A DNA stretch of 64,000 nucleotides, taken from an uncultured Gemmataceae bacterium. GTDB taxonomy: Bacteria; Planctomycetota; Planctomycetia; Gemmatales; Gemmataceae. The notes under the pieces are model-generated. The model worked only from the letters and a program-made list of their open reading frames with translations. It searched no databases and was not told the DNA's origin. The translations under genes were made by a program, and so were the position numbers. Positions within the stretch are counted from its first letter, which is position 1. Each line of letters starts with the position of its first letter. This document shows, piece after piece, positions 1-64,000 of the stretch. The stretch is from positions 2,368,001-2,432,000 of the forward strand of contig CAVVPN010000003.1 in the NCBI GenBank assembly GCA_963750165.1, in the 5' to 3' direction.

Positions 1-189
1 GACGCGCCCGTTTCCGGGTTGAACTCCATTTCCGGATGGTTTTGCTTTCATTCACGCTTGCCGAAGAAATAAATCATCTTTTTCTTTTCTCTCCAGCAGC
101 AGTATTTAAGCAGCGCTTGTTTGTTGTTCGCAGGTCAGTTGCTGCGCTCTTGTTCTTTATCAGCACGCCATTTGCGTAAATGCTACCGT

Positions 190-332
190 TGTGGAAAACC
201 TGTCGCGCCAGGGTCGGTGGTCTGTTGCGTACTGTTGTCGGCGCCAGTCGTTTACTGACCGTGCAGCTTTCCGGAGCTATCCCATCACCGCTTCTGAACC
301 ACGGCGCGACTGGGCGCGACAGGTTTTCCACC
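190..332. promoter_or_regulatory. Candidate oriC: 19-bp perfect inverted repeat overlapping DnaA boxes, next to an AT-rich tract (~60-130)
   Basis: GTGGAAAACCTGTCGCGCC (191-209) / GGCGCGACAGGTTTTCCAC (313-331). TTTTCCACA on the minus strand at 190-198 fits TTWTNCACA. Lies directly downstream of dnaA. Confidence 0.5.
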
Positions 333-355
333 ATGGTGCAGGCGGTCCGCCTGCA

Positions 356-1351
356 TTACGAAAGCTCCGCCTGCAAGCGCCGGACAGCGCCGGACAGCGC
401 CGCATCCTGTTCCAGGGCTCGCTCCACCTTGCGACAGGCGTGCAGCACCGTCGTGTGATCGCGGCCGCCGAAGTACGCACCGATCTGCCCCAGCGACAGG
501 CCCGTCAGCTGGCGGGCCAGGTACATGCCGACCTGCCGCGGCACCAGCACACCCCGATAGCGCCGGCGCGATTGCAGCTGCCGCGGTTCCACCCGGAAGT
601 AACCGCCCACGCGCTGGGCGATGCGCTCCATTGTGATGCGGCCGGCGTCAGCCTGTTCGCGGAAGTGGCCGGCCACCGCGGCCACGTCCGGCGCCGGCCC
701 GGGCTGTCGCAGCAGCGCTTCCAGGTTCGTCAGGGCGCCGTCCAGCTGGCGGGCGCCGCCGGGCAGATGGTCCGCCAGCCAGGTCAGCACTTCCGGGGCG
801 ACGGCCAGGCCGCGCTCCTCGGCGCGGCGGCGCAGGACGGCCAGCCGGCTGGCGGCGGACAGCGGCGTCAGGGCGACAGTCAGGCCCGCGGCCAGGCGGC
901 TCGTCAGCCGGGCCGGCAGCGGTTCGCCGCGGTGCGTCAGTTGGGCCGGCCCGGTCAGGGCCGTCAGCACCACCTGCCGCTGTCGCGTCACGGCGTCATC
1001 GATCAACCGCACGAGCACCTCGGCCGCTCCGGGTGCCAGGTGTTGCACGTCCTCGACCACGATCAGGTCGGCGTCCTGGCCGGGCGTCGGCGCGTCGGCG
1101 GCGGGATGCAGGTCAGCGGCCGCCAGCGCATGGACAACCAGCGCCGGACAATCCCGCGTCAGTTCCTCGATCAGGGCGGACACCAGATGCGTTTTGCCGC
1201 TGCCGGTGGGGCCGTGCAGAAGCAGCGGATTGTGACGGCGACGCGGGCGCTGTTGGCGAACGCACTCCAGCACGTCTCGAACCGCCACGAACGCCGCACG
1301 GGTTTCCGCGACAGCCACGAAGCGTGCGAAGCTCAGTGCGGGCCGGTGCAT
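356..1351 (-). CDS. dnaA: DnaA-family replication initiator lacking N-terminal domain I
   Basis: NPLLLHGPTGSGKT Walker A, VEDVQ Walker B, RLTSRL..GL, domain IV signature IG.YFGGRDHTTVLHAC. Confidence 0.9.
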   Translation of the reverse strand: MHRPALSFARFVAVAETRAAFVAVRDVLECVRQQRPRRRHNPLLLHGPTGSGKTHLVSALIEELTRDCPALVVHALAAADLHPAADAPTPGQDADLIVVEDVQHLAPGAAEVLVRLIDDAVTRQRQVVLTALTGPAQLTHRGEPLPARLTSRLAAGLTVALTPLSAASRLAVLRRRAEERGLAVAPEVLTWLADHLPGGARQLDGALTNLEALLRQPGPAPDVAAVAGHFREQADAGRITMERIAQRVGGYFRVEPRQLQSRRRYRGVLVPRQVGMYLARQLTGLSLGQIGAYFGGRDHTTVLHACRKVERALEQDAALSGAVRRLQAELS

Positions 1352-1656
1352 GGTTCCGGTAGTTCCCTCCCCGCACCAGGCGGTAGTGTGGGACTGGTTC
1401 TAAATTTCGGCCAGAAAACCGGTTGCGAGTACCGCGACGCCACGGGCCGGTGCGCCCGTCGTCTAAAGCATTGTATCCGAAAGGCGGCGCGGGGTAAAGC
1501 ACAATCGGCCCCAGGATGGCGCGACGTAAGTGCTTGAAAGAATGTGAGATCGGATTGAAAATTGGGAGGAGAGTTGGGGCACGGAGCCGGGTGCGGTATC
1601 GGTCCTGTGCGACCGACCGCGCCCGGCTCCGTGCGCCGGTGCTTGCAATTCGGAAG

Positions 1657-3874
1657 TCATTTCCCCTGTTTCGGTTGCGTCTGATGGTAGCGCGACACAC
1701 CGAGGCGTTCGCGCACCTGCTGCATGACACTGTCGGGCATGAGGCGTGTCCACAGCGCACTGGGGGATTCCACGGCCGAGGTCGATAACGCCAGCACGCG
1801 CCGCCGCTGGACTGGGTCGAACTTGCAGGCGGCGATGATGCCGGCCGGCCAGACACCCTGGTCGCTCACGGCGATGAACAGGTTCGGTAACTCCTTTTCG
1901 TGCTTGCCCTCGTAGAGGTACACGTCGAACGGCCCGTGGGCGCCGAAGACGGGTACGACAGGCAAGTTCTCGACGTAGTTGCTGACGCGCGTGGGCCGCA
2001 CTGCCTCGGTTTGCAGCAGGGCCTGGCTGGGGCGCAGGCTGACCGCGGCCAAAACGGAACCGTCCGCCAATGGCGCACCGACCAGACCGGTCATGCTGGT
2101 GGCGGCGGCCGGCCGCGCCAGGACGCGCCCGACAGCAACCCGGGCGGCCACAGCGGCGCCAGGCGGGCCTGGTAGATCAGCAGCGGCTTGAGCCAGTTGC
2201 CGTGGTGCTCGTGGGACAGTCGCGTGTACTTCAACTGCAGTTCGTAGGTGTCTTCCTGGATGGTGCCTGCCTTGAGGAACTTCGGGTGTTGCAGCAGGAT
2301 GTCGAGCCAGGCGAGCAGGGCGTTTTTGTAGTTGGTCAGGGTCCGCGGGTTGACGATGTTGGCGGCCCCCTTGCGGGCGCGGAACAGATCGTAGCGGGCC
2401 TTGACCGTTTCCGGCAACATCTCTACCTCGGACTGGTCGAGGAAGGCGTCAATGTTAGTCATCGTCTTGTAGTGCCTGAACCACTGCAGTTTTTCCGCCT
2501 CGGGTGACTTCGCACCCTTGAGCGCCGCCTGGTGTTCCAGATCCTTGATTTCTTCTGGTTCCAGATACAGGCCGTTTTGGCGGGCGTATTCCTTGTACTC
2601 GCTGTAGCCCTGAGCCCAGGCCAGCCTGGACTGGTAACGGCCCGCGCCGACGAGCACATCGGTTTTCACGTTCCCCTCGTCGGGTTCGGTGCCGAAGAAC
2701 TTGCGAATCGACCAGCCCTCGCCGCCGAACCAACCTTCCGTCTGGAGCTGCTCGGCGTAGTAGACCTCGGCGCGGGCGGGGTAGCTGCGGAAGATCGATA
2801 TCGCCATGCGCGGCATACGGTAGCGAGCCGGGTCGTATTCCAGTTTGTCGATGCGGGGGTTGCCGTTCGGCGGCGGCAGCGGCTGCTGGGCGTAGATGTA
2901 CCAGGCGCGGACGATTTGAAACACGTCCACGTCGTCGCCCTCGAAGTTGCGGCTCTCGGGGTTGGGGCAATAGGGCTTCACCTCGGCAAACTTTTCCGGC
3001 AGCACGGGGAACTGCGCCTGCGGTTCGAGCAGCGGCACCGTCTCCTGCGGATTGGTCAGCTTCTCGAAGCGCGAGGGCAGGTCACGGTTCTCTTGCAGGA
3101 AACCAACGACCTTGGTGGCGGTGCCATAGTTTTTCAGGCGCTCTTGAAGGCGGCGCACGAAGCGTGGATATTTAGTGCAGAAATCAATGAAGCGTTTGGT
3201 GTTGACCTTCTTGCCCTGGGCGCCGGCGGCCCACAGGCTCTCGGGGTAGCGGTCGGCCGGGTCCATCATGCTCATGTCGAGCAGGCACTGCATGACGTTC
3301 TGGTCGTCGCTCTGGCCGATCTTGAGCTGGTAGGTGAAACCGATGTGGTAGCGCATCTCCGGGTTGGCGGGCGAGCGCAGTTCGGGGTTGGGATGGTCGT
3401 TGCCCTTGTTGCGGCGCTCGCCCTCGGCAAGTAACTCGATACCGCGGGTCACGAAATAATATTTGTCCTTGGGCTTGTCGCACTCGACGGCGACGTTGAA
3501 GGACAGGTTCCAGCTCTGGAACAGCCAGGGCGTGATGAAGTGCGGTTGCAGCTTGGTGAGCGAGCGGACGATGCTTTCGAGTTCGTTGTACTCGTGTTTC
3601 TTCTGTTTCTCGATGGCGGACAGCCACAGATAGGTGACGGCGATGCCGCGCAGCCCGGACGCGACCAGGCGCAGGGCTGAGCCGGTCAGTTCCGGTTCGC
3701 CCTGATCGACCTCGCGCAGCGCAGGTTTTCCGCCTGCTTGTTGATCGACGGGGAGTCCGCTCCCAGCGCCACCCGGCCGCGCAGGAACAGCGACACCGTG
3801 AACAGCACCAGGATCAAACCAAAATACACAAACTTGCGCGTCAGCGATTGCTGCTGGAATTTGTTTTGTGCCAT
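1657..3874 (-). CDS. Large membrane-anchored conserved protein of the ABC operon; two apparent frameshifts (~3720, ~2150)
   Basis: MAQNKFQQQSLTRKFVYFGLILVLF (TM) continues after a shift into LREVDQGEPELTGSALRL..LQPHFITPWLFQSWNLSFNVAVE, joins ORF 2091-3452, then ORF 1657-2151. Confidence 0.65.
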
Positions 3875-3892
3875 TTCATCCTCCTTCGGAGG

Positions 3893-4008
3893 AGTCATTA
3901 GTCATTAGTCATTAGTCATTAGTTTTCTGGGTCGCAGATCAAAGCAAAAGTTTAGGTGCTCGGCTGCGACCCAGAAAACTAATGACTAATGACTAATGAC
4001 TAATGACT
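3893..4008. repeat. Perfect 45-bp inverted repeat built from 4x AGTCATT heptamer, 26-nt loop
   Basis: (AGTCATT)4-AGTTTTCTGGGTCGCAG 3893-3937 / CTGCGACCCAGAAAACT-(AATGACT)4 3964-4008. Confidence 0.95.
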
Positions 4009-6014
4009 ACGTGGGATTCGCGATCTCGCGGGACTTCATCAGGTAATAGCCGAGGATGCCGCAGGGCACCAGGTACGCCAGCAGCGGCAGCAGATTGTCC
4101 AGGAACAGCACCTGCATGAGCGAAATGTCGAAGCCGTTGGACACGTAGATCGCCAGGTCATAGCGCGTCACGTCCGGAATGACGCGCATCAGCAACTTGA
4201 GCAGCCAGCGGTACGAATCGTCAAAGGCGACAATGACGCCGTACTGTCCGGTTGACTTGTCCAGCGGCGCGTTGATGTTCTGACGGTTCCACAGCCGCAC
4301 CATTGAGCCCATCGGGCCGCCCTCACGGCCGCCCTCCGTCCGCCCCTCCGCCAGCGAGCGGATGTAGTCCGAGAACAGGCCGGCGCCGCACAAAAAGCCG
4401 GTCGCCAGAAAAGCGATGATGCCGCTCAGGTACGTGCTGGCGATCACCGCGATGCCCAGCACCAGACACGCCCCCAGCCAGATCGCCACCGCGCCCTTCA
4501 GGAAGTTGATCCAGAACGGATAGTCGCCCTCCAGCAAGTACAGGTCGCGGCGCGCGACGCCGATCATCTGCGTGCTACTGCCCGGCGTCCGCTCCACGTT
4601 GATGAGCACCTGCATGGCCGGCGGCTTCTTGCCGTTTTCACCGGGACTGAGCCGGGCCGCGTCCTCGCGCAGCTTCTTGAAAATGGCCGCCGGCACCCGC
4701 AGCTTCTGCGTGTGGTAGTCGGTCACCTCGACGCCGCCCATTTGATAGACGCCGTACTTGTTCAGCAGCTGCAGGTCCGTCTCGTTCAGGCCCTCCGCCG
4801 GCGCCTCGGCCGCTGGCTTCTTCCGGGGGCCTTCCTTCTGGTGCGCTTTCAGCAGTTCAATGCGCTCGTCGCTGGACTGGTCCAACGCCTTCTTCACGGC
4901 GGGCACCGACAGACTGACCGGGCGCGAACGTGAAGGTGCAGAAAACGCCCTGGGCCTCGATGCCCTTGGTGGTGCGGAAGATGTCGAAGGTGAACTCCAG
5001 GTCCACCGGTTCGGTGCGGTCGCTCAGCGCCGCCGGCAGCTCGTCGAAGATCCAGATGGCGTACTGCGTTCCCTGGCGCTCGGAGAACAGGCCGGGGCCG
5101 GCGATGTAACTGCGGTAGTCCCATTCACGGCCGACGCTCTCGCCGCGGGTGTCGCGGGTGGTGCCGTGGAACGTGAGGTTGTTGGCGAACAGCGGCACCC
5201 GGGCGTGATAGCTTTCCGCCGCCGCCTCCGGCGAGACGCCGCGCAGCACATAGAACAGGCTCAGCAGCGTCACCGCCGCCAGTTCGGCGAGCAGCAGCAG
5301 GGCGTAGCCGGTGAAGCGGCCCAGGACGATCTCGTAGCGCTGCACCGGCTTGGTGACGATGGTGTGAATGGTCTGGTTCTTGACATCGGCGGGAATGCTG
5401 AACGAGCCGAGCAGTACCGCGGTGATGATGAACAGCAGTGACATCGCGAAGTAGGCGACACCAACACGGGTGCGCAGCTGATCCTCGGCCTTGCCGGTGA
5501 TGTACCAGTCGGCGTACAGGTAGATGATTGGGATGACCAGGCAGATGGCCCAGATGCGCAGCCGCCAGGCTTCCTTGAGGCTGACGCTGGCCAGGGCCCA
5601 GATACGGCGGCCGACCAGGCGATGCGCGAACACGTCGAGCAGGATCGGCAGCGTGACGGCGAACAGGGCCAGGCCGCCGCCGAGCGTCAGAAAGAGGGCC
5701 TGGGCGAAGGTGTAATGGAGGGTGGGCGGCAGACGCGGCTCGGGGTTGGGCACCGCGATCAGCGGCTGCGAGAAGAACAGCACGATGAAGATCGCGTAGC
5801 TGACGGCACTGAGGCTGGCGGCGGCGAAGACGAAGCGCTTGGTGGCGCTCCATTCGGGGTCGATCCAGGCGGGTCGCTGCAGGTAGTAGGCCAGGCCCAC
5901 GATGACCAGGGCGATGGCCGCCAGGGCGCCGGCGTCCTGCAGCCAGCCGGCCAGCGCCGTGGGCAACAGCGCCCATTCCAGCTGCGGTCGTTCGATAATC
6001 AGGCTGGCAAACAT
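4007..6014 (-). CDS. ABC-2 type transporter permease, frameshift near 4905
   Basis: Multiple TM helices and the SIPADVKNQTIHTIVTKPVQRYEIVLGRF motif; ORFs 4857-6014 and 4007-4906 join. Confidence 0.8.
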
Positions 6015-6102
6015 GGCGTTCGTCGATCCTGGGTAGAACGGGATGAATCAGGGAAATCGGTCTTTCCGCCGCTTGCAGCTCAGAGTCACCGGACAACACT
6101 CT

Positions 6103-6247
6103 GTGGTCGCAGGCTTTAGCGCGGTTTGCAGGTGCGTGTAGCATGTAGTAGGTCCGGCGAGCCGAGCCGGACCCGCAGCGGGTGCCGCTCGGCTCGCGGC
6201 ACCTACCCCAGACCGCTACACCCAACCGCAATCCGCTTTAGCCTGCG
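6103..6247. repeat. Nested REP / TA-flanked MITE / inner REP pair
   Basis: GTGGTCGCAGGCTTTA|insert|GCCTGCG. Insert 6119-6240 has imperfect terminal IRs and contains a GTAG-type REP pair at 6148-6206. Confidence 0.7.
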
Positions 6248-6249
6248 TA

Positions 6250-7398
6250 TTACCCCGGCACGAAATAAGATCAAATCAATTCTACCGGGGCAGCGTACCG
6301 AGTCCACGGATGTAGAAAGTAACTTATCACATGATCCGGCACCCGAACCAAGCGTTTCATGAAGTCCAACAACCGGCCCTGCAACGTCGGCCGGTCGGGC
6401 GGCAGGCCCGCCTCGTTCACCGTACCCTTCATGTCGTTGTTCAAATACTCCACTGGGTTCAACTCCGGCGAATACGCCGGCAGATAAAACACCTCGATCT
6501 GGTCCCGGTGCGCCTCCACCCAGGCCTGTACCGCCGGCGTCTTGTGGGCTTGCAGCCGATCCGCGATCAGCAGCATCTTCCGCGTCGCCCCTGCGATCAG
6601 CTTGGTCAAGAACATCAGGAACACCGCCGCGTCGAGCGCGCCCTGGTAAGTCATGAACCGTACCGTCCCCTCGTTGCTGATGGCCGAAATCTGGTTGACC
6701 CGGAGGTGGGGCTTAGGCACCTCCATCGTCGCGCGTGCTCCGAGGCGGGCGTAGCCGTAACCGGGGTGGTGATCGGCCGCCACGCCGACCTCATCGGTCC
6801 ACAGAATTTCCGCCTGCTCGCGCTCAGCCTGGGCTTCGATGGCGGGGTAGGTTTCCAGCAACCACTCCTCGACCGCGTCGGGATCCTGCTGCCGCGCGTG
6901 CCGGCTCGGTTTCTTGGAGGTGTAACCCCAGCGGCGCAAGTACGCGCCGACGGTGCGCTCGGCCAGGTCGATGCCGAACTCCTGGCGGATCAGGTCGCGC
7001 ACGGCGCGGCGCGTCCACAAGGCGTGCGGGATGCCCACTTCCTCCGGGGAGTGCAGGTCGATGCACGCCCGGATGCGCTCGGCCTGCGGGTCGGACAAGT
7101 AGCGCCCGGAACCGAGCGGCCGGCCGCTGCGACCGCCGGGCAGGGCAGACAGGCCGTCGGCGACGTAGGCCGTCCACCAGCGACTGATGGTTTCGTGGCA
7201 GACGCCCAGGAGTTCGGCGAGATCCAACTCGGAGTAGCCCAACTCGATCCCCCGTAAGGCGCGCAGACGCAGCACCTGGAGGGCTTCATCCGACAACTGG
7301 CGGGCGTCAGGTAACTGGATGGACATGAGCAGTCTCCGTCTCGGAGTGTCGCGGTTATTCTCCCAACGGACTTTTGAGCAACTTTCATGCCGTGGTAA
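6250..7398 (-). mobile_element. IS630-family insertion sequence
   Basis: TIRs TTACCCCGGCACGAAA / TTTCATGCCGTGGTAA (14/16), TA on both flanks (6248-49, 7399-7400). Confidence 0.92.
6271..7326 (-). CDS. IS630 transposase
   Basis: N-terminal HTH and winged helix, WTDE, IADRLQAH, LPAYSPELNPVEYL motifs. Confidence 0.95.
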   Translation of the reverse strand: MSIQLPDARQLSDEALQVLRLRALRGIELGYSELDLAELLGVCHETISRWWTAYVADGLSALPGGRSGRPLGSGRYLSDPQAERIRACIDLHSPEEVGIPHALWTRRAVRDLIRQEFGIDLAERTVGAYLRRWGYTSKKPSRHARQQDPDAVEEWLLETYPAIEAQAEREQAEILWTDEVGVAADHHPGYGYARLGARATMEVPKPHLRVNQISAISNEGTVRFMTYQGALDAAVFLMFLTKLIAGATRKMLLIADRLQAHKTPAVQAWVEAHRDQIEVFYLPAYSPELNPVEYLNNDMKGTVNEAGLPPDRPTLQGRLLDFMKRLVRVPDHVISYFLHPWTRYAAPVELI

Positions 7399-7476
7399 TA
7401 AGCCGAACGCAAACTAAAGTTTGCGGCTACGGCCTGAGCCGGGCAAGCCGTTTTATCCGCTTGCGGCAGAAGTCCC

Positions 7477-8454
7477 TCAACTGCCCACGTCGGTCACATG
7501 TTCGGAGCGCTCCTTGCCGTCGCCTGTGGCGGCCGGCGGTGACGGCGGCGCGGCCTGGCGCTGGCCCTCGGGCAGATAACGGCGGCCGGGGTGGGCCTTG
7601 CTCTGCTGCACGATGTGCAGGAACAGATCCTCCAGCGTCGTCGTCGGATGCCCCAGGAACTCCAGCTTGCCGCCGTGCCGCGCCAGCACCTCTTCCAGGT
7701 CGCGGCGCAGTTCGTCGTTGATCTGCACCCCGCTGGCCCGCAGTTCCAGCCGCTGCACATCCTCCAGCAGCGTCTTGACGCTGCCCATTTCCTGCAATTC
7801 GCCCTCGTTCAGGATGGCGATGCGGTCGCAGATGTCCTGCACGTCCTCCAGACGGTGGCTGCACATGATGACCGTCTTGCCCAGGTTGCGCAGATCCACG
7901 ATCTTGTCCTTCATCCAGCGTGTGCCGAGCGGATCGAGGCCGCTGGTCGGCTCGTCGAGGATGACGAGTTCGGGATCGTTGATGAGGGCCTGGGCGAAGC
8001 CGATGCGCTGTCGCATGCCCTTGGAGTATTCGCGGAGGATGCGCTTCTTGTCGGCGCTGAGGCCGACCATGTCGATGAGCTTCTGAGAGCGGGCGCGGCG
8101 CTCGGCGGGCGGCAGGTTGAACAGGCTGCCGTAGAAGTCGAGCGTCTCCTCGGCGGTGAGGAAGCGATACAGATACGACTCCTCGGGCAGGTAGCCGATG
8201 CGCTCGTTTTTCTTGACATCGGCGGCGGGCTGGCCGAACAGGTACGCCTCGCCCTCGGTGGGGAAGAGTAGACCGAGCAGCAGCTTGATGGTGGTGGTCT
8301 TGCCGGAGCCGTTGGGCCCGAGCAGGCCGAAAATCTCGCCGCGACGGATTTCCAGGTTGAGGGCGCGCAGGGCGACCTTCTTCTGCCGTCCCCAGAAGTC
8401 GCGGTAGACCTTGGTGAGCTTGCGTGTCTCGACCAGGACGTTGGAATCACTCAT
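7477..8454 (-). CDS. ABC transporter ATP-binding protein
   Basis: [17 protein letters not shown] signature, [11 protein letters not shown]-loop. Confidence 0.95.
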
Positions 8455-8861
8455 GAACAGCTACCTCGCCTGTTCGCAATACTCGACCGACGGGCGCGGC
8501 GTTGTGGGTTGCTACGCCGTCAGGGTCGTCAGGGTTCGCCGGTTTGTGCGCTTGTGCCAAGCGGCTTGGCGGAGGTTATCTTAACAGAAACGGCCGGCGC
8601 TGCCAGGGGGCAGTCAGGGGTGAACCTTCGGTTTCGGGCGAGCGGCGCGGCGTCCGGCCCGCCGGTACTGCGAGTCACCGGCGCTGACGCCGCGCCGCTC
8701 GCTCAATTCCAGAGGCACAGTCGCTGCGCTCCCGGTCAAGGGTCGGATACTTTACTTTTCACACGATTTTCGTTGGCGGTCCGTTCGGCGAGCGCGGTAC
8801 ACTCGGCGATCTATGATGGTCTTTTATTCGTGGTTTCCGGCCTCTTTTCAGGAGAGTTCCG

Positions 8862-9905
<1,044 letters not shown>

Positions 9906-9923
9906 CCGAAGGAGGAGTCGAAC

Positions 9924-10382
9924 ATGGGTTCGCTGTGCAAGCGCTGGGTCGGGCTGCTGGTGCTGGCGGCGGTCTGCGCCGCGGGCTGCGGCGACAGTAC
10001 CACCGGCACCGTCAGCGGCGAGGTCACCTACGAGGGCAAGCCGGTGGAGACGGGATACATCACCTTCCACCCCGCCGACGGCGGCAAGGGGACCGAGGTC
10101 GCCGCCCCCATTAAGGACGGCAGGTTCACCGTGGCCAACCTCAGCCCCGGGCCGAAGATGGTCCACATTGCCGGCAACAGCAAGGTGGAGTTCGCACGCA
10201 CTACCGAAGAACTGCGGCAGCAGTCCAGGGCCAAACCCAAGGTGGACCCGGTCACCGGTCTCATTCCGGCTCCCGACGCGGTGCCGAACGACGCCGAGGG
10301 CAACCGTGTCCGGGTGGTGGTGGAGGCAGGGACGCAGACGATGAACTTTCCGCTGAAGAAGCCGGCGGCGAAGAAGCAGTGA
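9924..10382 (+). CDS. Small lipoprotein typical of DUF1559 partners
   Basis: Lipobox AAGCG, VSGEVTYEGKPV..G.ITF.P motif, RBS GGAGGAG. Confidence 0.8.
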   Translation: MGSLCKRWVGLLVLAAVCAAGCGDSTTGTVSGEVTYEGKPVETGYITFHPADGGKGTEVAAPIKDGRFTVANLSPGPKMVHIAGNSKVEFARTTEELRQQSRAKPKVDPVTGLIPAPDAVPNDAEGNRVRVVVEAGTQTMNFPLKKPAAKKQ

Positions 10383-10387
10383 CGCGG

Positions 10388-10463
10388 AGCGCTAGGCCGC
10401 AAGCGGCAGACAAGATGGGGATGGCGCTCCAACTGCTCTTTCTGCCGCTTGCGGCCTGGCGCT
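10388..10463. repeat. REP-like inverted repeat between convergent genes
   Basis: AGCGCTAGGCCGCAAGCGGCAGA ... TCTGCCGCTTGCGGCCTGGCGCT. Confidence 0.75.
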
Positions 10464-10467
10464 GCTC

Positions 10468-11205
10468 TTACGCCTGCTCGAACGCCACCACCACGCACGT
10501 CACATTGTCGCGCGAGCCGCGCTCCAGCGCCATCTCCACCAGCTGATCGGCCCACGCCTGCGGGTTGGGGTAGCGCGTCACGCCCTCGCGCAAATCGTCC
10601 TCGGTGATGTGGTTGGTCAGGCCATCGCTGGCCAGCAGCAGACGGTCGCCCACTTCGGGCGTGAGCGGCACCACTTCCGCGTTCTCGAAGGTGCCGGTGA
10701 AGCCCAGGAAGCGGTGCAGTACATGCTGGTAGGGGCTGTTGCGGGCCTCCTCCGGCGATAGGGCGCCGCTCTGCACCAGTGCCTGGGCGACGGAGTGATC
10801 GACGGTAAGCTGCTTGACCTGATCGCCGCGGATGAGGTAGGCCCGGCTGTCGCCGAGGCCGGCGACGTAGACCCGGTTTTGCTGGTGCAGGGCGAGCACG
10901 GCGGTGGTGCCCATGCGGCGTCCCGGGGGCTGGTCGCGGCCGGCATCGACGATGGCGGAATTCGCTTCCTGCAGGGCGCGCAGCACGGCGTTGTTGGCGG
11001 TATCCTGGGCGGCCAGGCGGTCCTGCACGACCCTGGGAATGATGTCCGCTGCCAGACCGCTGGCCTGTTCGCCGCGATCCTGACCGCCCATGCCGTCGGC
11101 CACCAGGAACAGGTGGTTGACCGGATCCACGACAAAGCGATCTTCGTTGTTTGGTCGGACTCCCTGCGCCGTGCGGCTACCGACGTGGAGTACAAAGTCG
11201 GCCAT
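10468..11205 (-). CDS. PP2C-family Ser/Thr protein phosphatase
   Basis: RPNNED, VADGMGG, GTT, GDSRAY, LTVDHS, ASDGL, GSRDNVT. Confidence 0.95.
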   Translation of the reverse strand: MADFVLHVGSRTAQGVRPNNEDRFVVDPVNHLFLVADGMGGQDRGEQASGLAADIIPRVVQDRLAAQDTANNAVLRALQEANSAIVDAGRDQPPGRRMGTTAVLALHQQNRVYVAGLGDSRAYLIRGDQVKQLTVDHSVAQALVQSGALSPEEARNSPYQHVLHRFLGFTGTFENAEVVPLTPEVGDRLLLASDGLTNHITEDDLREGVTRYPNPQAWADQLVEMALERGSRDNVTCVVVAFEQA

Positions 11206-11349
11206 GAGGAGGACTCTCCCGCGTGACGGTCCCACCCCCGCCGGGCGCACCACTTCCGGGGGTTCTTTTTCCTTAGCTCATCTTATCTTGTTTTGCAAGC
11301 CTGAGCTACAGCAGGCTGGCCGGTTTTCGGGGTTTCGGCGGCGCGGAAG

Positions 11350-11408
11350 GGCGCCGAATCTCGACGTGTGAAAAAGTTGGCCCCCTTGGCCTCCTTGGCC
11401 CCCTTGCT
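11350..11408 (-). repeat. Dispersed repeat: 9-mer tandem (CAAGGGGGC)n plus TTTTTCAYACGTCGAG
   Basis: Related copies at ~26395-26470, ~37940-38027 and ~38071-38126. Confidence 0.8.
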
Positions 11409-11550
11409 CGGTCAGGCAACGCCGGCCGGCGTCCGGCTGTGCCAACCGCACAGGCCGGCGGCGACCCGCTGGCGGCCGGCGGTTGGGCGGATATAACAAC
11501 AACAACGCCTTCCCATTCCTGGGCTTGGCACCGAGGAAGGACCAGCCGCA

Positions 11551-12348
11551 GTGACGTCACAACCGCCGGCCCTGCACGTCTGGCTGCCGCCGCTGAGCGC
11601 TCTCGACCGGCGTCTGCGGCGTGCGGAAATCATGGATCAGGAGGATTTGGACCCGCGCGCCCACGAGGCCGCCCTGCGCGGCCTGGAGCGCATCAACCGC
11701 CTGAGCGGCAGCAACGGGGTGTTGTGGCGTGAGGTTTGCGAGTTGTTCCGAACCGCGCCGGCGCGGCCGCTGCGGCTGCTGGACGTGGCCACGGGCGCGG
11801 GCGATGTGCCGCTACGGTTGTGGCGGTGGGCGCGGCGGACGGGGTTGCCGCTGGAGGTGGCCGGCTGTGATCGCAGTGCCGTGGCGGTGGCGCATGCGCA
11901 ACGGCGGGCGCGGGAGCTGGGCGCCCAGGTGACGTTCTTCCCCTGCGACGTGTTCCGCGACCCGCTGCCGGCCGACTTTGACGTGCTGACCAGCTCGCTG
12001 TTTCTGCACCATCTGGACGAGGCGGAGGCGGTGACGGTACTGCGAGCCCTGGCGGCGGCGGCGCGGCGGCTGGTGCTGGTCAACGACCTGGAGCGGAGTC
12101 TGCCCGGCCTGTTACTGGCGGTCGCGGGGACGCGGTTGCTGTCGCGCTCGCCGGTGGTGCATCACGATGGGCCGTGGTCGGTGGCGGCGGCGTTCACGGT
12201 GCCGGAGGCGCGGCGGCTGGCGCGGGCGGCGGGGCTGACCGGGGCGCGGGTAACGCGCTGCTGGCCGTGGCGCTGGCTGTTGACGTGGCGGCCCGATCTT
12301 TCTTTCTCCCTCCCCTCTGGTGGGGGAGGGTCGGGGTGGGGGGGATGA
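11551..12348 (+). CDS. Class I SAM-dependent methyltransferase of the type III PKS cluster
   Basis: EIMD, LLDVATGAGD, SLFLHHL, VNDLER; ATGA overlap with the next gene; start uncertain. Confidence 0.88.
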   Translation: MTSQPPALHVWLPPLSALDRRLRRAEIMDQEDLDPRAHEAALRGLERINRLSGSNGVLWREVCELFRTAPARPLRLLDVATGAGDVPLRLWRWARRTGLPLEVAGCDRSAVAVAHAQRRARELGAQVTFFPCDVFRDPLPADFDVLTSSLFLHHLDEAEAVTVLRALAAAARRLVLVNDLERSLPGLLLAVAGTRLLSRSPVVHHDGPWSVAAAFTVPEARRLARAAGLTGARVTRCWPWRWLLTWRPDLSFSLPSGGGGSGWGG

Positions 12349-13538
12349 CGCACGACTGCGACGCACTGGTGATCGGCGGCGGCCCCGGCGGCGCGACGGC
12401 GGCGCTGCTGCTGGCGCGGGCCGGCTGGGCGGTGACGCTGCTGGAGCGGCAGTCATTTCCGCGGCGCAAGGTGTGTGGCGAGTACCTGTCGGCGACGAAC
12501 CTGCCGCTGCTGGACCGGCTCGGCGTCGGCGATGTGTTCCGCGACCTGGCCGGGCCGCCAGTGCGGGAGGTCGGCCTGTTCTGCGGTGAGCGTGTGCTGC
12601 GTGCCGACCTGCCGCGGCCGGACGGTTGTGGCTGGGGCCGGGCGCTGTCGCGCGAACGGCTGGACACGCTGCTGTTGCGGCGGGCCGTCGCGGCCGGCGC
12701 CGACGTGCGCCAGCCGTGGGCCGCGCGCACGCTTTTGGACCTGGGCGACGTTTATGAGTGTGAGGCGTTCTCGACGGAGACGCGAGCGGCGGTACGGCTG
12801 CGGGCGCCGGTGGTGATCGCGGCGCACGGTTCGTGGGAGGCGGGGGCGCTGCCGACGCAGAGCCCGCGGACGCCGCCGCGGCCGGACGACCTGTTCGGTT
12901 TCAAGGCCCACTTCCGCGGCAGCCGGCTGCCGGACGGCCTGATGCCGTTGCTGGCGTTCTCGGGCGGCTACGGCGGCATGGTCCACTGTGACGACGGCCG
13001 CGTCAGCCTGTCGTGCTGCGTGCGTCGCGACCAGCTGGGGCGGCTGCGGCGCGGTGACGACGCCGGCGCCGGCGAAGCGGTGCTGGAGCACATCACGGCG
13101 GCGTGTGCCGGTGTGCGGCGGGCGCTGGCCGGGGCGGAGCGCGACGAAGCCTGGCTGGCGACGGGGCCGATCCGGCCGGGGGTGCGGGTGCGGCCGCGGC
13201 GGGGGCTGTTCCAGGTCGGCAACGCGGCCGGCGAGGCGCATCCGGTGGTGGCAGAGGGCATCAGCATGGCGCTGCAGGCGGCGTGGCTGCTGACGACGGA
13301 GCTGGGGCGCTGGCGGCACGGCGGCGCGGACGTGGCGGCGCTGGCGGTGACCGGCACGGCGTATGCAGGGCGGTGGCGGCGGAGTTTCGCGGGTCGGCTG
13401 CGGGCGGCGGCGGTGGTGGCGCACTGGGCGATGCGGCCGGGCGCGGTGGCGCCGGTGCTGCCGTGGCTGCGCTGTTTTCCGGCGCTGCTGACGTTGGGGG
13501 CGTGGCTGAGCGGCAAGGCGACAAGGATAACATCATGA
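12345..13538 (+). CDS. FAD-dependent oxidoreductase (geranylgeranyl reductase/halogenase-like)
   Basis: VIGGGPGG, FPRRKVCGEYLS, VGNAAGEAHPVVAEGISMA. Confidence 0.9.
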   Translation: MTHDCDALVIGGGPGGATAALLLARAGWAVTLLERQSFPRRKVCGEYLSATNLPLLDRLGVGDVFRDLAGPPVREVGLFCGERVLRADLPRPDGCGWGRALSRERLDTLLLRRAVAAGADVRQPWAARTLLDLGDVYECEAFSTETRAAVRLRAPVVIAAHGSWEAGALPTQSPRTPPRPDDLFGFKAHFRGSRLPDGLMPLLAFSGGYGGMVHCDDGRVSLSCCVRRDQLGRLRRGDDAGAGEAVLEHITAACAGVRRALAGAERDEAWLATGPIRPGVRVRPRRGLFQVGNAAGEAHPVVAEGISMALQAAWLLTTELGRWRHGGADVAALAVTGTAYAGRWRRSFAGRLRAAAVVAHWAMRPGAVAPVLPWLRCFPALLTLGAWLSGKATRITS

Positions 13539-14641
13539 CATTGGCGCTGGTCGGCGTGGGCACGGCGGTGCCGGCGACGGTGATCGATCAGGACGAGGCG
13601 CTGCGGATCGCGCGGTCGCTGTGCTGCCGCACGGCCGAGCAGGCGACCTGGCTACCCGCGATGTACGGTCACACCGGCATCGAGCGCCGCCATCTGGTGC
13701 TGGGGCCGGACGTGGTGCGCGACGTGCTCGACGGTACGCGCCGCTCCGGCTCGCCATTCCTGCCGAGCGGCGCCGCCGACGACCGCGGTCCGACGACACG
13801 CCAGCGTCTGGAGCATTACACAGCGGCGGCCGGGGCGCTGGCGCTGACGGCGGCCCGGCGGGCGCTGGAGCAGGGCGGCCGGCCGGCGCGGGCGATAACG
13901 CACCTGGTCACCGTGTCCTGCACCGGCTTCCACGCGCCGGGGGTGGACGTGGAGCTGATCCAGGGGCTGCCGCTGCCGGCGGGGGTGCAGCGGACGCACG
14001 TCGGCTACATGGGCTGTCACGGGGCGCTGAACGGTCTGCGCGTGGCCAACGCCTTCTGCCGGGCGGAGCCGGCCGCGTGCGTGCTGCTGTGCGCCACAGA
14101 GCTGTGCAGCCTGCACTACCATTACGGCTGGGATCCGCAGAAGATCATCGCCAACGCGCTGTTCGCGGACGGCTCGGCGGCGCTGGTGGCGGTGCCGGCG
14201 CGGTCGGCCCCGGCCGACGCCTGGCGGCTGATGGCCAGCGGTTCGTGCGTCTTCCCCGATTCGCGCGACGCCATGACGTGGACGGTCGGCGACCACGGCT
14301 TCGAGATGACGCTGTCGAAGCAGGTGCCGGGGCTGATTGCGCGACACCTGCGGCCGTGGCTGGCGGACTGGCTGGCGGGCCACGAGGCGGCGCCGGCGGA
14401 CGTGGCCAGCTGGGCGGTGCACCCGGGCGGGCCGCGCATCCTGGACGCGGTGGAGGCGGCACTGGGGTTGCCGCGGGCGGCGACGGCGGCGTCGCGGGCG
14501 GTGTTCGCGGAGCACGGCAACATGTCATCGCCGACAGTGCTGTTCATCGTGGAGGAATTGCGCCGGCTGGGGGCGCCGCGGCCGTGTGTGGCGCTGGGCT
14601 TCGGGCCGGGGCTGACGGTGGAGGCGGCGCTGTTCCGGTGA
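13535..14641 (+). CDS. Type III polyketide synthase
   Basis: Catalytic triad: Cys (YMGCHG), His (VHPGG), Asn (HGNMSS); ALFADG; GFGPGLTVE. Confidence 0.95.
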   Translation: MTLALVGVGTAVPATVIDQDEALRIARSLCCRTAEQATWLPAMYGHTGIERRHLVLGPDVVRDVLDGTRRSGSPFLPSGAADDRGPTTRQRLEHYTAAAGALALTAARRALEQGGRPARAITHLVTVSCTGFHAPGVDVELIQGLPLPAGVQRTHVGYMGCHGALNGLRVANAFCRAEPAACVLLCATELCSLHYHYGWDPQKIIANALFADGSAALVAVPARSAPADAWRLMASGSCVFPDSRDAMTWTVGDHGFEMTLSKQVPGLIARHLRPWLADWLAGHEAAPADVASWAVHPGGPRILDAVEAALGLPRAATAASRAVFAEHGNMSSPTVLFIVEELRRLGAPRPCVALGFGPGLTVEAALFR

Positions 14642-14807
14642 TCTATTTCTCATGTTATCAAACCGGGAAGGAGCCATGAAGGTTGGCGGGAAATTGCTTC
14701 TCTGATTGACTCGTTCTCCCCGATGTCTAACATCAAACGGTTCCTATCGAAACTCGTCGGCCTGACCGGCGCCAGCGCCGGCAGGTCAGAACCGGGAGAA
14801 CGATACC

Positions 14808-15476
14808 ATGATGCGTGCGGTGTGTGGACTGGCGCTACTTGCGATTCTTGCCGCCGCGCCGGCGTCGGCCCAGGCGGGCTTCGTCACGGCCGTGACGATC
14901 AACTCCCCCAACCAGCTCACGGACGGCGCCCCTCCGAACCCATTTGAGATCGGCTGGAGGTTTACACCGAACCAGCAACTCGTCGTGACCGCCCTGGGCA
15001 CGTGGGACGGCAATGGCGTGACGATCCCTTCGGGCACCAAGGTCGGCATCTTCGACAGCTCCGCCAACCTGATCGCCAGCGTCTCGATCAGCCCCACGTC
15101 AACCCTCAGCAATCAGTTTCGCTACGAGAATCTGGCGACTCCTGTGACGCTGTCGGCCGGGAACGCTTACACCCTGATCGCCCTTTTCCCCGCCGGTGCG
15201 GTGGCGCCCGAGTACAGTGCCGCCGCCTCGTCCTCGTACTCGACCGACCCTGCCGTGGGCACCATTCACTTCACCAACGCATACCTCTCCCCCGGGACGA
15301 CGGACCTCACTTATCTTGGGACCGTGAACGGCGGGTTTGCCGATTACGTTCAGTTCGGGCCTAACTTCCAGTACCAGTCGAACGCCGCACCCGAGCCGGC
15401 GTCCGTTACCCTATTCGGCATCGCACTCCTCAACCTGGCGGGCTACGGACTGTATCGGCGGAAATGCCGCCGCTAA
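14808..15476 (+). CDS. PEP-CTERM exosortase-substrate protein
   Basis: Signal peptide; C-terminal APEPASVTLFG-TM-RRKCRR. Confidence 0.88.
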   Translation: MMRAVCGLALLAILAAAPASAQAGFVTAVTINSPNQLTDGAPPNPFEIGWRFTPNQQLVVTALGTWDGNGVTIPSGTKVGIFDSSANLIASVSISPTSTLSNQFRYENLATPVTLSAGNAYTLIALFPAGAVAPEYSAAASSSYSTDPAVGTIHFTNAYLSPGTTDLTYLGTVNGGFADYVQFGPNFQYQSNAAPEPASVTLFGIALLNLAGYGLYRRKCRR

Positions 15477-15494
15477 TGCCAAAGCCCCCGGGGC

Positions 15495-15538
15495 GCTTCG
15501 GGCCGGGGCTGACGGTGGAGGCGGCATTATTCCGGTGA
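15495..15538 (+). repeat. Direct duplicate of the last 44 bp of the PKS gene
   Basis: 41/44 identical to 14598-14641. Confidence 0.9.
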
Positions 15539-15621
15539 GCGGGTGGTTGCCTGCGGCCCAGCGGCGCGTTATTCTGCGGCATCGCGTTCCACAACAGCGG
15601 TTTGTCGAGCGAGGAGCAACC

Positions 15622-16413
15622 ATGAAGCAAACGGGAGTGCTGCTGGCGCTGCTGAGCGCCGGCGTGCTGGCGCTGGCGAGCGTCCGCATGGCGGACGGCC
15701 AGGACAAGGGCAAGGACAAGGCGGTCGGCAAGGACAAGGTCGGCAAGGACAAGGGCGGCAAGGACAAGGCTCCGGAAGTGCCGCCGCGCAAGGGCAAGAC
15801 CGAGGTCATCCGCCTGTTCAATGGCAAGAACCTCGAGGGCTGGGAGGGCGAGAAGGATTTGTGGTCGGTCAAGGACGGCACGATCATCGCGAAGAACAAG
15901 GATCCGATCAAGGTGAGCACGTACCTGCTGACCAAGCGGAAATTCACGGACTTCCGCCTGACGGCGACGGTGAAGCTCGTCGAGTCGGAGATGCACTCGG
16001 GCATCGCGTTCTGGGGCCGCAAGGCGCCGGACAAGGGCGCCCCGTACACCTACGCCGGCCATCTGGTGATGTTCCCGACGGGCTGGGGCATGTACGACCT
16101 GTTCGGCCGCGGCGGTCTGCCGGTGTCGGGCGCCCCGGCGAAGAAGGTCGGTAAGCAGCACGACTGGAACGATCTGGAGATTCTGGCCCAGGGCAACCGC
16201 GTGCGTGTGGCGGTCAACGGCGTGCAGGTCGTGGACTGGCGCGACCCCGAGCCGAAGCGCATCATGGAGGGGCCGATCGGACTGCAGCTGCACTCCAACA
16301 AGGTGCCGCAGGAAGTCCACTTCAAGGATTTGATTCTGACGACGTTCCCCGAGTCGCAGATGATCACGCTGCAGCCGCAGACCGAGGTGAAGGGCAAGAA
16401 GGACAAGAAATAA
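15622..16413 (+). CDS. DUF1080 (3-keto-disaccharide hydrolase family) secreted protein
   Basis: Signal peptide, KDK repeats, LFNGKNLEGW, DWNDLEI, GPIGLQLH, FKDL. Confidence 0.9.
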   Translation: MKQTGVLLALLSAGVLALASVRMADGQDKGKDKAVGKDKVGKDKGGKDKAPEVPPRKGKTEVIRLFNGKNLEGWEGEKDLWSVKDGTIIAKNKDPIKVSTYLLTKRKFTDFRLTATVKLVESEMHSGIAFWGRKAPDKGAPYTYAGHLVMFPTGWGMYDLFGRGGLPVSGAPAKKVGKQHDWNDLEILAQGNRVRVAVNGVQVVDWRDPEPKRIMEGPIGLQLHSNKVPQEVHFKDLILTTFPESQMITLQPQTEVKGKKDKK

Positions 16414-16487
16414 CGGCAACCGAACGCTCGCGCCCGGGGCCGCAGTACAGGTGTCTCGCACGTAACCTGGATTGCGGCCCCGGGCGC

Positions 16488-16775
16488 TTACCCGTGCGGC
16501 CGGTCTGCGGTGGTGATTTGTTCGGCCCCGTTGCACGTCGCCTCGCCTGCCGTTGGGTTGACGCCGCGAGCAACGGGCTGTTCCGCTACCGTCCCGTCTG
16601 TCAGGCGGACGAACTGCCGAACCGCTTTACCCCCACTTTCCAAAATGGAAACCAGGTCGCCGGCCTGCCCTTGCTGTGCCGCCTCCCGAGCCAGGCGGAC
16701 CGCGTCGCGCAGTTCGTTCGCAGAGCCCAACGTGTCTTCCGTGTTCTCGTTGACGATGTAGAACTGAGACATCAT
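16488..16775 (-). CDS. Hypothetical protein (cassette-like)
   Basis: ORF coupled (ATGA) to the upstream gene; 3' end runs into an attC-like half-site. Confidence 0.55.
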   Translation of the reverse strand: MMSQFYIVNENTEDTLGSANELRDAVRLAREAAQQGQAGDLVSILESGGKAVRQFVRLTDGTVAEQPVARGVNPTAGEATCNGAEQITTADRPHG

Positions 16776-17062
16776 TCGTCTCCTGTGCCATGCGTCTCGG
16801 GTTCGTGCGCTCGGTCGATGTAGACCCAGAGGTGCTTGAGGGCGGCCTGGGCGTGAACCTCGAGGAATTGCTGGGGATCGGCGATGGATTGCAAAACTTG
16901 CGCCAGGTGATTGGCCGCGCTGAGCCGATCAACCCCGGCGGACTCGAACGTGCCGGTGGCGGTGTGCTGAAGCCCGAGAGCTTGCAAAATTGGCACAACG
17001 TTGTTGCGCAGCCCGGACCCCATGTCGCCGGTGTAAGAGATGCGCAAAATCACCCGCCACAT
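16772..17062 (-). CDS. Hypothetical protein
   Basis: 96-aa ORF with globular composition, translationally coupled to the next gene. Confidence 0.6.
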   Translation of the reverse strand: MWRVILRISYTGDMGSGLRNNVVPILQALGLQHTATGTFESAGVDRLSAANHLAQVLQSIADPQQFLEVHAQAALKHLWVYIDRAHEPETHGTGDE

Positions 17063-17223
17063 CGCCTACCCTACCGTTGCCGGGTGTCGCCCGCAAAGCA
17101 GTTCGCATGATCCCACGCCGCGTCCGCACCGTCGAGGGTAGACCGAGTGTCGTTGAGTTCGGCCTGCCCGACCCATAGCAACCAGCGACTCGGCCAGGGG
17201 AAATGCGGCCGATCCAGTACGCC

Positions 17224-18096
<873 letters not shown>

Positions 18097-18102
18097 GGTC
18101 GG

Positions 18103-18375
18103 TTAACCTTCTTGCTTCGACTGTTGGATTGCCTCAATCAATCGCTTCGTACTTTCGATGTTGGAGCGGTACAGGTGGCTGCGCTGTCCGGCGAGGGTGA
18201 GGTAGCCGCCCAGGACAAACAGGCTCAGTCCCGTGGCGGCCATCGCCCAATCGACCTCCGGCCGCGACAGCGACCCACCGCCCAGGAGCAGCCCCAGCCC
18301 GACCGCAAACAGGCCAAGGAATATCTCCACCTTGGCCCAGGCGCCGCCGAACCGTGGGACCCGTTCACTCGGCAT
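18103..18375 (-). CDS. Small two-TM hypothetical protein
   Basis: Two hydrophobic segments; sits between sucC and sucD. Confidence 0.6.
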   Translation of the reverse strand: MPSERVPRFGGAWAKVEIFLGLFAVGLGLLLGGGSLSRPEVDWAMAATGLSLFVLGGYLTLAGQRSHLYRSNIESTKRLIEAIQQSKQEG

Positions 18376-18407
18376 GGAACAGTTCCGGTTATTGACCGAG
18401 CGTTGGG

Positions 18408-18773
18408 TTACGCCGTTACCATCGGGTCGGACGCCGCCCAGGCACTTCTACCCTGCGGCGTCATGGCAAACCAACCCCGCCACACGTAACTCAGGTCCGC
18501 CGGGTTCGCGCACGCTGGCTCGTCTTCCCGTTTCACTTCCAACAACCCCTCGGACACCAGGCGAACGATGCGGTCAGCGATTTCCTGGAGCGGGGGCGCC
18601 TCCTTCGCGGGGCGAAGATAATATGCCCCGGAGGCGCGGCGGTCGTACTCCTCGGAGGACAAATCGAAGCAAACGAGTTGGTAAATCTCCTCCAAATTTT
18701 CCCAGTCGTCCGCGGTGGCGTTCAGGATTTCCCAGCTCGTCTTATCGACCGCAACCATGACAGCCTCCGTCAT
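18408..18773 (-). CDS. Hypothetical protein, possible immunity protein
   Basis: Acidic 121-aa ORF coupled (ATGA) to the upstream ORF. Confidence 0.55.
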   Translation of the reverse strand: MTEAVMVAVDKTSWEILNATADDWENLEEIYQLVCFDLSSEEYDRRASGAYYLRPAKEAPPLQEIADRIVRLVSEGLLEVKREDEPACANPADLSYVWRGWFAMTPQGRSAWAASDPMVTA

Positions 18774-19000
18774 TTCCAGAAGGGCCGAAAGTGTGGGGCA
18801 CGAAACACCCGGCCGTCGGCCCTGCGTACCGTGTGGCGGACCATCTCCTCACCGGTCGTCTCGTGACGGAACATTTCCTGGATACTGGTCCCGCCTGGGT
18901 TCCGCAGGTTCGTCGAAGGTTCCACCTCGGTCCGGATGACTTCCCATTGACCCGGGTCCGCTTCGTAATCCTTCAGCAAGTCGGCGAACGACCGGCTCAC
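18770..19000 (-). CDS. Hypothetical protein, possible orphan toxin tip domain
   Basis: 76 aa, beta-rich, RH..PHFRP. Confidence 0.5.
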   Translation of the reverse strand: MSRSFADLLKDYEADPGQWEVIRTEVEPSTNLRNPGGTSIQEMFRHETTGEEMVRHTVRRADGRVFRAPHFRPFWK

Positions 19001-19054
19001 GAATCGACTCCATGATACCGCCGCACCGTCGGCCCCTGCCAGCCGGCCCTGGGT

Positions 19055-20329
19055 TCACTTCGCCGCCGCCACCACCTTCTTGGCCGCGTCGGTCAGGTCG
19101 GTCGCCGTCTGCATCATCGGCAGTTCCGACCGGGCTGCCGTCAAAATCTCGCGGGCCTTCTCGGCGTTGGTGCCCTCCAGTCGCACCACCACCGGCACGC
19201 GGAAACCGACCTCGCGCCCGGCCTTCACCAGCGCGTCGGCGATCAGGTCGCACTTGGCGATGCCGCCGAACACGTTCACCAGCACGCCCTTCACCCGCGG
19301 GTCCGCCAGGATAATGCGGAACGCCTCGATGGCCCCCGCCTCGGTCACGCCGCCGCCCACGTCCAAAAAGTTGGCCGGCTCGCCGCCGTGGTACTTGATG
19401 ATGTCCATCGTGCTCATCGCCAGCCCGGCGCCGTTGACCAGACAGCCGATGTTGCCGTTCAGGCTGATGTACGTCAGCCCCGCCTTGCCCGCCCGCAGCT
19501 CCGCCGGGTTCTCCTCCGTCACGTCGCGCAACTTCTCGATCTCCGGGTGGCGGAACAGGGCGTTGTCGTCGAACGTTACCTTGGCATCGACGACGACCAC
19601 CTTGCCCGACTCCATCACCGCCAGCGGGTTCACCTCGGTCAAGGTGCAGTCCTTCTCCAGGAACACCTTCGCCAGCGCCACCAGCGTGTCGGCGGTCTGG
19701 GCCACCTGATCGCCGGTGAAGCCCAGGTCCAGGGCCATTGCCCGCGCCTTGAACGGGTGCAGGCCGGCGGTCGGGTCGAAGTGCAGTTTGAGGATCTTCT
19801 CCGGGTGCCGCGCGGCGACCTCTTCGATCTCGACGCCGCCCTCGGCGCAGGCCATCAGCAACGGCAGGCCGACGGCGCGGTCGAGCAGCACCCCCGCGTA
19901 GACCTCGCGGCCAATCTTCTCCTTCGCCTCGACCACCAGCACCTTCGCCACCTTCTGGCCGTCCACGCCGGTTTGCAGGGTGACGAGCGGGTGTTTGAAC
20001 ATCACCTCCGCGCAGCGGGCGACGTCCTCACGCTTGGTCACGAACTTGACGCCGCCGAGTTTCTCCGCGTCGGCCTTGACGCCGGCGAACGCCGGCAGAA
20101 TGGCCTTGATCGAATCGGGATCGTCGGCGGCGCCGGGGCGGTAACCGCTGCCCTTGAAGCCGCCCTTGCCGCGGCCGCCAGCGTGGACCTGCGCCTTGAG
20201 CACGATCGGACCGCCCAGCTTGTCGAAGGCCGCCACCGCTTCCTGGGCCGACGACGCCACAATGCCTCGCGGCACCGGCGCTCCGGCCGCCGCCAGTAAC
20301 TCTTTCGCCTGGTATTCGTGAATTTTCAT
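19055..20329 (-). CDS. sucC: Succinyl-CoA synthetase beta subunit
   Basis: MKIHEYQAK, KAQVHAGGRGK, EVNPL, VNGAGLAMSTMD, PANFLDVGGG, RLEGTN. Confidence 0.97.
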   Translation of the reverse strand: MKIHEYQAKELLAAAGAPVPRGIVASSAQEAVAAFDKLGGPIVLKAQVHAGGRGKGGFKGSGYRPGAADDPDSIKAILPAFAGVKADAEKLGGVKFVTKREDVARCAEVMFKHPLVTLQTGVDGQKVAKVLVVEAKEKIGREVYAGVLLDRAVGLPLLMACAEGGVEIEEVAARHPEKILKLHFDPTAGLHPFKARAMALDLGFTGDQVAQTADTLVALAKVFLEKDCTLTEVNPLAVMESGKVVVVDAKVTFDDNALFRHPEIEKLRDVTEENPAELRAGKAGLTYISLNGNIGCLVNGAGLAMSTMDIIKYHGGEPANFLDVGGGVTEAGAIEAFRIILADPRVKGVLVNVFGGIAKCDLIADALVKAGREVGFRVPVVVRLEGTNAEKAREILTAARSELPMMQTATDLTDAAKKVVAAAK

Positions 20330-20367
20330 GATGACTTCCTCAGCTGGATCAACATATCTCTATAAAA

Positions 20368-20582
20368 AATTAGCCACAGAGGACACAGAGGACACAGAGA
20401 GAAAGACAGAGAAAGAGTTTTCTCGGTCTGCCGATCTGTTACTGCGTCCGACCGTTCTGTTGTCATCACGCATTTTCGCAAGGCTTTGTTGTTCAATATC
20501 TTGCGGCAGCATGTGATGTCTTTAGAAAAGTCGGACGCAGTAATTGGTTTGTTTTCTCTCTCTGTGACCTCTGTGGCTAATT
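20368..20582. repeat. Nested inverted-repeat element with 9-mer CACAGAGGA repeats
   Basis: Outer AATTAGCCACAGAGG / CCTCTGTGGCTAATT; inner TTACTGCGTCCGAC 20439-52 / GTCGGACGCAGTAA 20530-43. Confidence 0.85.
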
Positions 20583-22007
20583 CTTCAACACTTCAATCTG
20601 CCCCGGGTCCGACACCATGATCTGCGGCCGTTCGCGGTACAGCGTCAGCGTGCCGGTCACGCGGATGCGCTGGCCGTCGAAGAGCGACCGCAGCGCCTTC
20701 GTGTCTTCTTTTTTGAACTTCGTCTGCGCTTCCTCGTTCAGCACCACCGTGAAGTTACCGTCGTTGCGGTAGTTCTCCTCGGAGTTCAAAAACACCAGCT
20801 TCGCGCCGCCGCTGGCCCCGGTCGATTGCACCTTCATCTCGACCGTCACCTTCTTGTCGAGGTTGGCCTTCACCACCTTCGGCGTCAGCTCCTCGCCGCT
20901 CGCCAGCTTCGGCCCCTTGTCCTTCTGCGCCGGCTGCAGCACGCGCAACGGCAGCTTTTGCCGGATCGTCACGTCGCCGTCCACGTCGCGGATCTGCAGG
21001 CTGACCGTCGGCGTTTTCGCGTCCCAGTCAATCGCGATGAAGCCGAAGTTGTCGCCGGTGTTCATCGTCATCACGCGGTGCCGGTTCACCAGTTGTTTGC
21101 GCCAGCCGCTCTTGAAGCCCTGGTTCAACCCGCTGCTCGTCAGGTCGAAGAGCGGGTAGCCAAGGCCCGCGTCGATCACCGACAATTCCGCCATGTGCAG
21201 GTCGCCGCTCAGCACCACGACGCCGTTCGCCTTCGTGTCCTTCAGCAGTTGGAACAGCCGCGCGCGCTCGCGCGGCAGGTTCATCCACTTCTCGAACGGC
21301 TGGTCCTCCGCCACCAGCTGAATGCTGGAGCACAACAGCCGCAGCTGCGCCGGCTCGCGCAGTTGCCGCTCCAGCCATTTCCACTGCGCCTCGCCCAGGA
21401 TGGTCTTGGTCGGCTCGTCGTCGGGGACGTAGGTGCCGCCCTTGCCCGCCTGCTTCAGCGGGCTGCGGAAAAAGCGCGTGTCCAGCAGGATCACCTGCAC
21501 GCGCTGCCCCGGTGGGCCGAACAGCTTCGCGTCGTATACCCCCTCCTGCTGGCGCCGCGGCGAATCCGCCGGCTCGCCGAAGAAGTCCAGGAACAGCTTC
21601 TGTGACTGCTTCTTCAACGGGAACTCCGTGCCGGCGTCGTTCAGGCCGTAGTCGTGGTCGTCCCACGTTGCCAGGATGGGGCAGGTCTTCTTCAGCTTCT
21701 GAAAGCCCGGCACCTGCGCCAGCTTGTCATAGCTCTGCCGGATCAAGTCCACCGTCACGTTCCTTGTCAGTCGGTATCCCTTGTCGGCGGGGACGAGGTC
21801 AGCGTACATGGAATCGCCGATGAACAGGAACAACTGCGGTTTCGCCGCGACGATGGCGTTCCAGATCGGCTGCGGCTCGTGCTGGTTGGCGCAGGAGCCG
21901 AAGGCGATGCGTTCCAGGCGTGGGCTGGCCTTGGACTCCTGGGCGTGGGCCGCCGGTGGCAGCGCCAGCACGAGGGTTAGCAGGAACAGGGAACGGATCG
22001 GCTTCAT
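20577..22007 (-). CDS. phoD: Alkaline phosphatase D family protein with probable C-terminal OB-fold
   Basis: IAFGSC, FIGDSMYAD, TWDDHDYG, LLDTRFFR, LSGDLH; signal peptide. Confidence 0.9.
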   Translation of the reverse strand: MKPIRSLFLLTLVLALPPAAHAQESKASPRLERIAFGSCANQHEPQPIWNAIVAAKPQLFLFIGDSMYADLVPADKGYRLTRNVTVDLIRQSYDKLAQVPGFQKLKKTCPILATWDDHDYGLNDAGTEFPLKKQSQKLFLDFFGEPADSPRRQQEGVYDAKLFGPPGQRVQVILLDTRFFRSPLKQAGKGGTYVPDDEPTKTILGEAQWKWLERQLREPAQLRLLCSSIQLVAEDQPFEKWMNLPRERARLFQLLKDTKANGVVVLSGDLHMAELSVIDAGLGYPLFDLTSSGLNQGFKSGWRKQLVNRHRVMTMNTGDNFGFIAIDWDAKTPTVSLQIRDVDGDVTIRQKLPLRVLQPAQKDKGPKLASGEELTPKVVKANLDKKVTVEMKVQSTGASGGAKLVFLNSEENYRNDGNFTVVLNEEAQTKFKKEDTKALRSLFDGQRIRVTGTLTLYRERPQIMVSDPGQIEVLKN

Positions 22008-22232
22008 GGCAGGGCCTCTGGCGGGTCCGGGGTGCGCAGGGGCGACGGCGTTAATTAACGGAAACCGTGGCCGCGCAACCAGAGGGCAGGCGGCCCGAAT
22101 TCCAGGTCCGCTTTCCGGGCGCGTCTGCCTATAATGGAGGTAGCGGCAGGAGGCCGTTTCATCTCATATCATCTCACAGACCCCCCCGAACGGGCTTTGC
22201 GACGCATTCGGATAAACGCATGGGAATGCGTA

Positions 22233-23486
22233 TCAGTTAGACCGAATGCGTTGCATCGGCAGCACGTCCGGCCGCACAGCCGGTTCCGCTTCATCTTTCC
22301 AGAAGACGGGCACGATGCCAAGGGTTTCCTGCTCCTGAATCAGACAGGTGAGATTATGGCAGAGGATTTTGCAGAGCGATTCATTGATCATACCAGTGTC
22401 GCTCTTGCTGCGCACCGAGTCGCCGAACTTCCGCTTGATGGCGCTGAAGGTGGACTCGACGTTGCTTCGCTTGTGATAGTGCCGCAAAAACTCCTCGCGC
22501 TGGAACTGGAAGAAGTGGAAGGCGCGCTCGAACTGGCCGCCGACGGCGCCGGTGGCGTTGCTCTTGAACGGGATGAACGCCGCGGCGCCGCACGCGGCGA
22601 TTTCCTCAAAGTTCTCCAGCGACGCATACGCCTTGTCGGCCGACACCTCCCCGATCTCAAAGCGCCGCCGCGTCTCCTTCACCAGCGGCACGAACTGCGG
22701 ACAATCCCCGGAGTCTTTGTCCAGAATACGGACAGCGGTGACGATGTTCGTCTTCACGCCGCACGCCAGGTGGACTTTCACCCACACGCACCTGTTGCGG
22801 GTGATGCCATACTTCTCGTCCAGCCATTTTTCGTAGCGGCAGCTGCCGAAGCCGCTGCTGTCGATGGCGAAGTCCGTCTCGACCACGCGGAGCGGGCTGG
22901 CGCTGATGGCGATGAGTTCCTTGAGGATCGGCGTGAAGAAAGCATCCTCGAAAAAACTGTTCACCTTCATGCCAGGGATGGGCTTGGTGGTGTGGCCGCG
23001 CTCGTGCGCGTCGAGCAGGTCGCAGGAGAAGCGCCGCGAGGACAGGCCGCAGTAGACCTTGAAGGCCATCGCAAACACGGCGTCGCGGCTCAGGTGTGGC
23101 TTGGGGCCGGGCAGGCTGCTGGAGCGATCGCGGTCGGGCAGGCGACTGCACAGGTCCGCGAGCAGCACTTGCAGGCGGCGCTTCTCCGTGGCTTGCGCCC
23201 TGTTGAACGCCGGCCAGTCTTGCGCGTACGTCTTGCGGACGGGGATAACGTCGGTGTCGATGGCCGGGGCTTGCTCGCCGCCGTCGCGCTCGCAGGCCAG
23301 TTTCGCGGCGATGACGTGCTTGCACGGTTTGCCGGTCAGGCCGAAGTCTTCGCAGGTGCAGCCGGGCGGGATGATCGTGACTCGGTATTTGGTGGTAAGG
23401 CTGGTCTGGGAAGGAACAACCCAGGCGCTGCCGTCGTAGACGATTTTTGCACGCGCCGCGATCTCCAGGGCCTTCAGTTCACGCAT
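22233..23486 (-). CDS. SWIM zinc finger plus DDE transposase (DDE_Tnp_1, IS4/IS5-like)
   Basis: CTCEDF...CKH SWIM; AIDSSGF, VKVHLA, SADKAY, YHKRSNVESTFS. Confidence 0.9.
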   Translation of the reverse strand: MRELKALEIAARAKIVYDGSAWVVPSQTSLTTKYRVTIIPPGCTCEDFGLTGKPCKHVIAAKLACERDGGEQAPAIDTDVIPVRKTYAQDWPAFNRAQATEKRRLQVLLADLCSRLPDRDRSSSLPGPKPHLSRDAVFAMAFKVYCGLSSRRFSCDLLDAHERGHTTKPIPGMKVNSFFEDAFFTPILKELIAISASPLRVVETDFAIDSSGFGSCRYEKWLDEKYGITRNRCVWVKVHLACGVKTNIVTAVRILDKDSGDCPQFVPLVKETRRRFEIGEVSADKAYASLENFEEIAACGAAAFIPFKSNATGAVGGQFERAFHFFQFQREEFLRHYHKRSNVESTFSAIKRKFGDSVRSKSDTGMINESLCKILCHNLTCLIQEQETLGIVPVFWKDEAEPAVRPDVLPMQRIRSN

Positions 23487-23859
23487 ATCCACGTCGCCAC
23501 CCTGCCTCTCGGAAGGCGCGCACGTAGAATGGAGTTGAGGGCCGCATTCGGGCGTGCAAGCGCCGGAGTGTTGTCCGCTCCAGGGGCTGTTACTAGCAGT
23601 CCCTGGAGCATCATTTCTCCGCACGATAGTACGCAATTTATCTCCACAAGTACAGGTCAGCAGTGGACTTACGAATATTTTTCCGCTGCGGAAAAACGGT
23701 CGGTTGCGCAGAAGCACGTCAGGGGCGCGTCAGGATGAGGCAGGAGCGCAGAAGGCGCCGTCTACGACCAACCGGGCGGTCTGGGGCCGGATCGCGTCGG
23801 GGGCGTTTCTGGGAAGCCGTCTGGAAAATCTGACAAGCAGCGACAACAATAGAAAAAGG

Positions 23860-23946
23860 TGGGGGTGGGGGGACTCGAACCCCCAAATGGTGAAACACCA
23901 CGGCGGGTTGGGAACCCGCTGCGTTTTCCAGTTTCGCCACACCCCC
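23860..23946 (-). tRNA. Non-canonical class II tRNA: Leu-type body with anticodon CCC (Gly)
   Basis: GGGGGTG TG GCG-AAACTGGAAAA-CGC A GCGGG-TTCCCAA-CCCGC, long V-arm, GGGGG-TTCGAGT-CCCCC CACCCCC A; all stems fully paired. Confidence 0.88.
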
Positions 23947-23958
23947 GCAGGCTGTTGC

Positions 23959-24030
23959 AGACGCGGACCCGAGTTGAACGGGCTTTCTGGACTTTGCCAA
24001 GTTCCCCGAGAAACCGTCCTCCCCCGCGTC
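23959..24030 (-). ncRNA. tRNA-like element with irregular anticodon arm
   Basis: Acceptor GACGCGG/CCGCGTC plus T discriminator, T-arm GCCCG-TTCAACT-CGGGT, D-arm GAGG-ACGGTT-TCTC; anticodon arm GGAACTTGGCAAAGTCC pairs only with a bulge. Confidence 0.6.
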
Positions 24031-24277
24031 GTTTGCTACAGCATGTTGGCTGGTCGGGCAGGAGTTACCGACTCCTGCCCGATCGCCAGCCTTCACCGGT
24101 TTTTCCCAGCCCTCCCAGGTTTGATCGGGTTGACTTTTGGCCTACGGATGGGTATCTCCCCATCCGCTGTCGGACATTTCCAGCAATGTCCGACGCACGC
24201 CACGCAGACAGATCATCGACGAAAGCAAAACCTAACTTTAGGGACAACCCCCTTACCGTCAGACAGGAGAGACGGCA

Positions 24278-24624
24278 ATGACCAAGCTGCGCAGAAGGGC
24301 CACGCGACTCGCCCCGTGTCCTTCAGGATGCCCGTTGGTGTGTACGACGACTTCGTTTCGGTTGCAGAAACGAGGGGCGTGGATGTGTCGGGCTTGCTGA
24401 ATTGGATGTGCGCCGAGTACCGCCCCACGCTCTTGAAAAAGAAGGCGGATTACGAAGCCGCCATGCTGGAGGCTGCGGCGGCAAGCCTGCGCGAAAACCT
24501 GGCTTCACCCGGGGAAAGCCGCAAGGCGCTTGGCGTGCTGCGCGACCTGCTCAAACAGCTTCAGGATATGTACGCGGCTCTGTCGAAGCGGGCTCTCGAC
24601 GAGGACGAAAGACGGGCCGGGTGA
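24278..24624 (+). CDS. Ribbon-helix-helix-like DNA-binding protein; probable 1-nt indel near 24295, otherwise in-frame ATG at 24328
   Basis: RPVSFRMPVGVYDDFVSVAETRGVDVSGLLNWMCAEY beta-alpha-G-alpha pattern; SD GGAG before ATG 24278. Confidence 0.55.
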
Positions 24625-24705
24625 CAGGGGACTGCGCGCCCCTTTCGGTCGGGCATTATTCATTCATCATCAACGACCGGGAGTGCGCGAACACGGCTGA
24701 ACACG

Positions 24706-24746
24706 AAACGCCACCAACCAAGGCGCCTTGGTTGGTGGCGTTTTTT
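24706..24746 (+). terminator. 38-bp perfect palindrome followed by a T run
   Basis: AAACGCCACCAACCAAGGCGCCTTGGTTGGTGGCGTTTTTT. Confidence 0.75.
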
Positions 24747-24903
24747 CATTGGATCGAATGCGTCGCAACTCGCCCGAATGCGTCACAACCGGCGAATGCG
24801 TGGCAAAGCCCCCCGAACGACCGGGGGAGACCGGAGAATCCCTGTTCTCACCCTGGCCGGACGACCGTAAAGCAAGGACTTTGACTGCCACTGGAGGACT
24901 GCG

Positions 24904-26048
24904 ATGCTGGAAACCACCCGCCTGCTCCGCGACCTGGTGGCCCTGCCGAGCGTCAACCCGATGGGCCGCACCGGCCCCAACCCCGACTTCTTCGAGCACC
25001 GCGTCACCGCCTACCTGGAAGCGTTCTTCCGCGACCTCGGCGTGTCCTGTGAGCGGCAGACGGTGGCGCCGTCGCGCGACAACATCATCGCGCGCTGCGT
25101 GCTGCCGGGGCGCGGCGGACGCTGCTGCTCGAAGCCCACCAGGACACGGTGCCGACCGATAACATGACCATCGAACCGTTCGGGGCGAAGATCGACGGCA
25201 ACCGCCTGTACGGCCGCGGCGCCTGCGACATCAAGGGCGGCCTGGCGGCCATGCTGGCGGCGTTCGCGCGTGTGGCCCGCGAGAAGCCGGCAGGTGCCGC
25301 CAACGTCGTGCTGGCCTGCACCGTGGACGAGGAGTACACGTTTCTCGGCGTGCAGCGCCTGGTGCGCGACGGCCTGAAGGCGGACGCAGCCGTCGTCGCC
25401 GAGCCGACCGACCTCAACATCGTCCATGCCCACAAGGGCGTCGTCCGCTGGGACATCGTCACGACGGGTCGTTCGTGTCACAGTTCGCGGCCCGAGCAGG
25501 GCCAAAACGCTATCTACTTCATGGGCCGCGTGCTGACCGCCCTGGAGCAGTACGCCGGGCAGCTGCACCAGTCGCGGCAGCATCCGCTGCTGGGCCGGCC
25601 GACCCTGAGCGTTGGCCGCGTCGAGGGTGGCACCAGCGTTAACACGGTGCCGGATCGCTGCCGCATCGAGATCGACCGCCGGCTGATCCCGGGCGAGGAG
25701 CCGCTGGCGGCGCAGCAGGACGTGACGCAGTTCTTGCAGGGCCGGCTGGGGCCGGACGTGCCGTTTACATGTGTGCCGCCGTGGATGAGCAAGGGCGCCC
25801 TGAACCCGGAGGGCTCCGAGGCGCTGGTGCAGGAATTCGGCGCCGTGATCGACGCCGTGCGCGGCCGGCACACCGTCGAGGCGGTGCCGTTCGGCACCGA
25901 CGCCTCCAACATCGCCGCGGCGGGCGTGCCGGCCATCGTGTTCGGCCCCGGTGACATCGGCAAGGCCCACACCTGCGACGAGTGGGTGCCGCTCGATGAA
26001 GTCGAGACGGCCAGTGAGATCCTGTTTCGCTGGCTCTGCCAGGGTTGA
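24904..26048 (+). CDS. M20 family metallopeptidase (ArgE/DapE-like), frameshift ~25110
   Basis: LVALPSVNP; EAHQDTVP after the shift; YGRGACDIKGG, VDEE, AEPT, GTDA, AHTCDEW. Confidence 0.9.
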
Positions 26049-26079
26049 TACGGAATCGCCTTGGCGGTTCTTGTTTCTG

Positions 26080-26140
26080 GTCGGAGCCCGAGCGCCAGTG
26101 AGGGGCAGGCTTTGCCCCGCGCTGGCGCTCGGGCTCCGAC
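26080..26140. repeat. REP palindrome family GAGCCCGAGCGCCAG
   Basis: Related copies at 28997-29056 and 34407-34452, partial at ~33338-33350. Confidence 0.85.
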
Positions 26141-26168
26141 TTGACGGCCGCGCCGGGTCATCTATCAT
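26141..26168 (+). promoter_or_regulatory. Sigma70-like promoter for tRNA-Glu
   Basis: TTGACG-16 bp-TATCAT, 25 nt before the tRNA. Confidence 0.6.
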
Positions 26169-26193
26169 GAGGAGGGAAGTACGGATCGCACAT

Positions 26194-26266
26194 GGCCCCG
26201 TCGTCTAGAGGCCCAGGACAGCGGCTTTTCACGCCGCCAACACGGGTTCGAATCCCGTCGGGGTCA
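26194..26266 (+). tRNA. tRNA-Glu(TTC)
   Basis: GGCCCCG acceptor, GCGGC-TT TTC AC-GCCGC anticodon arm, GGTTCGAATCC; CCA not encoded. Confidence 0.95.
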
Positions 26267-26499
26267 ATCAGAAGCGCTGGAATGACAAGGGTTTAGAGAG
26301 GCATCTGCTGCAACAAAACTCTACCCGCTCGACTCGTACTGACTGGAGCGGTTCGCACGCGGATCGCGCCCGCGGTGGGACGGCGGGCACAGCTTGACCA
26401 GCAGGGGCCTGTACTGCCACAGCAAGGAGGCCAAGGGGGCCAAGGTTTGCACACGTCGAGAATCGGCGCCCTGGCCCCGTGCGGCTGGCACGGCGCGAC

Positions 26500-26703
26500 C
26501 ACCACATGCTGAATTCGTCATCCTCGGCGACGCGGCGCAGGAGTTCCGGGTCGGCCGGTCCAGCCCAGCAGGCCAGCCGTGCGATCCGCCCGGGTGGGTT
26601 CGGTTTGCACCTGGATCGTAACCCGTTGGTGTTCCTGGAGCGGCAACGGCTGGGCCGGCTTGAGCACGCCGTTTTCGTACACGGCTTCGACGGTGATGGC
26701 CAT
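26500..26703 (-). pseudogene. DUF104/AF2212-like antitoxin, frameshifted and truncated by a repeat
   Basis: MAITVEAVYENGVLKPAQPLPLQEHQRVTI; shifts frame to DPELLRRVAEDDEF, then runs into the dispersed repeat; no toxin partner. Confidence 0.65.
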
Positions 26704-26748
26704 CGGTGGGCCTCCCAAAAAGAACGCGGTGCGACCCTTCGCATTCTG

Positions 26749-26850
26749 GAGCGTGTTGGCGCTCGGGGGGTAGCGGAAGTCGCCAGACTTCCGTCCGGTG
26801 CTGCTCGGAAGTCTGGCGACTTCCGCTACCCCCCGAGCGCCAACACGCTC
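26749..26850. repeat. Long GTAG-type REP inverted pair
   Basis: GAGCGTGTTGGCGCTCGGGGGGTAGCGGAAGTCGCCAGACTTCCG and its exact reverse complement. Confidence 0.9.
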
Positions 26851-26985
26851 TGGCCGGGGTGAGGAAACCAGAGCCGGACGCCGCTCCAAAAAAAAGCGCA
26901 CCCCAGCGCAGCGTCCGGCGACCGAACGCATCTATAGAAAGACGGGAAGATCCACGTCCCCCCACGACGCCAGGAGAATCACCTC

Positions 26986-28985
26986 ATGGGATTGGGTACT
27001 GTACGTTTGACGCGACTCGCCACCGCCGTTCGCGGCACGGTCCTGGGACTCGCGCTTGGGACGCTCGCCGTCCTGGCGTTCCCGGGCGCCGCCGGCGCCC
27101 AGCCGCCGAAGGGGCAGCCGAAGACCAAGACCGGCCTGCTCGTCAACGAACCGAAGGCCAGTCCGGGGTACACCCTGGTTGCGCCCTGACCTCGCACAAC
27201 ACTTATCTGATCGATCTCCAGGGCCGCGTCGTGCGGACCTGGAAGAGCGACTGCAACCCGGGCGCGTCCGCCTACCTGCTGCCCAACGGCAACCTGCTGC
27301 GCACCGGGGCGGTGAAGAACCCGCCGTTCTTCGGCGGTGGCGCCGGCGGCCGCGTTCAGGAGTTCACCTTCGACGGCGAGCTGATCTGGGACTTCACGCT
27401 CTCCAGCCCGACGAAATTGTCGCACCACGACATCTGCAAACTGCCCAACGGCAACCTCCTGATGATCGTGTGGGAGAAGAAGACCGCCAAGGAAGCCATC
27501 GCCGCCGGGCGCCGACCGGAGACGGTCAAGCAGGGGCACCTGAACGCGGACTGCATTCTGGAAATCCAACCGATGGGCAAGACCGGCGGCAAGATCGTCT
27601 GGGAGTGGCACACCTTTGACCACCTGATTCAGGAATTTGACTCCAAGGTGGCCAATCACGGCGACCCGGCCGCGCACCCCGAGCTGATCGACGTGAACTT
27701 CGGTGAAGGCACCCTGGCCGCCATCGTTGCCCGGCCGGAGGAGTTGAAGAAGTTGCAGGCCATCGGCTACGTCGGCGGCCCCACCGGCAAGAAGGGCGGC
27801 CCGGGCATGATGGGGGCGGACTGGCTGCACACCAACGCGATTGCCTACAACGCCGAGCTGGATCAGATTATGTTGAGCATCCACGAGTTCAACGAAATCT
27901 GGATCATCGACCACAGCACCACCACGGCCGAGGCGGCCGGCCACAAGGGCGGCAAGTACGGCAAGGGCGGCGACCTGCTCTACCGCTGGGGCAACCCCCG
28001 GGCTTACCGCGCCGGCGCCGTCAAGGACCAGAAACTCTTCGGCCAGCACAACGCCCACTGGATTCCGAAGGGCCGGCCCGGCGCCGGCCACGTCATGATC
28101 TTCAACAATGGCATGCGCCGCGTCGGCGGCGCCCACTCGACGGTGGACGAGATCGTCCTGCCGGTCGATGCGAAGGGCCACTACGAAAAGCCGGGCAAGG
28201 CGTACGGGCCGGACAAGGTCCACTGGAGCTACGCCGCGCCGAAGAAGTCGGACTTCTTCTCCTCGTTCATCTCCGGCGCCGAGCGGCTGCCTAACGGTAA
28301 CACGCTCATCTGTTCCGGCGCCAACGGCACCGTCTTCGAGGTGACGCCGACGAAGGAAATGGTCTGGAAGTACGTCGTGCCGTTGAAAGGCGGTTTCGGC
28401 GGTCCTGGCGGCCCTGGTGGCAAGATCTTCGGCGGCCCGCCCCGGCCCGGCCAGTTGCTGCCGCCGTTCCTGCACGGCATGCTGAACCTCACGGACGAAC
28501 AGAAGAAACAGCTGGAGACCGCGGAAAAGGGTTTGGCGGCAAAGCTCGACCAGTTGCTGACCGCCGAGCAGAAGAAGAAGCTCAAGGACGGGCCTGGTGG
28601 CTTCGGCCCCGGTTTCGGCGGTCCTGGCTTCGGCGGCCCACCGCAGTTCGGCCAGCTGATGCCGGCTCCGGTGCAGGAGCGGTTGAAACTGACGGACGAT
28701 CAGAAGAAGCAACTGGCGGGTTTGCAGAAGGAGGCGGACAGCAAACTCGACACGCTCCTGGAGGCGGGACAGAAGAAGCAGCTCAAGGACATGCAGGGCG
28801 GTATCAAGAAAAAGAAGGGCCCCGGTGGTTTCGGCGGCGGCCCCGGAGGGGGCTTCGCCGGGCCGCCCGGACTCTTCCGGGCGCCGCGCTACGCTCCGGA
28901 CTACCCCGGACTGGTGGGCCGCACCCTGACGCCGGGGGCGCTGCTCGAAGACCTCGTCAAGGATGTGCCCAAGAAGAAGGGGTAG
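26986..28985 (+). CDS. Arylsulfotransferase (ASST)-like secreted beta-propeller with Gly/Pro-rich helical tail; frameshift ~27185
   Basis: Signal peptide; PGYTL, YLIDLQGRVV, SHHD, DWLHTNAI, YRWGNP, GQHNAHW, SGAERLPNGNTLI. Confidence 0.85.
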
Positions 28986-29124
28986 CGAGCGATTGGGTCG
29001 GAGCCCGAGCGCCAGCGCGGGGCAGCGCTGGCCCCGCGCTGGCGCTTCGGGCTCAGAACACCGGCTTTCTGCCGCTTACGGTTTGGCACCCCGACCCTCC
29101 GAACGACCAATCAGAGAAGTTCTG

Positions 29125-31269
29125 ATGAGCAGGTCCGCACGATTCTTGCTGCCCGCCGCGCTGCTGGCGCTGCTGCTGGAGCCGAGCCCGGCGCTCGCCT
29201 ACATCGGCCCCGGCGCCGGCTTTGCCCTGGCCGGCTCGTTCCTGGCGGTGTTCGCCGCCATGTTCTCGGCCGTGATGCTGCTGTTGACCTGGCCGGTGCG
29301 CCTGCTCTGGCGCGTCCTCTTCCGACGGCGACCGCCGTGCAGCCGCTTCAAGCGCGTCGTCATCCTCGGTTTGGACGGCCTCGACTACACACTGACCGAA
29401 CAGATGCTCGCCGAGGGCAAACTGCCGCACCTCGAAGCGTTGCGCAAGCAGGGCTGCTTCAAACCGCTGGCGACCACGCTGCCGTCGATTTCACCGGTGG
29501 CGTGGTCGTCGTTCCAGACCGGCACCAACCCGGGCAAGCACAACATCTATGATTTCCTGACGCCGGACCTCAAGACGTATGAGCCGAAGTTGAGTTCCGT
29601 GGAAATCCGGCCGCCGCGGCGCATGCTCCGCCTCGGCAAGTACCGCATTCCGCTGGGCCGCGCGGATGTGCGCTTGCTGCGCAAGAGCCGGCCGTTCTGG
29701 AACTACCTCGGCGATCGCGGCATCTTCAGCAGCATTATTCGTGTGCCGATCACGTTCCCGCCGGAAAAGCTCCGCGGCGTGCTGCTGTCGGCGATGTGTG
29801 TGCCGGACCTGCGCGGCACCCAGGGCATGTTCTCGCACTACACCACGCGGCCGCAGCAACCTGGCGTGCGCACCGGCGGCGAGGTTCACCACGTCACCCG
29901 CACCGGCAACAAAATCCGCGCTGACCTCATCGGGCCGGAGAATCCGTTCCTGACCGACCGCAGCGTGCTGAAGGCGCCGTTCGTTGTCACGTTCAAGCGC
30001 GACCGCGTGTTTCTGAAGATCGGCGGCGACCGCCATGAGCTGCGCAAGGACGTGTACACGGACTGGATTCGCGTCGGCTTCCGTGTCGCCCCGGGCGTCA
30101 GTGTGTATGGGCTGTGCAAATTCCTGCTGCTGGAGAACGGCGCCGAGTTCGGCCTGTACGTGACGCCGGTCAACATCGACCCGGAAAACCCGGTGATGCC
30201 GATCAGCTGGCCATCGGTCTATGCCCTTTACCTGGCGAAGCGGCAGGGGCCGTTCGCGACGCTCGGCCTGGCCGAGGACACCTGGGCGGTCAACGAGCAC
30301 GTCCTGGGCGATCAGGGCTTTTTGCAGCAGTGCCTGGACGCCGACCGCGAGCGCGAGGCGATGTTCTTCGATTCGCTGGACAAGGTGCAGCGCGGCCTGT
30401 GCGTGGTGGTCTTCGACGGCCCCGACCGGCTGCAACACATGTTCTGGCGCAACATCGACCCAACGCATCCCGCCCGCGCCAACCATCCGGTGCCGGAGGG
30501 TCGTAACTACATCGAGGACCTGTACCGGAACATGGACGACCTGGTCGGCCGCACGATGGCGAAGTGTCAGGGCGATGACAATCTGCTGATGGTCATCTCG
30601 GACCACGGTTTCAATAACTTCCGCCGCGGTCTCGACCTGAACCGCTGGCTGGAGGAGTACGGCTACCTGGTGTTTCATGAGGGGCGGCGCAACGAGGAGT
30701 TTCTGGCGGGCGTCGATTGGTCGCGGACGCGGGCCTTCGCTCTCGGGTTGACCGGCATCTTCATCAACCTGCGCGGCAAGTACGCGCAGGGCATCGTCGA
30801 GTCGGGCGAATCGGCCGACCAGCTCCGCGAGGAGATCGCCCGGAAGCTCACAAGCCTGGTTGATCCGCAGACCGGGGCCAGCGCCATCAAGCGGACGTAT
30901 GTGACGGCGAAGGTGTATCGTGGCCCGTATGTGGATCACGCGCCGGACCTGATCCCCGGCTACCAGCGCGGCTACCGCGTCTCCTGGGAAACGGCCATCG
31001 GCCGCGGCACTGAGTCCGTTTTCCACGACAACACCAAGGCGTGGAGCGGCGACCACTGCATCGACCCATCGCTCATCCCCGGCGTGCTGTTTTGCAACCG
31101 CCCGCTGGACGTGGAGAACCCGCGGCTGCTGGACATCGGGCCGACCGTGCTGGATCTGTTCGGCGTGGACGTGCCCGGCCACATGGACGGCCAGGTGTGG
31201 GGGGTGGGCGGCGACGAGAACAGTGTGGCGCCGCGGCGCGAACTGGATACTGCAATCAAGGTGACCTGA
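29125..31269 (+). CDS. Alkaline-phosphatase-superfamily nucleotide pyrophosphatase/phosphodiesterase with N-terminal YIGPGAG-TM anchor
   Basis: ILGLDGLD, TTLPSISPVAWSSFQTG.NPGKH, ISDHGF, WSGDH. Confidence 0.88.
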   Translation: MSRSARFLLPAALLALLLEPSPALAYIGPGAGFALAGSFLAVFAAMFSAVMLLLTWPVRLLWRVLFRRRPPCSRFKRVVILGLDGLDYTLTEQMLAEGKLPHLEALRKQGCFKPLATTLPSISPVAWSSFQTGTNPGKHNIYDFLTPDLKTYEPKLSSVEIRPPRRMLRLGKYRIPLGRADVRLLRKSRPFWNYLGDRGIFSSIIRVPITFPPEKLRGVLLSAMCVPDLRGTQGMFSHYTTRPQQPGVRTGGEVHHVTRTGNKIRADLIGPENPFLTDRSVLKAPFVVTFKRDRVFLKIGGDRHELRKDVYTDWIRVGFRVAPGVSVYGLCKFLLLENGAEFGLYVTPVNIDPENPVMPISWPSVYALYLAKRQGPFATLGLAEDTWAVNEHVLGDQGFLQQCLDADREREAMFFDSLDKVQRGLCVVVFDGPDRLQHMFWRNIDPTHPARANHPVPEGRNYIEDLYRNMDDLVGRTMAKCQGDDNLLMVISDHGFNNFRRGLDLNRWLEEYGYLVFHEGRRNEEFLAGVDWSRTRAFALGLTGIFINLRGKYAQGIVESGESADQLREEIARKLTSLVDPQTGASAIKRTYVTAKVYRGPYVDHAPDLIPGYQRGYRVSWETAIGRGTESVFHDNTKAWSGDHCIDPSLIPGVLFCNRPLDVENPRLLDIGPTVLDLFGVDVPGHMDGQVWGVGGDENSVAPRRELDTAIKVT

Positions 31270-33335
31270 TGGCGGCGAAGCGAAACATCAGCCGGCGGAC
31301 GTTCCTCAAGGGCGCGGCCGCGGCGGCGGCGGTCGGCGCCGCGGCGGTGGGCACCGGCGTCTGGCTCGGCAGTCAGGGGCGCGTGTCGCGCACCGCCGGC
31401 AAGAAGGTGATCGTCATCGGCGTGGACGGCATGGATCCGCGGTTGTGCGAGTACATGCTCGAACAGAACCAGCTACCGAACCTGAAGCGGCTGCGCGACG
31501 CGGGCGGCTTCAGCGACCTGGCCACCAGTATGCCGCCGCAGAGCCCCGTCGCCTGGGCCAACTTCATCAACGGCGCCGGCCCGGGCGATCACGGCGTCTT
31601 CGACTTCATCCAGCGCCACCCCGACCGGCCGTGGAGCGACGAGATGCCGCTGAACCCGTTCTACGGCGGCTCGGAAACCTTGCCCGGCGTGGGCGCGTGG
31701 GAGGTCGGCGACTACAGCCTGCCGCTCGACTTCTGGCCGTTTAACCACCAGCCGCAGCGCACCATCCTGCGCCGCAAGGGGGTGCCGTTCTGGGATTTTC
31801 TGGACGCGGCGGGCGTGCCCTCGACGTTCTACGACCTGCCGTGCAACTACCCGCCGAGCCCGTCGCACCACGGCCACCACCGCTGCCTGTGCGGCATGGG
31901 CACCACGGACGTGATGGGCAGCGACCCGGGCCTGTACCAGTATTTCGCCCAGATCCTGCCCGCAGAGAGTGAGCGGCTGGCGGGCGGCACGCACACGCTG
32001 CTGGAGTTCACCGCGGACACGGCGCGGGTGCGGTTGGTCGGCCCCGTCAACAGCCTGCTCCGCAGTCCGCGCGCGACCGCGGTCGAGCTGCTCGTCCACC
32101 GCGACACCGAGGCGAACGCGGCGGTCCTCGAGGTGCAGGGGCGGCGCGTCGTGCTGCAGGCCGGCGACTGGAGCCGGTGGGTCAAGCTCGACTTCGAGAT
32201 CACCACCCCGACGCCGATTCCCGCGCGGCACGTCAGCGGCATTTGTCGCTTCTTCCTGAAGCGCGTCCGCGACAACTTCCAGCTGTTCGTCTCACCGATC
32301 AACATCGACCCGAGCAACCCCGCGGTGCCGATCTCCGAGCCGGGCTCGTTCGTGCAGGACCTGTCGAACGACCTCGGCCTGTTCTACACCACCGGCTTCC
32401 AGGAAGACTTCAAGGCACGCTACAACGACGTGTTCTCGGACGACGAGTACGCCCGTCAGGCGAACCTGGTGCTGGAGGCGCGCCTGGAAATGTTCAACCA
32501 CGCCGTCAACAACTACGACGACGGCCTGCTGTTCTTCTACTTCTCCAGCAGCGACCTGCAGTCGCACATGTTCTGGTGGAACGGCAGCGAGTCGCAACCG
32601 CGCCGCGAGGACGGCGTGGTGCGGCAAAACTTCGAGCGCGTGATGGGGCTGTACCAACGGCTGGACGCGGTGGTCGGCGACCTGCTGGGCCGCTACGGCA
32701 GTCAGGCGACCATCATCGTGATGAGCGATCACGGCTTCGCCAACTTCGGCCGGCAGTTCCACCTCAACACCTGGCTGCGCGAGGAGGGCTTCATTCAGCC
32801 GCAGGGGTGCCGCTCCATCATCGGCGAGAGCATTGAATGGGGGGCCACCACCGCGTACGGGCTGGGGCTCAACGGGTTGTATTTGAACCTGAAGGGGCGC
32901 GAGCCCGACGGCTTCGTTGAGCCCGCGAAGGTGAATGAGGTGCTGACGGACCTGAAGGACCGGCTTGAGCGGGTCACGGACCGGGACCGGGATGACGCGC
33001 CGGTGATCCGCACCGTCTACCGTGCGAACGAGATTTACACCGGCAGCGCGAAGGCGCTGGCGCCGGATTTGGTGATCGGCTATCACCGCGGCTATCGGGC
33101 GTCCTGGGAGACCTGCCTGGGCAACCTGCTGGAGCCCGGCGAGCCCGGGATTTCGGACAACGACAAGGCGTGGGCCGCCGACCACTGCGCCGACGCCCTG
33201 GAGGTGCCGGGCGTGTTGTTCTGCAACCGGCCGATCCGCGGCCGGCCGTCGCTGGTGGACGTGGCGCCGTCGATCCTCGCGGAGTTCGGGTTGGCGACGC
33301 CGGCGTCGATGGTGGGGCGGAGCATCTTTTCCTGA
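31269..33335 (+). CDS. Paralogous phosphodiesterase with Tat signal
   Basis: SRRTFLK twin-arginine motif; IGVDGMD, TSMPPQSPVAW, MSDHGF, WAADH. Confidence 0.88.
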   Translation: MAAKRNISRRTFLKGAAAAAAVGAAAVGTGVWLGSQGRVSRTAGKKVIVIGVDGMDPRLCEYMLEQNQLPNLKRLRDAGGFSDLATSMPPQSPVAWANFINGAGPGDHGVFDFIQRHPDRPWSDEMPLNPFYGGSETLPGVGAWEVGDYSLPLDFWPFNHQPQRTILRRKGVPFWDFLDAAGVPSTFYDLPCNYPPSPSHHGHHRCLCGMGTTDVMGSDPGLYQYFAQILPAESERLAGGTHTLLEFTADTARVRLVGPVNSLLRSPRATAVELLVHRDTEANAAVLEVQGRRVVLQAGDWSRWVKLDFEITTPTPIPARHVSGICRFFLKRVRDNFQLFVSPINIDPSNPAVPISEPGSFVQDLSNDLGLFYTTGFQEDFKARYNDVFSDDEYARQANLVLEARLEMFNHAVNNYDDGLLFFYFSSSDLQSHMFWWNGSESQPRREDGVVRQNFERVMGLYQRLDAVVGDLLGRYGSQATIIVMSDHGFANFGRQFHLNTWLREEGFIQPQGCRSIIGESIEWGATTAYGLGLNGLYLNLKGREPDGFVEPAKVNEVLTDLKDRLERVTDRDRDDAPVIRTVYRANEIYTGSAKALAPDLVIGYHRGYRASWETCLGNLLEPGEPGISDNDKAWAADHCADALEVPGVLFCNRPIRGRPSLVDVAPSILAEFGLATPASMVGRSIFS

Positions 33336-33368
33336 ATCCGAGCCCGAGCGAATGAAGGGACGAAGAAC

Positions 33369-33554
33369 GTGGAAAAAATCAAGATCGACGCCGCCCTGCT
33401 GGAGCGGGCGCAGCGCGCCGCCGTCGCCGCAGGTTACAGCAGCGTGGAGGAGTTCGTCGCCCACTGCGTCGAGCAGGGCATTCAGAAACTCCAGCTCGAC
33501 GAGGCGGAAACGCGCGTGGCGGACCAGCTGCGCGGCCTGGGGTACATCGAGTGA
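33369..33554 (+). CDS. Small RHH-like protein ending in QLRGLGYIE
   Basis: KIKIDAALLERAQRAAVAAGYSSVEEFV pattern. Confidence 0.65.
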   Translation: MEKIKIDAALLERAQRAAVAAGYSSVEEFVAHCVEQGIQKLQLDEAETRVADQLRGLGYIE

Positions 33555-34396
33555 TGAACGCGCTCGCACAGATCGTTGTCTGGCTGAACGGCGTGGCCGG
33601 GGCGCTCGGCGCGCTGCTGCTGGCGCCCATCGGTCTGTTGCCGGGCTGGCTGTCCGCGACGCTCGTGGCGGTCGTGACCGGTGTGCTGCTGCTGGTCATC
33701 TTCAAGCACACCTCCAACCAGCGGGCGATCAAGCGGGTGCGCGACGACATCAAGGCCCACCTGCTGGCGCTGAAACTGTTCAAGGACAACCTGCGCGTCA
33801 CCTTCCAGGCGCAGGGCGGTCTGCTGTCCGGCGCCGGCCGGCTGTTCCTGCTGGCGATTGTGCCAATGCTGGTCATGGCGGTGCCGGTGACGCTGCTGCT
33901 GGGCCAGCTGGCCCTGTGGTATCAGGTGCGGCCGCTGCGCGTCAACGAGGAAGCGGTCATCACCCTGAAGCTGAACGGCACTGACGCCGACCCCTGGCCC
34001 GACGTGCGCCTGGCGACGAACGACGCCGTCAAGGTGATGGTCGGGCCGGTGCGGGTCAAGAGTCAGCGCGAAATCTGCTGGGACATCAAGGCCCGCAAGC
34101 GGGGACAGCATCGCCTGGTGGTGCTGGTCGATGGCCAGCGCATCGAAAAGGAACTGGCGGTCGGCGACGGCTTCATGCGCGTCAGCGCGAAGCGGCCGGG
34201 CTGGGACGCGGCCGAGGCGCTGCTGCACCCGGGGGAGCCGCCGTTCGGCCCGGATTCGCCCGTGCAGTCCATTGAGATCGACTATCCGGAGCGGTCCTCG
34301 TGGGTGTACGGCAGCAATTCCTGGGTGATTTACTGGTTCGTGGTCTCCCTGGTGGCGGCCCTGGGCTTCCGCCGGTGGCTGGGCGTCAACGTTTGA
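33554..34396 (+). CDS. Membrane protein, possibly DUF106/EMC3 (Oxa1 superfamily)-like
   Basis: TM - charged helical hairpin - TM with Pro - soluble beta domain - WVIYWFVVSLVAALGFRRWLG. Confidence 0.55.
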   Translation: MNALAQIVVWLNGVAGALGALLLAPIGLLPGWLSATLVAVVTGVLLLVIFKHTSNQRAIKRVRDDIKAHLLALKLFKDNLRVTFQAQGGLLSGAGRLFLLAIVPMLVMAVPVTLLLGQLALWYQVRPLRVNEEAVITLKLNGTDADPWPDVRLATNDAVKVMVGPVRVKSQREICWDIKARKRGQHRLVVLVDGQRIEKELAVGDGFMRVSAKRPGWDAAEALLHPGEPPFGPDSPVQSIEIDYPERSSWVYGSNSWVIYWFVVSLVAALGFRRWLGVNV

Positions 34397-34488
34397 CCGG
34401 CCCCACCCGAGCCCGAGCGCCAGCGCGGGGCAGCGCTGGCGCTCGGGCTCGGACTCACAACCATGCTCCCTTCTCCGAGAGGCAACAC

Positions 34489-35070
34489 ATGTGTACCGAG
34501 GTCATCATCGTTTCGGGCTTGCCCCGTTCCGGCACGTCGCTCATGATGCAGATGCTGGAGCACGGCGGCGTCGCGGTCCTCACGGACGGCATCCGCACCG
34601 CGGACACGGACAACCCCCGCGGCTACTACGAATTTGAGCGGGTCAAGAAGGTCAAGACGGACACCGACTGGCTGTCGGCGGCCCGCGGCAAGGCGGTCAA
34701 GATGGTGTCGCAGTTGCTGTACGACCTGCCAGCGACCGAGACGTATCGCATCCTCTTCATGGACCGCGACCTGGACGAGGTGCTGACCTCGCAGGAAAAG
34801 ATGCTGGCCCGGCTGGGCCGCAGCGCCGCGCCGCGCGAGGAGATGAAACGGGCCTATACACTACACCTGGAGCGGCTGCACCGCTGGCTGCCGGCGCAGA
34901 AGCACCTGGCCGTCCTCGGCGTCAGCTACAATGACCTCCTGGGCCAGCCGCGCGACCAGGCGGAGCGCGTGGCCGCCTTCCTCGACAGCGCGGCGGACGT
35001 GGAGAAGATGGTGCAGACGGTGGACCCGTCCCTCTATCGCAATCGCAAAGTCGCCGCCAACCCCGCGTGA
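34489..35070 (+). CDS. Sulfotransferase-family P-loop protein
   Basis: VSGLPRSGTSLMMQML, NPRGYYE, MDRDLDEVLTSQ. Confidence 0.85.
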   Translation: MCTEVIIVSGLPRSGTSLMMQMLEHGGVAVLTDGIRTADTDNPRGYYEFERVKKVKTDTDWLSAARGKAVKMVSQLLYDLPATETYRILFMDRDLDEVLTSQEKMLARLGRSAAPREEMKRAYTLHLERLHRWLPAQKHLAVLGVSYNDLLGQPRDQAERVAAFLDSAADVEKMVQTVDPSLYRNRKVAANPA

Positions 35071-35097
35071 CGGCGGGCCCTTTCGCCGCACGGTTTC

Positions 35098-36945
35098 ATG
35101 CCGCAGCAGCTGTCCCTGACCACTGGCACGAACGGTACGCCGCTCCCGGGCGTCGCGGGCTGGCTGTGCCGCTACGTCCCGGCCCTGGACGCGCTGCGCG
35201 GCTACTCGCGGTCGGCGCTGCGCAGCGACCTGACGGCGGGGCTGACCGTGGCCGCCATCGCGGTGCCGCAGGCGATGGCCTACGCCAGTCTGGCGGGGCT
35301 GCCGCCGCAGTACGGCCTGTACACGGCCATTGTCATGACCGCCGTCGGGGCGTTGCTCGACTCGTCGCGGCTGCTCATCAACGGCCCGGTCAACGCCATC
35401 TCCATTGCCCTGCTCAGCGCCCTGGCCGTGGTGCCCGCCGCGGAGCGCGTGCAGGCCGCCGTGCTGCTGGCGTTCCTGGTCGGGACGATGCAACTGGGCA
35501 TCGCCCTGTGCCGCCTGGGCGATCTGACGCGCTATGTCTCACACAGCGTCATCGTCGGCTTCACCGTCGGCGCGGGCACGCTGCTGGTGCTCAACCAGCT
35601 GCGGCCGTTGCTCGGCCTGCAAGCGCGCGGCGGCCCCGAAGACCATTTCCTGATGCGCTTCTGGATGTCGCTGACGGAAAGCGGCGGCGTCCACGTGCCG
35701 ACCTGTTTGATTGGCGTTGGCACGATGGTCCTGGTGGCGGCGCTGCGGCAGTTCAACGGCCTGATGCGCCGCCGCGGCGCCCGCTTCCCGATCCCGCAAC
35801 ACCTGGTGGCACTGATCCTGATGTCGGTGCTGGTCTGGGCCGGCGAGCTGGACGAGCGCTTCGGCGTGCGCATCGTCGGCGCCATCCCCGCGGCGCTGCC
35901 GGGCTTCCGGCTGCCGGACCTGCGCTGGGAGCAGGTGCGGCTGCTGGCCGGCAGCGCTTTCGCCATCGCCATGCTCGGCCTGCTGGAAGCGCTGGCGATG
36001 GCCAAATCCATTGCGCACCGCACCGGCCAGCTGCTCGACGTCAATCAGCAGTGCCTGAGCGAAGGTGCGGCCAACCTGGCGGGCAGTTTCTTCCAGTGTT
36101 TTCCCGGGTCGGGCTCGCTGACGCGCTCGGCGGTCAACCAGCAGGCGGGGGCGGTCAGTCAGTGGTCGGGGGTGTTCGCGGCGATCACGGTCGCCGGCAC
36201 GGTGCTGTTGTTCGCGCCGCTGGCCCGATACATCCCGCGGGCGGCGCTGGCAGGCCTGCTGCTGCTGGCCGCGTTTCGCATGGTGGACTTCAAGCAACTC
36301 GTCTTCCACCTGCGCGCAACGCGCTTCGACGCCGGCCTGGTGATCGCCACGGCCGTGGCCGCCGTCGCGATCTCGGTGGAGTTCTGCATCGTCATCGGCG
36401 TCTTTCTGTCGTTCGCGCTGCACATGTCGCGGGCCGCGCCGGTGCGGGTCACGCCGCTGGCCGCGACTGCGGCGGACGGCGTTGTGGAGCGGACGGCCGC
36501 GGCGCCGGTGTGTGACCGGCTGCTCATTTACCGCCTGGAGGGGGAGGTGTTCTTCGGGGCCGAGCCCGAGTTGAAGCGGCACTTCGCCGCCATCGCTCAG
36601 GCCGCTCGCGGCTCCGTCCGTGCGGTCATCCTGATGCTGGAGGGGGCGCGAAACCCGGACGCCGCCTTCCTGAACGTGCTCGGGATGCTGGGCGACAACC
36701 TGCGGCAGCGGGACGTGGCCCTGCTGCTGTGCGGCGTCGGGCCGGAGCTGGGCCTGGCGCTGGCGCGTACCGGCCTCGAAGGCCAGATTGGTGAACAGCG
36801 CATTTTCTACGACCGGCCGACCCACGAGGTCAGCCGGCGCAACGCCGTGTTGTCCGCGTATCAGTTGCTCGGCGGCGGCCTGTGTCCGGTCTGCCCGCGG
36901 CGGCCGGGGCACGACACGCAGCCGGCGTATGATTACGACATTTGA
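35098..36945 (+). CDS. SulP-family anion (sulfate) transporter with STAS domain
   Basis: DLTAGLTVA..VPQAMAYASLAGLPPQYGLY, NGP, GSGSLTRS, GEVFFGA. Confidence 0.93.
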   Translation: MPQQLSLTTGTNGTPLPGVAGWLCRYVPALDALRGYSRSALRSDLTAGLTVAAIAVPQAMAYASLAGLPPQYGLYTAIVMTAVGALLDSSRLLINGPVNAISIALLSALAVVPAAERVQAAVLLAFLVGTMQLGIALCRLGDLTRYVSHSVIVGFTVGAGTLLVLNQLRPLLGLQARGGPEDHFLMRFWMSLTESGGVHVPTCLIGVGTMVLVAALRQFNGLMRRRGARFPIPQHLVALILMSVLVWAGELDERFGVRIVGAIPAALPGFRLPDLRWEQVRLLAGSAFAIAMLGLLEALAMAKSIAHRTGQLLDVNQQCLSEGAANLAGSFFQCFPGSGSLTRSAVNQQAGAVSQWSGVFAAITVAGTVLLFAPLARYIPRAALAGLLLLAAFRMVDFKQLVFHLRATRFDAGLVIATAVAAVAISVEFCIVIGVFLSFALHMSRAAPVRVTPLAATAADGVVERTAAAPVCDRLLIYRLEGEVFFGAEPELKRHFAAIAQAARGSVRAVILMLEGARNPDAAFLNVLGMLGDNLRQRDVALLLCGVGPELGLALARTGLEGQIGEQRIFYDRPTHEVSRRNAVLSAYQLLGGGLCPVCPRRPGHDTQPAYDYDI

Positions 36946-37134
36946 ATTCCCAGGCTCACCGAGCAGGAAATTCAGCAAGTCAAGTCAAATCGCGACCTAT
37001 ATTTCTGTGGGCCGATCAACGCGACGGCACCGCAGCAGCACCTATCGTTGATCCGTATCTCGACGAGGGGCGGCCGCGTTCGACCGCCACCCTGCCGCTG
37101 ACGGTGCCTTCGTCACTCAAGAAAGGTGGCACTG

Positions 37135-37863
37135 ATGAGCGAATCGCACCGCGACCCCATTCCGTCGTCTCCTCGTCTGGCAACCTCTCACGGCGGCACG
37201 AGGGCGCTGTCCCGACTGGGCTGCTGCCTGTTCGTGGGCACCCTGCTCACCGCGCTGATCGGAACCGCCGCCGCGCCGGCGCATTTCCAGCAAGGCAAGG
37301 ATGACGAGAAAAAGGTGAAGCGCAAGCCCACCTACAACCTCATGCCCATCATCGATCCCGTGCGCGACGCCGTCCGTGGCAAATGGGAGGTGACCAAAAA
37401 CGGCCTCCGTTGCGATACGCAACACTTCGTGCCGCGCATCCAGGTGCGGTACGAGCCGCCGGCGGAGTACGATTTTATTATCAAATTCTCGCAACCGAAG
37501 TTGCGTCATGCCGTCGCGGCCATCCTGCCCAACCCCCGCGGCGGCTCCTTCGTCTGGAAAGTCGGCGTCCAGAATGGCAACAACTTTGAACTCATGTCCA
37601 ACCCCACCCAGATCGTGAAATCCCCCGGGCTTATCAAGATCAACACGGTCCACACGACCGTTGTGCAGGTCCGCCGCAACTATGTCCGCTGTCTGCTCGA
37701 CGGCAAGGAACTCCTCAAGCGGCAGACCGATTTCAAGGATCTGACCTGTGACAGCTGGCACAAGATGAAGGACACCAGTTTGCTGGCTGTGGCCTGTGAC
37801 GACCCCACGGTGTTCCACGCGATCTGGATTACCGAGGTCACCGGATCGGGCAAAAAACGCTGA
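37135..37863 (+). CDS. Secreted hypothetical protein (ConA-like beta domain possible)
   Basis: Signal/TM segment followed by a beta-rich domain. Confidence 0.7.
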   Translation: MSESHRDPIPSSPRLATSHGGTRALSRLGCCLFVGTLLTALIGTAAAPAHFQQGKDDEKKVKRKPTYNLMPIIDPVRDAVRGKWEVTKNGLRCDTQHFVPRIQVRYEPPAEYDFIIKFSQPKLRHAVAAILPNPRGGSFVWKVGVQNGNNFELMSNPTQIVKSPGLIKINTVHTTVVQVRRNYVRCLLDGKELLKRQTDFKDLTCDSWHKMKDTSLLAVACDDPTVFHAIWITEVTGSGKKR

Positions 37864-37864
37864 C

Positions 37865-38331
37865 CGTCGCGGAGCGCTCCCTGAGCTGGTTAGCGCGGTT
37901 CGCAGGCGGAGCGCGCACGGGTGGGGCGACGGGCACGGCTTGACCACCAGCGGCCTGCACTGCCACAGCAAGGGGGCCAAGGGGGCCAAGGGGGCCAGCT
38001 TTTTCATACGTCGAGAGTTGGCAACCTGGCTCCGTGGGGGTGGCACGGCGCGACAACCACCGGCGGCGGTTGCCACAGCAAGGACGCCAAGAACGCCAAC
38101 TTTTTCATACGTCGAGATGCGGCGCCTGAGAGCGCTGGCCTGCCGTTCGTGGTCCTTGCGACGGCAAACTGCTCCAGGGCCCACCCCGTTTTCCCCGCGC
38201 TGAAGGGGCACAACCGCGTTCGTGGTTGTGCCCCTTCAGCGCGGAACAGCAGCAGAGGTTGGGGCCCTGGCTCAGAGGGAAAAGGGGACGCGGACATTTA
38301 TCGGGGAGGAAATATGTCCGCGTCCCCTTTT
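37865..38331. repeat. Cluster of dispersed repeats and REP palindromes
   Basis: Two 9-mer/ACGTCGAG units, palindrome 38195-38244, AAAAGGGGACGCGGACAT...ATGTCCGCGTCCCCTTTT 38280-38331. Confidence 0.85.
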
Positions 38332-38401
38332 GATCCCCTCTTTTGTTCCCTTTATGTTTAGCATTTGTTAACTTTTCTCTCCGCACCCAGGCGGTTTTTT
38401 C

Positions 38402-38430
38402 TTGACACCTGCTGTGCAGGCCGGTAACCT
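38402..38430 (+). promoter_or_regulatory. Sigma70 promoter, candidate cassette promoter (Pc)
   Basis: TTGACA-17 bp-TAACCT upstream of the cassette array. Confidence 0.7.
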
Positions 38431-38503
38431 TGCGAAAAATGCCCTGGCGGGGGAGCGTGCGCCCCGAGCAGATCCAGCGAAGATGGTCGTGATAAGAACG
38501 TCG

Positions 38504-38649
38504 GTTATTACCGCGTTATCAGGCACCGGCGGCGGATTCCGGCGGATTCACCGGCTGATTTTGGCGGATTCGCCCCTGGGTGCGTCCAGCAATGCCTGTT
38601 ATTATCACGTTATATGGCGCAGCGGGCGCCATATAATCACATGTTCGGC
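38504..38649 (+). other. attI-like site
   Basis: ATATAAT-CACAT-GTTCGGC simple site (38631-49); direct repeats GTTATTACCGCGTTAT 38504-19 / GTTATTATCACGTTAT 38598-613. Confidence 0.55.
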
Positions 38650-38681
38650 GGTTGACCCATTCCACCCTGAGGGTTCTCTTC

Positions 38682-39344
38682 ATGTTCATCACTCGTCTCC
38701 TATTGAGTCCGGTCACGCTGATCATGGTTGCCGCAACTCCGATCACTGCACAGGACAAGAAAGGCCCCTCGGGCGCGGAACGGGCGCAGTTCCGCCCGAA
38801 AGGGTTCACCGGGAAACTAACGCAGTACGATCTGGAGATGGTGTTTCAGGAAAACAAGAAGAAGGCGGCGGCAGCCAAGGCCCACAACTTTTCGAGTTTC
38901 CTGGTCAAGGAGTTCAGCGAACGCTATTATCCGAAGGCGGAATTCCAGTGGCACCAGGCTGGAGGCAGGCACAATGTCGGGATTCGCAAGAAGGACGAGA
39001 ACACGGTCCAGGAGATCTTTCTCAGTTGGACGAGCCTGAGCGATGGACTGGAATGGGGGTTCTTCAACGGCGAACTCGAACGCACGACGAAAGCCGATCG
39101 GTTCGCGATCATCACGGATGCCGAGGTCGCGAAGAAAATCAAGAAAAGCCTGCTCGACCGGAAGTTGATTGACGATCCGAAAGACGCAACGGATGTGTTC
39201 AGCTACAGGACGAGATCCTTCAGCACCGGACAGAAAACTTCAGGTTTGACGTTCCCAGCCAAGGACCTTGGAGAAACCAAATATGGCGTCTCCGTCGGAG
39301 ACAAGGTTTATTTCTTCACGGCTCAAGGCGAGGAAACGAAGTAG
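38682..39344 (+). CDS. Cassette 1: secreted hypothetical protein
   Basis: Signal peptide; lower GC; starts 33 nt after GTTCGGC. Confidence 0.75.
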   Translation: MFITRLLLSPVTLIMVAATPITAQDKKGPSGAERAQFRPKGFTGKLTQYDLEMVFQENKKKAAAAKAHNFSSFLVKEFSERYYPKAEFQWHQAGGRHNVGIRKKDENTVQEIFLSWTSLSDGLEWGFFNGELERTTKADRFAIITDAEVAKKIKKSLLDRKLIDDPKDATDVFSYRTRSFSTGQKTSGLTFPAKDLGETKYGVSVGDKVYFFTAQGEETK

Positions 39345-39410
39345 CCGTTCGCGGTCATCAAGAGAATAAGAGAAAAGGGGTCAGGTTGGCGGGAAAAACA
39401 AGAAAACCGG

Positions 39411-39500
39411 CCCGAACCAGGTGTTGCACGTGACGGGCAATCTAAGGTCAATCTGAAAACAATAAGTCGAGCGGCCCGCTCGTGAACTTTGTTGTTCGGC
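39411..39500 (+). other. attC site
   Basis: CCCGAAC...TGCACGTGACGGGC / GCCCGCTCGTGAAC...GTTCGGC imperfect hairpin. Confidence 0.85.
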
Positions 39501-39524
39501 GACAGGCTCAAACGGGGGCCGAAA

Positions 39525-40109
39525 ATGCGAGTGCTTTTGCTTTCCATGTTCGTTATAGCTCTGCTCGCCCAATCAAATGCCATCGGTGGCGATGCCCCCA
39601 TTCCGCCCAAATCCTACACACAGACGTCTGCCGATGGCAAGTATGTGTTCGTGATGCTCGCTCCTAAGAAGTTCCGCGGCACGAACGATCCACGTTATCC
39701 CAAGAGCGGCCTATACAAGAACGATGGATCCAAGGAGCCACTGTGGACGGTTGACTGGTATTGTCGCGATGTGCTTGTCTCAACCAACGGCGATCACGTC
39801 GTGAGGATTGAGCGTGACTTGTTTACCGAGGCAGCGCTTGATGATCCGTTACGGCAAGAAGATCTCAAGCGAGTCGTCGTGGCAACCTACTGGCGTGGCA
39901 AACCCCTAACAGAGCAGACTCTCGGCAGCCTGGTCGCTCGTCCGGAACTTATTCGCCGGAAGTCAGGACCTGGAGCCTCAAAGCGCGTGATCTGGCTAGT
40001 TGGCGAGTCAAAGCTGTTGGAAAAGGAGCGCCGCTTTGAAATACCGACAGGTGATGGTCGTGTCGTCGTCTTGGATCTTGGCACCGGAAAAATAATCAAG
40101 AGGAATTGA
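39525..40109 (+). CDS. Cassette 2: secreted hypothetical protein
   Basis: Signal peptide, SADGKYVFVM, YPKSGLY, PLWTVDWY. Confidence 0.8.
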   Translation: MRVLLLSMFVIALLAQSNAIGGDAPIPPKSYTQTSADGKYVFVMLAPKKFRGTNDPRYPKSGLYKNDGSKEPLWTVDWYCRDVLVSTNGDHVVRIERDLFTEAALDDPLRQEDLKRVVVATYWRGKPLTEQTLGSLVARPELIRRKSGPGASKRVIWLVGESKLLEKERRFEIPTGDGRVVVLDLGTGKIIKRN

Positions 40110-40256
40110 AATAGGCGACGACTACGTAGGCCGCCGGGAAAAATCAAAGGGGTCGGGAGTCGATTCCGGAAAACATCAGAGCCGAACCAGAGTGCTGCTG
40201 CGGACGGGCCATCTGAGTCTACTCGGACACCTTAAGTCGAGTGGCCCGCCGCAGAG

Positions 40257-40484
40257 TTCTCCATGAAACCAATTTCCCCCTGATCGATGAAAAGGAGGCG
40301 AGCTAGGATAGAGGGCGTCTGGGGACGTGCTGTGGTCGTGACTTAGCTGGTGCATCGTGCCCGACGCAGAGTTGGACCCGGACGCCGCGAGGCACCCTGA
40401 TTTGGGCGCAGCGCCCATATGCCCGTGTGGGAGACTCCACCACCGCCGGCGTCTGCATGCTCCCTGGGCGTCTGGAGAACTCCG
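40257..40484 (+). ncRNA. Putative bridge/seek RNA region
   Basis: Segments matching the target (40340-48, 40359-71) and the circle junction (40427-33, 40473-83). Confidence 0.6.
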
Positions 40485-41732
40485 ATGGACGCGCTGCTCC
40501 CTGTCGTGCTGACCATTTGCTGCGGCATTGATGTCCACAAGAAGACCCTGACCGCCTGCCTCTTGAAGTCGGGTGCCTCGGGCGATGCGCTCGTCGAGCG
40601 CCGGGTCTTTCGGACCATGACCAGCGCCTTGCAGGAGTTGGCGCAGTGGTTGGTGCAGGCGGACTGTCGGCACGTGGCCATCGAGAGCACCGGCGTGTAT
40701 TGGAAGCCGGTGTTCAACATCCTGGAGCAGGCCGGCATTGAGGTCGTCCTGGTCAACGCCCAGCACGTCAAGAACGTGCCCGGACGCAAGACCGATGTCA
40801 AGGATGCCGAGTGGCTCGCCACCCTGTTGCGTGTGGGCCTGTTGCGCAGTAGTTTCGTGCCCCCCAAGGAAATCCGGGAACTGCGGGACTTGACGCGCTA
40901 CCGCACGCAAGTGATCCGCCAGCGCGCCGACGAGAGCAACCGTATCCAGAAGTTGCTGGAGAACTGCAACATCAAGTTGGCCGGCGTGGCCAGCGACGTA
41001 CTGGGAGCCAGTGGCCGAGACATGTTACGCAGCCTGGCCGAGGGCGTGGACAGCCCCGCCGTACTGGCCAACCTGGCGCGGGGCCAGCTGCGTGCGAAGA
41101 TCCCGGAATTGGAGGAAGCGCTGCGCGGGGTGATGAGCGCGACGCAGCGCTGGTTGCTGCGGGAGCAATTACAGAAGGTGAGCGACCTGGACGACGCCAT
41201 CGTCCGCTTGGATGCGAAGATCGCCGAGGTGTGCCTCCCGTTCGCGCAGGCGCTCGCGCTGTTGGACCAGATTCCCGGGGTGAACCAGCGGACGGCGCAG
41301 GTGATCGTGGCGGAGGTCGGCCTGGACATGAGCCGCTTTCAATCGGAGGGGCAGTTGGCGTCGTGGGCGGGGATGTGTCCAGGCAACCACGAGAGCGCTG
41401 GCAAGCAGAAGAGCGGCAAGACGCGCAAGGGCAACCGCTGGCTGCGGCAGGCGCTGGTGGAGGCGGCGCGGGGAGCGGCGAACACCAAGGAGAGCAGTCT
41501 GCGGGCGACGTACCATCGGATCAAGGCACGCCGCGGGGACAAGCGGGCCTGCCTGGCGGTGGGGCACCGGATCTTGCGGATGGCCTACACACTACTGAGC
41601 AAGCGCCGGCCGTACCAGGAAGAGGGGCCGGACTATTACCGGACGGCAGACAAGGACCGGCTGAAGGAGAGGCTGGTGCGGCGGCTGCAGAGAATGGGCT
41701 ATGAGGTGACCGTGGCGGAACCGGCGGCCTGA
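40485..41732 (+). CDS. IS110 DEDD recombinase
   Basis: GIDVHKK, IESTGVYW, KTDVKDA, IPGVN, SWAGMCPGNHESAGK, GNRWLR. Confidence 0.95.
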   Translation: MDALLPVVLTICCGIDVHKKTLTACLLKSGASGDALVERRVFRTMTSALQELAQWLVQADCRHVAIESTGVYWKPVFNILEQAGIEVVLVNAQHVKNVPGRKTDVKDAEWLATLLRVGLLRSSFVPPKEIRELRDLTRYRTQVIRQRADESNRIQKLLENCNIKLAGVASDVLGASGRDMLRSLAEGVDSPAVLANLARGQLRAKIPELEEALRGVMSATQRWLLREQLQKVSDLDDAIVRLDAKIAEVCLPFAQALALLDQIPGVNQRTAQVIVAEVGLDMSRFQSEGQLASWAGMCPGNHESAGKQKSGKTRKGNRWLRQALVEAARGAANTKESSLRATYHRIKARRGDKRACLAVGHRILRMAYTLLSKRRPYQEEGPDYYRTADKDRLKERLVRRLQRMGYEVTVAEPAA

Positions 41733-41857
41733 GCAGGACCACCCACGACGGTCCCCTCGGTGGACACAGTCCCAGAAATACATTTTCGTGGGAGCTATGT
41801 CGTTCGGCGGCGGAGAGGCGGCTGTAGATTTACTATCTTGCAGACAGAGAGGATCTC

Positions 41858-42418
41858 ATGAAAGCGACAAGTGCAACCGCTACGGCATCCCTACTGCTAA
41901 TCGCCGCGCTACTGGCCGCGCGGTCTGGGGCGGCCCAGCCGCCAAAGGCGGACCAGCCCCCGGCCGGCGCGAAGACCCTTTCGGCGGACGACGACAAGGC
42001 CATCCGGCAGGTGATTCGCGGGATCGAGCAGGCGTGGAACGCCCACGACATGGACGCCTACGCCCGGCTGCTCCGGCCAGACGTCGAGTGGGTCAACGTC
42101 GTGGGCATGCACTGGCGCGGCCGGGACGACGTGATGCTCGCCCACAGAGCATTCCACAAAACGACCTTCAAGAACCACCACATCAAGACCGACGACATCC
42201 ACCTCCGCCCGCTCTGTCCCGGCTACGCGATCGCCGTGGTGACGACCACGAACGACGCGTTCACCGCGCCGGACGGTCGCGTCATCGACAAGAGGCAAGA
42301 TCGGCAGACCTACGTGTTGAGCAAAGAGGCCGACGGGTGGAAGATCGCCCACTGTGAGAACGTGTGGGTAGACGCCGAGGCGGCGAAGCACGACCCGGTG
42401 AAAAGCAAGAAGAAGTAG
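41858..42418 (+). CDS. Cassette 3: secreted NTF2/SnoaL-like (SgcJ/DUF4440) protein
   Basis: AWNAHDMDAYA, WVNVVG..WRGR, WKIAH. Confidence 0.85.
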   Translation: MKATSATATASLLLIAALLAARSGAAQPPKADQPPAGAKTLSADDDKAIRQVIRGIEQAWNAHDMDAYARLLRPDVEWVNVVGMHWRGRDDVMLAHRAFHKTTFKNHHIKTDDIHLRPLCPGYAIAVVTTTNDAFTAPDGRVIDKRQDRQTYVLSKEADGWKIAHCENVWVDAEAAKHDPVKSKKK

Positions 42419-42589
42419 CGGCGTGCGGTCGCTCCGCCGAACCAGGCGCTGCACCTGACTTGCCTTCAGATTACAGGCATTTTACGCAGTCGCCGGGACA
42501 AAGTGAAGGACAAAGGCCGTGAATTGTCCCGCCAAGATTGTCCCGAAGGCCACGGCAGGCGGGGTGGCGGTCGAGCCTGGGTATCAGAA

Positions 42590-42904
42590 ATGGAACCACA
42601 CTTTTTCAGGGATGCCAGTGACCGCCTCACGCATGACAGAGCGGATATTGACTCCTCTTCGTATCCCGAAGTTTGCAGAACGGTCGCCGACCACTTCAAC
42701 CTGAAGCCGTTGTCAGAATTGGTCATCGGGCTTGACCAGATGTTTTGGGATTTTACGAATGGCACATTGGCCGTAGAGCTTGCGTGGGACAACTGGCTTT
42801 GTTTCACAATCACAGCAAAGGAGCCAGATGCAGAAGCACTTGTATGCCAAATGGCAGCTTTCCTATCGGAGACTCGACCGCCAAAGTTGGATTCATCACC
42901 CTGA
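42590..42904 (+). CDS. Hypothetical protein
   Basis: 104-aa ORF convergent with the Rep-like gene. Confidence 0.6.
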   Translation: MEPHFFRDASDRLTHDRADIDSSSYPEVCRTVADHFNLKPLSELVIGLDQMFWDFTNGTLAVELAWDNWLCFTITAKEPDAEALVCQMAAFLSETRPPKLDSSP

Positions 42905-43702
42905 AACGGCTGTTACCACATCGTCCATGCTGGAAATCCACCCAGCAGGAACACCAAAATAGCCCACCGAGCGACGAACCCGCTTCAACGAGAAGTAGCC
43001 CTGAATGAGTTCATGGAGTTCAAGGGCATATTCCTCCGCACCGGGTTGTTGAAGCCCCTCACTGATCTTCCGCTCCTGTTCCTTGATCTCTTTCCAGATG
43101 TCCTCCTTGTTCATGCCGGTCGGCCAAAATAGGCCGATGGTTCCGTACTTCCGCATCTTAAGTTCTTGCCGAAGCAGGACACGCTTCCTGTTCCATCGGT
43201 CATGGCTGACGATCTCACCGTTCTTATACTTCGCCGTCCTCGCCTTCGTCATGTAGCGGACGGTGAACCGGCCTTCGGCGGGGTCGTACTTCTCCACCTT
43301 GATGTTGGTCTTCACGTCGTCCACCGCAAACTTCACCAACTCCGACAGGTTCGGCGTCTGGCTCCGTAGTAGCATGTGGTAGTTGAAGCGGTTGCTACGG
43401 CGGCTGACTTCGCAGATGTAGAGGGCGACGACGTTCTTGCCCTTCAAGTAGCGGCACACCTTCGACCACAACACCTTCATCTCGGCGGCGGTCAAGTCCT
43501 GCATGATGTTGATGGAGGCGAAGAACGTGAACTCGTCCTTGAAGTAACGGTGTCTGGCCCACGCCACACAGCGGGAGAGCTTGTCGGCCTCGTAGATGTA
43601 CCCGTCCAGCGTGTACCAGCCGTCCTCTTGGAAGCCCAACGGACGGACACGCTTCTTGGGGCGGCATTGATACAATCTCTCTGGTGAGGTACTATCTACC
43701 AT
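42896..43702 (-). CDS. Rolling-circle Rep-like HUH endonuclease
   Basis: FASINI (motif 1-like), E..RFNYHMLL (motif 2 variant), RYMTK (YxxK motif 3). Confidence 0.6.
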   Translation of the reverse strand: MVDSTSPERLYQCRPKKRVRPLGFQEDGWYTLDGYIYEADKLSRCVAWARHRYFKDEFTFFASINIMQDLTAAEMKVLWSKVCRYLKGKNVVALYICEVSRRSNRFNYHMLLRSQTPNLSELVKFAVDDVKTNIKVEKYDPAEGRFTVRYMTKARTAKYKNGEIVSHDRWNRKRVLLRQELKMRKYGTIGLFWPTGMNKEDIWKEIKEQERKISEGLQQPGAEEYALELHELIQGYFSLKRVRRSVGYFGVPAGWISSMDDVVTAVSG

Positions 43703-43777
43703 AGCTTTCGGAACCCGCCGTGCTTGGGTTGCAGTTCGGTACGGCGGGTTTCTTCGTGTTGCGATTTCACGATGCTG

Positions 43778-44053
43778 TCAGTCAGGCGATCTCCACTGCC
43801 GACCGAACTTGACGGTTTCCCAGCCGAATGGAGCGGCGGCAAAACCTTCCCTTTCATCGCCGTCGCCCATGATGATTACATCCCCCAGCTTACTCTCGTA
43901 CTGGTCAAACACCTTGGCAATGCTCTCGGCATCCAGTACCAGATGTTCGTGGTACTCGTCGGGGAACCTTGCCCCACGCATATCGGTGAGAGAGCGAGGA
44001 CGCCAACTGCCATGTCCTTCGGTGTTATCGAGGCGGTAGACGACAGCTTTCAT
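43778..44053 (-). CDS. Hypothetical protein
   Basis: 91-aa ORF co-oriented with the element's operon. Confidence 0.55.
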   Translation of the reverse strand: MKAVVYRLDNTEGHGSWRPRSLTDMRGARFPDEYHEHLVLDAESIAKVFDQYESKLGDVIIMGDGDEREGFAAAPFGWETVKFGRQWRSPD

Positions 44054-44070
44054 TGTGTATGTCCAGAAGG

Positions 44071-44478
44071 TCAGGAGTTGTCCGCTGCCGGTCGAGAGGG
44101 CGATGTCGTGAAAGTCGTATTATATCTACCAATCTCGGATGCCCCTCGCAGGTCGCTTTCGACTTGCACGGCCTGACGTGCCGCCTCGTCGTGGAAGTTG
44201 AAGAAGTTGGCGTACTCCGGGTAGTCAATAACCATCTGCCGGGCCATCATCGGGAGGAAGTCGTTCGACACCTTGTAGCCGACGTACTCTCCCACCGACA
44301 TCTCCCACCGTATGCGATTACCGATCAGGTTCGCTCCGCAGCGGTCGTGACCGGCTTTGCGGTACATCTCGGAGAACTGTCGGAACAAGGCGTACACGGT
44401 CTGGCCGTGCTTGGTGTTGATCCACTTCTGGAAACGGTCGTACTTCTCGTTGGTGTACCGGGAGAAGATACCGGGCAT
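44071..44478 (-). CDS. Phage-type hypothetical protein
   Basis: VY..F....NRIRWE...YKVSND..PMMAR...P..ANFF pattern resembling uncharacterised phage proteins (from memory, not searched). Confidence 0.6.
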   Translation of the reverse strand: MPGIFSRYTNEKYDRFQKWINTKHGQTVYALFRQFSEMYRKAGHDRCGANLIGNRIRWEMSVGEYVGYKVSNDFLPMMARQMVIDYPEYANFFNFHDEAARQAVQVESDLRGASEIGRYNTTFTTSPSRPAADNS

Positions 44479-44585
44479 GGATGTAATGTTCACGCCGGTA
44501 TCTATGCACCGGCGTTTCATTTTACCCGAATTTTTCCCGACTCGGTGTACTTCATGCCCAACAGGACGGCTGACACCTGAACTGG

Positions 44586-44867
44586 TCAATCATGAGGCTG
44601 CGGCTGAAAGAGAAGGAAAGTTTCTTCCGGGGTTGCCATGAAACGGTTGATCCGCTCGGCTTCGTCTGGCCCTGCATCGGCGGGGTACTCGTCGTGCAAG
44701 AATTGGAGGACATCAGCTAAGGGCCACGGCCCCAGCGAAGTCATATAGTCGTCGAACTCGTCCTGTATCTCTCGCCACGTTGAATATGGCTTCTTCGTTA
44801 GCAGCACTGGCCCGCTCCGCAGATACACGATATGTAGCAACACGTCGATGATGGGTGTAGTGTTCAT
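44586..44867 (-). CDS. Hypothetical protein
   Basis: 93-aa ORF in the operon. Confidence 0.55.
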   Translation of the reverse strand: MNTTPIIDVLLHIVYLRSGPVLLTKKPYSTWREIQDEFDDYMTSLGPWPLADVLQFLHDEYPADAGPDEAERINRFMATPEETFLLFQPQPHD

Positions 44868-44881
44868 GTTGTCGAAGTCAC

Positions 44882-45295
44882 TCAGTTGAAGTTGCCGACA
44901 TCGAAAAACGTCCCTTCTTCTGGAACGAACATCACGGCTCCCGGTAGCTTCTCCTCCAAGTCTTGCAGCAAGAAGACGAAGTGGTTGAAATGCTTCATGT
45001 CGTAGTCCTTGTCCGCACCGATGCTGACCCACTTGTCACACGCAGTCAACTGCTCCTTGTCAGTCCGCTCGGAGCCGTACCCGGCCACAATCTCTTCCGA
45101 CTCCTTGCGGACGCTCTCTCCTGCTTCGTAATAGACTCTCAGCGACCAGTCGCCCCACCGTACTTCCACACGACTTCCTTCAACATGTATCTGTGCCGCT
45201 CGATCTCGCCCGTATGTGTCGGTGACCAAGGCTGCGAGCTTTGTCGCAGACATGTCAGTCGTCGGTGGCAAGAAAATGATCCTGTCGTATGGCAT
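44882..45295 (-). CDS. Hypothetical protein
   Basis: 137-aa acidic globular ORF. Confidence 0.65.
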   Translation of the reverse strand: MPYDRIIFLPPTTDMSATKLAALVTDTYGRDRAAQIHVEGSRVEVRWGDWSLRVYYEAGESVRKESEEIVAGYGSERTDKEQLTACDKWVSIGADKDYDMKHFNHFVFLLQDLEEKLPGAVMFVPEEGTFFDVGNFN

Positions 45296-46422
45296 AGTTC
45301 GTCGTCCTGTTGCTGCCGTTCAGAAACAAGAAAGCACACATGGTCATGGTGGAGCAGACCGGGGTTGATGGAACCAGTTTCCAACTTTTTACATTCGTAT
45401 TTCCGTGTTCTTAACTCTTCAACAAGGGCTGAGGGCGAACTGGAGGCTGTAAAGAACACGGACTTGGCCCACCCCCTTGAACGGCTCCCACACCACTACC
45501 ACAACACCGAGCAGGAGGCCAACAAGGACACGCAACCCCCGCAAAAAGCAGAGGTTGCGGTGTGTACTACTTCGGAACTCTGAACCGACGTATTAACCAG
45601 TCGGCGGGCTGTCCGCTGCCCGGCACAGGGTGGTTAATACTGCTGTTATTACTCCTTTTCCTCGTCGCCGCCGAACACCTTCGCCCGCACCATGTCCAGT
45701 GCCTTGTCGAGCTTGGCGACCTGGGCGTCCGTGAGGTTGCAGACGTAGCTGCTGTAGTGCGTGCCGTACCCTTCGGCCCGGTACAGGATGCGGCTCTCCT
45801 CCTCCCCGGTGAGTTCCTGTATCCACTGAGCCACCGTCTTCCGCAAGGCCATGTGTTCGGGCAGGCCGTACTTGTCCCGAAGCTGCTGGTACGCCCGTTC
45901 AAGCTGCCCCCGGTACAGCTTGTACTCCTTCCGCTCCTTCTGCGGGTCGTGGCCGTACTGGAGAACGGCCAGCGTTTCCGGCCACAACTTCCACTTCGAC
46001 ATGAAGCCCTTCTGTACCCCGTCCCGCTTGTTCTTCGCCCTCGCCTTCGTGACGTGGCTCTCGTCGCAGTGCTTGGCCTGTAGCTCGGCGATGTCCGACC
46101 AGTAGAACCCGCAGTTCAACCCCAGCAGCAGACCGACACGCTGAAGCCCGGTGGCGTGCTGGAGGGCGAGTTTGACCTGAGCCAACTCGTACTTCGTCTG
46201 GTCGGGCGGCGGCGTGTGGATGCGGTACTTCTTGTTGCGGACGAACGGGAACCGCAGGTCGTCCCGGTCGGCCTCCAGATGCTTCAGGAACGTGTGGATG
46301 ATCCGCTGGCGGTTCTGCTTGGTCCGCTGCGTCCAGCCTTCGGCCTGCTGTGGTGTGCTCCCCAAAAAGTGGTCCAGGTGGTATGAGAGTCTCTGAGGCC
46401 CTGCGGGGCCAGGAGACGAACC

Positions 46423-46695
46423 ATGAAGCGACACACGGCTGAAGAGGTCATCACCAAGCTGCGGCAGGCCGAGGCCGACCTGGCCCAGGGGCTTGGCGTC
46501 GCCCAGGTCTGCCAGAAACTCGGCGTCAGCGAGCAGACCCTGCACCGCTGGCGGAACCAGTACGGCGGCCTCAAGCAGGACGAGGCCAAGCGGCTCAAGG
46601 AACTGGAGACCGAGAACGTTCGCCTCAAGCGCCTCGTCGCCGAGCTGGCCCTGGACAAGCAGCTGCTCCAGGAGGCCGTCCAAAAAAAGTGGTGA
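46423..46695 (+). CDS. IS3 OrfA
   Basis: KRHTAEEVITKLRQAE HTH, leucine zipper; A7G slippery site at 46682-89. Confidence 0.93.
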   Translation: MKRHTAEEVITKLRQAEADLAQGLGVAQVCQKLGVSEQTLHRWRNQYGGLKQDEAKRLKELETENVRLKRLVAELALDKQLLQEAVQKKW

Positions 46696-47600
46696 CCGCC
46701 GCCCAGCGCCGCCAGCTGGCGCGGCACCTGCAGGAGGCGTTCGGCGTGTCCGAGCGCCGCGCCTGCCGCGTGCTGGGGCAACCGCGCTCCACCCAGCGGC
46801 AGGTCCCCCTTCCCCAGGAGGAGGAAGGCCGGCTGGTCCGGCGCATCCTGGAGCTGGTGCGCCAGCACCCGCGCTACGGCTACCGGCGCATCTGGGCGCT
46901 GCTGCGCCGGGAAGGGTGGCGGGTCAACCGCAAGCGCGTCTGGCGGCTGTGGCGGCAGCAGGGGCTGAAAGTGCCCAGGAAGCAGCGGAAAAAACGGCGG
47001 CTGGGCTCCAGTGCCAACAGCTGCGTGCGGCGGCCGGCGGAGCACAAGGGCCACGTCTGGGCGTGGGACTTCCTGCACGACCGGACGGCGGACGGCGGGG
47101 CGCTGAAGTGGTTCACGCTGGTGGACGAGTATACGCGCGAGTGCCTGGCCCTGGAGGTGCGGCGCGGCATGACGGCCCGGGCGGTGAACGCGGTGCTGGC
47201 CGGGGTGGTGCGGGAGCGTGGCGCACCGAGGCACATTCGCAGCGACAACGGGCCGGAGTTCATCGCCAAGGCGATCCGGGCCTGGATGACGGGGGCGGGC
47301 CTGGAGACGCTGTACATCGCGCCGGGGGCGCCGTGGGAGAACGGGTACGCGGAGTCGTTCAACAGCAAGGTGCGCGACGAACTGCTGAACGCGGAGGTGT
47401 TCGGCAGCCTGCGGGAGGCGCAGGTGCTGGGCAAGGCATGGAAGCACGAGTACAACCACGTCCGGCCTCACAGCTCGTTGGGGTATCGGACGCCAGCGGA
47501 GTACGGGGAGATGTGTCCTCGGGCCGACTCCGCTGCGCTACGCCAGCCCGAGGACACATCTGTGACGGTTGATCCGACTCTCACAGCGCCTGGTACATAA
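46689..47600 (+). CDS. IS3 OrfB (rve integrase), expressed via -1 frameshift
   Basis: YGYRRI, WAWDF, DEYTRE, RSDNGPEF, PWENGYAESFN, RPHSSLGY. Confidence 0.95.
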   Translation: MVTAAQRRQLARHLQEAFGVSERRACRVLGQPRSTQRQVPLPQEEEGRLVRRILELVRQHPRYGYRRIWALLRREGWRVNRKRVWRLWRQQGLKVPRKQRKKRRLGSSANSCVRRPAEHKGHVWAWDFLHDRTADGGALKWFTLVDEYTRECLALEVRRGMTARAVNAVLAGVVRERGAPRHIRSDNGPEFIAKAIRAWMTGAGLETLYIAPGAPWENGYAESFNSKVRDELLNAEVFGSLREAQVLGKAWKHEYNHVRPHSSLGYRTPAEYGEMCPRADSAALRQPEDTSVTVDPTLTAPGT

Positions 47601-48793
47601 AATGGGGGCAAGCCAGCTGCTCTCGGTCGAGGATTTCAAGGAAGCGGCGGTAGTGCTGGACCGTGATCTCGGTCAGCCGGATGTGGCCGGTCGCCTCAAG
47701 GAACAAGTCCATCGCCCGCTTGATGTCGTACCACTGTTTGTTGTCCTTCTTCTTGTAGCTGTCGATGTACGCCTTCGCCTCCACCGTGAGGCTCACGTCC
47801 TTCGGGATGGCCCTGCTCTCAGCAAGGTCGTTCAGCACGCTCGCCGTGATGATGCCCTCGCCCCCGTCGAGGGCCACCAGAGCCGCCGCCTGTCGCATAT
47901 CGGGGTGGACGGCAGGACCGTCCACATGGTCGATGTCCCAATCTGGCACGGTTCGGGCATCGGCGAGTTCTTCTTCAAGCTGGGCCGTGTCCCGGCCCTG
48001 CTCCTTGAACTCCGTGATGAACCCCTCAAGGCTGGCGATGCGGGTCGGGATCGGGGTCGGGCCGAGTAATTCGGCGGCTTTCTCGGCCCGCTTGAGCTTC
48101 AGGTACTTGAGCCAGTACGGGCGGCTCCCCTTCTCGCTGTTGGGGACCGCTTCCTTGAACGACTCCTGAAGTTGCTGGGTGGTGGCCGACACCTTGAGTT
48201 CCTTCGTTCGGAGCTTCCACTGCTTCTTGTCGTGGTCGAATGTTCCGTTGCCGTGAACCGCCATCTCGTCCATTGCCTTACCCCCTGCAACCCGCTATTC
48301 CTTGTATTGTCCCGAACTTTGCCCCTCCGGTCAATCGTCCCGAAGAGGTTTAGGACGTTACTTCTGATCTGGCAATCGGTTGCACTGCGTCAGGCGGGTG
48401 CGTTGGGGGCAAAACGGTCTGTCGCTGCACCTGACCGGGGCCGCCATACTGGTTCTCCGAGGCGCCAAGGTTTTGCAGGCGGCCCCGGCAGGTGAGGTTG
48501 GTTGTTCGGCTTGGCTGGCGTCATAAATGGTGTAGCACCATAGGTTTAAGCGATTCGGAGCCGCGTGGCTTAAGACGCGCGTCTCGTCGGAACCGCGAAC
48601 CGCCTTGGCCCACCAGGCGTGGCGTGCAGTCCAGGAGCGGCGGGAAGCCTCCGATCCGTTGCTACGGCGAGGCCATGCGTTCCCGCTCGCTGCGGTGGGG
48701 TCTGGTTCCCTGGTTGCCACCAGCCCACGCGATCTATCCCGAGGCAACCGGCCGGCACTTGGAACGCAGAGTTCAGCGCAACTGGTCCGCCCA

Positions 48794-48888
48794 GCCGAAC
48801 CCGCCGTTGCACGAAACCGGGCGCGCCTCCCGGTCCCTCTGACGGTGAGTCGGCCCAGCGCGCCCGGTTCGTGAACTCTGCGTTCGGC
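48794..48888 (+). other. attC site
   Basis: GCCGAAC..TGCACGAAACCGGGCGCGC / GCGCGCCCGGTTCGTGAAC..GTTCGGC. Confidence 0.88.
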
Positions 48889-48910
48889 AGCACACGAAAG
48901 GGGGGTGCGA

Positions 48911-49243
48911 ATGGCGAAGGAGCACCTGACATCGCTGCAGCTTGGTTTCAGTTTTCTGGGACTGCTGGCCTGGGGTCTCGCCACCTTCTTCGGCCTACGC
49001 GCGACCGTGGTGACGAAAACTTCTCCTGCTGCGGGGCATCCGGTGTTCATCGAGCAGCCCAACGTCGCAGCCGCAGGCGCGGCGGGCGGATTCGCCATCG
49101 CCGGCGGGCTCTGCTTCCTCGGCATCCCTCTGGCAAGACTGATGATCGGGAGTGGAGCATCGCCGAGTCAGCCTTTAGAGTTGACCGGGGCCGTCAGTCG
49201 CGGTTCCGAACAGTTCACGGCTACGAAGGGAAGCCCCGGATAA
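48911..49243 (+). CDS. Cassette: small membrane protein reading into a degenerate attC
   Basis: Two hydrophobic segments; tail overlaps GCCGAGT..GACCGGGGCC (49162-49240). Confidence 0.55.
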   Translation: MAKEHLTSLQLGFSFLGLLAWGLATFFGLRATVVTKTSPAAGHPVFIEQPNVAAAGAAGGFAIAGGLCFLGIPLARLMIGSGASPSQPLELTGAVSRGSEQFTATKGSPG

Positions 49244-49319
49244 AAGGCAATCAAAGGGACAGCAAAATCTCTTGACGATAACCAAAGGGGTCGGGAGTCG
49301 ACTGCAGATAAGAATCATC

Positions 49320-49418
49320 GCCGAACCAACGGATGAAGCTGACCGGGGCCGCCATCCTGGTTTCGCGCGGCATGAAGGTCTTGCAGGCGGCCCCGGCAGC
49401 TTATCCTTATCGTTCGGC
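49320..49418 (+). other. attC site
   Basis: GCCGAAC..AAGCTGACCGGGGCCGCC / GGCGGCCCCGGCAGCTTAT..GTTCGGC. Confidence 0.9.
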
Positions 49419-49476
49419 GGATCGACAAAAGGTCAGCGAAATCGTTTGGAACGGCTGCTGTTGAAGGAGGTGTTCG

Positions 49477-49962
49477 ATGCGCGTGCTGGCGATTCTATTA
49501 GCGACGTTGCTGCTATCCGTCCCGGTCGGGAGCGCGCAGGAAAAAGATGCTCCTCGCGGACAGCCTCCGCAGCTGTGGCTAGCGTCGGCCTCCGATCAGG
49601 AAGGGGCGGTCGTCATTCAGATCGCAAAGCAGGTGGAGCGAGGGGGTGTTGACGGCGCCCGCGGCTTAGGGCCGGGAGTGCAGTCCTTGCCGGCCACAAT
49701 GGTCATGAAGTGGAGTAACCTCAGGAAGGTGACACTCGGCAAGACGGTGCAAGCCTTCCGCGTCAATGGCGAACGTGCAGAAACGAAATCCGTGCTGAAG
49801 GCACTCGCCCAGCCGAAAGGCGTCGCGGTCTTTGTCCGAACCAACGAACGCGATCCGACAAGGCCCGACCGCTTCTACCTGGCACTGCTCCGCGAAGATA
49901 CTCTTGTGCTGGTGGTCAACGAGAAAGACATTTACCCCAATAAACCTGCGCCTCCACCGTAG
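49477..49962 (+). CDS. Cassette: secreted hypothetical protein
   Basis: AAGGAGGTG RBS, signal peptide. Confidence 0.8.
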   Translation: MRVLAILLATLLLSVPVGSAQEKDAPRGQPPQLWLASASDQEGAVVIQIAKQVERGGVDGARGLGPGVQSLPATMVMKWSNLRKVTLGKTVQAFRVNGERAETKSVLKALAQPKGVAVFVRTNERDPTRPDRFYLALLREDTLVLVVNEKDIYPNKPAPPP

Positions 49963-50019
49963 CCAGCATGAGGACACCTGCGCGCCCGCAGGGCAGCACG
50001 GAGGATGGCATTGCTCAGC

Positions 50020-50116
50020 GCCGAACCAGCCGTTGCAGCAGACAGGGCGGGCAGCACGGCTTTCCGAGGTTCAACGTCTTTCCAGCCCGCCCTGCTGCTG
50101 AACTGGGTCGTTCGGC
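50020..50116 (+). other. attC site
   Basis: GCCGAAC..TGCAGCAGACAGGGCGGGC / GCCCGCCCTGCTGCTGAAC..GTTCGGC. Confidence 0.9.
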
Positions 50117-50131
50117 AGGGGAGGGAATCAA

Positions 50132-50425
50132 ATGGGTCCAGCTCCCCGCGAGATCGGTGGGGCGAAAGTGATTTGCTTCACGCCCATTGACGAACGGCAT
50201 CGCCCCACCGGAAACTGTAAGCAGATCGTTGCAGGGGTTCTCCGAGTGCCAGCCGCAGGTTTGGCCATCTGCCAATATCCTGGCGAGAACTGCTATTACT
50301 TGTTTGGCTGCAACGCCACTTGGGAAAGCATTACGGATACTTGGCATCAATCGCTCGAAGAAGCCAAGGAGCAGGCGGAGTTTGAATACAGGGGCGTTTC
50401 GGCAACTTGGCACGAGCATGGCTGA
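50132..50425 (+). CDS. Cassette: hypothetical protein
   Basis: RBS GGGAGGG; YYLFGC...DTWH.SLEEAKEQAEFEY. Confidence 0.8.
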   Translation: MGPAPREIGGAKVICFTPIDERHRPTGNCKQIVAGVLRVPAAGLAICQYPGENCYYLFGCNATWESITDTWHQSLEEAKEQAEFEYRGVSATWHEHG

Positions 50426-50436
50426 TGTTACGCTAT

Positions 50437-50486
50437 GCCGAACCAAACGCTGCACCTGAGGGAGGAAAAGGGAACGCGGACATTTT
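50437..50486 (+). other. Truncated attC fused to a REP half
   Basis: GCCGAACCAAACGCTGCACCTGA then GGAAAAGGGAACGCGGACATTT. Confidence 0.7.
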
Positions 50487-50525
50487 TCTTGACGGTGAAC
50501 CGGGGTCAGCCGTCGTCCGGTGGCG

Positions 50526-53500
50526 CTACACCGTCTGCACCAGTCGCGCCGAGAACAGGTGATCGATCCACAGCGAAGTCAACTTCTCCGCGGCGCTGTT
50601 CTGCCGCAGCCGCGTGTTCAGATTGCCGAAATCGACCGACTGCAACAGCTGGTCCTGATTGAAGCAGCTGAAGACGAACGACTCCGCCTTCGTCACGGGG
50701 TCCACGTGCCGCTGCAAACACTGGGCGCAGACCTCCTTCATCATGCACTGCATCGGCGAGTTGATGGAGCCGATGGCGGTCGGCTGTTCGGGGAAGCACG
50801 GCCGCAGCGGCCCGGCGAGCGCGTCCTTGACGGCGGCCATCATGCGGTCGGAGCCGATGGCGATGATGCGCTGGGCGGCGGCCAGCGGGATGGGCTGTTC
50901 GCCGAGCCGGTTCGTGGCGTACGCCTGCATGGCCTCGACGATGTTACCCTGCAAGGTGCGGTCCTGCGGCCGGGTGGGCGGGATGCACGGCCCCTTGTCG
51001 GTGCTCCAGACCACCACGTCACAGGCCTTTTCGATCTCGTGCCGCTTGAACAGGTCGCTGGCGGCCCGGTAGCCCGCGAAGTAAATCACGCGGTTGTGCT
51101 TCTCCTTCAGCGCCAGCGCGATCGAGAACAGCACGGCGTTGCCCAGGCCGCCGCCGGCCAGCACGACCGTCTGGTTTTCCGGGATCTCGGTCGGCGTGCC
51201 GGTTGGCCCCATCAGCACGATCTTTTCGCCCGGCTCCAGCAACGAGCACAGCCGGCTGCTGCCGCCCATCTCCAGCACGATCAGCGAAATCAGGCCGCGC
51301 TCGCGGTCCACCCACGCCCCGGTCAGGGCGATGCCCTCCATCGTCAGCCGAATGCCGTCCACCTCCTCCGCGTACGTCTCGTAGTTCTGCAAGCGGTAGA
51401 ACTCGCCGGGGTGGAAGTTGCGGGCGGCGAGCGGGGCGCGCACCACCACCTCGACGATCTGGTGCGTCAGCCGCAGCGCGTCCACCACTTCCGCGACGAG
51501 TTGCTGATCCAGCGATTCCGTGAACATGACGAAGTCGCGTTCGCGCTCCGGCTGGTCCTCGGGCCGCAGCCGGGCGACTTCGTGCTGAAAAACGCGGGCG
51601 ATTTCGTGGTGGCCGTCCTTGGCGGAGGCCATCGCCTTGACCACGTTGCCGGCGTAGTGCGGGTGATTGTCGCCGAAGAAGCTGACGTACCGGCCCTGCT
51701 GCGCGTAGGAGGTGAAGAAGCCGATTTCGCCCTTGCCCGCGGGCACGAGCCGGCCGCCGTCGCCGTCGGCCTCGAACCTGTGAGCCCGGTAATATTCGCC
51801 CCTGTCGTCGAGTTGAAACGTGCTGGGGTGTTCGCGGTTGTAGGTGGTGTTGGGATGCGTCCCCGCGGCGATCATCACGGCGCGGGCCGGCAGCGTCACG
51901 AACTCGCCGGACGACTTCCAGCGGCCGTCCGTGAGCGTCTGGTACTCGCAGCGGATGGCGGCCACCGCCCCGTAAGCGTCGGCGATGCACTCCACCGGGT
52001 TCAGCCGCTCGGCGAAACGGATGCCCTCTTCGAGCGACTTGATGACCTCCTCGTGGTTGAGGCGGTAGGCGGGCGAGTCCTGCAACCGCTTGCGGTACAC
52101 GATGGTCACGCCGCCCCAGGCCCGCACCAGGCGGTTGAAGTCCGGCGCCCGCCCGGCGGCCGCGGCGGCGGAGCGCTCGGCGCGGACAGCCCGGCCGTGC
52201 TTCAGCCACGTCTCGACGATCTCGCGCTCCTCCGGGTCCAGCCTGGCCCAGATCGCCGCCTCGCCGATCTTCGGCACCAGGCGGTCGTAGCGGTCCAGCG
52301 CCTTCTCCACCTGCACGACGTAATACGCCTGCATCTCGGTGGCGGTGTCGATGGCGGTCAGGCCGCCGCCGATCACGACCGCCGGCAGCCGCAGTTGCAG
52401 GTTCGCCAGGCTGTTCGCCTTGTAGGCACCGGTGGCCTGCAGCCCCATCAGGAAGTCGGACGCCAGGCGGACGCCGCGCAGCAGATTGTTCTTCATCTGC
52501 ACCAGCGTCGGCTTGCCGGCGCCGGCACAGATGGCCACGTGATCAAAGCCCAGCTGCCAGGCATCGTCGAGCGTCAGGGTGCCGCCGAAGCGAATGCCGT
52601 CGTACAGCCGAAACTTCTTGCGGCGCATCAGCAGCAGATAATTGATGTCGAGAAAATTCTTGTCCCAGCGCACGGTGATGCCGTACTCCGAGACGCCGCC
52701 GAAGCCGAGGATGGTGCGGCGGTCCAGCGGGCCGGTGATGTCGTTGATGTCCTTGATCGGCTGCGGCACCCGCCGCTTGGCCCCGCGCATGCGCACCGAC
52801 AACGGCTCCACGCGCAGGCCGTCAATGCCGACGACGCCGAAGCCCTCGTTGAGCAGGTGGTGCGCCAGCGTGTAGCCGGCAGGGCCCATGCCGACCACCA
52901 GAACGTTCTTGCCGTTGTACGGCAGGGGGACCGGCCGCCGCAGGTTGAGCGGGTTCCAGTGCGTCAGCAGCGAGTAAATTTCGAAGCCATAGGGCAGCCG
53001 CAGCACGTCCGACAGGATGTTGGTTTCGATCTGTGGGATGTTCACCGGCGTCTGCTTCTGATAGATGCATGCCTTCATGCAGTCATTGCAGATGCGGTGA
53101 CCGGTGCCGGCGCACAGCGGGTTGTCCACCATAATCATGGCCAGCGCTCCGATGCCGTGGCCCTCGCGCTTCAGCAGGTGTGCCTCGGAAATCTTCTCGT
53201 TCAGCGGGCAGCCTTCCAGCTCGATGCCCAGCGGATTCTTCTTGACCGGGCCGTCCTCGGCGCGCAGCCCCTTCGAGCACGAGTCCTTGTCGCGCGGGTG
53301 GCAGATGATGCAGTAGTGCATCTCGCGCAGCGCCTCGCGCGGAGCCATGCGCGGGTCGGTCAGGCCGAAGCCGTCGCGGTGCCGTCGCCCCTCCGCCGGG
53401 CCTTCAAAGAGCACGGGCAGTTCCGGGAAGTTGAATTCGCGCGCCACCAGGTTGTCGAAGTCCAGTTTTTCCGGGTGAACGAACGAGGCGAAGTGGCCGC

Positions 53501-54130
53501 GGCGGTGCTTCAGGTCGGGGTGGAAGGCGAGCGCCGCGCCCAGTGCAGGACGTCCTGCAAGCGGCGCTCATACTGGGCCGCGGCGTCGGCGTCGCCCTGG
53601 GCGCGCTCGGCGGCCTGGCGATCGAGCAGGTGCAGGGCGACCTCGGCCAGTTCGCGTTCAGGGTCGGTGGCCCATTCGCCGCGCGTCAGAACCTCCGCCA
53701 CCCGTTCGCGGTAGCGGAACTCCACGTCAGCGATGTTCATGGCCGTCAGCTCCGCCGTGGCCGGCGGCGCCTTCAGCACCAGGCGGTCCAGGAAGCGTTT
53801 CTTGAACTCGAACACCGTGCTGTCATCGGTGGTGCGGCGGTTCAGGTTGAAGACTTCCTTTTCGATGTGAAAGAGGCGGCCGATGAAGCGGTCCAGGTGG
53901 CGGGCCACGTCGATGAGCAGCGGCGTGTCTTCCGGGCCGGAACCGCTCTGTTCGTAGCGGCGGGCGAGGTCGGGGTCGGCGGCGCGCAGTTCGTCGCGGA
54001 ACACCTGGAGCAGGGACTGTAATCGGCGGACGCGGTTGAGGTCGGCGTAACGGAAGCCGTCGATGCCGAGCGGGAAATTCCACGCGGTCGCCGAGTTCCG
54101 CGAGGTGGAAGGCAGGTGCAAATTGTTCAT
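50526..54130 (-). CDS. Fused GltD/NfnB-like Fe-S flavoprotein plus PyrK/NfnA-like FNR-[2Fe-2S] domain; frameshift ~53535
   Basis: YCIICH..CS, GCP, GHRICNDCMKAC, VGMGPAG, IGGGLTAID, MGPTG, GGGLGNA, SINSPMQCMMKEVCAQC. Confidence 0.85.
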
Positions 54131-54291
54131 GCGGGGTCCTGTAGGCGATACCGGGGGGTGTCGTCGGGGCCGCAGGAGGCCCTGAAGAATTATACCTCGC
54201 GGGCCAATGAATTAGGATGTGACTTTGACCGGCGGCGCTAGCCCGAGGACCACATCGGGCGCTGCGCTTTGGAAAACTCCTGGCCACCCAG

Positions 54292-54762
54292 TTAGCAGAT
54301 GATCACCGTAAGCGCCGCCCCCTGGGCCGCCGCGGTGTTGTACGCCTTTTGCAGTTCCTCAAAGGCCCAGTAAAAATGGTCGCGGTTTTCCTTGTGGCGC
54401 ACCCACCAGGGGTTCGCCTTGCGGAGCCAGTCCATCCACTTCCAGTTCGGCAGCGCGTTCAATGCCGCCGCGATCTTTTGCACCATTTCCGGGCTGACGT
54501 AGCCGAAATGCACCCCGTCCCCGTCCTCGTCGGACTGGTCCTCTTCCAGCATCAAATTCCGCAGGATGGGCCGCTCGGCGATGTCGCCCTGGATGGCGTA
54601 CTTCAACGGCTCCGGCTGCTCCCAGAAAACGGTGTGGAAGTTGAACCAGGTTTTCTCGATGCTGAAATGGGGCGTTTCCCCCCGGAAGGCGTATTCAGGG
54701 TCCGCCCGTTGGCGGGCGAACTCCTCCGCGGGCAGAACGCTGAGCGAACACCGGATGCCCAT
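54292..54762 (-). CDS. DUF1877/YfbM-like protein
   Basis: MGI start, SIEKTW..FH, YVSPEMVQKIA.AL, YNTAAAQG. Confidence 0.7.
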   Translation of the reverse strand: MGIRCSLSVLPAEEFARQRADPEYAFRGETPHFSIEKTWFNFHTVFWEQPEPLKYAIQGDIAERPILRNLMLEEDQSDEDGDGVHFGYVSPEMVQKIAAALNALPNWKWMDWLRKANPWWVRHKENRDHFYWAFEELQKAYNTAAAQGAALTVIIC

Positions 54763-54812
54763 TGCCGGCTCCTTGACCGAGGTTGCCCCTGGCTCCAAAT
54801 AGCCCCTGGCGT

Positions 54813-55835
54813 TCAGTCAACCCGGGCCAGTTCTACCTCAGCCCGCGTCAACCCGATGACCACCGGCCGCGCGTCCTCACCCGGCGGCAGCAGCACCGCC
54901 CCCAGCCCCGGGTTCGCCGCACACAATTCGCGCGCCGGCTCGACGCCGAGGATGAAGAACGCCGTCGCCAGCGCGTCCGCCAGCGCCGCCGTCGGCGCCA
55001 CCGCCGTGGCGCTCGCCAGCGCCTCCGCCGGCCAGCCGGTGCGCGGGTCGAGGATGTGGCCCAGCTTGCGGCCCTCGTGCTCCAGATGCTGGAACGTCGC
55101 CGCCGACGTGCCCAGCGCCCGGTCGCGCATGCGCAGCAAGCCCAGGTTCCGCTCAGGTTCCCACGGGTGCTTGACTGTCACCGCCCAGCCGCGCGGGTCG
55201 TTCGGCGGCGCCCCCAGCGCCAGCACACTGCTGCCGCCGCCGTGCAGCAGCGCCGAGCCGATCCGCCAGCGCGACCGCAGCAATTCCGCCGCCCGGTCCA
55301 GCGCGTAGCCCTTGCCGATACTGCCGAGGTTGATTTCCAGTCCGGGCCGCAGGAAGCGGACGCCGCGCCGCTCCGGGTCGAGTTCGACGTGGCGCATGCC
55401 GCAGCGCTCCAGCACCGCCGTGCGCTCCGCCGGCTTCGGCACCCGACCGCGGCGCTTGTAGAAGCCCCACGCCTTGACCAGCGCCCCGACCGACACGTCA
55501 AACGCCCCGTCGGTGACCTCGGTCAGCCGGGCGCACAACGTCAGCAGGTCGAACAACCGCGGCTCAACTGGCACCGGTGCCGTGGCGGCGAGGCGGTTGA
55601 GCCGGCTCAGTTCGCTCTGCTCGCGGTAGACGGTCAGCTGGCTTTCGAGGCGGTCGATCTCGTCGAGGGCGTCCTCGGCGGCGGCGAGGGCGGCGGGCGT
55701 GCCGCAGGGCAGCGCGATCTCGAACTGCGTGGCCATGGCGCGGCGGCTGCAGCGCAGCAGCGCCAGCGCCTCGGCCGGGGGCGGGTCGAGGGCGGCAGCA
55801 AAGTGGCGTGGGTCGAGGAAATCACGGCGGTGCAT
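54813..55835 (-). CDS. apbE: FAD:protein FMN transferase
   Basis: AMAT, SELSRLN, GAFDVSVG, NLGSIGKGYALD, GTSA, HILDPRTG, ADALATA. Confidence 0.93.
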   Translation of the reverse strand: MHRRDFLDPRHFAAALDPPPAEALALLRCSRRAMATQFEIALPCGTPAALAAAEDALDEIDRLESQLTVYREQSELSRLNRLAATAPVPVEPRLFDLLTLCARLTEVTDGAFDVSVGALVKAWGFYKRRGRVPKPAERTAVLERCGMRHVELDPERRGVRFLRPGLEINLGSIGKGYALDRAAELLRSRWRIGSALLHGGGSSVLALGAPPNDPRGWAVTVKHPWEPERNLGLLRMRDRALGTSAATFQHLEHEGRKLGHILDPRTGWPAEALASATAVAPTAALADALATAFFILGVEPARELCAANPGLGAVLLPPGEDARPVVIGLTRAEVELARVD

Positions 55836-55847
55836 GAGTGTTCTGGG

Positions 55848-56447
55848 TTAAGTCGCAATGCTCATCAGATTCCCGATGATCTTGCCGACCTGGTGCAGGT
55901 GGTATTCGGGGCCGTCGATGGTCGCGGTCGTGCCTTCCAGACGTAAGAATCGCCAGATGTTCCCGGAGGTCACCGCTCCGTGGACGGTGATGCCGGCGGT
56001 GCCTTCCCGACGGGCGTTGAACAGCTGGGCGGCCACCATCGCCGCCACGCACTGGCCCAGGCCGCCGACGATGTCTTCCCGCTTGGCTTCTACCACCGCG
56101 ATCAATGGTTGGCTGACAAAAAAACGCTCGGGAGACCGTGACAGCAGAAAATCGCAGCCGCCGTTCAGGCCGCGCTCGCGGTCCACGTCCAGCGCCACTC
56201 CCGAAAACAAACTGAGACGATGTTCCGCCCGCCGCACCACTTCCATCAGGATGGGGGCAATGATCATTTCCGAGCGTGCCTTTTCAGTGTTCGTGGCGAG
56301 GGCGACAGGCGCCCACTCGGTCAGCGTTTGTTGCAGCAACGGTCCGGGCGGCACTTCGGGGGTGGCTGCGAACAGGTCCACGTCCTCGACCAGGGTAAGG
56401 CCGAAGCGGTCGCGGGCGGTCGGCAGGTCGAAGTCGCTGTACGCCAT
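55848..56447 (-). CDS. Conserved hypothetical protein, PD-(D/E)XK nuclease-like
   Basis: MAYSDF, EKARSEMIIAPIL, CDFLL, VEAKR, GQC.A.M.AAQ.FN, GAVTSG..W.FL. Confidence 0.7.
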   Translation of the reverse strand: MAYSDFDLPTARDRFGLTLVEDVDLFAATPEVPPGPLLQQTLTEWAPVALATNTEKARSEMIIAPILMEVVRRAEHRLSLFSGVALDVDRERGLNGGCDFLLSRSPERFFVSQPLIAVVEAKREDIVGGLGQCVAAMVAAQLFNARREGTAGITVHGAVTSGNIWRFLRLEGTTATIDGPEYHLHQVGKIIGNLMSIAT

Positions 56448-56461
56448 GATCGTTGCCCCGG

Positions 56462-56647
56462 TCACACCTCCGGGATGCCGAGGTCCCGGCAAATCTTTCG
56501 CGCCAGGAAATCATTGACCTCGCGGTGACGTGGCACTGCCGAGGTGCGGTTATTCGCCGGATGGAAGTACACGCTATGTTTGCCCTTGTCGCGCAGTAAC
56601 CGGCAGCCGTGCGCTTCCAGGTGGCGAATGAGGTCGTGGTGTTTCAT
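56462..56647 (-). CDS. hicA: HicA-family toxin
   Basis: LIRHLE.HGC.LLR.KGKHSVY...VPRH.E....ARKICRDL. Confidence 0.9.
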   Translation of the reverse strand: MKHHDLIRHLEAHGCRLLRDKGKHSVYFHPANNRTSAVPRHREVNDFLARKICRDLGIPEV

Positions 56648-56719
56648 AGCGCCAGATTTTAACGCGAACCACGTCCGGGCGTGCACCAACTTCCCGGTGG
56701 CGAATGAGGTCGTGGTGTT

Positions 56720-56938
56720 TCATGGCGCCGACAGGACAAAGGGTTCGCGGGTCACGGCCTGGCCAGCCAGCGCCTGCTCCGCCAACTCACGGTTGGCCTC
56801 CAGCACCAACGCCACGGCCTCTCGCAAATTATCCTTCGCTTCTTCCAGCGTGTCGCCTTGCGTGTTGGCCCCCGGGATTTCTTCCACAAACGCAATGTAG
56901 CCCTCGGGCACCTGTAGATAGACCGCAGTAAACTGCAT
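56720..56938 (-). CDS. hicB: HicB-family antitoxin
   Basis: GYIAFVEEIPGANTQGDTLEEAKDNLREAV. Confidence 0.9.
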   Translation of the reverse strand: MQFTAVYLQVPEGYIAFVEEIPGANTQGDTLEEAKDNLREAVALVLEANRELAEQALAGQAVTREPFVLSAP

Positions 56939-57027
56939 CGGCAATCCCTCCAAACGCCATAGGGCCAGGAGACCCGCGCTGGCCGCCGGTTTCCTGGCCC
57001 TGTGTATTGTACCCGAACCGACTGGCG

Positions 57028-58161
57028 TCACTCGTTGCCATCGTGGATCATCGGCTCCAGCTCCTTGGTGTTGCGCTCGACAGCCAGCACGATGGTGCGT
57101 TCCTCAACGCCGTCGGCGGACGCGGCCACGGCGGGGATGATCTGCCGGCTGTCCGGCAGGCTGAAGCGCATCGTGAAGGTGCCGTCCGGCCGCAGCTTGA
57201 CCGGCTCGCCCTGCAGCGTGACGCGGGCGCTCGGCTCGGTGGCGCCGTAAACGATCAGCTCGGCGTCCAGCTGGAACCAGAACTTGCGCTGCCGGCCCGG
57301 CAGGAATGCACCGGAGCCGAAACTGGTCACCGCCGGCGAGCCCATCGGCCGCCGCAGCCGTTCCTCGAACAGCTGCTTCAGCTCCAGGCTGCTGGCGGTC
57401 GGGTCGAAGCCGCCGGACATGGCGTAAATGCGGTCAGCTTTCTTGGGGTCGATGTCGGACCAGTTCTCGTCAATGGCATCGCTGACGCCGGCCCGTGGCG
57501 TGGTCACGACGTTGGAGCGGGCCAGCACGTAGAACTGACCGTTGCGGGCCAGGTAGCCGATGTCCACCCGATACGACCGCGGCGGATTCTGCACGTCGAT
57601 GTACCAGTTGTTGCAGCCGCCGTGAATGTCGATGTCGCGCAGAACGGCCTCGGCGCTGCTGGTGGTGTCGTGGCTGCTAACGTCGAGCAGGCGCAGGATG
57701 GGCTTGGCGCCGTGCCAGTCCTGGCCGAGGGCGGCCTCGGCCCGCTGAATGGCCTGGCGGGTGAGTTCCCAGTAAGCGTGCAGCCAGTACGGATCGCGCA
57801 CCATGACGACGATGCGATCCTTGCCATAACCGGCGGGCAAATCGCGCGGCACCTTGGCGGACAGGTCGCGGGTGGGGACGCCGACGTCGAACTTGCTGCG
57901 CTCGACGATCTCCTCACCGGTGGCGGAGGTGTTGCGGGCGGCGGCAACTTGCGGCTTGGCGCGGGGCTTGACCGTGGCGACCCGGGCCGCCGGGTGGGTC
58001 TGACCATTCTTGCGTGCCCGAGAGCGGGCCGGCTTGCCGAGGGCCACCAGGGCGGCCACCAGTTCTTCCTTGCGCATGCCGTGCCAACCTGCGACGCCCC
58101 GGCGACGGGCCAGGGCGATCAGGTCTTTTTTGGAACAGCGCTGCAATTGGTCACTTTTCAT
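57028..58161 (-). CDS. DUF4912 domain protein with Rho-N-like N-terminus
   Basis: L..LAR..GV.GW..MRKEELV; LPAGYGKDRIVVMVRDPYWLHAYWE; ARSN; AELIVYGATEP. Confidence 0.88.
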   Translation of the reverse strand: MKSDQLQRCSKKDLIALARRRGVAGWHGMRKEELVAALVALGKPARSRARKNGQTHPAARVATVKPRAKPQVAAARNTSATGEEIVERSKFDVGVPTRDLSAKVPRDLPAGYGKDRIVVMVRDPYWLHAYWELTRQAIQRAEAALGQDWHGAKPILRLLDVSSHDTTSSAEAVLRDIDIHGGCNNWYIDVQNPPRSYRVDIGYLARNGQFYVLARSNVVTTPRAGVSDAIDENWSDIDPKKADRIYAMSGGFDPTASSLELKQLFEERLRRPMGSPAVTSFGSGAFLPGRQRKFWFQLDAELIVYGATEPSARVTLQGEPVKLRPDGTFTMRFSLPDSRQIIPAVAASADGVEERTIVLAVERNTKELEPMIHDGNE

Positions 58162-58905
58162 GCGGAACAACTCCGTCGAGCCTGCCGGCCAGGCGTCCGT
58201 GGGAACCGACCCTGTGCAATGTTTACGGAGACGTCCGTGCGACGAAAGACAGCCCCCGGAGAATCCCTTCCGGGAGGAGGAGCGTGAGCGCACCCGGGCG
58301 CGACTGACGATCCCATCGACAGCGAACCGGGCCGCCAACGGCATGCGAAACGGCTGGAGAGCCCAATCGCCTTGGACAGCGGCCACCTGGCAGGACAGCC
58401 GCCGGAGTGCAGGTTGGCAAGGCGACAAAAAAAGGCAACCCCCTGGTGCAAGAGGTGCCTGTCGGAATTATTCCTCTCGTCCGGTCAGGGACCACAACGC
58501 GGTTGGAGTCACGTGTACGTCTCTGGAGGTAACTGCTTGGGTTCTGGTTGCAGGCGGGTGGAAACCCCGGTCGCAGGGTAGCAACCTATTTCCTTCCTCC
58601 GTCGGATGATACAAACCTGCAAGGGCTACTGTCAACAATAAATTCATCGTTTCCGCCGCTTCCGCACGCAGTTTTCCGACCGCACCTTCGGCAAACATCA
58701 TTTTTTTTCATGCTGTTGCCGGGCTTGCCGAAACCATTTCTTCCGCAACTTGTTGATGAGTAAGGATTAATGATGGTCCGGTTGTGCCGGCTGACTTCGT
58801 GAATTTTTCCACGAACCGAATTGACTTTCGAGGCAGTATTTACACAATACCCCTTACGTGACCACGAAAACCGAACCAACATTCTCCGGCGCGTGGAGGG
58901 CGAGT

Positions 58906-59141
58906 GTGCCCGAGCAACGGCCCAACTCCCGCGAGTTGGGGCTTTACCTCACCATCTCGCAGGTGGGCATGGAGATGGTGGCGCCTGTGTTCGCGGGCTG
59001 GCTGCTGGGCGTCTGGCTGGACTGGCATCCGTGGCCGCTCATCGGTGGTGCCGTCCTCGGCCTGGTGGCCGGCCTGACGCACCTGGTGGTGCTCCAGAAC
59101 CGCGCCGACCGGAAGGCCCCCCCAGGAACGACGCACCGTGA
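58906..59141 (+). CDS. AtpZ/AtpI-family protein; stop lost through a probable indel near 59125
   Basis: SQVGMEMVAPVFAGWLLG.WLD..PW...G.VLG pattern; first gene of the atp operon. Confidence 0.7.
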
Positions 59142-59566
59142 TTCGGCCCCTGCGAGCGCTGTTGCTGGGCTGCCTGGTCTTCTGGGCCGTGGCGACCGGC
59201 CTGATTTACCTGTACTGGGACCGCCTGGGCCTGGCCGAGGCCGCGGTGCCGCGCGACGTGGCCCTGCTCGTGCATACCGTCGCCCTGGCCCTGTGCCTGG
59301 TGCCGATGACCGCGACGCTGCTGTGGGTCGGCTGGGCCAGCCACCAGGCGCCCGACCAGCAGCTGGCGTCGGTGCTGGGCGGCACTGGCGTGCGCATGTT
59401 CTTCGTGCTCGGCGTCGGGCTGATTCTGGCGAACGCGGTGCCGGTGTTCGCGCAGCATTCGATGTTGTTCTGGTTGTGGGTGTTGGTCGTCTATCTGGTC
59501 ACGCTCGGGTTGGAAATCGTCGTCCTGGTCCGCAGCCAGGAGGCGCTGAATACACCGCCGAAGTGA
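59138..59566 (+). CDS. AtpI-like four-TM protein
   Basis: Four hydrophobic helices, GVRMF, position before atpB. Confidence 0.7.
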   Translation: MIRPLRALLLGCLVFWAVATGLIYLYWDRLGLAEAAVPRDVALLVHTVALALCLVPMTATLLWVGWASHQAPDQQLASVLGGTGVRMFFVLGVGLILANAVPVFAQHSMLFWLWVLVVYLVTLGLEIVVLVRSQEALNTPPK

Positions 59567-59636
59567 TAACTGTCCCGGCGAGCGGGGGGCTCACGCCCTC
59601 CGCTCGCCGGCCCTGGATAAAAGAGGACGCCGCGCG

Positions 59637-60605
59637 ATGGCCGATGATCCCATCAAAAACGTCCAGCATCACGTTCAGGACACGCACCCAAGCCACCCGG
59701 CCTGGCAATTTTTCGAGCAGCTGTTTGGCGGCTACGAAATCAAATTGGTGCAGATTCCACTCTGGGAAGGCTACACCTTCACCCTGACCAAGTTCATGAT
59801 ATTGGAGGTGATTGCCGCCGGGCTCATCATTGCCATCTTTGTGCCGATCGCGCGCCGCGCCGCCAGCGGCGGCCCGCCCACGGGTATCTGGTGGAATCTG
59901 TTCGAGAGCCTGTTGACCTTCATCCGCGACGAGGTGGCCCGGCCAACACTCGGCGCCCCCGAGGGCCACCACGATGAGGCCAGGGCCGGCGTCGAGCTGA
60001 CCGTGGACGGCCACGGCCCCGCCGCGGCGCACCACGGGCACCAGCACGGCCCCGCCGCGGACCACGAGAACCCAGCCGACAAGTACGTGCCGTTCCTGTG
60101 GACGATCTTCCTGTTCATCCTGTTCTGCAACCTGCTCGGCATGATCCCGTTCATGGGCTCGCCGACCGCGAGCATCTGGGTGACGGGGGCGCTGGGGTTG
60201 ATTAGTTTCTTTGTGATGCACGGTGTCGCAATTGCCAAGATGGGCTTCATTTCCTATGTGAAGTCCCTGTGGCCGCCCATGGAAATCCCGTGGCCCATCG
60301 CCATCTTCCTGAAGCCGATGATCTTTTTGATCGAGTTCTTCGGAACGATCATCAAGAGCGGGGTGCTGGCGGTGCGGTTGTTCGCCAACATGTTCGCGGG
60401 CCACACGGTGCTGGCGATGATTCTGTTCTTCATCGTCATGTCCGCCAACGTCGGGCCGGTGCTGTGGGGCGGCATCACCGTCGCCAGCGTGCTGGGCGTG
60501 GTCGCGTTGAGTTTGCTGGAGCTGTTCGTCGCGTTCTTGCAGGCGTATGTGTTCACCTTCCTCACGGCGCTGTTCATGGGGATGACATTGAACCCGTCGC
60601 ACTGA
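59637..60605 (+). CDS. atpB: F0 subunit a
   Basis: FILFCNLLGMIP, LAVRLFANMFAGH, LELFVAFLQAYVF. Confidence 0.97.
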   Translation: MADDPIKNVQHHVQDTHPSHPAWQFFEQLFGGYEIKLVQIPLWEGYTFTLTKFMILEVIAAGLIIAIFVPIARRAASGGPPTGIWWNLFESLLTFIRDEVARPTLGAPEGHHDEARAGVELTVDGHGPAAAHHGHQHGPAADHENPADKYVPFLWTIFLFILFCNLLGMIPFMGSPTASIWVTGALGLISFFVMHGVAIAKMGFISYVKSLWPPMEIPWPIAIFLKPMIFLIEFFGTIIKSGVLAVRLFANMFAGHTVLAMILFFIVMSANVGPVLWGGITVASVLGVVALSLLELFVAFLQAYVFTFLTALFMGMTLNPSH

Positions 60606-60607
60606 TC

Positions 60608-60885
60608 CGATTGCGGATTTTGGATTGCGGATTGCGGATTCGTTGTGGCACGGTCTGCGGATTCGTTGTGGCAGGGTCTCCTGACCGTGCCACGGATCCT
60701 GACCGAAGGTCTCCTCCGGGTAGAAGCAGGGAGACCTTCGGTCGCAGAGAGTGGCTTGGTCCGGAGACCAAGCCACAACAGAGGGTCGCAGAGAGTGGCT
60801 TGGTCCGGAGACCAGGCCACAACAGCCACAACAGAGACCTTCGGTCGGACCGAGTGGCCTGGTCCGGAGACCAGGCCACAACAGA
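60608..60885. repeat. REP cluster within the atp operon
   Basis: GATTGCG heptamers and three GTGGCYTGGTCCGGAGACCARGCCACAACA palindromes. Confidence 0.85.
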
Positions 60886-60937
60886 CCCCACGAATAGAAA
60901 CAGAACCTTTTTCTCAAGGGTCAGGAGCAGAATTGAC

Positions 60938-61297
60938 ATGAAACTGATGCGTGTGCTGGTACTGGTGTTCGTGGTGTTCGCGGTGGCGGCGCTGCCGGTG
61001 CTGGCCCAGCCGAAAGAGAAGCCGGCCGAGACGACCGCGGCCGCCCCGACGGTGCCGTCGTCGGTCTCGTTCGCGGGCGCCGGCCTGGGCGTCGGCATCG
61101 GCGCGGCCCTCACCATCGTCGGCGCCGGTTACGGCTTCGGCAAGATCGGTTCCGCGGCCCTGGAGAGCATGGCCCGCCAACCCGAAGTCCGCGGCAACAT
61201 CCAGACGGCCATGCTGATTATCGCGGCCCTGCTCGAAGGCGCCACGTTCTTCAGCCTGATCGTGTGCATCTTGCTCATGGGTCAGGCCAAGTTTTAA
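60938..61297 (+). CDS. atpE: F0 subunit c with signal-peptide-like N-terminal extension
   Basis: GAGYGFG, ESMARQPE, AALLEGATFF. Confidence 0.95.
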   Translation: MKLMRVLVLVFVVFAVAALPVLAQPKEKPAETTAAAPTVPSSVSFAGAGLGVGIGAALTIVGAGYGFGKIGSAALESMARQPEVRGNIQTAMLIIAALLEGATFFSLIVCILLMGQAKF

Positions 61298-61351
61298 CCG
61301 TGGTGGCGGGTGCCTTCGCTTCTGGAGGTGGTCGGTCTTCGAGAGGTGACC

Positions 61352-62011
61352 ATGCTGCGTGTGCGGTATTACTGGAACGTGGCCCTGGCGTGCGCCCTGG
61401 TCCTGGCGACCACGGGCAGCGCCTGGGCGGCCGACGACGCCCACAAGCAGGGCGCCGACCCCGGCGGCGAGGCCGGCAAGCTGGACATCTTCGCCGGCGC
61501 CGTCGATCTGGCCATCTGGACCATCGTCGTCTTTCTGATCCTGTTGTTCATCCTGAGCAAGTTCGCCTGGAAGCCGATGCTCGAAGGGCTCAAGAAGCGC
61601 GAGGAGAGCATTCGCGGGGCGGTCGAGGAGGCCAAGGTCGCCCGCGCCGAGACGGCCCGGATGCAGGCGGAGTTCCAGCGCAAACTGGACGACGCCCATC
61701 AGCAAATCCCGAAGCTCATGGAGCAGGCCCGCCGCGACGCCCAGCAGCTGGCCGAGGAGATGCGCGCCAGGGCTAACGCCGACATCGCCGCCGAGCGGCA
61801 GCGGTTGCGCCGCGAGATCGACACCGCCACCGACCAGGCCCTGCAAACCCTCTGGACGAAGGCCGCCGACATCGCCGCCGACATCGCCGGCAAGGCCATC
61901 CGCCGGTCGCTGACCGAGGACGATCAGCGGCGGCTGGTCGAGGAGTCCATGAATGAACTGCGGGTCGCCGGGGAGGCGCGGTTGAAGGAAACCAACGGGG
62001 CCCGCGCATGA
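61352..62011 (+). CDS. atpF: F0 subunit b
   Basis: WTIVVF..L.KFAWKPM..L.KREESI plus coiled coil. Confidence 0.95.
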   Translation: MLRVRYYWNVALACALVLATTGSAWAADDAHKQGADPGGEAGKLDIFAGAVDLAIWTIVVFLILLFILSKFAWKPMLEGLKKREESIRGAVEEAKVARAETARMQAEFQRKLDDAHQQIPKLMEQARRDAQQLAEEMRARANADIAAERQRLRREIDTATDQALQTLWTKAADIAADIAGKAIRRSLTEDDQRRLVEESMNELRVAGEARLKETNGARA

Positions 62012-62640
62012 GTGAGCACAACGAGGGCGCCCGCTACCACGCCCCCAGCGATGTCGGCGCGCAGCGGCTGGCCCGGGTCTACGCCGAGGCCCTGCTGCGC
62101 GGCGCCGTGAGCGAGAACCAGGTGGACGGGGTGCTGGAGTCACTGGAGTCGCTGGTCCAGGATGTCTTCCAGGCGCAGCCGCTGCTGGAAGAGATGTTCG
62201 CTGCCCCCGTGGTGCCGCCGCACGTCAAGGAAGAGGCCATCAACCGCCTCTGCGAGGGCCGGGCCAGCGATCTGTTCCGCAAATTCCTCCTCGTCGTCAA
62301 CCACCACGGCCGTCTGGAACTGCTGCGGCTCATCGCCCAGGAACTGCACAAGCTGGTCGATGAGCGTGCCCACCGTGTCCACGTCCTGGTGCGGGCGGCC
62401 GCGCCGCTGGCGGACGACCAGCGCCAGCGCCTGGCAGAGTTCATCGGCGGCGCCCTGCACCTGGAGCCGGTGCTCGACGTGCAGATCGAGCCGGAACTGC
62501 TGGGCGGTTTGGTGGTGCGCGTCGCCGACTGGCAGTTCGACGGTTCGGTGCGCACCCGGCTGTTGAACATCCGGAACCAAATCATTGAGAGAAGTAGCCA
62601 TGAGATTCAAACCGGACGAGATCGTTTCCGTACTGACTAA
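62008..62640 (+). CDS. atpH: F1 subunit delta
   Basis: [26 protein letters not shown]. Confidence 0.93.
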
Positions 62641-64000
62641 AGAGATCGAGGACTACCGCAAGACCAGCGACGCCCGCGAGGTCGGCAAGGTGCTGGAGGT
62701 CGGCGACGGCATCGCCCGCATTTACGGCCTGGGCGGCGTCATGGCCGGCGAGATGGTCGATTTCGCGCACGGGGGTGCGCGGCGTCGCCTTCAACCTGGA
62801 AGAGAACTCGGTCGGCGTCATCATCCTGGGCGAATTCCTGGAGATCGCCGAGGGCGATGAGGTGCGCGTCACCGGCGAGCTGCTGCGCGTGCCGGTCGGC
62901 GACGCGCTGATTGGCCGCGTGGTTGATCCCCTGGGCAACCCACTGGACGGCAAGGGGCCGATCATCACGTCGCTGTCGCGGCCGGTGGAGTCGATGGCCC
63001 CCGGCGTCGCCGGCCGCCAGCCGGTCAACCAGCCGCTGCAAACCGGCATCAAGGCCATCGACGCCATGACGCCCATCGGCCGCGGTCAGCGCGAACTCAT
63101 CATTGGCGACCGCAAGACCGGCAAGACGGCCATCGCCGTCGATGCGATCATCAACCAGCGTGACCAGAAGGTGATCTGCGTCTACGTCGCCATTGGCCAG
63201 AAGGAATCGACGGTGCGTGCCGTCGTCGAGGCGCTGCAGGCGCACGGGGCGATGGACTACACGATTGTGGTGATCGCCACCGCCGCGGACCCGGCGCCCC
63301 TGCAGTACATCGCGCCCTACGCCGGCTGCGCGATGGCCGAGTATTACGTGTACGAGCAGGGCCGCGACACGCTCTGCGTCTACGACGACCTGACGAAGCA
63401 GGCGGCGGCGTACCGGCAACTGTCGCTGCTGATGCGGCGGCCGCCCGGCCGTGAGGCGTACCCCGGCGACGTGTTCTACGCCCACTCGCGCCTGCTCGAA
63501 GCGCTCGGCCAAGACGGCGGAGGAGTACGTCATCGTGCCGCAGGAGGCCGACCCGGCGAAGGTCAAGGCGGACTGGGGCGTCAACAATTTGCAGGGCGAG
63601 AAGCGCCAGCCAGGTGAGCCGGGCAAGGTCTACTACGGCCCGCTCGACAAGGAGATCGCCGAGAAGCACGACGTGCAAAAGTTCCCGGGCTGCAAGGTGG
63701 TGAAGGTGCCGAACACCGGCGGTTCGCTGACGGCGCTGCCGATCATCGAGACGCTGGAAGGCGAGGTGTCGGCGTACATCCCGACGAACGTGATTTCCAT
63801 CACGGACGGCCAGATTTATTTGCAGCCGGACCTGTTCTACGCCGGCGTGCGGCCGGCGGTGGACGTGGGCATCAGCGTGTCGCGCGTGGGCGGCAAGGCG
63901 CAGATCGCAGCAATGAAGCAGATCGCCGGCAGTCTGCGGCTGGACCTGGCGTCGTTCCGCGAACTGGAGGCGTTCGCGCAGCTGGGCACCGACCTCGACA
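62600..64000 (+). CDS. atpA: F1 subunit alpha (partial; frameshifts ~62773 and ~63500)
   Basis: [68 protein letters not shown]. Confidence 0.96.

Follow-up and report, generated by a model that had tools for sequence, protein, structure and literature searches.

An IS5-like insertion sequence with two irregular tRNA-shaped genes in its passenger slot

The 64,000-nt stretch of DNA analysed here (the window) contains, at positions 22193-24810, an insertion sequence of 2,618 bp that is intact and was recently inserted. It belongs to an IS5-like lineage, the hallmarks of which are GGCTTTGC ends, a 9-bp target duplication and a transposase that combines a SWIM finger with a DDE domain. Elements of this lineage have room for passengers (the passenger slot) between the upstream end and the leader of the transposase gene; here, the slot is occupied by a cassette of two irregular tRNA genes, beside which lies a conserved ribbon-helix-helix (RHH)-like gene (Table 1). 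The unit is very probably a true insertion sequence with tRNA cargo.

Table 1 Features of the element and its target site (window coordinates).
Feature	Position	Strand	Evidence
Target-site duplication, left copy CCCCGAACG	22184..22192	.	Direct reading; direct repeat
Terminal inverted repeat, end downstream of transposase; begins GGCTTTGC	22193..22210	.	Inverted and direct repeats
Transposase, 417 aa; N-terminal SWIM zinc finger and DDE_Tnp_1 catalytic domain (IS5-like)	22233..23486	-	Pfam
Transposase leader; own promoter probably inside	23487..23800	-	Conserved with tRNA-less relative G246u
Class II tRNA: long variable arm, A73, Leu-type D arm, anticodon CCC (Gly)	23860..23946	-	Rfam; ARAGORN
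tRNA-X, tRNA-shaped, 72 nt; Cys-tRNA-like acceptor (GACGCGG...), U73	23959..24030	-	Covariance model R1
Long hairpin/palindrome, about 20 nt upstream of tRNA-X	24049..24092	.	Inverted-repeat search; sequence reading
Divergent small ORF, conserved IS-associated RHH-like family	24316..24624	+	Alignment; predicted model
Perfect palindrome with T-run after small ORF, intrinsic-terminator-like	24706..24748	+	22-nt arms, 100% complementary
Terminal inverted repeat, end upstream of transposase	24793..24810	.	Aligns with ends of L005 and L051
Target-site duplication, right copy CCCCGAACG	24811..24819	.	Direct reading; direct repeat

The original prediction, made from the sequence of the stretch, delimited the unit by 18-nt inverted ends and an exact 9-bp target duplication, and both were borne out: the ends match at 17 of 18 positions (the repeat search scored them as 19 nt, 95% complementary), and the two copies of the duplication are identical. 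Subterminal repeats of the GAATGCGT type extend to about position 22251 at the end downstream of the transposase, and three CGAATGCGT subterminal repeats (24755-24801) precede the inverted repeat at the other end; relatives share the GGCTTTGC ends. When the left flank, one copy of the duplication and the right flank are joined, a leader-like repeat of ~100 nt is restored, in the hairpin loop of which the left copy of the duplication sits. Five uninterrupted copies of this repeat elsewhere in the same genome represent paralogous "empty sites"; the insertion is genuine. These copies were used in place of an empty site in relatives, since the flanking genes were not syntenic in the 40 related genomes searched. 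The element was seen only once in the 9.6-Mb genome. The neighbouring M20 gene is frameshifted, and one DNA sequencing run yielded only two short contigs, both inside the transposase gene.

The SWIM-DDE transposase proposed for the unit was recovered by Pfam (DDE_Tnp_1, PF01609, 75 bits vs. a cut-off of 23; SWIM, 35.3 bits), and its start codon was set from the alignment. Homologues are numerous (6,693 at E<=0.001; 8,000 scored), and the closest annotated plasmid relatives are named 'IS5 family transposase'; identity to annotated IS5-family genes is 23-27%, and the best NCBIfam IS5 model, NF033579, gives 107.8 bits, under its cut-off of 140. We file the element as IS5-like, as a member of a separate SWIM-bearing lineage. 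The 300-nt leader of the transposase is well conserved in the relative G246u (alignment columns ~1180-1455), which has no tRNAs, and because of this conservation the transposase probably has its own promoter; a simple scan for a sigma-70 consensus gave none. Co-transcription of the tRNAs with the transposase, as originally suggested, is disfavoured by this leader and by the T-run that follows the second tRNA.

Comparison with relatives defines the slot. A plain relative, L005 (1.59 kb), has the same ends and lacks the slot content, and G246u has a homologous backbone throughout, the slot excepted, with a homologous RHH-like gene at the same place. Other passengers (a RelE-like/HTH pair, GmrSD or a SocA/Panacea pair) occupy multi-copy relatives that share these ends and have 9-bp duplications, and identical multi-copy relatives move as 2.7-3.8 kb units, passengers included; GGCTTTGC ends and 9-bp duplications are common to six relatives. 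In the window, the two tandem tRNA-shaped genes lie upstream of the transposase and co-oriented with it, as predicted, inside both the inverted ends and the target duplication, i.e. as cargo of a DDE element of IS size.

Homologous elements with tRNA cargo and varying anticodons, which were named at the outset as support for this reading, were found within the bacterial family at 8 of 73 additional loci, as well as in L083; the other 65 of the 73 transposase loci have no tRNA. At the 8 loci (5 of 33 and 3 of 40), the odd tRNAs are located 299-454 nt upstream of the transposase start, co-oriented with it, and have the anticodons UUA, UCC, CCC, GCU, UAG and CGC; when the window and L083 are included, the distance is 126-454 nt and the orientation is the same in 10 of 10 cases. 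In four further tRNA-bearing elements, inverted ends together with exact 9-bp duplications mark the boundaries, and the element ends were not mappable for L133, L136, L154, L161 and L175. Among ten readable cargo anticodon loops, nine have U33, and all have A at positions 37 and 38. Small RHH genes beside tRNAs in other elements show weak matches to TacA-like/NikA-like antitoxin and regulator families, the best of which reaches the TacA1 cut-off (21.8 vs. 21 bits), and L051 contains an ORF that reads like a PIN fragment, with no NCBIfam match. At distant transposase loci from metagenomes and genomes, an upstream tRNA was found in 0 of 38; among these loci, L032 has a 22-tRNA array and L038 has a Ser-like tRNA(UAU) outside the mapped ends. 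L098 simply adjoins an ordinary host tRNA-Ser.

The tRNA gene nearer to the transposase scores 57.3 bits against the Rfam tRNA model (gathering score 29) and is labelled 'tRNA-Gly(ccc)', 89 nt, by ARAGORN; it is directly followed by CC and a T-run (23847-23857). Its body is that of a bacterial tRNA-Leu, with a long variable arm, A73 and a Leu-type D arm; the D arm and A73 agree with the host tRNA-Leu, and the D arm is unlike those of the host Ser and Tyr tRNAs. The anticodon, CCC, is not a leucine anticodon, so that the gene is Leu-like in body only. The identity set of tRNA-Gly consists of U73, a C2:G71 acceptor pair and a short variable loop, whereas in this gene the residues are A73 and G2:C71 and the variable arm is 18 nt long; the tRNA-Gly(CCC) that belongs to the host itself is of class I and 73 nt in length (G000:C1:387556-387628). 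The acceptor and T arms resemble those of the host tRNA-Ala(GGC) but lack G3:U70, and the homologues with UUA and UCC anticodons have Gly-like GCG acceptor stems. The amino-acid identity, as judged from these elements, is ambiguous, and annotators should be aware that 'tRNA-Gly(CCC)' calls of this kind are not ordinary glycine tRNAs. In the trio of class II cargo tRNAs (CCC, UUA and UCC), 75 of 75 cells are paired, and compensatory changes are seen in 10 of the 25 pairs, 2 of them in the anticodon stem, a level reached by 0 of 500 shuffles; these compensatory changes point clearly to selection for tRNA shape. The best identity of the cargo tRNAs to any host tRNA is 68%.

The other gene, tRNA-X, separated from the class II tRNA by a 12-nt spacer, was missed by both ARAGORN and Rfam. 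With the covariance model R1, five homologues were recovered at 63-98 bits (matches under about 52 bits represent ordinary tRNA-Cys genes and were left out of the count), and a search with the same model in 42, 28 and 40 further transposase loci found no tRNA-X. The homologues contain compensatory changes, which show that tRNA-X is real; when folded alone, it has a minimum free energy no better than shuffles, so that only the comparative evidence counts. Across the six sequences, the acceptor, D and T helices are 97-100% paired, compared with 66.7% for the anticodon helix. The anticodon loop, UUGGCAA, has the nominal anticodon GGC, with GCA at positions 35-37, and this displaced triplet is present in 6 of 6 sequences. 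tRNA-X is a derivative of tRNA-Cys; the tRNA-Cys genes of the host genome differ from it. In L083, tRNA-X lies 126 nt upstream of a transposase with 50% identity and is likewise preceded by a comparable hairpin.

The hairpin expected upstream of the tRNAs is present, as are two more at about 24147-24196, all of them candidate operator or leader structures, and the element also contains the terminator originally described. The divergent RHH-like gene is present as well and belongs to a conserved family, with one correction: alignment to the homologues points to a -1 frameshift at roughly codon 10, the ATG at 24278, which is preceded by a good ribosome-binding site, being in the -1 frame relative to the ORF. 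The ORF has no Pfam or NCBIfam matches; its 54 homologues, about 115 aa long, likewise lack Pfam matches. The AlphaFold model (pLDDT 78) is beta-alpha-alpha-like, with the expected helices present, and Foldseek returned no match at E<=0.001, the weak top matches being Arc, CopG, MazE, ParD and other RHH proteins.

As to function, for which the original prediction proposed a translation-modulating module (mistranslation, defence or addiction) possibly controlled by the RHH protein, we see about an even chance that the cassette is a mobile, anticodon-swappable mis-decoding module, carried by the element as its sisters carry toxin-antitoxin or restriction genes. The cassette would be a separate transcription unit that starts near the palindromic region 24049-24196, to which the divergently encoded RHH-like protein may bind; the transcript would end at the T-run past the second tRNA, and RNase P together with 3' trimming would free two RNAs. 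Bacterial leucyl-tRNA synthetase ignores the anticodon and uses A73, the Leu-type D arm and the long variable arm. Because the class II tRNA bears these marks and the enzyme ignores the anticodon, it is expected to be charged with leucine and, having a canonical anticodon loop, could then read GGG, resulting in low-level Gly-to-Leu missense translation; for its acting in translation at all, we put the chances at even or slightly below. tRNA-X retains the elbow and U73 but has a weak anticodon stem and a one-base shift of its GCA triplet; it may be charged as well, yet it is probably a poor decoder. In a crude count over 1,414 long ORFs, GGG accounts for about 14.8% of Gly codons (13.5 per 1,000 codons), and no Ala codon is used more often than GCC, which tRNA-X would nominally read (57.9 per 1,000); efficient mis-decoding would therefore be very costly. 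Nor does the transposase clearly avoid these codons: GGG makes up 2 of its 24 Gly codons, and GCC makes up 19 of its 39 Ala codons. The poorly paired anticodon helix of tRNA-X, the ambiguous amino-acid identity, the lack of a tRNA in most copies of the IS family, the frameshift in the RHH-like gene and the failure of comparable irregular tRNAs to decode in E. coli (PMC5389517) likewise count against mis-decoding.

Other explanations were weighed against mis-decoding. The cargo could consist of non-decoding tRNA mimics, perhaps charged, that act as decoys, sponges or antidotes against tRNA-directed enzymes (PIN/VapC anticodon nucleases, aminoacyl-tRNA-acetylating GNAT toxins or nucleotidyltransferase toxins), i.e. 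a passenger for defence or counter-defence. This is compatible with the toxin-antitoxin and defence genes in or around the same slot of the sisters, with the PIN-fragment-like ORF of L051 and with the weak TacA-like/NikA-like matches of RHH genes next to cargo tRNAs elsewhere, and in tRNA-X itself the acceptor, T and D helices are preserved whereas the anticodon stem is not. Variation of the anticodon on a constant scaffold is also expected if a partner recognises the anticodon loop, and the available text of Mukai et al. (PMC5389517) describes irregular tRNAs beside toxin-antitoxin genes that are charged and unused in translation. However, the element of the window contains no tRNA-targeting toxin gene, and its class II tRNA looks like a complete decoder, whereas a decoy needs no joint presence of a canonical T loop, D loop and A73; we consider the mimic explanation unlikely, if a serious contender.

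The chances are small that the tRNA shapes are signals for RNA processing or insulation, whereby upstream transcripts are ended or cut by RNase P/RNase Z, read-through into the transposase is blocked and the anticodons drift. The fixed position and constant orientation between the slot and the transposase, the T-run or terminator hairpin after the tRNA, the uncoupling of the anticodon from amino-acid identity and the conservation in tRNA-X of only those parts that RNase P needs (acceptor, T arm and elbow) would all fit. Yet an insulator requires neither the perfect pairing of the anticodon and variable arms of the class II cargo nor the compensatory changes in them, a plain terminator would be enough, and most loci of the family do without a tRNA. 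That nothing here is functional, with host tRNA genes or pseudogenes that the element caught by chance or landed next to and that are now decaying, we regard as highly improbable: the single copy of the element in the genome, the frameshifts in both the RHH-like gene and the neighbouring M20 gene, the degenerate anticodon stem of tRNA-X and the mere adjacency seen in L098 could be cited for decay, but the tRNAs lie inside the inverted ends, are not copies of host tRNAs (including, for tRNA-X, the host tRNA-Cys genes), have kept their structure by compensatory change across genera and recur in the same arrangement with transposases that are only about 50% identical.

Among known systems, the element is closest to the 'transporter IS', passenger-carrying insertion sequences of the IS5 family, IS903-like group. 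It resembles the IS903-like elements in having a single DDE_Tnp_1 transposase, short inverted ends, a 9-bp duplication and extra genes unrelated to transposition, and differs from the annotated IS5 family in its low identity, sub-cut-off NCBIfam score, added N-terminal SWIM finger and tRNA passengers. The original prediction did not recognise any element of this kind with tRNA cargo. That view stands insofar as a search outside subscription journals and supplements found no paper describing an IS with tRNA passengers; it does not stand for irregular tRNAs near a transposon-related ORF, which the available text of Mukai et al. 2017 (PMC5389517) already reports, as polycistrons and allo-tRNAs near toxin-antitoxin genes, with a proposed link to transposable elements. 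According to the same text, irregular tRNAs with a shifted cognate triplet are charged and do not decode in E. coli, and six allo-tRNA(UAU) variants are inactive; allo-tRNAs with non-serine anticodons do insert Ser in E. coli, as stated in the accessible parts of two sources (PMC7609411; PMC5389517).

The window pair has the features of such polycistrons, i.e. tandem non-canonical tRNAs with non-cognate anticodons and a triplet shifted to positions 35-37 (GUG in the tRNA(GGU) described in the accessible text of Mukai et al., GCA in tRNA-X), and the tRNA of the sister element L161 passes the Rfam tRNA-Sec model (54.5 vs. 47 bits), as allo-tRNAs would. However, both window tRNAs align to a 7/5 acceptor/T layout, whereas the allo-tRNAs in that text have an 8/4 or 9/3 layout with a 12-bp acceptor branch; for some members of the tRNA-X group, an 8/4 layout may be conceivable. 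Furthermore, the class II tRNA is Leu-type (A73) rather than Ser-type, the present elements appear to come from a phylum other than the probably acidobacterial one of the sequences in that text, and here, unlike there, the mobile element is fully delimited. Nematode-specific class II tRNAs that have CCC or UAU as anticodon are charged with leucine in vitro, as reported in the accessible parts of PMC3333845 and PMC4300185; nev-tRNA-Gly(CCC) joins, like the present gene, a Leu-type body of class II to the CCC anticodon of glycine, and the predicted chemistry is the same. These V-arm tRNAs, nev-tRNA-Gly(CCC) and nev-tRNA-Ile(UAU), are encoded in the nucleus of eukaryotes and outside any transposon; their origin is independent, the resemblance being one of working and not of membership. 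Another natural bacterial tRNA with a mismatch between anticodon and amino-acid identity is tRNA-ProX of Streptomyces, for which the available text (PMC10404621) proposes deliberate mistranslation; that system has a dedicated synthetase gene, ProRSx, whereas the element of the window has none and the carrier is an IS, and the word stems 'transpos' and 'mobile' are absent from that text.

Body/anticodon-mismatched tRNAs have been known from metagenomes since 2017, though not in a defined genetic setting or with an assigned role; here, they recur as cargo of an IS family that is precisely delimited and still mobile and that otherwise carries defence and toxin-antitoxin genes. The lineage offers a natural series of one tRNA scaffold with different anticodons, and the 2.6-kb unit makes the charging, the decoding and the beneficiary of the odd tRNAs directly testable. 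If the tRNAs decode, mobile elements of the smallest kind would be spreading genetic-code ambiguity horizontally; otherwise, the cassette would suggest that regulators or decoys mimicking tRNA form a new class. A more far-reaching possibility, which we hold only tentatively and consider rather doubtful, is that the whole IS lineage spreads anticodon-swapped, aminoacylatable tRNAs that are active in the cell, either as mobile cassettes that reassign codons or suppress missense/nonsense codons and so would remodel the host proteome on demand, or as transposon-borne antidotes to tRNA-targeting toxins, with the anticodon as a fast-evolving determinant of specificity and the RHH protein as the switch. 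The bodies in such a lineage-wide reading are Leu-, Ser-, Cys- and Sec-like, and the anticodons are those for Gly, Ala, Ser, Leu or stop.

Several specific roles for the anticodon were considered and rejected. A function as target-site guide is not consistent with the plain, tRNA-less L005, which also sits in a C-run. Self-recoding, whereby the transposase would need its own tRNA, was discarded, both of its GGG codons being at alignment columns where homologues have Gly or Ala, not Leu. Programmed read-through of stop codons by suppressor cargo was discarded as well: the in-frame stops in several relatives resemble ordinary inactivating mutations, and the TAG codons in the transposases of two relatives are placed at differing positions, 239 and 147.

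The unit, as delimited by direct inspection of the sequence and by a repeat finder, is 2,618 bp long and is bracketed by an exact 9-bp direct repeat, CCCCGAACG. Its 18-nt inverted ends match at 17 of 18 positions (the repeat finder gives 19 nt at 95%), and three short subterminal repeats of the GAATGCGT type were found at each end by the repeat finder. Thus, the inverted ends and exact duplication of the original prediction are borne out. Joining the two flanks around a single copy of the duplication rebuilds a leader-like repeat of about 100 nt, comprising a TATAAT box, a conserved CATCTCACAGACCCCCC stretch, a C-run/G-run hairpin and GATTCCCTA. Because five uninterrupted copies of this repeat are present elsewhere in the genome (at least six copies in all), the insertion is genuine. 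The element entered the hairpin loop of the copy located upstream of an M20/ArgE-type peptidase gene; the scanned stretch of the window gave no Rfam match for the repeat. Only one copy of the element was found in the 9.6-Mb host genome. The transposase (417 aa, minus strand) combines a SWIM zinc finger (35 bits) with DDE_Tnp_1 (75 bits); the top curated model is of the IS5 family, with a score of 107.8 bits, under the cut-off of 140, and the closest annotated plasmid genes, at 23-27% identity, are labeled 'IS5 family transposase'.

The class II tRNA gene was detected by both ARAGORN and Rfam (57.3 bits vs. a gathering score of 29) and forms a canonical cloverleaf with a 3-bp D stem, a 7-nt anticodon loop (UUCCCAA), an 18-nt variable arm and discriminator A73; CC and then a T-run follow directly 3' of the gene. 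The D arm matches those of the host tRNA-Leu genes and is unlike those of the host Ser or Tyr tRNAs, so that the gene joins a Leu-type body to the glycine anticodon CCC; the host has a separate, ordinary 73-nt tRNA-Gly(CCC). Among the three Leu-type cargo tRNAs, 75 of 75 cells are paired; compensatory changes affect 10 of the 25 pairs, some of them in the anticodon arm and some in the variable arm.

Twelve bases upstream lies the 72-nt gene for tRNA-X, reported by neither ARAGORN nor Rfam. Its acceptor stem has 7 bp, its D arm contains GG, its T arm is normal, position 73 is U, and the anticodon arm, with the loop UUGGCAA, is poor. A covariance model built from this gene and one homologue, when run on 151 genomes of the same family, yielded five clear relatives (63-98 bits); the weaker matches represent a tRNA-Cys of ordinary type (GACGCYGG...U73, anticodon GCA), evidently the ancestor of tRNA-X. 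The loop is YYNGCAA in each of the six tRNA-X sequences, whose nominal anticodon is therefore GGC, CGC or UGC, with the cysteine triplet GCA displaced by one base, to positions 35-37. Across the six sequences, pairing is 97-100% in the acceptor, D and T helices and only 66.7% in the anticodon helix; two-sided changes occur in 9 of the 20 pairs, a figure reached in none of 500 shuffles. Because the host tRNA-Cys genes are unlike tRNA-X and the covariance model detected no second copy in the host genome, tRNA-X must have arrived together with the element.

Homologous elements carry tRNA cargo with varying anticodons, the outcome named as supporting evidence in the original prediction. Among the 33 same-family transposase loci of the first batch, analyzed with ARAGORN and, for some loci, also with Rfam, five have an upstream co-oriented tRNA; a candidate sixth (L098) was rejected as it merely adjoins an ordinary tRNA-Ser. 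The second batch added three loci among 40, for a total of 8 of 73, every one with the tRNA 299-454 nt from the transposase start. In addition, the relative locus L083 encodes a 50%-identical transposase with tRNA-X 126 nt upstream of it. In the relative G016, a spacer of 4 nt separates tRNA-X from the next gene, a Ser-like class II tRNA with anticodon CCG; this contig stops just past an RHH gene of the sort found ahead of the transposase in other elements. In L083 and three of the first-batch loci (L134, L135 and L137), GGCTTTG-type inverted ends and exact 9-bp duplications enclose the tRNA. At the 38 more distant loci examined, no tRNA occupied the upstream position.

Coordinates and properties of features in the window (plain positions), in relative loci (L) and in the host genome (G000)
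Feature	Location	Details
Element	22193-24810	
9-bp direct repeat	22184-22192 and 24811-24819	
Class II tRNA	23860-23946 (-)	
tRNA-X	23959-24030 (-)	
RHH-like ORF	24316-24624 (+)	
M20/ArgE-type peptidase gene	24904-26048 (+)	two frames, split near 25100-25125
GC-rich hairpin	26076-26144	
tRNA-Glu	26194-26266	
Leader-like repeat, interrupted copy	22127-22192 plus 24811-24850	
Leader-like repeat paralogues	G000:C4:56570-56629, C3:61138-61194, C11:153382-153442	
Further paralogues	G000:C4:483795-483850, C3:1404113-1404169	
Cargo tRNA, L090/L133 (one locus)		Leu-type class II, UUA; D and T arms nearly those of window class II tRNA
Cargo tRNA, L092/L134		Leu-type class II, UCC
Cargo tRNA, L104/L135		class I, GCU
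Cargo tRNA, L105/L136		class I, CCC, C33
Cargo tRNA, L118/L137		irregular tRNA
Cargo tRNA, L154		GCU
Cargo tRNA, L161		UAG, G73; passes Rfam tRNA-Sec model (54.5 vs 47 bits)
Cargo tRNA, L175		CGC; GCA displaced here too
Second tRNA, L133	8003-8096 (+)	class II, GCC, U73, GACG... acceptor
tRNA-rich contig, L032	240-6556	22 tRNA genes
Ser-like class II tRNA, L038	7197-7289	UAU, unusual T loop, Rfam 48.8 bits
~265-aa ORF	L083 4302-5099 (-); L084 5839-6627 (-)	
int-alpA motif	L105 351-419 (= L136 4562-4630); L159 4295-4362; L170 2048-2115	43-55 bits vs gathering 35.8
Host tRNA clusters	G000:C10:88560-90125; C11:2270561-2271064	first: 16 tRNA genes within 1.6 kb

Several of these loci have further features. 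In L133, some 500 nt separate the second tRNA from the UUA tRNA, and the two are divergent; the coiled-coil/winged-helix-like ORF between them resembles a 158-aa ORF beside the tRNA pair of the relative locus L052. The tRNA genes of L032, a metagenome contig, surround a transposase homologue, and the L038 tRNA is located outside a related 4.2-kb element, 2.3 kb from its end as mapped. Two genera share a conserved ORF of about 265 aa, without a Pfam match, in divergent orientation to tRNA-X; in L084, the next gene after tRNA-X encodes an IS1-type transposase, and in two other relative loci (L085 and L086), the ORFs after tRNA-X have N-termini resembling phage or plasmid primases or replication proteins, as read by eye from the sequence.

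The transposase has 6,693 relatives at E<=0.001 among 8,000 scored and is present in 65 of the 252 genomes of the same bacterial family (E<=1e-60). Among its relatives, L005 (71% identical) is a plain insertion sequence of 1.59 kb that shares the ends of the window element, and only 278 bp lie between its end and the transposase start. Identical multi-copy relatives reveal mobile units of greater size, again with GGCTTTGC ends (a 9-bp duplication is visible in one), namely, a 2.7-kb tRNA-less unit (G246u) with a small divergent ORF homologous to that of the window, and units of 3.4 kb and 3.8 kb that encode, according to Pfam, a RelE-like/HTH pair and a GmrSD restriction enzyme, respectively. 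Homology between the window element and G246u covers the end, the small ORF and the last ~300 nt before the transposase; the region between shows none and holds the tRNAs in the former and an unrelated 122-aa ORF in the latter. The lineage thus has a passenger slot, filled by tRNAs in the window element. The proposal of tRNAs as cargo of an IS-sized DDE element is supported by their location inside the inverted ends and the duplication, in the slot that differs from G246u. In three relatives, the Rfam int-alpA RNA motif is found upstream of, and co-oriented with, the transposase, which suggests that other structured RNAs also travel in the passenger region.

The family to which the small divergent ORF belongs comprises 54 proteins, about 115 aa in length and mostly from contigs of 1-3 kb, as expected for insertion-sequence pieces. 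In the alignment, two helices follow a conserved VSFRMP strand, and the top weak Foldseek matches of the AlphaFold model (mean pLDDT 78) are Arc, CopG, MazE, ParD and similar proteins, so that the proposed label 'RHH-like' seems reasonable but not proven: there was no match in Pfam or NCBIfam, and no Foldseek match at E<=0.001. The homologous N-terminus begins at an ATG at position 24278, with a good ribosome-binding site, in the -1 frame, which points to either a frameshifted gene or an assembly indel. Likewise, the split peptidase gene just downstream of the element is either a pseudogene or the product of an assembly indel; together, the two frameshifts hint at assembly indel errors.

The tRNA cassette is divergent from the RHH-like gene, with a 250-nt palindrome-rich region between them. 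Because a T-run terminates the cassette and the leader between the cassette and the transposase is conserved in a tRNA-less relative, co-transcription of the tRNAs with the transposase, as originally proposed, is unlikely.

The class II tRNA bears every structural mark of a working tRNA along with those used by leucyl-tRNA synthetase, so that the best-supported reading, predicted from sequence, is a leucine acceptor that would read GGG. Counted against efficient decoding are the host codon usage (14.8% of Gly codons are GGG, and no Ala codon is commoner than GCC), the transposase, which shows no clear avoidance of GGG or GCC, and the weak anticodon stem of tRNA-X. Recoding by the cargo tRNA of the transposase's own GGG codons and read-through of in-frame stops in relatives were both tested and rejected. 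The RNAs might, conceivably, serve as decoys or antidotes for tRNA-directed toxins, a tentative and rather unlikely explanation that agrees with the passengers of sister elements, which include defence and toxin-antitoxin genes. That the element uses the tRNA shapes as signals for processing or insulation is consistent with their fixed position and orientation but fits poorly with the well-kept anticodon and variable arms, and appears quite improbable; chance cargo is unlikely as well.

Passenger genes on insertion sequences are already known. Three things are new: the delimited, mobile IS5-like lineage that repeatedly carries mismatched tRNAs, the bacterial Leu-type CCC tRNA and the Cys-derived tRNA-X family; no account of them was found in the open-access papers searched. 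To that extent, the original prediction was right to treat tRNA cargo on an IS-sized DDE element as unfamiliar; however, Mukai et al. 2017 (PMC5389517) already place odd tRNAs in the neighbourhood of toxin-antitoxin genes and an ORF related to transposons, with a guessed link to transposable elements. According to the same study, tRNAs with a shifted triplet comparable to that of tRNA-X were charged yet non-decoding, which also counts against efficient decoding. The leucine-acceptor reading has precedents in allo-tRNAs that put serine at non-serine codons in E. coli (PMC7609411, PMC5389517) and in nematode nev-tRNAs that are leucylated in vitro (PMC3333845, PMC4300185), the latter being tRNAs of the kind proposed here for the class II tRNA. 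The element turns the open question about mismatched tRNAs into a testable one.

Among other RNA features, the long GC-rich hairpin directly upstream of tRNA-Glu in the window gives only spurious Rfam matches to microRNA families. Outside the window, the host genome contains two tRNA clusters, the first with several unusual short Leu tRNAs, and both may be mobile tRNA arrays.

Follow-up and report, generated by a model that had tools for sequence, protein, structure and literature searches.

Several natural tRNAs break the codon table, among them the nev-tRNAs of nematodes, the acidobacterial allo-tRNAs, tRNAProX of Streptomyces and those of the yeast CUG clades. The nematode nev-tRNA-Gly(CCC) is a class II tRNA of 7/5 arrangement that derives from tRNA-Leu and carries A73; it belongs to a family with several foreign anticodons, and nev-tRNAs accepted leucine in vitro provided that the V arm and A73 were in place (Hamashima et al., 2012; PMC3333845). 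The survey described there covered 44 eukaryotes and two further nematode genomes, and no bacteria. Allo-tRNAs are long-arm tRNAs from bacteria, largely acidobacterial, in which anticodon and identity disagree, and some of them adjoin genes for transposon-related proteins or toxin-antitoxin genes (Mukai et al., 2017; PMC5389517). Missense or nonsense suppression by allo-tRNAs was shown in E. coli, the amino acid inserted by those assayed being serine, alanine or cysteine, as dictated by their identity elements; neither 'CCC' nor 'LeuRS' occurs in that paper (PMC5389517). A natural mismatch between identity and anticodon also characterizes tRNAProX of Streptomyces and its relatives, where it is read as encoded mistranslation (PMC11415595). 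In the main texts of the open-access literature, we found no bacterial leucine-bodied tRNA(CCC) and no transposon-borne tRNA, the nev-tRNAs and allo-tRNAs being the only relatives.

The window that we analysed, a stretch of 64,000 nucleotides from an uncultured Gemmataceae bacterium, contains a long-arm tRNA gene on the minus strand at 23860..23946, which we refer to as tRNA(CCC). ARAGORN called the anticodon ccc on the minus strand at 23858-23946, and the Rfam model RF00005 matched end to end from 23946 to 23860 with 57.3 bits (E 9.8e-10), as compared with 59.6 bits for an ordinary host tRNA-Glu gene located 2.3 kb away. Reading of the sequence gave an acceptor stem of 7 bp, T and anticodon stems of 5 bp each, a D stem of 3 bp (4 if an A-A mismatch is counted) with an 11-nt D loop, a 7-nt anticodon loop UU-CCC-AA, and an 18-nt variable region with a 6-bp stem that includes one G-U pair. 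The discriminator A73 directly follows the 7-bp acceptor stem, and is itself followed by CC and then a T run, so that a full CCA is not encoded. Standard pairs occupied 20 of the 20 stem positions outside the V arm, and across 16 aligned tRNAs pairing was found in 320 of 320 stem cells. The pattern of a leucine-type D arm combined with YU-CCC-R matched once in the window and in none of 100 shuffles. The gene at 23860-23946 is confirmed as a class II tRNA that combines the anticodon CCC with A73 and a D arm of leucine type. A first-pass annotation, which gave no strand, had listed the 7/5 cloverleaf, the D arm, the long variable arm, A15/U48, A73 and the loop TT-CCC-AA, every one of which ARAGORN, Rfam and the sequence bear out, and had held that the gene is not an 8/4 or 9/3 allo-tRNA, in agreement with the 7/5 arrangement, 3-bp D stem and 11-nt loop. 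Folded as a single sequence, tRNA(CCC) has a non-cloverleaf minimum-energy structure (z -2.4), a result that is uninformative for a tRNA. By eye only, a weak TTGGCA-17-TCAACT can be seen ~27 nt upstream of the gene.

The body of this tRNA resembles those of the host tRNA-Leu set. Its core contains A14, A15 opposite U48 (a Levitt pair) and a D loop with G18G19 and A20a, and A73, A14, A15/U48 and the G18G19 D loop are among the determinants of E. coli LeuRS (PMC9976931). The D arm aligned without gaps to host tRNA-Leu(GAG) and tRNA-Leu(CAG), the D-loop length equals that of 2 of the 4 host tRNA-Leu in the alignment, and a U is the final unpaired base ahead of the T stem. With the V arm and anticodon excluded, its identity to the 4 host tRNA-Leu was 65-70%, as compared with 61% for a host tRNA-Ser and 59% for host tRNA-Tyr. 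A leucine anticodon (NAG or YAA) is absent. The host encodes a separate canonical tRNA-Gly(CCC) and a single LeuRS, which is bacterial and scores above its family cut-off. That the body is leucine-type and not glycine-type is supported at the sequence level.

tRNA(CCC) lies within a complete, single-copy insertion sequence of 2618 bp (22193..24810), whose ends we recognized from the known ends of a relative present in three copies. The left terminal inverted repeat (22193..22210, plus strand) and the right one (24793..24810, minus strand) are identical at 17 of 18 positions, more GAATGCGT-like motifs lie subterminally inside the right repeat, and the element is flanked by a 9-bp target-site duplication, CCCCGAACG, at 22184..22192 on the left and 24811..24819 on the right. 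A comparison of 21950-22300 with 23690-24450 at 13/16 matches yielded no inverted ends because the right end lies farther out. The 8 terminal bases are common to all six ends of the Gemmataceae insertion sequence and two related elements, L190 and L191. Downstream of the tRNA gene on the same strand, starting after 373 nt, is an intact reading frame (22233..23486, minus strand) for a transposase of 417 aa with DDE_Tnp_1 and SWIM zinc finger domains by Pfam, a form that has more than 6000 homologues. With its DDE transposase, terminal inverted repeats and target-site duplication the element is IS5-like, its transposase scoring 107.2 bits against the NCBIfam IS5 model NF033579, below the cut-off of 140. 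The element-internal DNA upstream of the tRNA gene (23947..24792) offered as candidates only a 98-aa plus-strand ORF (24328-24624), which neither Pfam nor NCBIfam assigns to a family, and a hairpin with a perfect 10-bp stem at ~24057-24081. The insertion sequence around the gene is absent from the first-pass annotation.

The insertion site lies between sucC and an M20 peptidase gene, which are 200-580 nt apart in two relatives and 4.5 kb apart here. By BLAST, the tRNA gene had no match in any of 40 relatives, and no second copy of 21800-24800 was found in the genome; each end of the element likewise occurs once in the 9.6-Mb genome. Of 401 genomes from the host phylum, 3 had the transposase, one of them being the source genome and the other two carrying partial versions, as against none of 351 genomes from the phylum of G746. 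Searched against plasmids, it retrieved only IS5-family genes of 23-27% identity without useful context. The wider gene spacing, the lack of matches in relatives and the rarity of the transposase in the phylum indicate that the insertion is lineage-specific and that the element is foreign to this planctomycete lineage.

Homologues found through the transposase alone gave 9 distinct full-length related elements, 6 of which carry a class II tRNA in the same place, just upstream of the transposase. Since the other 3 have no tRNA, transposition can proceed without one. The anticodons of the six cargo tRNAs are UUA, UAU, UAA, CAA, CCA and GCA, and when the Gemmataceae insertion sequence and L099 are included, the anticodon fits the body in 0 of 8 elements. 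The bodies are exclusively leucine-type or serine-type class II, most of them serine-type, and the discriminators follow the body, with A73 in 3 of 3 leucine-type and G73 in 5 of 5 serine-type tRNAs. U33, the 7-nt loop, a purine at 37 and the tertiary bases of the T and D loops are kept, and most relatives encode the 3' CCA. In these relatives a coiled-coil accessory ORF of 150-200 aa ends 7-35 nt before the tRNA and is followed by a hairpin; a profile of this ORF searched against 23900-24850 returned nothing significant (best E 0.48). The cargo tRNA of L190, which has the stop anticodon UUA, shares its acceptor stem with tRNA(CCC) and is 83% identical to it outside the V arm and anticodon; the stems differ only by 3 compensatory pairs with no disruptive change, and the two transposases are 46% identical. 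One genome holds 3 identical copies of a 2533-bp element, each of which carries the tRNA and is flanked by a separate 9-bp duplication. Seen in this way, as cargo of a mobile element with relatives that bear other foreign anticodons, tRNA(CCC) is a different kind of object.

Leucine-bodied tRNA(CCC) genes also accounted for 11 of 28 pattern matches from other phyla. Some adjoin IS1-like, IS1595-like or Mutator-like elements, and no conserved neighbours are common to these loci. We also scanned metagenomes for a leucine-type D arm with any non-A35 anticodon, which gave at least 119 loci. Among the matches listed, 70 were called as tRNAs by ARAGORN, and of these 1 had CCC, as compared with ~10 UUA, 9 UGG, 9 GUU, 6 CGC and 5 GCC. 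With 1 case among the 70 ARAGORN-called tRNAs listed, we rejected the idea that CCC is a specially favoured anticodon.

LeuRS and SerRS ignore the anticodon, and tRNA(CCC) should therefore stay chargeable with leucine. The reading that we prefer, at a probability of roughly 0.55, is that an IS5-like element with IS903-like ends and a 9-bp duplication entered the chromosome between sucC and the M20 peptidase gene, bringing a passenger tRNA that the host would transcribe and process and that the single host LeuRS would charge with leucine whatever the anticodon. The leucine-charged tRNA would then decode GGG and place leucine at glycine codons, which would make it a mobile missense-suppressor module, the bacterial, transposon-borne counterpart of nematode nev-tRNA-Gly(CCC). 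GGG makes up 14.4% of glycine codons in the host and 12.5 per 1000 codons overall (2278 long ORFs). Because the codon is not rare, efficient glycine-to-leucine decoding would carry a cost, a point in favour of weak use or no use at all. We also considered whether the cargo tRNA recodes its own transposase, which is unsupported both for the Gemmataceae insertion sequence and across 7 elements. The Gemmataceae transposase follows the standard code, and the columns that hold its 2 GGG codons are variable (G/A and G/S). In the transposases of relatives, codons matching the cargo anticodon fall at conserved Trp and zinc-finger Cys positions. The element can thus be read without its tRNA, which would be damaging to it if efficient.

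Other accounts of the same gene differ in what the anticodon is and which amino acid the tRNA would receive. The first-pass annotation had cautioned that the window contains indel errors. For the window at large this is plausible, since the M20 peptidase gene, 1.2 kb from tRNA(CCC), shows a frame change near a G run (25110-25137) relative to its orthologues, and CCC is known here from the assembly alone. Within the tRNA gene, however, an indel is unlikely because the 20 stem pairs outside the V arm are standard and the loop is exactly 7 nt long, whereas an indel would produce a 6- or 8-nt loop or a broken stem. At least 2 substitutions would be required to turn CCC into a leucine anticodon, and independent assemblies show the same CCC loop on leucine-type bodies; we consider an assembly error extremely unlikely. 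Were the anticodon real and the body misjudged, tRNA(CCC) could be an oddly shaped extra tRNA-Gly, charged by a dimeric GlyRS through C35, C36, G1-C72 and G3-C70. All of these are present, and the host GlyRS is of the dimeric type, glyQ being absent, which somewhat weakens the argument that U73 is needed, as the discriminator may matter less to such an enzyme. The archaeal GlyRS of Aeropyrum, moreover, is independent of A73 (PMC9976931). Yet the contrast drawn in the first-pass annotation with class I, U73-bearing tRNA-Gly stands: the 5 short host tRNA-Gly listed all combine U73, a short variable loop and C2-G71, where tRNA(CCC) has A73, an 18-nt variable region and G2-C71. A73 is present in all of the 9 other published leucine-bodied tRNA(CCC) genes (L021 excluded), most of which lack G3-C70, and the sister tRNA of L190 combines the same body with a stop anticodon, so that charging with glycine appears very unlikely. 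The leucine identity that had been proposed from the sequence is partly qualified by serine-like traits: it holds for the body (A73, A14, A15/U48 and the D loop) and not for G2-C71 and the 6-bp extra arm. Charging by SerRS, which would convert glycine to serine, is favoured by these two traits together with G4-C69, C11-G24 and an extra-arm 5' strand equal to that of host tRNA-Ser(CGA), by the absence of the leucine-specific C2-G71 antideterminant against SerRS (PMC9976931), and by the predominance of serine-type cargo in this family of elements. It is opposed by A73 in place of G73, by A15/U48 and a leucine-type rather than serine-type D loop, and by the two unpaired U on the 3' side of the extra arm, a number shared with host tRNA-Leu, where host tRNA-Ser has a single unpaired base. 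We give it very little credence.

If the tRNA is leucine-type and its anticodon correct, it may still do something other than decode. It could be kept as an RNA structure with an anticodon free to drift, for example as an RNase P/RNase Z processing site or an insulator that separates the transposase message from the accessory message or from outside read-through. The fixed place of the tRNA between accessory ORF and transposase on the same strand, the arrangement of ORF end, tRNA and hairpin in relatives, the arbitrary-looking anticodons (a stop anticodon included) and the cognate codons at transposase positions that misreading would harm all speak for this account. A processing signal, however, has no need of bodies limited to leucine and serine types with matching discriminators, nor does it explain the retention of U33, the 7-nt loop, purine 37, the tertiary bases and, mostly, an encoded 3' CCA; in tRNA(CCC) the anticodon loop is identical to that of host tRNA-Gly(CCC). 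We regard a purely structural role as unlikely. The gene could also be an inert hitch-hiker, silent or too weakly expressed or charged to matter and bound to decay. The element occurs once in the genome and is of foreign origin in this lineage, this copy seems to have lost the accessory ORF, a promoter scan of 23500-24500 returned 0 sigma-70-like sites, and CCA is not encoded. Against this, tRNA(CCC) bears no sign of decay, all stem pairs and conserved tertiary bases being intact, and the transposase frame is intact as well, which makes inertness improbable. The perfect target duplication and ends point to a recent insertion, and so say little about the long-term fate of the gene.

The mobile missense suppressor that we favour suggests that mobile DNA may spread tRNAs able to misread the genetic code. 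If such tRNAs are charged and used, insertion sequences would be vehicles that move codon ambiguity between genomes, a matter of consequence for the evolution of genetic codes, for annotation, and for what mistranslation costs and might be good for. Current annotation, which goes by the anticodon alone, labels such genes tRNA-Gly, tRNA-Ile or 'tRNA-Stop'. A broader and more tentative proposal, which we consider possible but doubtful, is that several unrelated insertion sequence families, here the IS5-like, IS1-like, IS1595-like and Mutator-like ones, use leucine- and serine-type bodies as an anticodon-independent chassis, and so spread a changing repertoire of missense and nonsense suppressors among soil bacteria. 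If this were true, it would constitute a mobile, selectable source of codon ambiguity. The beneficiary could be the element, through stress-triggered transposition, addiction or conflict with phages or rivals, or the host, through adaptive mistranslation. The bodies could also serve code engineering as ready-made, orthogonal-looking chassis.

Set beside the described systems, tRNA(CCC) is like the nev-tRNAs in its class II 7/5 form, its A73 and its anticodon for an amino acid served by class I tRNAs (CCC in both). It differs in that nev-tRNAs are eukaryotic, chromosomal and multi-copy with demonstrated leucylation, whereas tRNA(CCC) is bacterial, single-copy, carried in an insertion sequence and predicted to be leucylated. 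Allo-tRNAs have 8/4 or 9/3 folds and a tRNA-Sec-like D arm with a long stem and tetraloop, in contrast to the 7/5 fold, 3-bp D stem, 11-nt loop and A73 seen here. tRNAProX is class I and proline-type and is served by a dedicated synthetase, ProRSx, whereas tRNA(CCC) is class II and leucine-type, and the Gemmataceae insertion sequence encodes no extra synthetase, the host having one LeuRS. IS903 has similar termini and a 9-bp duplication, and the Gemmataceae element shares DDE_Tnp_1, terminal inverted repeats and the 9-bp target duplication with IS903-like members of the IS5 family. It departs from that family in the added SWIM zinc finger of its transposase (107 bits against the 140 cut-off), in its tRNA cargo and in the coiled-coil accessory ORF of its relatives. 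tRNA(CCC) would thereby add to the known code-breaking tRNAs a bacterial, leucine-type member of canonical fold, with the CCC anticodon of the main nematode form, and would link such a tRNA with a defined mobile element, one among relatives whose tRNAs bear various other anticodons.

ARAGORN called two tRNA genes in the window, one of which lies on the minus strand at 23858-23946 and has the anticodon CCC, as read from the assembly. The Rfam tRNA model matched this tRNA(CCC) over its whole length (23946-23860) with 57.3 bits, a score similar to that of the ordinary tRNA-Glu(UUC) at 26193-26267 (59.6 bits). Read from the sequence, the cloverleaf has stems of 7 bp (acceptor), 5 bp (T), 3 bp (D, closing an 11-nt loop) and 5 bp (anticodon, with the loop UU-CCC-AA); the variable region is 18 nt long and includes a 6-bp stem, and the discriminator is A. 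All structural details described in the first-pass annotation were thereby borne out. CC and then a T run directly follow the gene, therefore CCA is not fully encoded; the same was true of the other host tRNA genes compared.

The host genome (9.6 Mb, 12 contigs, 66% G+C) contains a separate, class I tRNA-Gly(CCC) on a different contig. All five short host tRNA-Gly genes examined have U73, G1-C72, C2-G71 and G3-C70, compared with A73 and G2-C71 in the tRNA(CCC), in keeping with the earlier statement that bacterial tRNA-Gly is class I with U73. The D arm of the tRNA(CCC) aligned without gaps to those of host tRNA-Leu(GAG) and tRNA-Leu(CAG), and the core contains A14, A15, G18G19 and A20a, with U as the unpaired base immediately 5' of the T stem. 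In E. coli, leucine identity is described as resting on A73, the A15-U48 Levitt pair, G18G19 and A20a, with the anticodon and long arm not needed (PMC9976931). With the variable arm and anticodon excluded, identity reaches 65-70% with four host tRNA-Leu, against 61% with one host tRNA-Ser and 59% with the host tRNA-Tyr. The anticodon loop, UUCCCAA, matches that of host tRNA-Gly(CCC) exactly and differs by three substitutions, compared by eye, from the host tRNA-Leu loops with CAA and CAG. At the level of sequence, the proposed combination of a leucine-type body with a CCC anticodon stands, and the gene is a real, well-preserved feature.

What the first-pass annotation missed was the context, in which the tRNA(CCC) is a passenger of a recent, foreign insertion sequence. 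A 417-aa transposase with DDE_Tnp_1 and SWIM domains starts at 23486, on the same strand and 373 nt downstream of the tRNA. The 2618-bp element begins at 22193 and finishes at 24810, with inverted 18-nt termini identical at 17 of 18 positions, and is flanked on both sides by the 9-bp duplication CCCCGAACG (22184-22192 and 24811-24819). These ends were recognised only by comparison with related elements. Each terminus occurs once in the host genome, and no second copy of the region was found there. The distance from sucC to the M20/M25/M40 peptidase gene (24728-26048, plus strand) is 200-580 nt in two relatives of the host (L170, L176) versus 4.5 kb in the window, where it is made up of the element and a PhoD-like phosphatase gene (20577-22007, minus strand). 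Both relatives lack the PhoD-like gene at that place, which makes it a further lineage-specific insert next to the element. A minus-strand 385-aa ORF at 25011-26168 is an antisense shadow of the peptidase gene. BLAST found no match to the tRNA(CCC) in any of 40 related genomes, and the transposase occurs in 3 of 401 genomes of the host phylum, the host included, the other two being fragments. Together with the longer sucC-M20 gap, this indicates that the element is a recent foreign insertion.

Transposase homologues number in the thousands in metagenomes, with 60-80% identity among the best 120. Matches occurred in 8 of 301 genomes of the phylum of G441, a Pyrinomonadaceae bacterium (Acidobacteriota) that holds locus L009, and 76 genomes of one order yielded one further element. 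Nine distinct full-length elements were found via the transposase, without reference to any tRNA. In six of them ARAGORN and Rfam placed a class II tRNA immediately before the transposase, in the same orientation; with the same tools L187, L188 and L213 had none. The L190 tRNA is Leu-type, with A73 and anticodon UUA, and the other five are Ser-type with G73, their anticodons being UAU (L191), UAA (L194), CAA (L192), CCA (L189) and GCA (L186). A Leu-type tRNA, this one with anticodon GUC, also occurs on the metagenome contig L099, where a transposase 36% identical to the one in the window starts 377 nt downstream on the same strand. Body type and discriminator are coherent (A73 in 3/3 Leu-type, G73 in 5/5 Ser-type cargo tRNAs) and the anticodon varies freely, fitting the body in none of the eight. 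The L194 transposase (G676:C26:18454-19713) has one in-frame TAA, which is not the codon read by its tRNA(UAA).

One genome holds three 2533-bp copies, 99.9% identical (L191, L195, L198), each with the tRNA, and the two with cleanly aligned flanks (L191, L195) each have their own 9-bp duplication; the tRNA therefore transposes with the element. A 9-bp duplication is also present at L190, and all six ends examined, in the window element, L190 and L191, start with an identical octamer. Relatives have a coiled-coil ORF of 150-200 aa ending 7-35 nt before the tRNA, and a hairpin 3' of it; the ORF was not recognisable in the window element. The closest relative of the tRNA(CCC) is the L190 tRNA, with an identical acceptor stem and 83% identity excluding the variable arm and anticodon, for transposases merely 46% identical. 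The stems of the two tRNAs differ only by three compensatory double changes (alignment columns 11-25, 32-40 and 66-80), and such changes show selection on the cloverleaf. The element is mobile, and its passenger tRNA is conserved in structure.

Leu-bodied tRNAs with foreign anticodons were also found by pattern. Searching one genome for each of 185,579 species for a Leu-type D arm followed by YU-CCC-R returned 28 loci, of which 11 are class II tRNA(CCC) genes (eight called by ARAGORN, three more by Rfam); leaving out L021 (genome G443), which is flagged as unpublished, gives 10 of 27, and no claim hinges on it. The hosts are Acidobacteriota, Gemmatimonadota, Deinococcus marmoris, and MAGs assigned to 'Deltaproteobacteria', Paceibacteria, Opitutales, Alphaproteobacteria and Thiotrichales. 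The remaining 17 loci were rejected as nine copies of a tRNA-Leu 5' half, one intron-like sequence, one remnant and six chance matches in coding DNA. With L021 left out, all nine aligned genes have A73. Six of the ten loci with ORFs scanned have a transposase domain no more than 2.5 kb away (three IS1-like, one each IS1595-like, Mutator-like and IS4/5-like). A Gemmatimonadota genome (G445; L181, L183, L184, L185) has four paralogous Leu-bodied tRNAs with anticodons CGC, GGC, CCC and GCC, and an Acidobacteriaceae genome (G444; L179, L182) has two, UGG and CCC, which are separated by 1.2 kb and adjoin an IS1595-type transposase. In metagenomes, a search that kept this D arm but allowed every anticodon without A35 matched at least 119 loci, with an ARAGORN tRNA call over at least 70. 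Anticodons among the matches listed include UUA, CUA, UCA, UGG, CGC, GCC, GUC, UGU, CCU and others, with CCC seen once, so CCC is not favoured. Nine GUU tRNAs among these matches combine a Leu-like D arm with the asparagine set U1-A72 and G73; all have a long variable arm except L035 (76 nt), and the nine (L035, L048, L055, L071, L083, L096, L108, L112, L140) are apparently class II tRNA-Asn. Class II shape alone is therefore no proof of leucine identity.

Several other unusual loci came to light. A group of tRNA-Leu genes (L032, L036, L043, L061, L065-L067, L073, L092, L102, L105, L120, L007) departs from the tRNA sequence within the anticodon loop, after U34 in those inspected, giving false 'UGA' anticodons by pattern; the interrupting sequence resembles a group I intron. 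Copies of a tRNA-Leu 5' half stand at L004, L006, L008, L014, L015, L019, L022, L025 and L031. In CPR, Kiritimatiellae and Lentisphaerales MAGs (L004-L022, L031) the copied half is that of tRNA-Leu(CAA), runs through U33 and lies about 80-100 nt upstream of an intact tRNA-Leu(CAA), although no intact gene was found for L015. A conserved GC-rich segment with a TTGACT-like hexamer follows these copies, and the combination may represent a promoter or leader made out of half a tRNA. Two viral contigs (L002, 3-90; L003, 1451-1537) have a Leu-type tRNA whose anticodon region lacks a normal stem, called Arg(ccg) by ARAGORN. In the host genome, contig C10 (88560-90125) has a dense array of 17 tRNA genes that looks phage- or plasmid-type; among them are five tRNA-Leu whose arms are short or atypical, as well as the sole tRNA-Leu(UAA) of the genome; smaller odd clusters lie at C3:2578659-2579056 and C11:2270561-2271064. 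At C3:2924156-2924240 a tRNA-Leu(CAA) copy has a scrambled 5' half, whereas its 3' half matches exactly that of the intact gene 20 kb away; integration of an element into a tRNA gene leaves this pattern.

The cargo bodies are limited to the two bacterial systems whose synthetases ignore the anticodon. We regard this restriction as the best argument for charging being important and for the mismatch being the point, not an accident. From the mobile passenger tRNA, the selected cloverleaf, the coherence of body and discriminator and the free anticodon, we infer, with a probability of roughly 0.55, that the tRNA(CCC) receives leucine and is capable of low-level decoding of GGG as Leu. GGG is not rare in the host: in 2278 long high-GC3 ORFs it makes up 14.4% of Gly codons and occurs 12.5 times per 1000 codons. 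Decoding of the element's own transposase does not depend on the tRNA either: GGG accounts for 2 of 23 Gly codons, both where the alignment varies (G/A and G/S in 59 homologues), no GGG stands at a Leu column in the same comparison, and across seven elements no shared transposase column has the codon cognate to each cargo tRNA. The main rival explanation is that the tRNA serves the element solely as an RNA processing or insulating structure, its anticodon drifting. Such a role would suit the fixed position of the tRNA, and also the cargo-cognate codons found on conserved Trp and zinc-finger Cys positions of relatives' transposases, where misreading would be harmful; it is at odds with the preservation of identity elements and translation-specific bases, and we consider it unlikely, though the most credible alternative.

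Improbable, too, is an inert hitch-hiker in the present host, set against a structure conserved as described. A promoter scan around the tRNA(CCC) found no site, with a weak match only by eye. The element encodes no dedicated synthetase, and a single LeuRS in the host genome scores above the family cut-off. Charging by the host GlyRS is a still more doubtful possibility. That enzyme is dimeric, with glyQ not found in the host genome; the body has the A73 and G2-C71 that set it apart from host tRNA-Gly. SerRS is a poorer candidate again. Two traits point to serine, namely G2-C71, given that C2-G71 of E. coli tRNA-Leu works against SerRS, and the 6-bp extra arm, longer than that of host tRNA-Leu; the G73 of tRNA-Ser, an antideterminant for LeuRS (PMC9976931), is replaced here by A73. 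Least credible is an assembly error, an indel caveat raised in the first-pass annotation. Indels may be present in the assembly: near a G run (25110-25137) the peptidase gene breaks into two frames, its orthologue in relative L168 being a single 379-aa frame, and the break reflects either an assembly indel or a genuine frameshift. As regards the anticodon the caveat carries little weight, since homopolymer runs inside the tRNA all lie within perfectly paired stems, the loop has 7 nt and the adjoining transposase aligns full-length with its homologues, so that an error in CCC seems unlikely.

The insertion sequence and its family, rather than the tRNA alone, form the unit of interest. Natural tRNAs with mismatched identity and anticodon are a known kind, of which we rate the tRNA(CCC) a fresh variant. 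The available part of a 2024 review of mistranslating tRNAs makes no mention of a bacterial Leu-bodied tRNA with a Gly anticodon (PMC11415595), and searches of openly available articles found no report of such transposon-borne tRNAs. The nearest bacterial relatives are the allo-tRNAs, those tested having inserted serine, alanine or cysteine; an allo-tRNA(UAU) pseudogene overlaps a transposon-related ORF (PMC5389517). Their 8/4 or 9/3 fold and Sec-like D arm are unlike the tRNA(CCC) (PMC5389517), which, as first proposed, is no allo-tRNA. In function the closest described tRNA is nev-tRNA-Gly(CCC) of nematodes, which belongs to class II, derives from tRNA-Leu, has A73 and was leucylated in vitro, in a survey of eukaryotes only (PMC3333845); the tRNA(CCC) differs in being bacterial, carried by an insertion sequence and known here from its sequence.

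Follow-up and report, generated by a model that had tools for sequence, protein, structure and literature searches.

The window analysed here, a 64,000-nt stretch of DNA from an uncultured Gemmataceae bacterium, holds an intact insertion sequence that is very likely an active member of the IS110 family, with a 415-aa DEDD recombinase, a two-loop bridge RNA encoded in its 228-nt 5' leader, and a habit of homing to attC. The element spans 40257-41794 on the + strand (1538 bp, the right-hand AG counted in), and the core dinucleotide AG is present at both junctions (40255-56 and 41793-94). Its boundaries were set by comparing flanks between the genomic copies, of which there are three, 99-100% identical across query 1-1539. 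The left flank is the same for all of them, and each is inserted in a different attC site but at one and the same point, 7 nt 5' of the R' box. Insertion takes place at a specific sequence, with no target duplication beyond the shared core AG, and empty sites read ...CGCAGAGCTATGTC.... The initial annotation had placed the element in an attC site and had suggested inspecting the other genomic copies; these bear it out, since all three near-identical copies lie within attC and empty sister attC sites exist. The features are listed in Table 1.

Two unoccupied sister attC sites of the same genome (C4:1159011 and C4:1154333) carry the uninterrupted target GGCCCGCCGCAGAGCTATGTCGTTCGGC. These empty sites lie on another contig, and a search for the uninterrupted target within the window, allowing up to 3 mismatches, gave no match. 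Across the genome, CGCAGAGCTnnGTC is found at six sites, three occupied and three free, and five of the six are attC. The target string is confined almost entirely to the spacer that separates L' arm from R' box in one attC subtype, which argues that the element homes to attC. Identification of these sites as attC rests on the GCCGAAC...GTTCGGC boxes, a length of 95-99 bp, hairpin folds, a layout of + strand ORF plus site, and an IntI in the genome. This integron integrase (TIGR02249, 426 bits, cut-off 265) is encoded 11-19 kb from the two C4 copies. The attC boxes have the consensus RYYYAAC/GTTRRRY, from which those found here deviate at position 4. When rebuilt, the interrupted site forms an imperfect hairpin in which one A is extrahelical, and it resembles the intact attC-like sites further along the window. 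The element, which is located in a co-oriented cassette array, splits the attC hairpin and leaves the GTT 7 nt downstream.

Table 1. Positions of the recombinase gene, element ends, leader RNA features and attC sites, numbered along the window
Feature	Position	Strand	Remarks
attC R'' box GCCGAAC of interrupted site	40181..40187	+	reverse complement of GTTCGGC at 41802-08
Left target, attC L' arm GGCCCGCCGCAG + core AG (40255-56)	40243..40256	+	continuous with CTATGTC-GTTCGGC at empty sister sites
Left end (LE)	40257..40265	+	variable right-donor bases TTCTC(C), then family-conserved CATG
LE hairpin H0 (GAAA/TTTC)	40265..40276	+	stem covaries across relatives
CTGAT in LE	40280..40284	+	identical to donor loop 5' strand
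Conserved box GATGAAAAG (family consensus GATGAAAAT)	40286..40294	+	inverted repeat of RE motif ATTTTC
Helix A 5' strand GGTC	40334..40337	+	predicted to close target-binding loop with 40375-78
Right target guide GACTTAGCT	40340..40348	+	pairs with top strand AG-CTnnGTC
Inner hairpin B of target loop (UGGUGC...GUGCCCG)	40348..40363	+	98.5% of cells paired
Left target guide CGCAGAG (core AG included) + handshake TT	40365..40373	+	identity with left target (LT) across loci
Helix A 3' strand GACC	40375..40378	+	partner of 40334-37
Helix C 5' strand	40379..40387	+	predicted to close donor-binding loop with 40446-54
Donor loop 5' strand, AGGCACC + CTGAT	40390..40401	+	constant GCACC, then 4-6 variable nt = LE +24 to +28
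Inner hairpin E of donor loop	40403..40425	+	family helix UGUUGC/GAGCACG, 97.7% of cells paired
Left donor guide GTGGGAG	40427..40433	+	equals last 7 nt of RE
Helix C 3' strand	40446..40454	+	partner of 40379-87
Right donor guide of the initial annotation TGGAGAACTCC	40473..40483	+	overlaps ribosome-binding site GGAG (40474-77); not accepted as guide
Recombinase gene, 415 aa	40485..41732	+	DEDD RuvC-like N-terminal and Transposase_20 C-terminal domains
Right end (RE)	41782..41794	+	ATTTTC + left donor GTGGG + core AG; family RE pattern ATTTTC-N5-core
Right target CTATGTC + attC R' box GTTCGGC	41795..41808	+	flank comparison, hairpin folds, empty sites
Intact attC-like sites	48794-48888, 49320-49418, 50020-50116		imperfect hairpin folds

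The recombinase combines the DEDD RuvC-like and Transposase_20 domains that define the IS110 family in the broad sense. It matches PF01548 (4e-37) and PF02371 (6.5e-23), scores 285 bits against NF033542 (cut-off 140) and finds the IS621 chain 8wt6_A at E 2.3e-15. These matches, together with non-coding stretches of 228 nt at the LE and 62 nt at the RE, agree with the earlier description of an IS110-family element with a long non-coding region upstream. A long non-coding region and a guide RNA thus lie upstream of tnp, as in the IS110 group (IS621/ISEc21 type), and the long non-coding region downstream of tnp that marks IS1111 and IS1111-attC elements is absent, only 62 nt being found there. 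Recombinases measure 395-455 aa in the subgroup containing IS110 itself and 330-350 aa in IS1111; at 415 aa, the present one lies outside the IS1111 range, a comparison made by length. The clade is probably the subgroup around IS110 itself. Plasmid tblastn matches are named only generically ('IS110 family transposase').

Our comparison set comprised 54 genome loci and 26 metagenome loci of relatives. Across Actinomycetota, Chloroflexota and Acidobacteriota, relatives of about 50% identity are widespread and share the upstream RNA without exception, and it was mostly at about this identity that the metagenome scan found relatives. A search across the order gave matches in 12 of 267 genomes, and in the phylum sample one genome of 401 matched, G000 itself. 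Closer relatives, of 76-84% identity, were seen as proteins, and four soil sequencing runs yielded short pieces of the conserved domain and no usable junctions. An alignment of 67 leaders begins with the core, 5-6 variable nt and CATG. The family-conserved end motifs are CATG at LE +6 to +9 and ATTTTC at RE -13 to -8; the sole inverted-repeat partner of the latter is the box at LE +30 to +38, which is nearly invariant in 52 aligned leaders.

Among these relatives, three guides and four helices of the leader covary, the guides in the 54 genome loci and again in the 26 independent metagenome loci. The initial annotation had read target and donor guides in the leader and had proposed a fold and covariation analysis. 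Its target guides and left donor guide are supported, each covarying with its DNA partner among relatives, but its right donor guide at 40473-83 has no counterpart there. All the sequence strings that it quoted were found in place. Folded singly, the window's leader is no better than its shuffles, of which 85 in 200 do equally well (z -0.18), and RNAalifold on the whole 327-column alignment gives nine pairs only; the helices were resolved from sub-alignments. Scans for sigma-70-like promoters (40100-41900) and for Rfam families (39500-42500, E up to 1) found none. Presumably, the bridge RNA is made and binds the recombinase, and recombination proceeds via a circle as in IS621.

The target loop would be closed by helix A and enclose inner hairpin B. 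RNAalifold pairs helix A at columns 115-118/165-168, with 95.7% of cells paired and both-side changes in 4/4 pairs; hairpins B and E show compensatory changes as well. Position by position, the left target from -1 to -5 is identical to the left target guide segment in 53/54, 49/54, 48/54, 44/54 and 36/43 loci, where about 14 are expected. The guide proper is 40365-71 only: the 12/13 match of the initial annotation also took in GCCCG at 40359-63, which is family-constant scaffold (CCCG), so five of its 12 matches are not guide positions, whereas CGCAGAG does covary with the target. The handshake TT equals LE +1 and +2, an item that is circular in that LE boundaries were placed partly by core and handshake. 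As for the right target guide, its column holds a 7-mer with at most one mismatch to the reverse complement of core plus right target in 17 of the 54 loci. Its position, as first proposed, is upheld by permutation, both in the genome loci (3.81 versus 2.65 of 7; 0/2000 permutations reach the observed value) and in 23 metagenome loci (6.22 versus 5.14 of 9; 0/5000), the metagenome guide test being anchor-free; permutation tests here ignore relatedness between loci. At many single loci the right-flank match is poor (below 5 of 7 in 35/54), and in L173, 11 nt of the guide match the locus's own right flank. In the window's leader alone, dinucleotide shuffles reach the left target match of 12/13 in 3/5000 cases and a right target match of 8/10 in 281/5000. 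The right target guide lies 5' of the left one family-wide.

These guides bear on the question of whether the element is aimed at attC at all, or whether its copies spread by duplication or by integrase-driven movement of the cassettes that carry them. There are only three copies, all within cassette arrays, as cassette movement would have it. Nevertheless, their left arms differ at several positions, and so do their right flanks (CTATGTC, CTGAGTC and CTGGGTC) and the DNA downstream. In addition, the left target guide matches the site, and in L165, which is 89% identical, that guide reads AGGTGAG and has been retargeted, the element bordering on ...CCCCGGCAGGTGAG from a different attC subtype. 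We consider spread by cassettes extremely improbable, and homing by means of the leader's guides remains our reading.

The donor loop would be closed by helix C, with inner hairpin E inside and the left donor guide on its 3' strand. Helix C has a longest complementary run of 7.85 nt on average, compared with 6.07 (sd 0.16) for permuted partners (0/300). A local hairpin, D (171-178/186-192), was also considered; it is weak (73% of cells paired) and the long-range helix C was preferred. The window's own version of hairpin E differs in detail from the family helix. The left donor guide, read correctly by the initial annotation, covaries with the RE end: it occupies the same slot after GCACG in 54/54 loci and matches the locus's RE end after ATTTTC, a count that is partly circular because the RE was located using this guide. 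Its 7/7 match is reached in 223/5000 dinucleotide shuffles of the window's leader alone. The two internal loops are homologous, and the left target and left donor guides sit on corresponding 3' strands.

The initial annotation had gone further and taken TGGAGAACTCC as the right donor guide, so that the donor guides would run left then right and the target guides right then left. This segment matches the reverse complement of the circle junction at 11/11 positions, a score that 0/5000 dinucleotide shuffles of the window's leader reach. Against its being a guide, the match occurs in the window alone, the other 53 loci having no counterpart, and it is absent even from L165, whose LE start is different. 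The segment sits outside both loops, 19 nt downstream of helix C, and shares bases with the ribosome-binding site. Moreover, the junction GGAG-TT-CTCC almost complements itself, so that a GGAG ribosome-binding site already supplies part of the match. Thus, we rejected this segment as a guide, and the claim of opposite strand orders falls with it: both bottom-strand guides lie on the 3' side of homologous loops. The model as first put forward is very improbable. Elsewhere, whole-element scans over the 54 loci for a complement of the LE start gave nothing clustered, and the signal of a canonical right donor guide is weak in the genome set (5.25 versus 4.93; 2/5000 reach it) and nil in the metagenome set.

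The complement at 40473-83 might instead serve translation control. When transcription of the upstream cassette runs on over the LE end, GAGUUCUCCA in the transcript would pair with the ribosome-binding region and block translation of the recombinase. In line with this, leader nt 1-6 and GGAGAA beside the start codon are partners in the minimum-free-energy fold, the match is far beyond chance in the window's single sequence, and the element lies within a co-oriented cassette array. However, the complement is not conserved in L165, L006, L007, L093, L173 or L178, and we regard such control as rather unlikely.

A candidate for reading the right side of the donor may be the 5' strand of the donor loop, with its GCACC followed by 4-6 nt. 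Family-wide, this strand is identical, not complementary, to LE +24 to +28 (excess identity of columns 32-35 versus 192-195 of alignment A1; permutations 0/2000, 0/5000 and 0/5000), and no complementary partner for it was found in the RE or in the upstream and downstream leader. It has the sequence of the LE top strand from about +17 to +29, past the conserved LE hairpin H0 (compensatory changes in 4/4 pairs; 70.7% of cells paired in A1), so that its pairing partner would be the bottom strand, at a point well within the element. We put forward only tentatively that this strand, rather than a complement of the LE start, reads the right donor and that, with the swapped guide order, it makes up a third wiring plan for bridge RNAs. 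If true, the geometry of donor recognition would be different from that of IS621.

In IS621 (Durrant et al. 2024, PMC11208160; Hiraizumi et al. 2026, PMC13626964), as here, the non-coding RNA is encoded upstream of the recombinase and has separate internal loops for target and donor. The strand assignments agree too (left guides to the bottom strand, right target guide to the top strand), and in both a 2-nt handshake comes after a guide. In the IS621/ISEc21 type, however, the bottom-strand guide comes first (5') and the top-strand guide second, whereas the order here is the opposite, the bottom-strand guides being on the loops' 3' side. The canonical right donor guide of that type was not found here, the core is AG instead of CT, and the recombinase of 415 aa is only remotely similar to the 328-residue IS621 chain. 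We found no attC insertion of IS621 in the literature searched. The ISEc21 seekRNA (Siddiquee et al. 2024) likewise is encoded upstream of tnp and matches both target strands. In ISPpu10 (bioRxiv 10.64898/2026.03.19.712850) a DNA stem-loop, a REP in that case and attC here, carries the left target in its 3' arm, and such a location may add a structural check; unlike the present element, ISPpu10 follows the IS621 wiring.

As the initial annotation stated, attC-targeting members are described in the accessible literature only in the IS1111 group (ISKpn4, ISPst6, ISPa25 and ISPa21; Siddiquee et al. 2024, PMC11187229, PMC13604230). The element studied here might be an IS1111-attC member in which the gene for the guide RNA has been relocated to the 5' end. 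It shares with them one attC end a few nt 5' of the R' GTT (7 nt, against 6 nt for ISKpn4), and in its RNA, as in their seekRNAs, the top-strand match comes before the bottom-strand match. Yet their RNA downstream of tnp, their transposases of 330-350 aa and their long subterminal inverted repeats have no equivalent here: the protein is of a length seen in the IS110 subgroup, the RE non-coding stretch is short, and at family level no subterminal inverted repeat of 7-17 bp adjoins both ends. In three phyla, relatives of about 50% identity all carry the RNA upstream, as noted above. We judge this origin very improbable.

Bridge and seek RNAs are under development as programmable recombinases, and two wiring plans have been described, those of IS621/ISEc21 and of IS1111. 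The clade described here has an IS1111-like guide order in an upstream RNA, no clear right donor guide, and a loop strand coupled to an internal LE segment, and would offer a testable third design. In our preferred reading, this is the second time that attC serves as a landing pad, now for a different branch of the family and at nearly the same sub-site. This second use of attC bears on the immobilisation of integron cassettes by insertion sequences.

The IS110-family element in the window is real, RNA-guided and recently active, and it targets integron attC sites. Its sole gene encodes a product that passes the NCBIfam model NF033542, 'IS110 family RNA-guided transposase' (285 bits, cut-off 140), and that shows only remote similarity to the solved recombinases (IS621, E 2.3e-15; ISCro4, E 2.7e-11). 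We favour the start at 40485 over the upstream ATG at 40419 because alignments with homologues begin at residues 1-5 of the shorter protein and because GGAG lies at 40474-77. The host genome (9.6 Mb, 12 contigs) holds three copies with 99-100% identity over the 1539-base query: the window copy on contig C3 and two copies on contig C4, 6.5 kb apart. In one C4 copy the recombinase is frameshifted, its protein match being split at residues 187-198. This third copy (C4:1186327-1187864) is 1 bp shorter, gives its match in two pieces (residues 1-198 and 187-415) and is probably dead.

Features of the element, its leader RNA and the surrounding integron (window coordinates unless a contig is named)
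Feature	Coordinates	Description
IS110-family element	40257-41794	1538 bp; core AG at 40255-56 and again at 41793-94
Recombinase gene	40485-41732	415 aa; DEDD_Tnp_IS110 and Transposase_20 domains
LE hairpin H0		70.7% of cells paired
Helix A	40334-37/40375-78	95.7% of cells paired; compensatory changes in 4/4 pairs
Inner hairpin B		98.5% of cells paired
Inner hairpin E		97.7% of cells paired
Long-range helix C	40379-87/40446-54	per-sequence complementarity 7.85 vs 6.07 (sd 0.16), 0/300
Right target guide		directly 5' of constant (U)GGUGC; complementary to core and right flank
Left target guide	40365-71	CGCAGAG, after constant CCCG
Handshake	40372-73	TT, equal to the first two bases of the left end (LE)
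Intact sites resembling the rebuilt site	48794-48888, 49320-49418, 50020-50116	same look
Integron integrase	C4:1198898-1199845	TIGR02249, 426 bits, cut-off 265; 11-19 kb from the two C4 copies

The initial annotation had proposed checking whether other genomic copies also sit in attC, and all three occupied sites do. Their left flank is ...GTGGCCCGCCGCAGAG in every case, and the right flanks read CTATGTC, CTGAGTC or CTGGGTC, followed by GTTCGG. As the copies share this flank pattern but their left arms differ at several positions, they represent separate insertions into related sites. Minus the element, the window site reads GCCGAAC...GGCCCGCCGCAG-AG-CTATGTC-GTTCGGC, and its fold is an imperfect hairpin in which an A is extrahelical. 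Small plus-strand ORFs, one with DUF4440/SnoaL domains, lie upstream of intact attC-like sites. The interrupted site and its intact sisters are attC sites. No integrase was found inside the 64-kb window; a full one lies on C4. Exact GGCCCGCCGCAGAGCTATGTCGTTCGGC is carried by two empty attC sites (C4:1159011 and C4:1154333), and of the three free CGCAGAGCTnnGTC sites genome-wide, two are attC and one is not.

Several other repeats and fragments were seen in this genome. A second integron-integrase match (C4:1190279-1190728), 8.6 kb from the full intI, covers model positions 1-148 only at 175 bits, under the cut-off, and looks like a truncated or duplicated integrase. A palindromic repeat of 65-87 bp with attC end boxes (GCCGAAC...AGAGCCGTCCTAC...GTTGTTGTTCGGC; e.g. 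C3:438971-439057) is dispersed as about 40 single copies over six contigs; it could be an attC-related element of REP or MITE type. Past the right end (RE) of a second family member (C3:527030-528620), at C3:528550-528750, there is a related palindrome, GGACGGCTCTCCAGAGCCGTC..., at a distance of about 30 nt. Within the window, repeats of 72-83 nt with CAAGGGGGCCAAGG motifs (26374-26505 and 37920-38101; 83-90% identity, 11.5 kb apart) were noted, the second copy bordering the cassette region on the left, as was a 52-nt unit present three times in tandem, 44-59 bp apart, with a GC-rich hairpin (GAGTGGCTTGGTCCGGAGACCAAGCCAC; 60731-60885).

The leader and junction strings quoted in the initial annotation are all present where it placed them, and four leader segments had been read as guides. 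Among 5000 dinucleotide shuffles of the window leader, equal matches arose 3 times for the left target (12/13), 281 times for the right target (8/10), 223 times for GTGGGAG (7/7) and never for the 11/11 junction complement. One leader cannot decide guide status, and relatives were therefore compared. From the 555 relatives that a genome scan returned, 80 loci were retained; the window was aligned with 66 loci having 260 nt of leader, 14 being excluded for a match starting past residue 20 or for upstream DNA that was too short. The left end could not be placed in 5 loci and the right end in 3 more, and 54 non-identical loci remained. An independent metagenome set comprised 26 loci, 23 with a right flank. 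Consensus folding and pair counts used 52 leaders, excluding L038 and L069 as near-duplicates. The alignment shows short variable segments between constant scaffold blocks. In L010, L015, L033, L043, L064 and L078 the left flank is RE-like DNA (ATTTTC-N5-core) just left of the LE, identical in L043 to its own RE end, pointing to copies in tandem, circle junctions in the assembly or insertion beside a relative's end; the effect of these loci is to lower the left-flank statistics rather than to raise them.

Both target guides track the flanks. The left target segment is identical to its own left flank at positions -1 to -5 in 53/54, 49/54, 48/54, 44/54 and 36/43 loci (about 14 expected), and in the metagenome loci at 4.85 vs 2.22 of 7 positions (0/5000). 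The proposed 12/13 match stands only in part: the segment that reads CGCAGAG in the window follows the flanks family-wide, and the figure overstates the guide because the preceding GCCCG is scaffold. The handshake bases helped to place boundaries and hence are not counted as evidence; they resemble the handshake dinucleotides known from IS621. For the right target guide, a 7-mer with at most one mismatch is found in 17/54 loci, the mean is 3.81 of 7 vs 2.65 (sd 0.13) for permuted partners (0/2000 permutations reach it), and 19/54 loci have at least 5 of 7, with 2.5 expected; the 23 metagenome loci give 6.22 vs 5.14 of 9 (0/5000). In the relative L173 the match extends to 11 nt, GGATCGGATCT against AG-ATCCGATCC. 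L165, whose protein is 89% identical, has AGGTGAG in the slot where the window has CGCAGAG, and adjoins ...GCCGCCCCGGCAGGTGAG, which is the arm of another attC subtype found in the window too (48426-48510). Around the more distant L006/L093, L007, L173 and L178 (70-76% identity) the DNA is not attC-like. The second family member on C3, whose protein is 53% identical, shares this RNA plan but lies outside attC; its left target guide, CAGAGCCG against flank CAGAGCAG, shows a core mismatch, so this member may be decaying.

Folding and covariation across homologues, suggested as a check, gave the helices listed in the table, with helix A both paired and compensated. Helices A, B, E and C therefore define a predicted RNA with two internal loops that are built alike. 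The left target and left donor guides lie on the 3' strands of these loops, each after an inner hairpin ending CCCG or CACG, and the right target guide on the 5' strand of the first. Since both left guides occupy 3' strands of like-built loops, the opposite strand order once proposed for target and donor guides does not hold.

The left donor guide GTGGGAG is also retained. The segment after constant GCACG equals each element's last 7 nt, themselves after conserved ATTTTC, in 54/54 loci, a circular count in that the RE was placed by means of the guide; the same ends are fixed independently by copy pairs in five genomes (L008/L009, L016/L017, L021/L022, L029/L030/L038, L065/L073). The fourth proposed guide, TGGAGAACTCC at 40473-83, was rejected as a right donor guide, not being common to relatives. 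A scan of the 54 leaders and whole elements for the complement of core plus LE start gave no cluster, with the window the sole match at this place; L165 lacks a counterpart. The segment is placed 3' of helix C and shares bases with the ribosome-binding site. It may pair with the LE end as a translation control, in a pairing that relatives do not conserve.

If the donor loop is wired like the target loop, the right donor guide is expected instead on its 5' strand (40390-40401). On this strand the complement test gives a weak signal for the genome loci (5.25 vs 4.93; reached in 2/5000) and none for the metagenome loci, and no complementary partner was found in the RE or the rest of the leader. 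The strand consists of GCACC followed by 4-6 variable nt, which read CTGAT in the window; these variable bases are identical to those after CACC past the LE hairpin (40280-84), the identity excess linking alignment columns 32-35 and 192-195. Exact matches of at least 4 nt occur in 25/54 loci (9.3 expected), the observed mean being reached in 0/2000 permutations. For the genome set, the mean longest common substring is 5.79 vs 4.73 nt; for the metagenome set it is 6.42 vs 5.33 nt (0/5000 each), and reverse-complement controls are flat. Both places read CTCACC in L173, ACCACTG in L151 and ACCACCG in five relatives; of the seven nearest relatives, only two show exact identity. Separately, the LE box GATGAAAAT (family consensus; 40286-40294) is an inverted repeat of the RE motif ATTTTC(A) at 41782-41787, asymmetrically placed at about +30 from the left end and -13 from the right; the two may serve as paired binding sites for a protein or as a promoter element. 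The published IS900 'target consensus' CATGN(4-6)*CNCCTT appears to resemble the reverse complement of the family's RE-LE junction.

As the initial annotation had stated, the attC-targeting members in the literature found all belong to the IS1111 group, with downstream RNA and transposases of 330-350 aa. The window element fits IS110's own subgroup (395-455 aa) by its 415-aa size and upstream RNA. The literature searched yielded neither a published attC-targeting element with an upstream guide RNA nor a bridge RNA lying upstream in which the top-strand guide comes first. Guides run top before bottom in IS1111 seekRNAs and in reverse in ISEc21 (Siddiquee et al., PMC11187229). With its right target guide first, the window clade therefore combines the guide order of IS1111 with an RNA placed upstream. 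ISKpn4 (target CGGCTTGAA*CGAATTGTTAG) inserts 6 nt 5' of GTT, and the window element does so at 7 nt; the same attC sub-site has been chosen twice.

Follow-up and report, generated by a model that had tools for sequence, protein, structure and literature searches.

A 64,000-nucleotide stretch of DNA from an uncultured Gemmataceae bacterium (the window) contains an insert that splits an integron attC site within its L'' box. Comparison with related loci indicates that this insert is very probably an integrative element that encodes the lambda-type tyrosine integrase responsible for its movement and prefers the attC L'' box as its attachment site. The split attC, 99 nt in length, is separated into two parts by 5,963 bp at 42460–48422 (4,694 bp without an IS3 and one copy of its target duplication). 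An exact 13-nt repeat, CGCTGCACCTGAC, flanks the insert at 42447–42459 and 48423–48435. The R box GCCGAAC and a spacer adjoin the left side of the first core copy, and the remainder of the attC lies to the right of the second copy, terminating with GTTCGGC at 48510. The features of the split site are:

42436–42459, plus strand: left-hand segment of the split attC, consisting of R'' box GCCGAAC, spacer CAGG, and L'' box plus core, which provides attL with its B arm and core
42447–42459, plus strand: core copy 1, matching copy 2 in all 13 nt and beginning with the family-wide 7-nt crossover core, CGCTGCA
42460–48422, minus strand: the integrated element (5,963 bp; 4,694 bp when the IS3 is subtracted)
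48423–48435, plus strand: core copy 2 (attR), an exact repeat of copy 1
48436–48510, plus strand: right part of the split attC, with stem, variable loop, L' and R' (GTTCGGC)

When the two flanks were joined by script, they formed an imperfect hairpin of 99 nt (−30 kcal/mol) with the shape of the intact neighbouring attCs at 48794–48888, 49320–49418 and 50020–50116. The segment 48409–48510 scores 46 bits with our own covariance model (R1), which was built from 12 attCs of this genome and is distinct from that of IntegronFinder. The exact repeat, the restored hairpin and the model score bear out the proposal of the initial annotation that a single attC was cut and its core duplicated around an insert of about 6 kb (about 4.7 kb without the IS3). 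Matches to CGCTGCACCTGAC number three, compared with 0.15 expected, and three or more were reached in none of 100 shuffles.

The host genome encodes a genuine integron integrase on another contig (C4:1198898–1199845; TIGR02249, 426 bits, cut-off 265). That contig carries at least 53 attCs, detected as model hits on the minus strand at C4:1150001–1198013; this array lies on the strand opposite to intI (plus) and ends about 0.9 kb from it. The array in the window lacks an intI and is therefore a CALIN. Four intact attCs and the restored site fold as imperfect palindromes, R''-L''...L'-R', with bulged bases and a variable loop. The R boxes of the host attCs read GCCGAAC and GTTCGGC. On one side of an attC the R-box consensus is RYYYAAC, from which the host box deviates at position 4. 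The consensus given for the other side is GTTRRRY (PMC9892861). Besides the R boxes, CAGG-CGCTGCA-nnnGAC is the most conserved segment of Gemmataceae attCs, and an identical 24-nt left half occurs in intact attCs of six other genomes, one of which is nearly identical to the restored site. Two further attCs of the window are relevant here:

40182–41808, plus strand: adjacent attC into which an IS110-family element (about 40257–41794; transposase 40419–41732) is inserted between L' and R'
50437–50521, plus strand: terminal degenerate attC of the array, with the same left half and 12 of 13 core nucleotides, a potential further target

The third CGCTGCACCTGAC copy, with one mismatch, lies in the terminal attC at 50448–50460, so the previously noted recurrence of the core downstream is real; however, this attC, although of the same subtype, is weak (18 bits, E = 0.035) and does not represent a second junction.

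The recombinase of the insert comprises 451 residues and is interrupted in frame by an IS3-family element:

45652–46350, minus strand: integrase C-terminal 233 aa (catalytic part)
46351–47615, plus strand: IS3-family insertion sequence, with orfA at 46423–46695 and orfB at 46689–47600
47620–48273, minus strand: integrase N-terminal 218 aa, whose reading frame runs on into the C-terminal part when the IS and one copy of its duplication are deleted

The IS3 is bounded by a 4-bp duplication, GCTG, at 46347–46350 and 47616–47619. Contigs of two public runs join 46346 to 47616 and represent the IS-less form. Because its only integrase copy is broken by the IS3, the element is stuck in this genome; for the window copy, neither a circle nor an empty site was seen.

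The element integrase is matched by no Pfam, NCBIfam or PHROG model. PF00589 (Phage_integrase) finds neither the two fragments in the window nor 11 homologues, and no NCBIfam match to TIGR02249 was obtained for P0001, P0007, P0011 or the copy of locus L009. The AF2 model of P0001, an intact homologue with 99% identity, has a pLDDT of 81, and a Foldseek search against the PDB returned XerA, lambda Int, Brujita Int and Tn1549 Int in the first 17 ranks (E = 2e-5 to 1e-3, probability 1.0), with 19 chains at E ≤ 0.001. A small three-stranded sheet is formed by residues 17–37 of the model and may correspond to the N-terminal arm-binding domain of heterobivalent integrases. The distant relative P0012 passes PF00589 (33.7 bits, cut-off 27.1) and aligns to the profile of the integrase family at 98.4% probability. 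The catalytic residues of tyrosine recombinases are R-K-H-R-H/W-Y. As assigned by eye across 11 integrase sequences, K330, R394, H422 and Y426 are conserved and H390 is nearly invariant; the position of the canonical first arginine is occupied by an invariant asparagine, N303, and an invariant arginine, R295, is found eight residues upstream. By its predicted fold, the element integrase is a tyrosine recombinase. Its split gene is located at the right end of the insert, in agreement with the tyrosine recombinase initially proposed for one end.

An intact attP is present in the free phage contig L095. It reads GTCTT-G-TGCAGCG-G-AAGAC, an inverted repeat (GTCTT / AAGAC) around a core that is present once, and is flanked by CGGGACAA repeats on both sides. 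This attP and the L051 attR nearly coincide from the core inwards and are unrelated outwards. The 7-nt overlap CGCTGCA lies between inverted core sites, GTCnnn and nnnGAC, and both attP arms contain putative arm-type repeats, which are CGGGACAA in the clade of the window element and AAGGGTAGA in a second clade. The corresponding repeats in the window are:

42494–42545, no strand assigned: P' arm with three perfect copies of CGGGACAA, which may serve the integrase as arm-type sites
48307–48342, minus strand: P-arm repeats, CGGGACAA at 48307–48314 and CGGGACGA at 48335–48342, in a layout common to phages L002 and L095

All five exact CGGGACAA copies in the 64-kb window fall within the element, four of them near its ends. 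The arm-repeat layout is the same in L002, L051, L052 and L095, and the int gene is located about 130–180 bp from the core.

We examined 29 loci with integrase homologues, the window included, for junctions, and found the same junction anatomy in 17 of them, which are integrated elements. The core is CGCTGCA, as in the attC L'' box, in 15 of the 17 (the exceptions are CGCTGGA in L078 and CACTTTA in L053), and B' conforms to nnnGAC in 15 of the 17. All are integrated in the same orientation, with one junction reading R''-spacer-core-P' and the opposite one P-core-stem-L'-R'. An attC at the junction was called by the model with E < 0.01 in ten elements (the window, L002, L004, L005, L009, L051, L052, L075, L078 and L096), and more weakly in three others (L006, E = 0.031; L003, 0.13; L010, 0.25). 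In L009, the attC is seen on the attR side, but the attL flank has no R'' box. Two elements are inserted in ordinary genes, L050 in a PSCyt1 gene and L008 in a DJ-1/PfpI gene; these sites contain the core and lack a hairpin. The remaining two, L053 and L079, are ambiguous, and none of the 17 junctions is at a tRNA. Host genera and occupied attCs vary among the loci, and since the attC stems also differ (CCTGA, CCGGA, CCAGA, GCAGA), the insertions are independent events. Where both junctions are visible, in six elements, they share 13, 13, 7, 9, 7 and 13 nt. The attL/attR identity is as short as 7 nt in L008 and L010, and the overlap is therefore at most 7 nt. In the window, the identity extends to 13 nt because the stem of a common attC subtype begins with the same bases as the P' arm of the element (CCTGAC): the 13-nt core of the initial annotation is a genuine exact repeat, but the crossover core shared by the family is the 7-nt CGCTGCA. 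To judge from these junctions, attC is the preferred attB of the integrase family. The proposed use of attC as attB is upheld by this test of the homologues' flanks, with the qualification that secondary sites in genes exist.

Could attC be merely an occasional secondary site, the primary one being a gene or tRNA elsewhere and the window a chance landing? L008 and the nearest relative whose junction is visible, L050 (integrase 89–99% identical), do lie within protein-coding genes. Yet attCs make up only on the order of 0.1% of this genome, as a rough regular-expression count, and account for 10 of the 17 junctions, or 13 with the weak calls; tRNAs account for none, and the P' arm itself copies the start of an attC stem. 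This explanation is accordingly quite improbable. It is even harder to credit that IntI or a transposase, and not the element's integrase, delivered the insert, either as an oversized integron cassette or as a transposon that duplicated 13 bp of its target. Its position within a cassette array, bounded by attC sequence and a direct repeat, is what such an origin would leave. However, the exchange point of IntI is G|TT in the R box (PMC9892861), whereas this element is joined to the attC within L'' and brings no attC with it. Insertions that arose independently show one and the same repeat sequence, of which the free attP has a single copy, and the sole transposases within the insert are those of the IS3, which has its separate 4-bp duplication.

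The integrase might instead recognize the same target in the manner of IntI, as a folded single-stranded attC whose recombination is resolved by replication instead of a further exchange of strands in duplex DNA. The attC is a structured hairpin that is normally used single-stranded, and the core is situated in an L box adjoining the conserved GAC. We nevertheless regard this mode of action as unlikely. Inverted core sites, a 7-nt overlap and arm repeats give attP a classic duplex layout; the two insertions in ordinary genes have the core without the hairpin; the core is retained at both junctions, as reciprocal exchange predicts; and the element integrase has no TIGR02249 match. For the lambda-type integrative element that we favour, recombination would take place on double-stranded attC via a Holliday junction, as in lambda. 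The occupied attC would then be split, and the cassette to its left could no longer be excised by IntI alone.

The element integrase resembles lambda Int, Tn1549/Tn916 Int and Brujita Int in its fold, and its system resembles theirs in the inverted core sites, the 7-nt overlap and the repeats on two arms. The proximity of int to the core and the carriage by temperate tailed phages are likewise shared with lambda-type systems. In contrast to lambda-type integrases, the protein goes unrecognized by sequence models and is atypical at the position of the first catalytic arginine, and its target is an integron attC rather than a tRNA gene or intergenic site. IntI, one of which is present in the same genome, is also a tyrosine recombinase acting on attC, but the element exchanges in L'', 11 nt inside the R'' box, instead of at G|TT, and its attP is of the duplex type, with candidate arm sites. 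Insertion in one orientation is also the habit of IS1111-attC elements and group IIC-attC introns, which employ a DEDD transposase or a reverse transcriptase-ribozyme, respectively. Unlike the element described here, they are not known to have an attP with arm sites, an excision–integration cycle or a cargo of 5–40 kb. The element shares with them the single orientation and the attC specialization for which both are described (PMC3001079, PMC11187229). The element encodes neither a DEDD transposase nor an intron reverse transcriptase; the DEDD transposases that we found belong to separate IS110 copies, whose insertion points are the R/L spacers rather than the L'' box. Another IS110-family element resides in the same attC that the L052 element occupies.

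The initial annotation knew of no tyrosine-integrase element on attC, for which a partial precedent exists. In the chromosomal integron of Vibrio anguillarum, the excision points of prophage Va_90-11-286_p16 are two predicted attCs sharing a 68-bp repeat, and the authors proposed IntI activity as the cause (PMC9892861). That account differs from ours in the length of the repeat, and its treatment of this prophage describes no dedicated integrase family, defined core or free attP (PMC9892861).

The remainder of the element comprises the gene of a Rep-like protein and five small ORFs, of which a single one lies on the plus strand:

42503–42904, plus strand: 133-aa ORF of uncertain coding status, over the P' arm region on the opposite strand; 94.5% amino acid identity in L003
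42896–43702, minus strand: Rep-like protein, 268 aa, candidate HUH-type initiator
43778–44053, minus strand: 91-aa ORF, no family match
44071–44589, minus strand: 172-aa conserved backbone protein, phrog_13625, function unknown
44586–45032, minus strand: 148-aa ORF, no family match
44882–45295, minus strand: 137-aa ORF, no family match

The 148-aa ORF overlaps the next one, and its real start is therefore probably further in. With the split recombinase, this inventory is that of the initial annotation, and the absence of capsid and conjugation genes noted there also holds, as searches of Pfam and PHROGs revealed no such families in the insert. For the Rep-like family no named relatives were found. 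The protein is 70–86% identical in L003, L008, L009, L010 and L052, and its C terminus is shorter than in relatives of 344–385 aa. The core of its predicted model has a pLDDT above 90. The best VIA-align match, of middling quality, is SIRV1 ORF119 (Z 7.5, rmsd 3.2, 109 aligned), followed by RepB of pMV158 (Z 6.0), Helitron (5.9) and TnpA-REP (5.4), with generic ferredoxin-like folds interspersed. HUH rolling-circle initiators combine an HUH metal motif with a catalytic YxxK. Across 23 sequences of the Rep-like family, Y169-x-x-K172, H128 and E117 are invariant and the metal motif reads H-L-L instead of H-U-H. The model makes the 268-aa protein a candidate HUH-type initiator.

The 172-aa protein is 68–73% identical in L003, L008, L009, L010 and L052, and 49% in L006. 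In four of five small elements whose integrase is only 33–40% identical to the window copy, the backbone, consisting of the Rep-like protein and a 134–172-aa protein, is still 68–86% identical; some small elements also contain a serine resolvase. The Rep-bearing small element may be a plasmid or a satellite of the related phages, and once excised it could replicate through the Rep-like protein. The pSAM2-type elements of actinomycetes are similarly small and integrative and pair a tyrosine integrase with a replication initiator; they differ in targeting tRNA genes and in possessing a gene for transfer. Compared with these elements as generally described, the window element has no recognizable transfer gene.

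Small satellite- or plasmid-like elements had been proposed as the users of attC. Small elements do use it, but they share it with HK97-type prophages of the same integrase family, which also occupy attC sites; two such prophages, L002 and L096, encode a terminase, a portal, a protease and a capsid protein. Sequence comparison indicates that a single integrase–attP module is common to HK97-type temperate phages and elements of 5–7 kb. A broader reading, which we put forward tentatively and hold to be somewhat doubtful, is that Gemmataceae arrays, both integrons and integrase-less ones, are a dedicated landing pad for a guild of mobile elements with this common module, the HK97-type phages and the Rep-bearing elements of 5–7 kb, that the small elements are phage satellites, and that lysogeny and satellite carriage are coupled to integron dynamics because each insertion splits an attC. 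If so, cassettes would be frozen, or the occupant would be moved along with a cassette by IntI.

To the known users of attC, namely IntI, IS1111-attC elements and group IIC-attC introns, the integrative element described here would add a classical integrase–attP system with the L'' box as attB, carried by tailed phages as well as small replicons. A second, independent attC-reading recombinase would help to separate the features of attC that are recognized as duplex DNA from those recognized in the folded strand. An apparently intact copy is present in the cultured strain Limnoglobus roseus PX52, which makes the system directly testable. Split attCs will escape integron finders, and since the integrases are invisible to Pfam and NCBIfam, such elements remain unannotated. 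Related elements, tailed prophages among them, sit at the same spot in other Gemmataceae, and cassette arrays are therefore also landing sites. Multicopy arrays would provide a reservoir of integration sites and physically link phage lysogeny to integrons.

The 13-mer CGCTGCACCTGAC is present as exact copies at 42447-42459 and 48423-48435, which flank an insert of 5,963 bp (42460-48422). A third copy, identical at 12 of 13 nt, lies at 50448-50460; three matches compare with 0.15 expected, and none of 100 shuffles reached three. The left copy is preceded by GCCGAAC and a short spacer, and the right copy is followed by a GC-rich stem and loop ending in GTTCGGC at 48510. Four intact repeats with the same ends (39410-39500, 48794-48888, 49320-49418 and 50020-50116) each form one imperfect hairpin with bulged bases (about -18 to -34 kcal/mol), and joining the flanks of the insert by coordinates produces a 99-nt site with the same fold at -30 kcal/mol. 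The right part of the interrupted site (48409-48510) scores 46 bits with R1, a covariance model that we built from 12 attC sites of the host genome, following looser regex-and-fold scans. The exact copies and the restored hairpin bear out the initial annotation, in which one attC was described as cut, with CGCTGCACCTGAC doubled around an insert of about 6 kb; the near-copy that it placed in an attC at about 50448 is also present. The attC at 50431-50521 was considered as another junction with an identical cut point; this idea was dropped, as the sequence runs on as a degenerate attC. The insert carries the described gene content, namely a split recombinase, a Rep-like frame and five small frames:

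48273-47620 and 46350-45652, minus strand: integrase (tyrosine recombinase), in two pieces
within the insert, minus strand: open reading frames of 137, 148, 172 and 91 aa
within the insert, minus strand: open reading frame of 268 aa, Rep-like
within the insert, plus strand: open reading frame of 133 aa
46351-47615, 1,265 bp: IS3-family element, with HTH_Tnp_1 and rve frames confirmed

The IS3 element has imperfect terminal inverted repeats and a 4-bp target duplication, GCTG. By our reading its insertion preserved the frame: removing the IS and one copy of the duplication yields an open integrase frame of 451 aa. In two public runs, contigs join position 46346 to 47616, skipping 1,269 nt and thereby giving an uninterrupted integrase gene, and a public assembly encodes a 458-aa protein (P0001) that is 99% identical to the integrase. 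The IS3-less contigs and the intact, near-identical homologue therefore indicate that the IS3 insertion is recent. No second integrase copy was found in the host genome, so the window copy, with its single, IS3-broken integrase, cannot move by itself. The cultured strain Limnoglobus roseus PX52 has a related element (NZ_CP042425, roughly 3.9116-3.9172 Mb) in which the integrase frame is open. Among the joints listed for four public runs at 80% likeness, none was a circle or excision joint; the contigs of these runs are short and silent on activity, and the runs contain at most 0.16 of the sampled words of the window copy. Because neither an empty site nor a circle was observed for the window copy, the case for activity of the element rests on comparative evidence.

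The window corresponds to C3:2368001-2432000 of the 9.6-Mb genome. An integron integrase is encoded on another contig, at C4:1198898-1199845 (NCBIfam TIGR02249, 426 bits against a cut-off of 265), and R1 finds 53 attC sites on the strand opposite intI between C4:1150001 and C4:1198013, the last about 0.9 kb from intI. The region (C4:1150001-1199845; loci L047-L049) has the canonical layout of a large chromosomal integron. A partial second intI-like frame lies at C4:1190279-1190728. The window contains no TIGR02249 match; the array at about 38.6-50.5 kb is therefore a CALIN, an attC array lacking an integron integrase. A neighbouring attC in this array is split between L' and R' by an IS110-family element of about 1.54 kb (40182-41808; DEDD transposase at 40419-41732) that resembles the IS1111-attC group. 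Two copies of a repeat of about 130 nt, 83-90% identical, lie 11.5 kb apart at 26374-26505 and 37920-38101, the latter immediately upstream of the start of the cassette array, and a 52-nt unit with a hairpin (GTGGCTTGGTCCGGAGACCAAGCCAC) occurs in three tandem copies at 60731-60885. Elsewhere in the host genome, dozens of copies of a nearly perfect palindrome, 65, 82 or 87 nt long, are dispersed across all large contigs (for example, C1:409673-409759, C11:419173-419259 and C4:501810-501891). The palindrome has attC R-box sequences as its ends (GCCGAAC...GTTCGGC) and could be a REP-like repeat or a miniature element derived from attC.

Our comparison covered 29 loci that encode an integrase homologue, the window included: nine full-length loci came from species-representative genomes, nine from metagenomes and two from IMG/VR, and a further eight from 252 surveyed Gemmataceae genomes; an integrase match was present in 15 of the 251 other genomes. 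Seventeen of the loci are integrated elements with the anatomy of the window's element; a further locus is a free form. A more distant clade accounts for six, in which the integrase gene occupies the opposite element end (L054, L055, L056, L058, L077 and L080); here, GCCGAAC-CAGG-core adjoins the element in L055 and a complete attC lies alongside L077, and the R'' box is absent from L054 and L056. The remaining five lack a recognisable core (L007, L057, L068, L076 and L081), L007 and L057 being the same Gimesia-type sequence.

The integrase-proximal junctions of the 17 elements, read in window orientation, run from a P arm ending in GGTCnnn through the core into the target. The core is CGCTGCA in 15 elements, CGCTGGA in L078 and CACTTTA in L053, and the target side begins with nnnGAC in 15 of 17. 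The three variable bases co-vary with their counterparts across the attC stem (CCTGA, CCGGA, CCAGA, GCAGA); the target side therefore derives from the host site, and each insertion arose independently. R1 places an attC exactly at this junction with E < 0.01 in ten elements (L075, 51 bits; window, 46; L005, 42.5; L096, 36; L052, 31; L009, 31; L078, 30; L004, 26; L051, 25.5; L002, 21). Three more combine a weak R1 match with a visible R box: L006 (E 0.031), L003 (E 0.13), where the site is probably a short attC, and L010 (E 0.25), whose far side has a perfect R''-spacer-core. This enrichment is not a chance effect, because attC sites make up only about 0.1% of the host genome by a rough regex count.

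Close homologues at unrelated sites could have made the attC in the window a secondary site. Two of the 17 elements lie in ordinary genes: L050, whose integrase is the closest (89-99% identical), interrupts a PSCyt1 gene, and L008 lies in a DJ-1/PfpI gene, the N-terminal part of which is cut off. L053 and L079 have no clear target class; an 82-bit attC lies 0.8 kb from the L079 junction. Secondary sites in genes therefore exist, but 10-13 of the 17 elements are in attC sites. The observation is confirmed, and its main interpretation, that attC serves as the attachment site of an integrase-bearing element, is supported. We also considered the P arm as a mimic of the R'' box and dropped this idea, as it is inconsistent across elements. 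In L009, the near flank is an attC and the far flank is without an R'' box. The sequence TAACATGTnAGG abuts the core where the R'' box would be expected in this element (L009:15414-15440) and, upstream of the integrase gene, in L054 and L056, hence at three loci and in two integrase clades, L054 and L056 being near-identical copies. In L009, TAACATGTnAGG places the core within a perfect inverted repeat, GTCAGG / CCTGAC.

Six elements (the window's own, L003, L008, L009, L010 and L052) show both of their junctions, and the far junction always runs from the target through CAGG, CGCTGCA and CCTGAC(T)TGCC into the element. It is preceded by an R'' box in the window and L010, and by GACGAAC in L003; in L052, the R'' box of the occupied attC is displaced by another IS110 copy, inserted between R'' and the spacer. 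The two junctions of an element are identical over 13 nt in the window, L003 and L052, over 9 nt in L009 and over 7 nt in L008 and L010, so the exchange takes place within CGCTGCA. The 13-nt core of the initial annotation is accordingly reduced to these 7 nt; the six extra matching bases in the window arise because one common attC subtype begins its stem with the sequence of the P' arm, CCTGAC. In an alignment of host-genome attC sites, the consensus L'' region consists of CGCTGCA and then nnGAC, in which A and C are invariant, and the element's target is the most conserved attC segment besides the R boxes. Six other genomes contain intact attC sites whose 24-nt left half is identical, among them L091, which almost equals the restored site. 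The cassette gene with an unoccupied attC was not found in 61 genomes (the host and 60 relatives), where only the attC left half matched, leading to intact attC sites of the same subtype.

The free form, IMG/VR contig L095, encodes a terminase, a portal protein, a head protease and a tail terminator. Beside its integrase gene, the core is embedded in a perfect inverted repeat (GTCTT-G-TGCAGCG-G-AAGAC) with CGGGACAA repeats on both sides. L095 and L051, which has an attC junction, are near-identical from the core to the integrase start and unrelated on the other side, a pattern that would be expected of attP against attR. L002 and L096 are prophages in attC sites, with genes for a terminase, portal, protease and major capsid protein; the L096 array holds two further attC sites of 64 bits each. 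The integrase family includes temperate phages. All five exact copies of CGGGACAA in the 64-kb window lie inside the element, four of them within about 130 bp of its ends, and the P-arm layout of the window matches that of the phages. In another clade (L003, L008, L009, L010 and L075), AAGGGTAGA repeats occupy the same places. The core and the candidate arm repeats are arranged as in the system of a lambda-type integrase that uses arm sites. A pattern search of the 252 Gemmataceae genomes found no free attP of the small elements; its single match was the attL of L009.

The integrase fragments and 11 homologues have no match in Pfam, NCBIfam or PHROGs, and PDB sequences, searched with a profile, yielded nothing beyond a chance match to keratin. 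An AlphaFold model of P0001, built on an 11-sequence alignment (pLDDT 81), retrieved XerA, lambda Int, Brujita Int and Tn1549 Int in the first 17 Foldseek ranks (E 2e-5 to 1e-3; 19 chains at E ≤ 0.001). P0012, which is distantly related, exceeds the PF00589 cut-off and aligns to the integrase family profile with 98.4% probability. All 11 sequences share K330, R394, H422 and Y426, and H390 is conserved almost throughout; where the first arginine is usually found there is an Asn without exception, and eight residues upstream of it there is an invariant Arg. The conserved residues are candidates for catalytic roles. The enzyme is not IntI: it lacks an NCBIfam match, and exchange occurs in the L'' box, as against G|TT.

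In the available portions of the literature searched, the mobile elements described as targeting attC were IS1111-attC elements and group IIC-attC (and IIB) introns, and an integrase-attP system whose attB lies in the attC L'' box was not reported. One partial precedent is the nearest case described: a Vibrio anguillarum prophage has excision points at two attC sites with a common 68-bp repeat, and its authors, in the text available, tentatively tied excision to IntI activity (PMC9892861). The accessible part of another report brings up attC for contrast only (PMC9345347).

The six elements with two visible junctions are about 5-7 kb long and share a backbone at the integrase-distal end, including the Rep-like protein (70-86% identical) and a 134-172-aa protein (phrog_13625; 68-73% identical); their integrases are as low as 33-40% identical to that of the window. 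L009 and L052 also encode a serine resolvase, and L052 carries a 668-aa cargo protein (L052:10039-12045, minus strand) in which WD40 repeats come after a sigma-70 region 4 domain. The Rep-like family comprises 72 clusters in public data, all without names and many on contigs of 4.5-8 kb, with no relatives in IMG/VR. The Rep-like model has a confident beta-alpha core, and its best structural neighbours are HUH nucleases (SIRV1 ORF119, Z 7.5; RepB of pMV158, 6.0; Helitron, 5.9; TnpA-REP, 5.4), with generic ferredoxin-like folds interleaved in score. E117, H128, Y169 and K172 are invariant. With moderate confidence, the modelled fold suggests that the protein is probably a rolling-circle-type initiator. 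No capsid, packaging or conjugation gene is recognisable in the small element, which may be either a satellite of related phages, whose integrase-attP module it shares, or an integrative plasmid.
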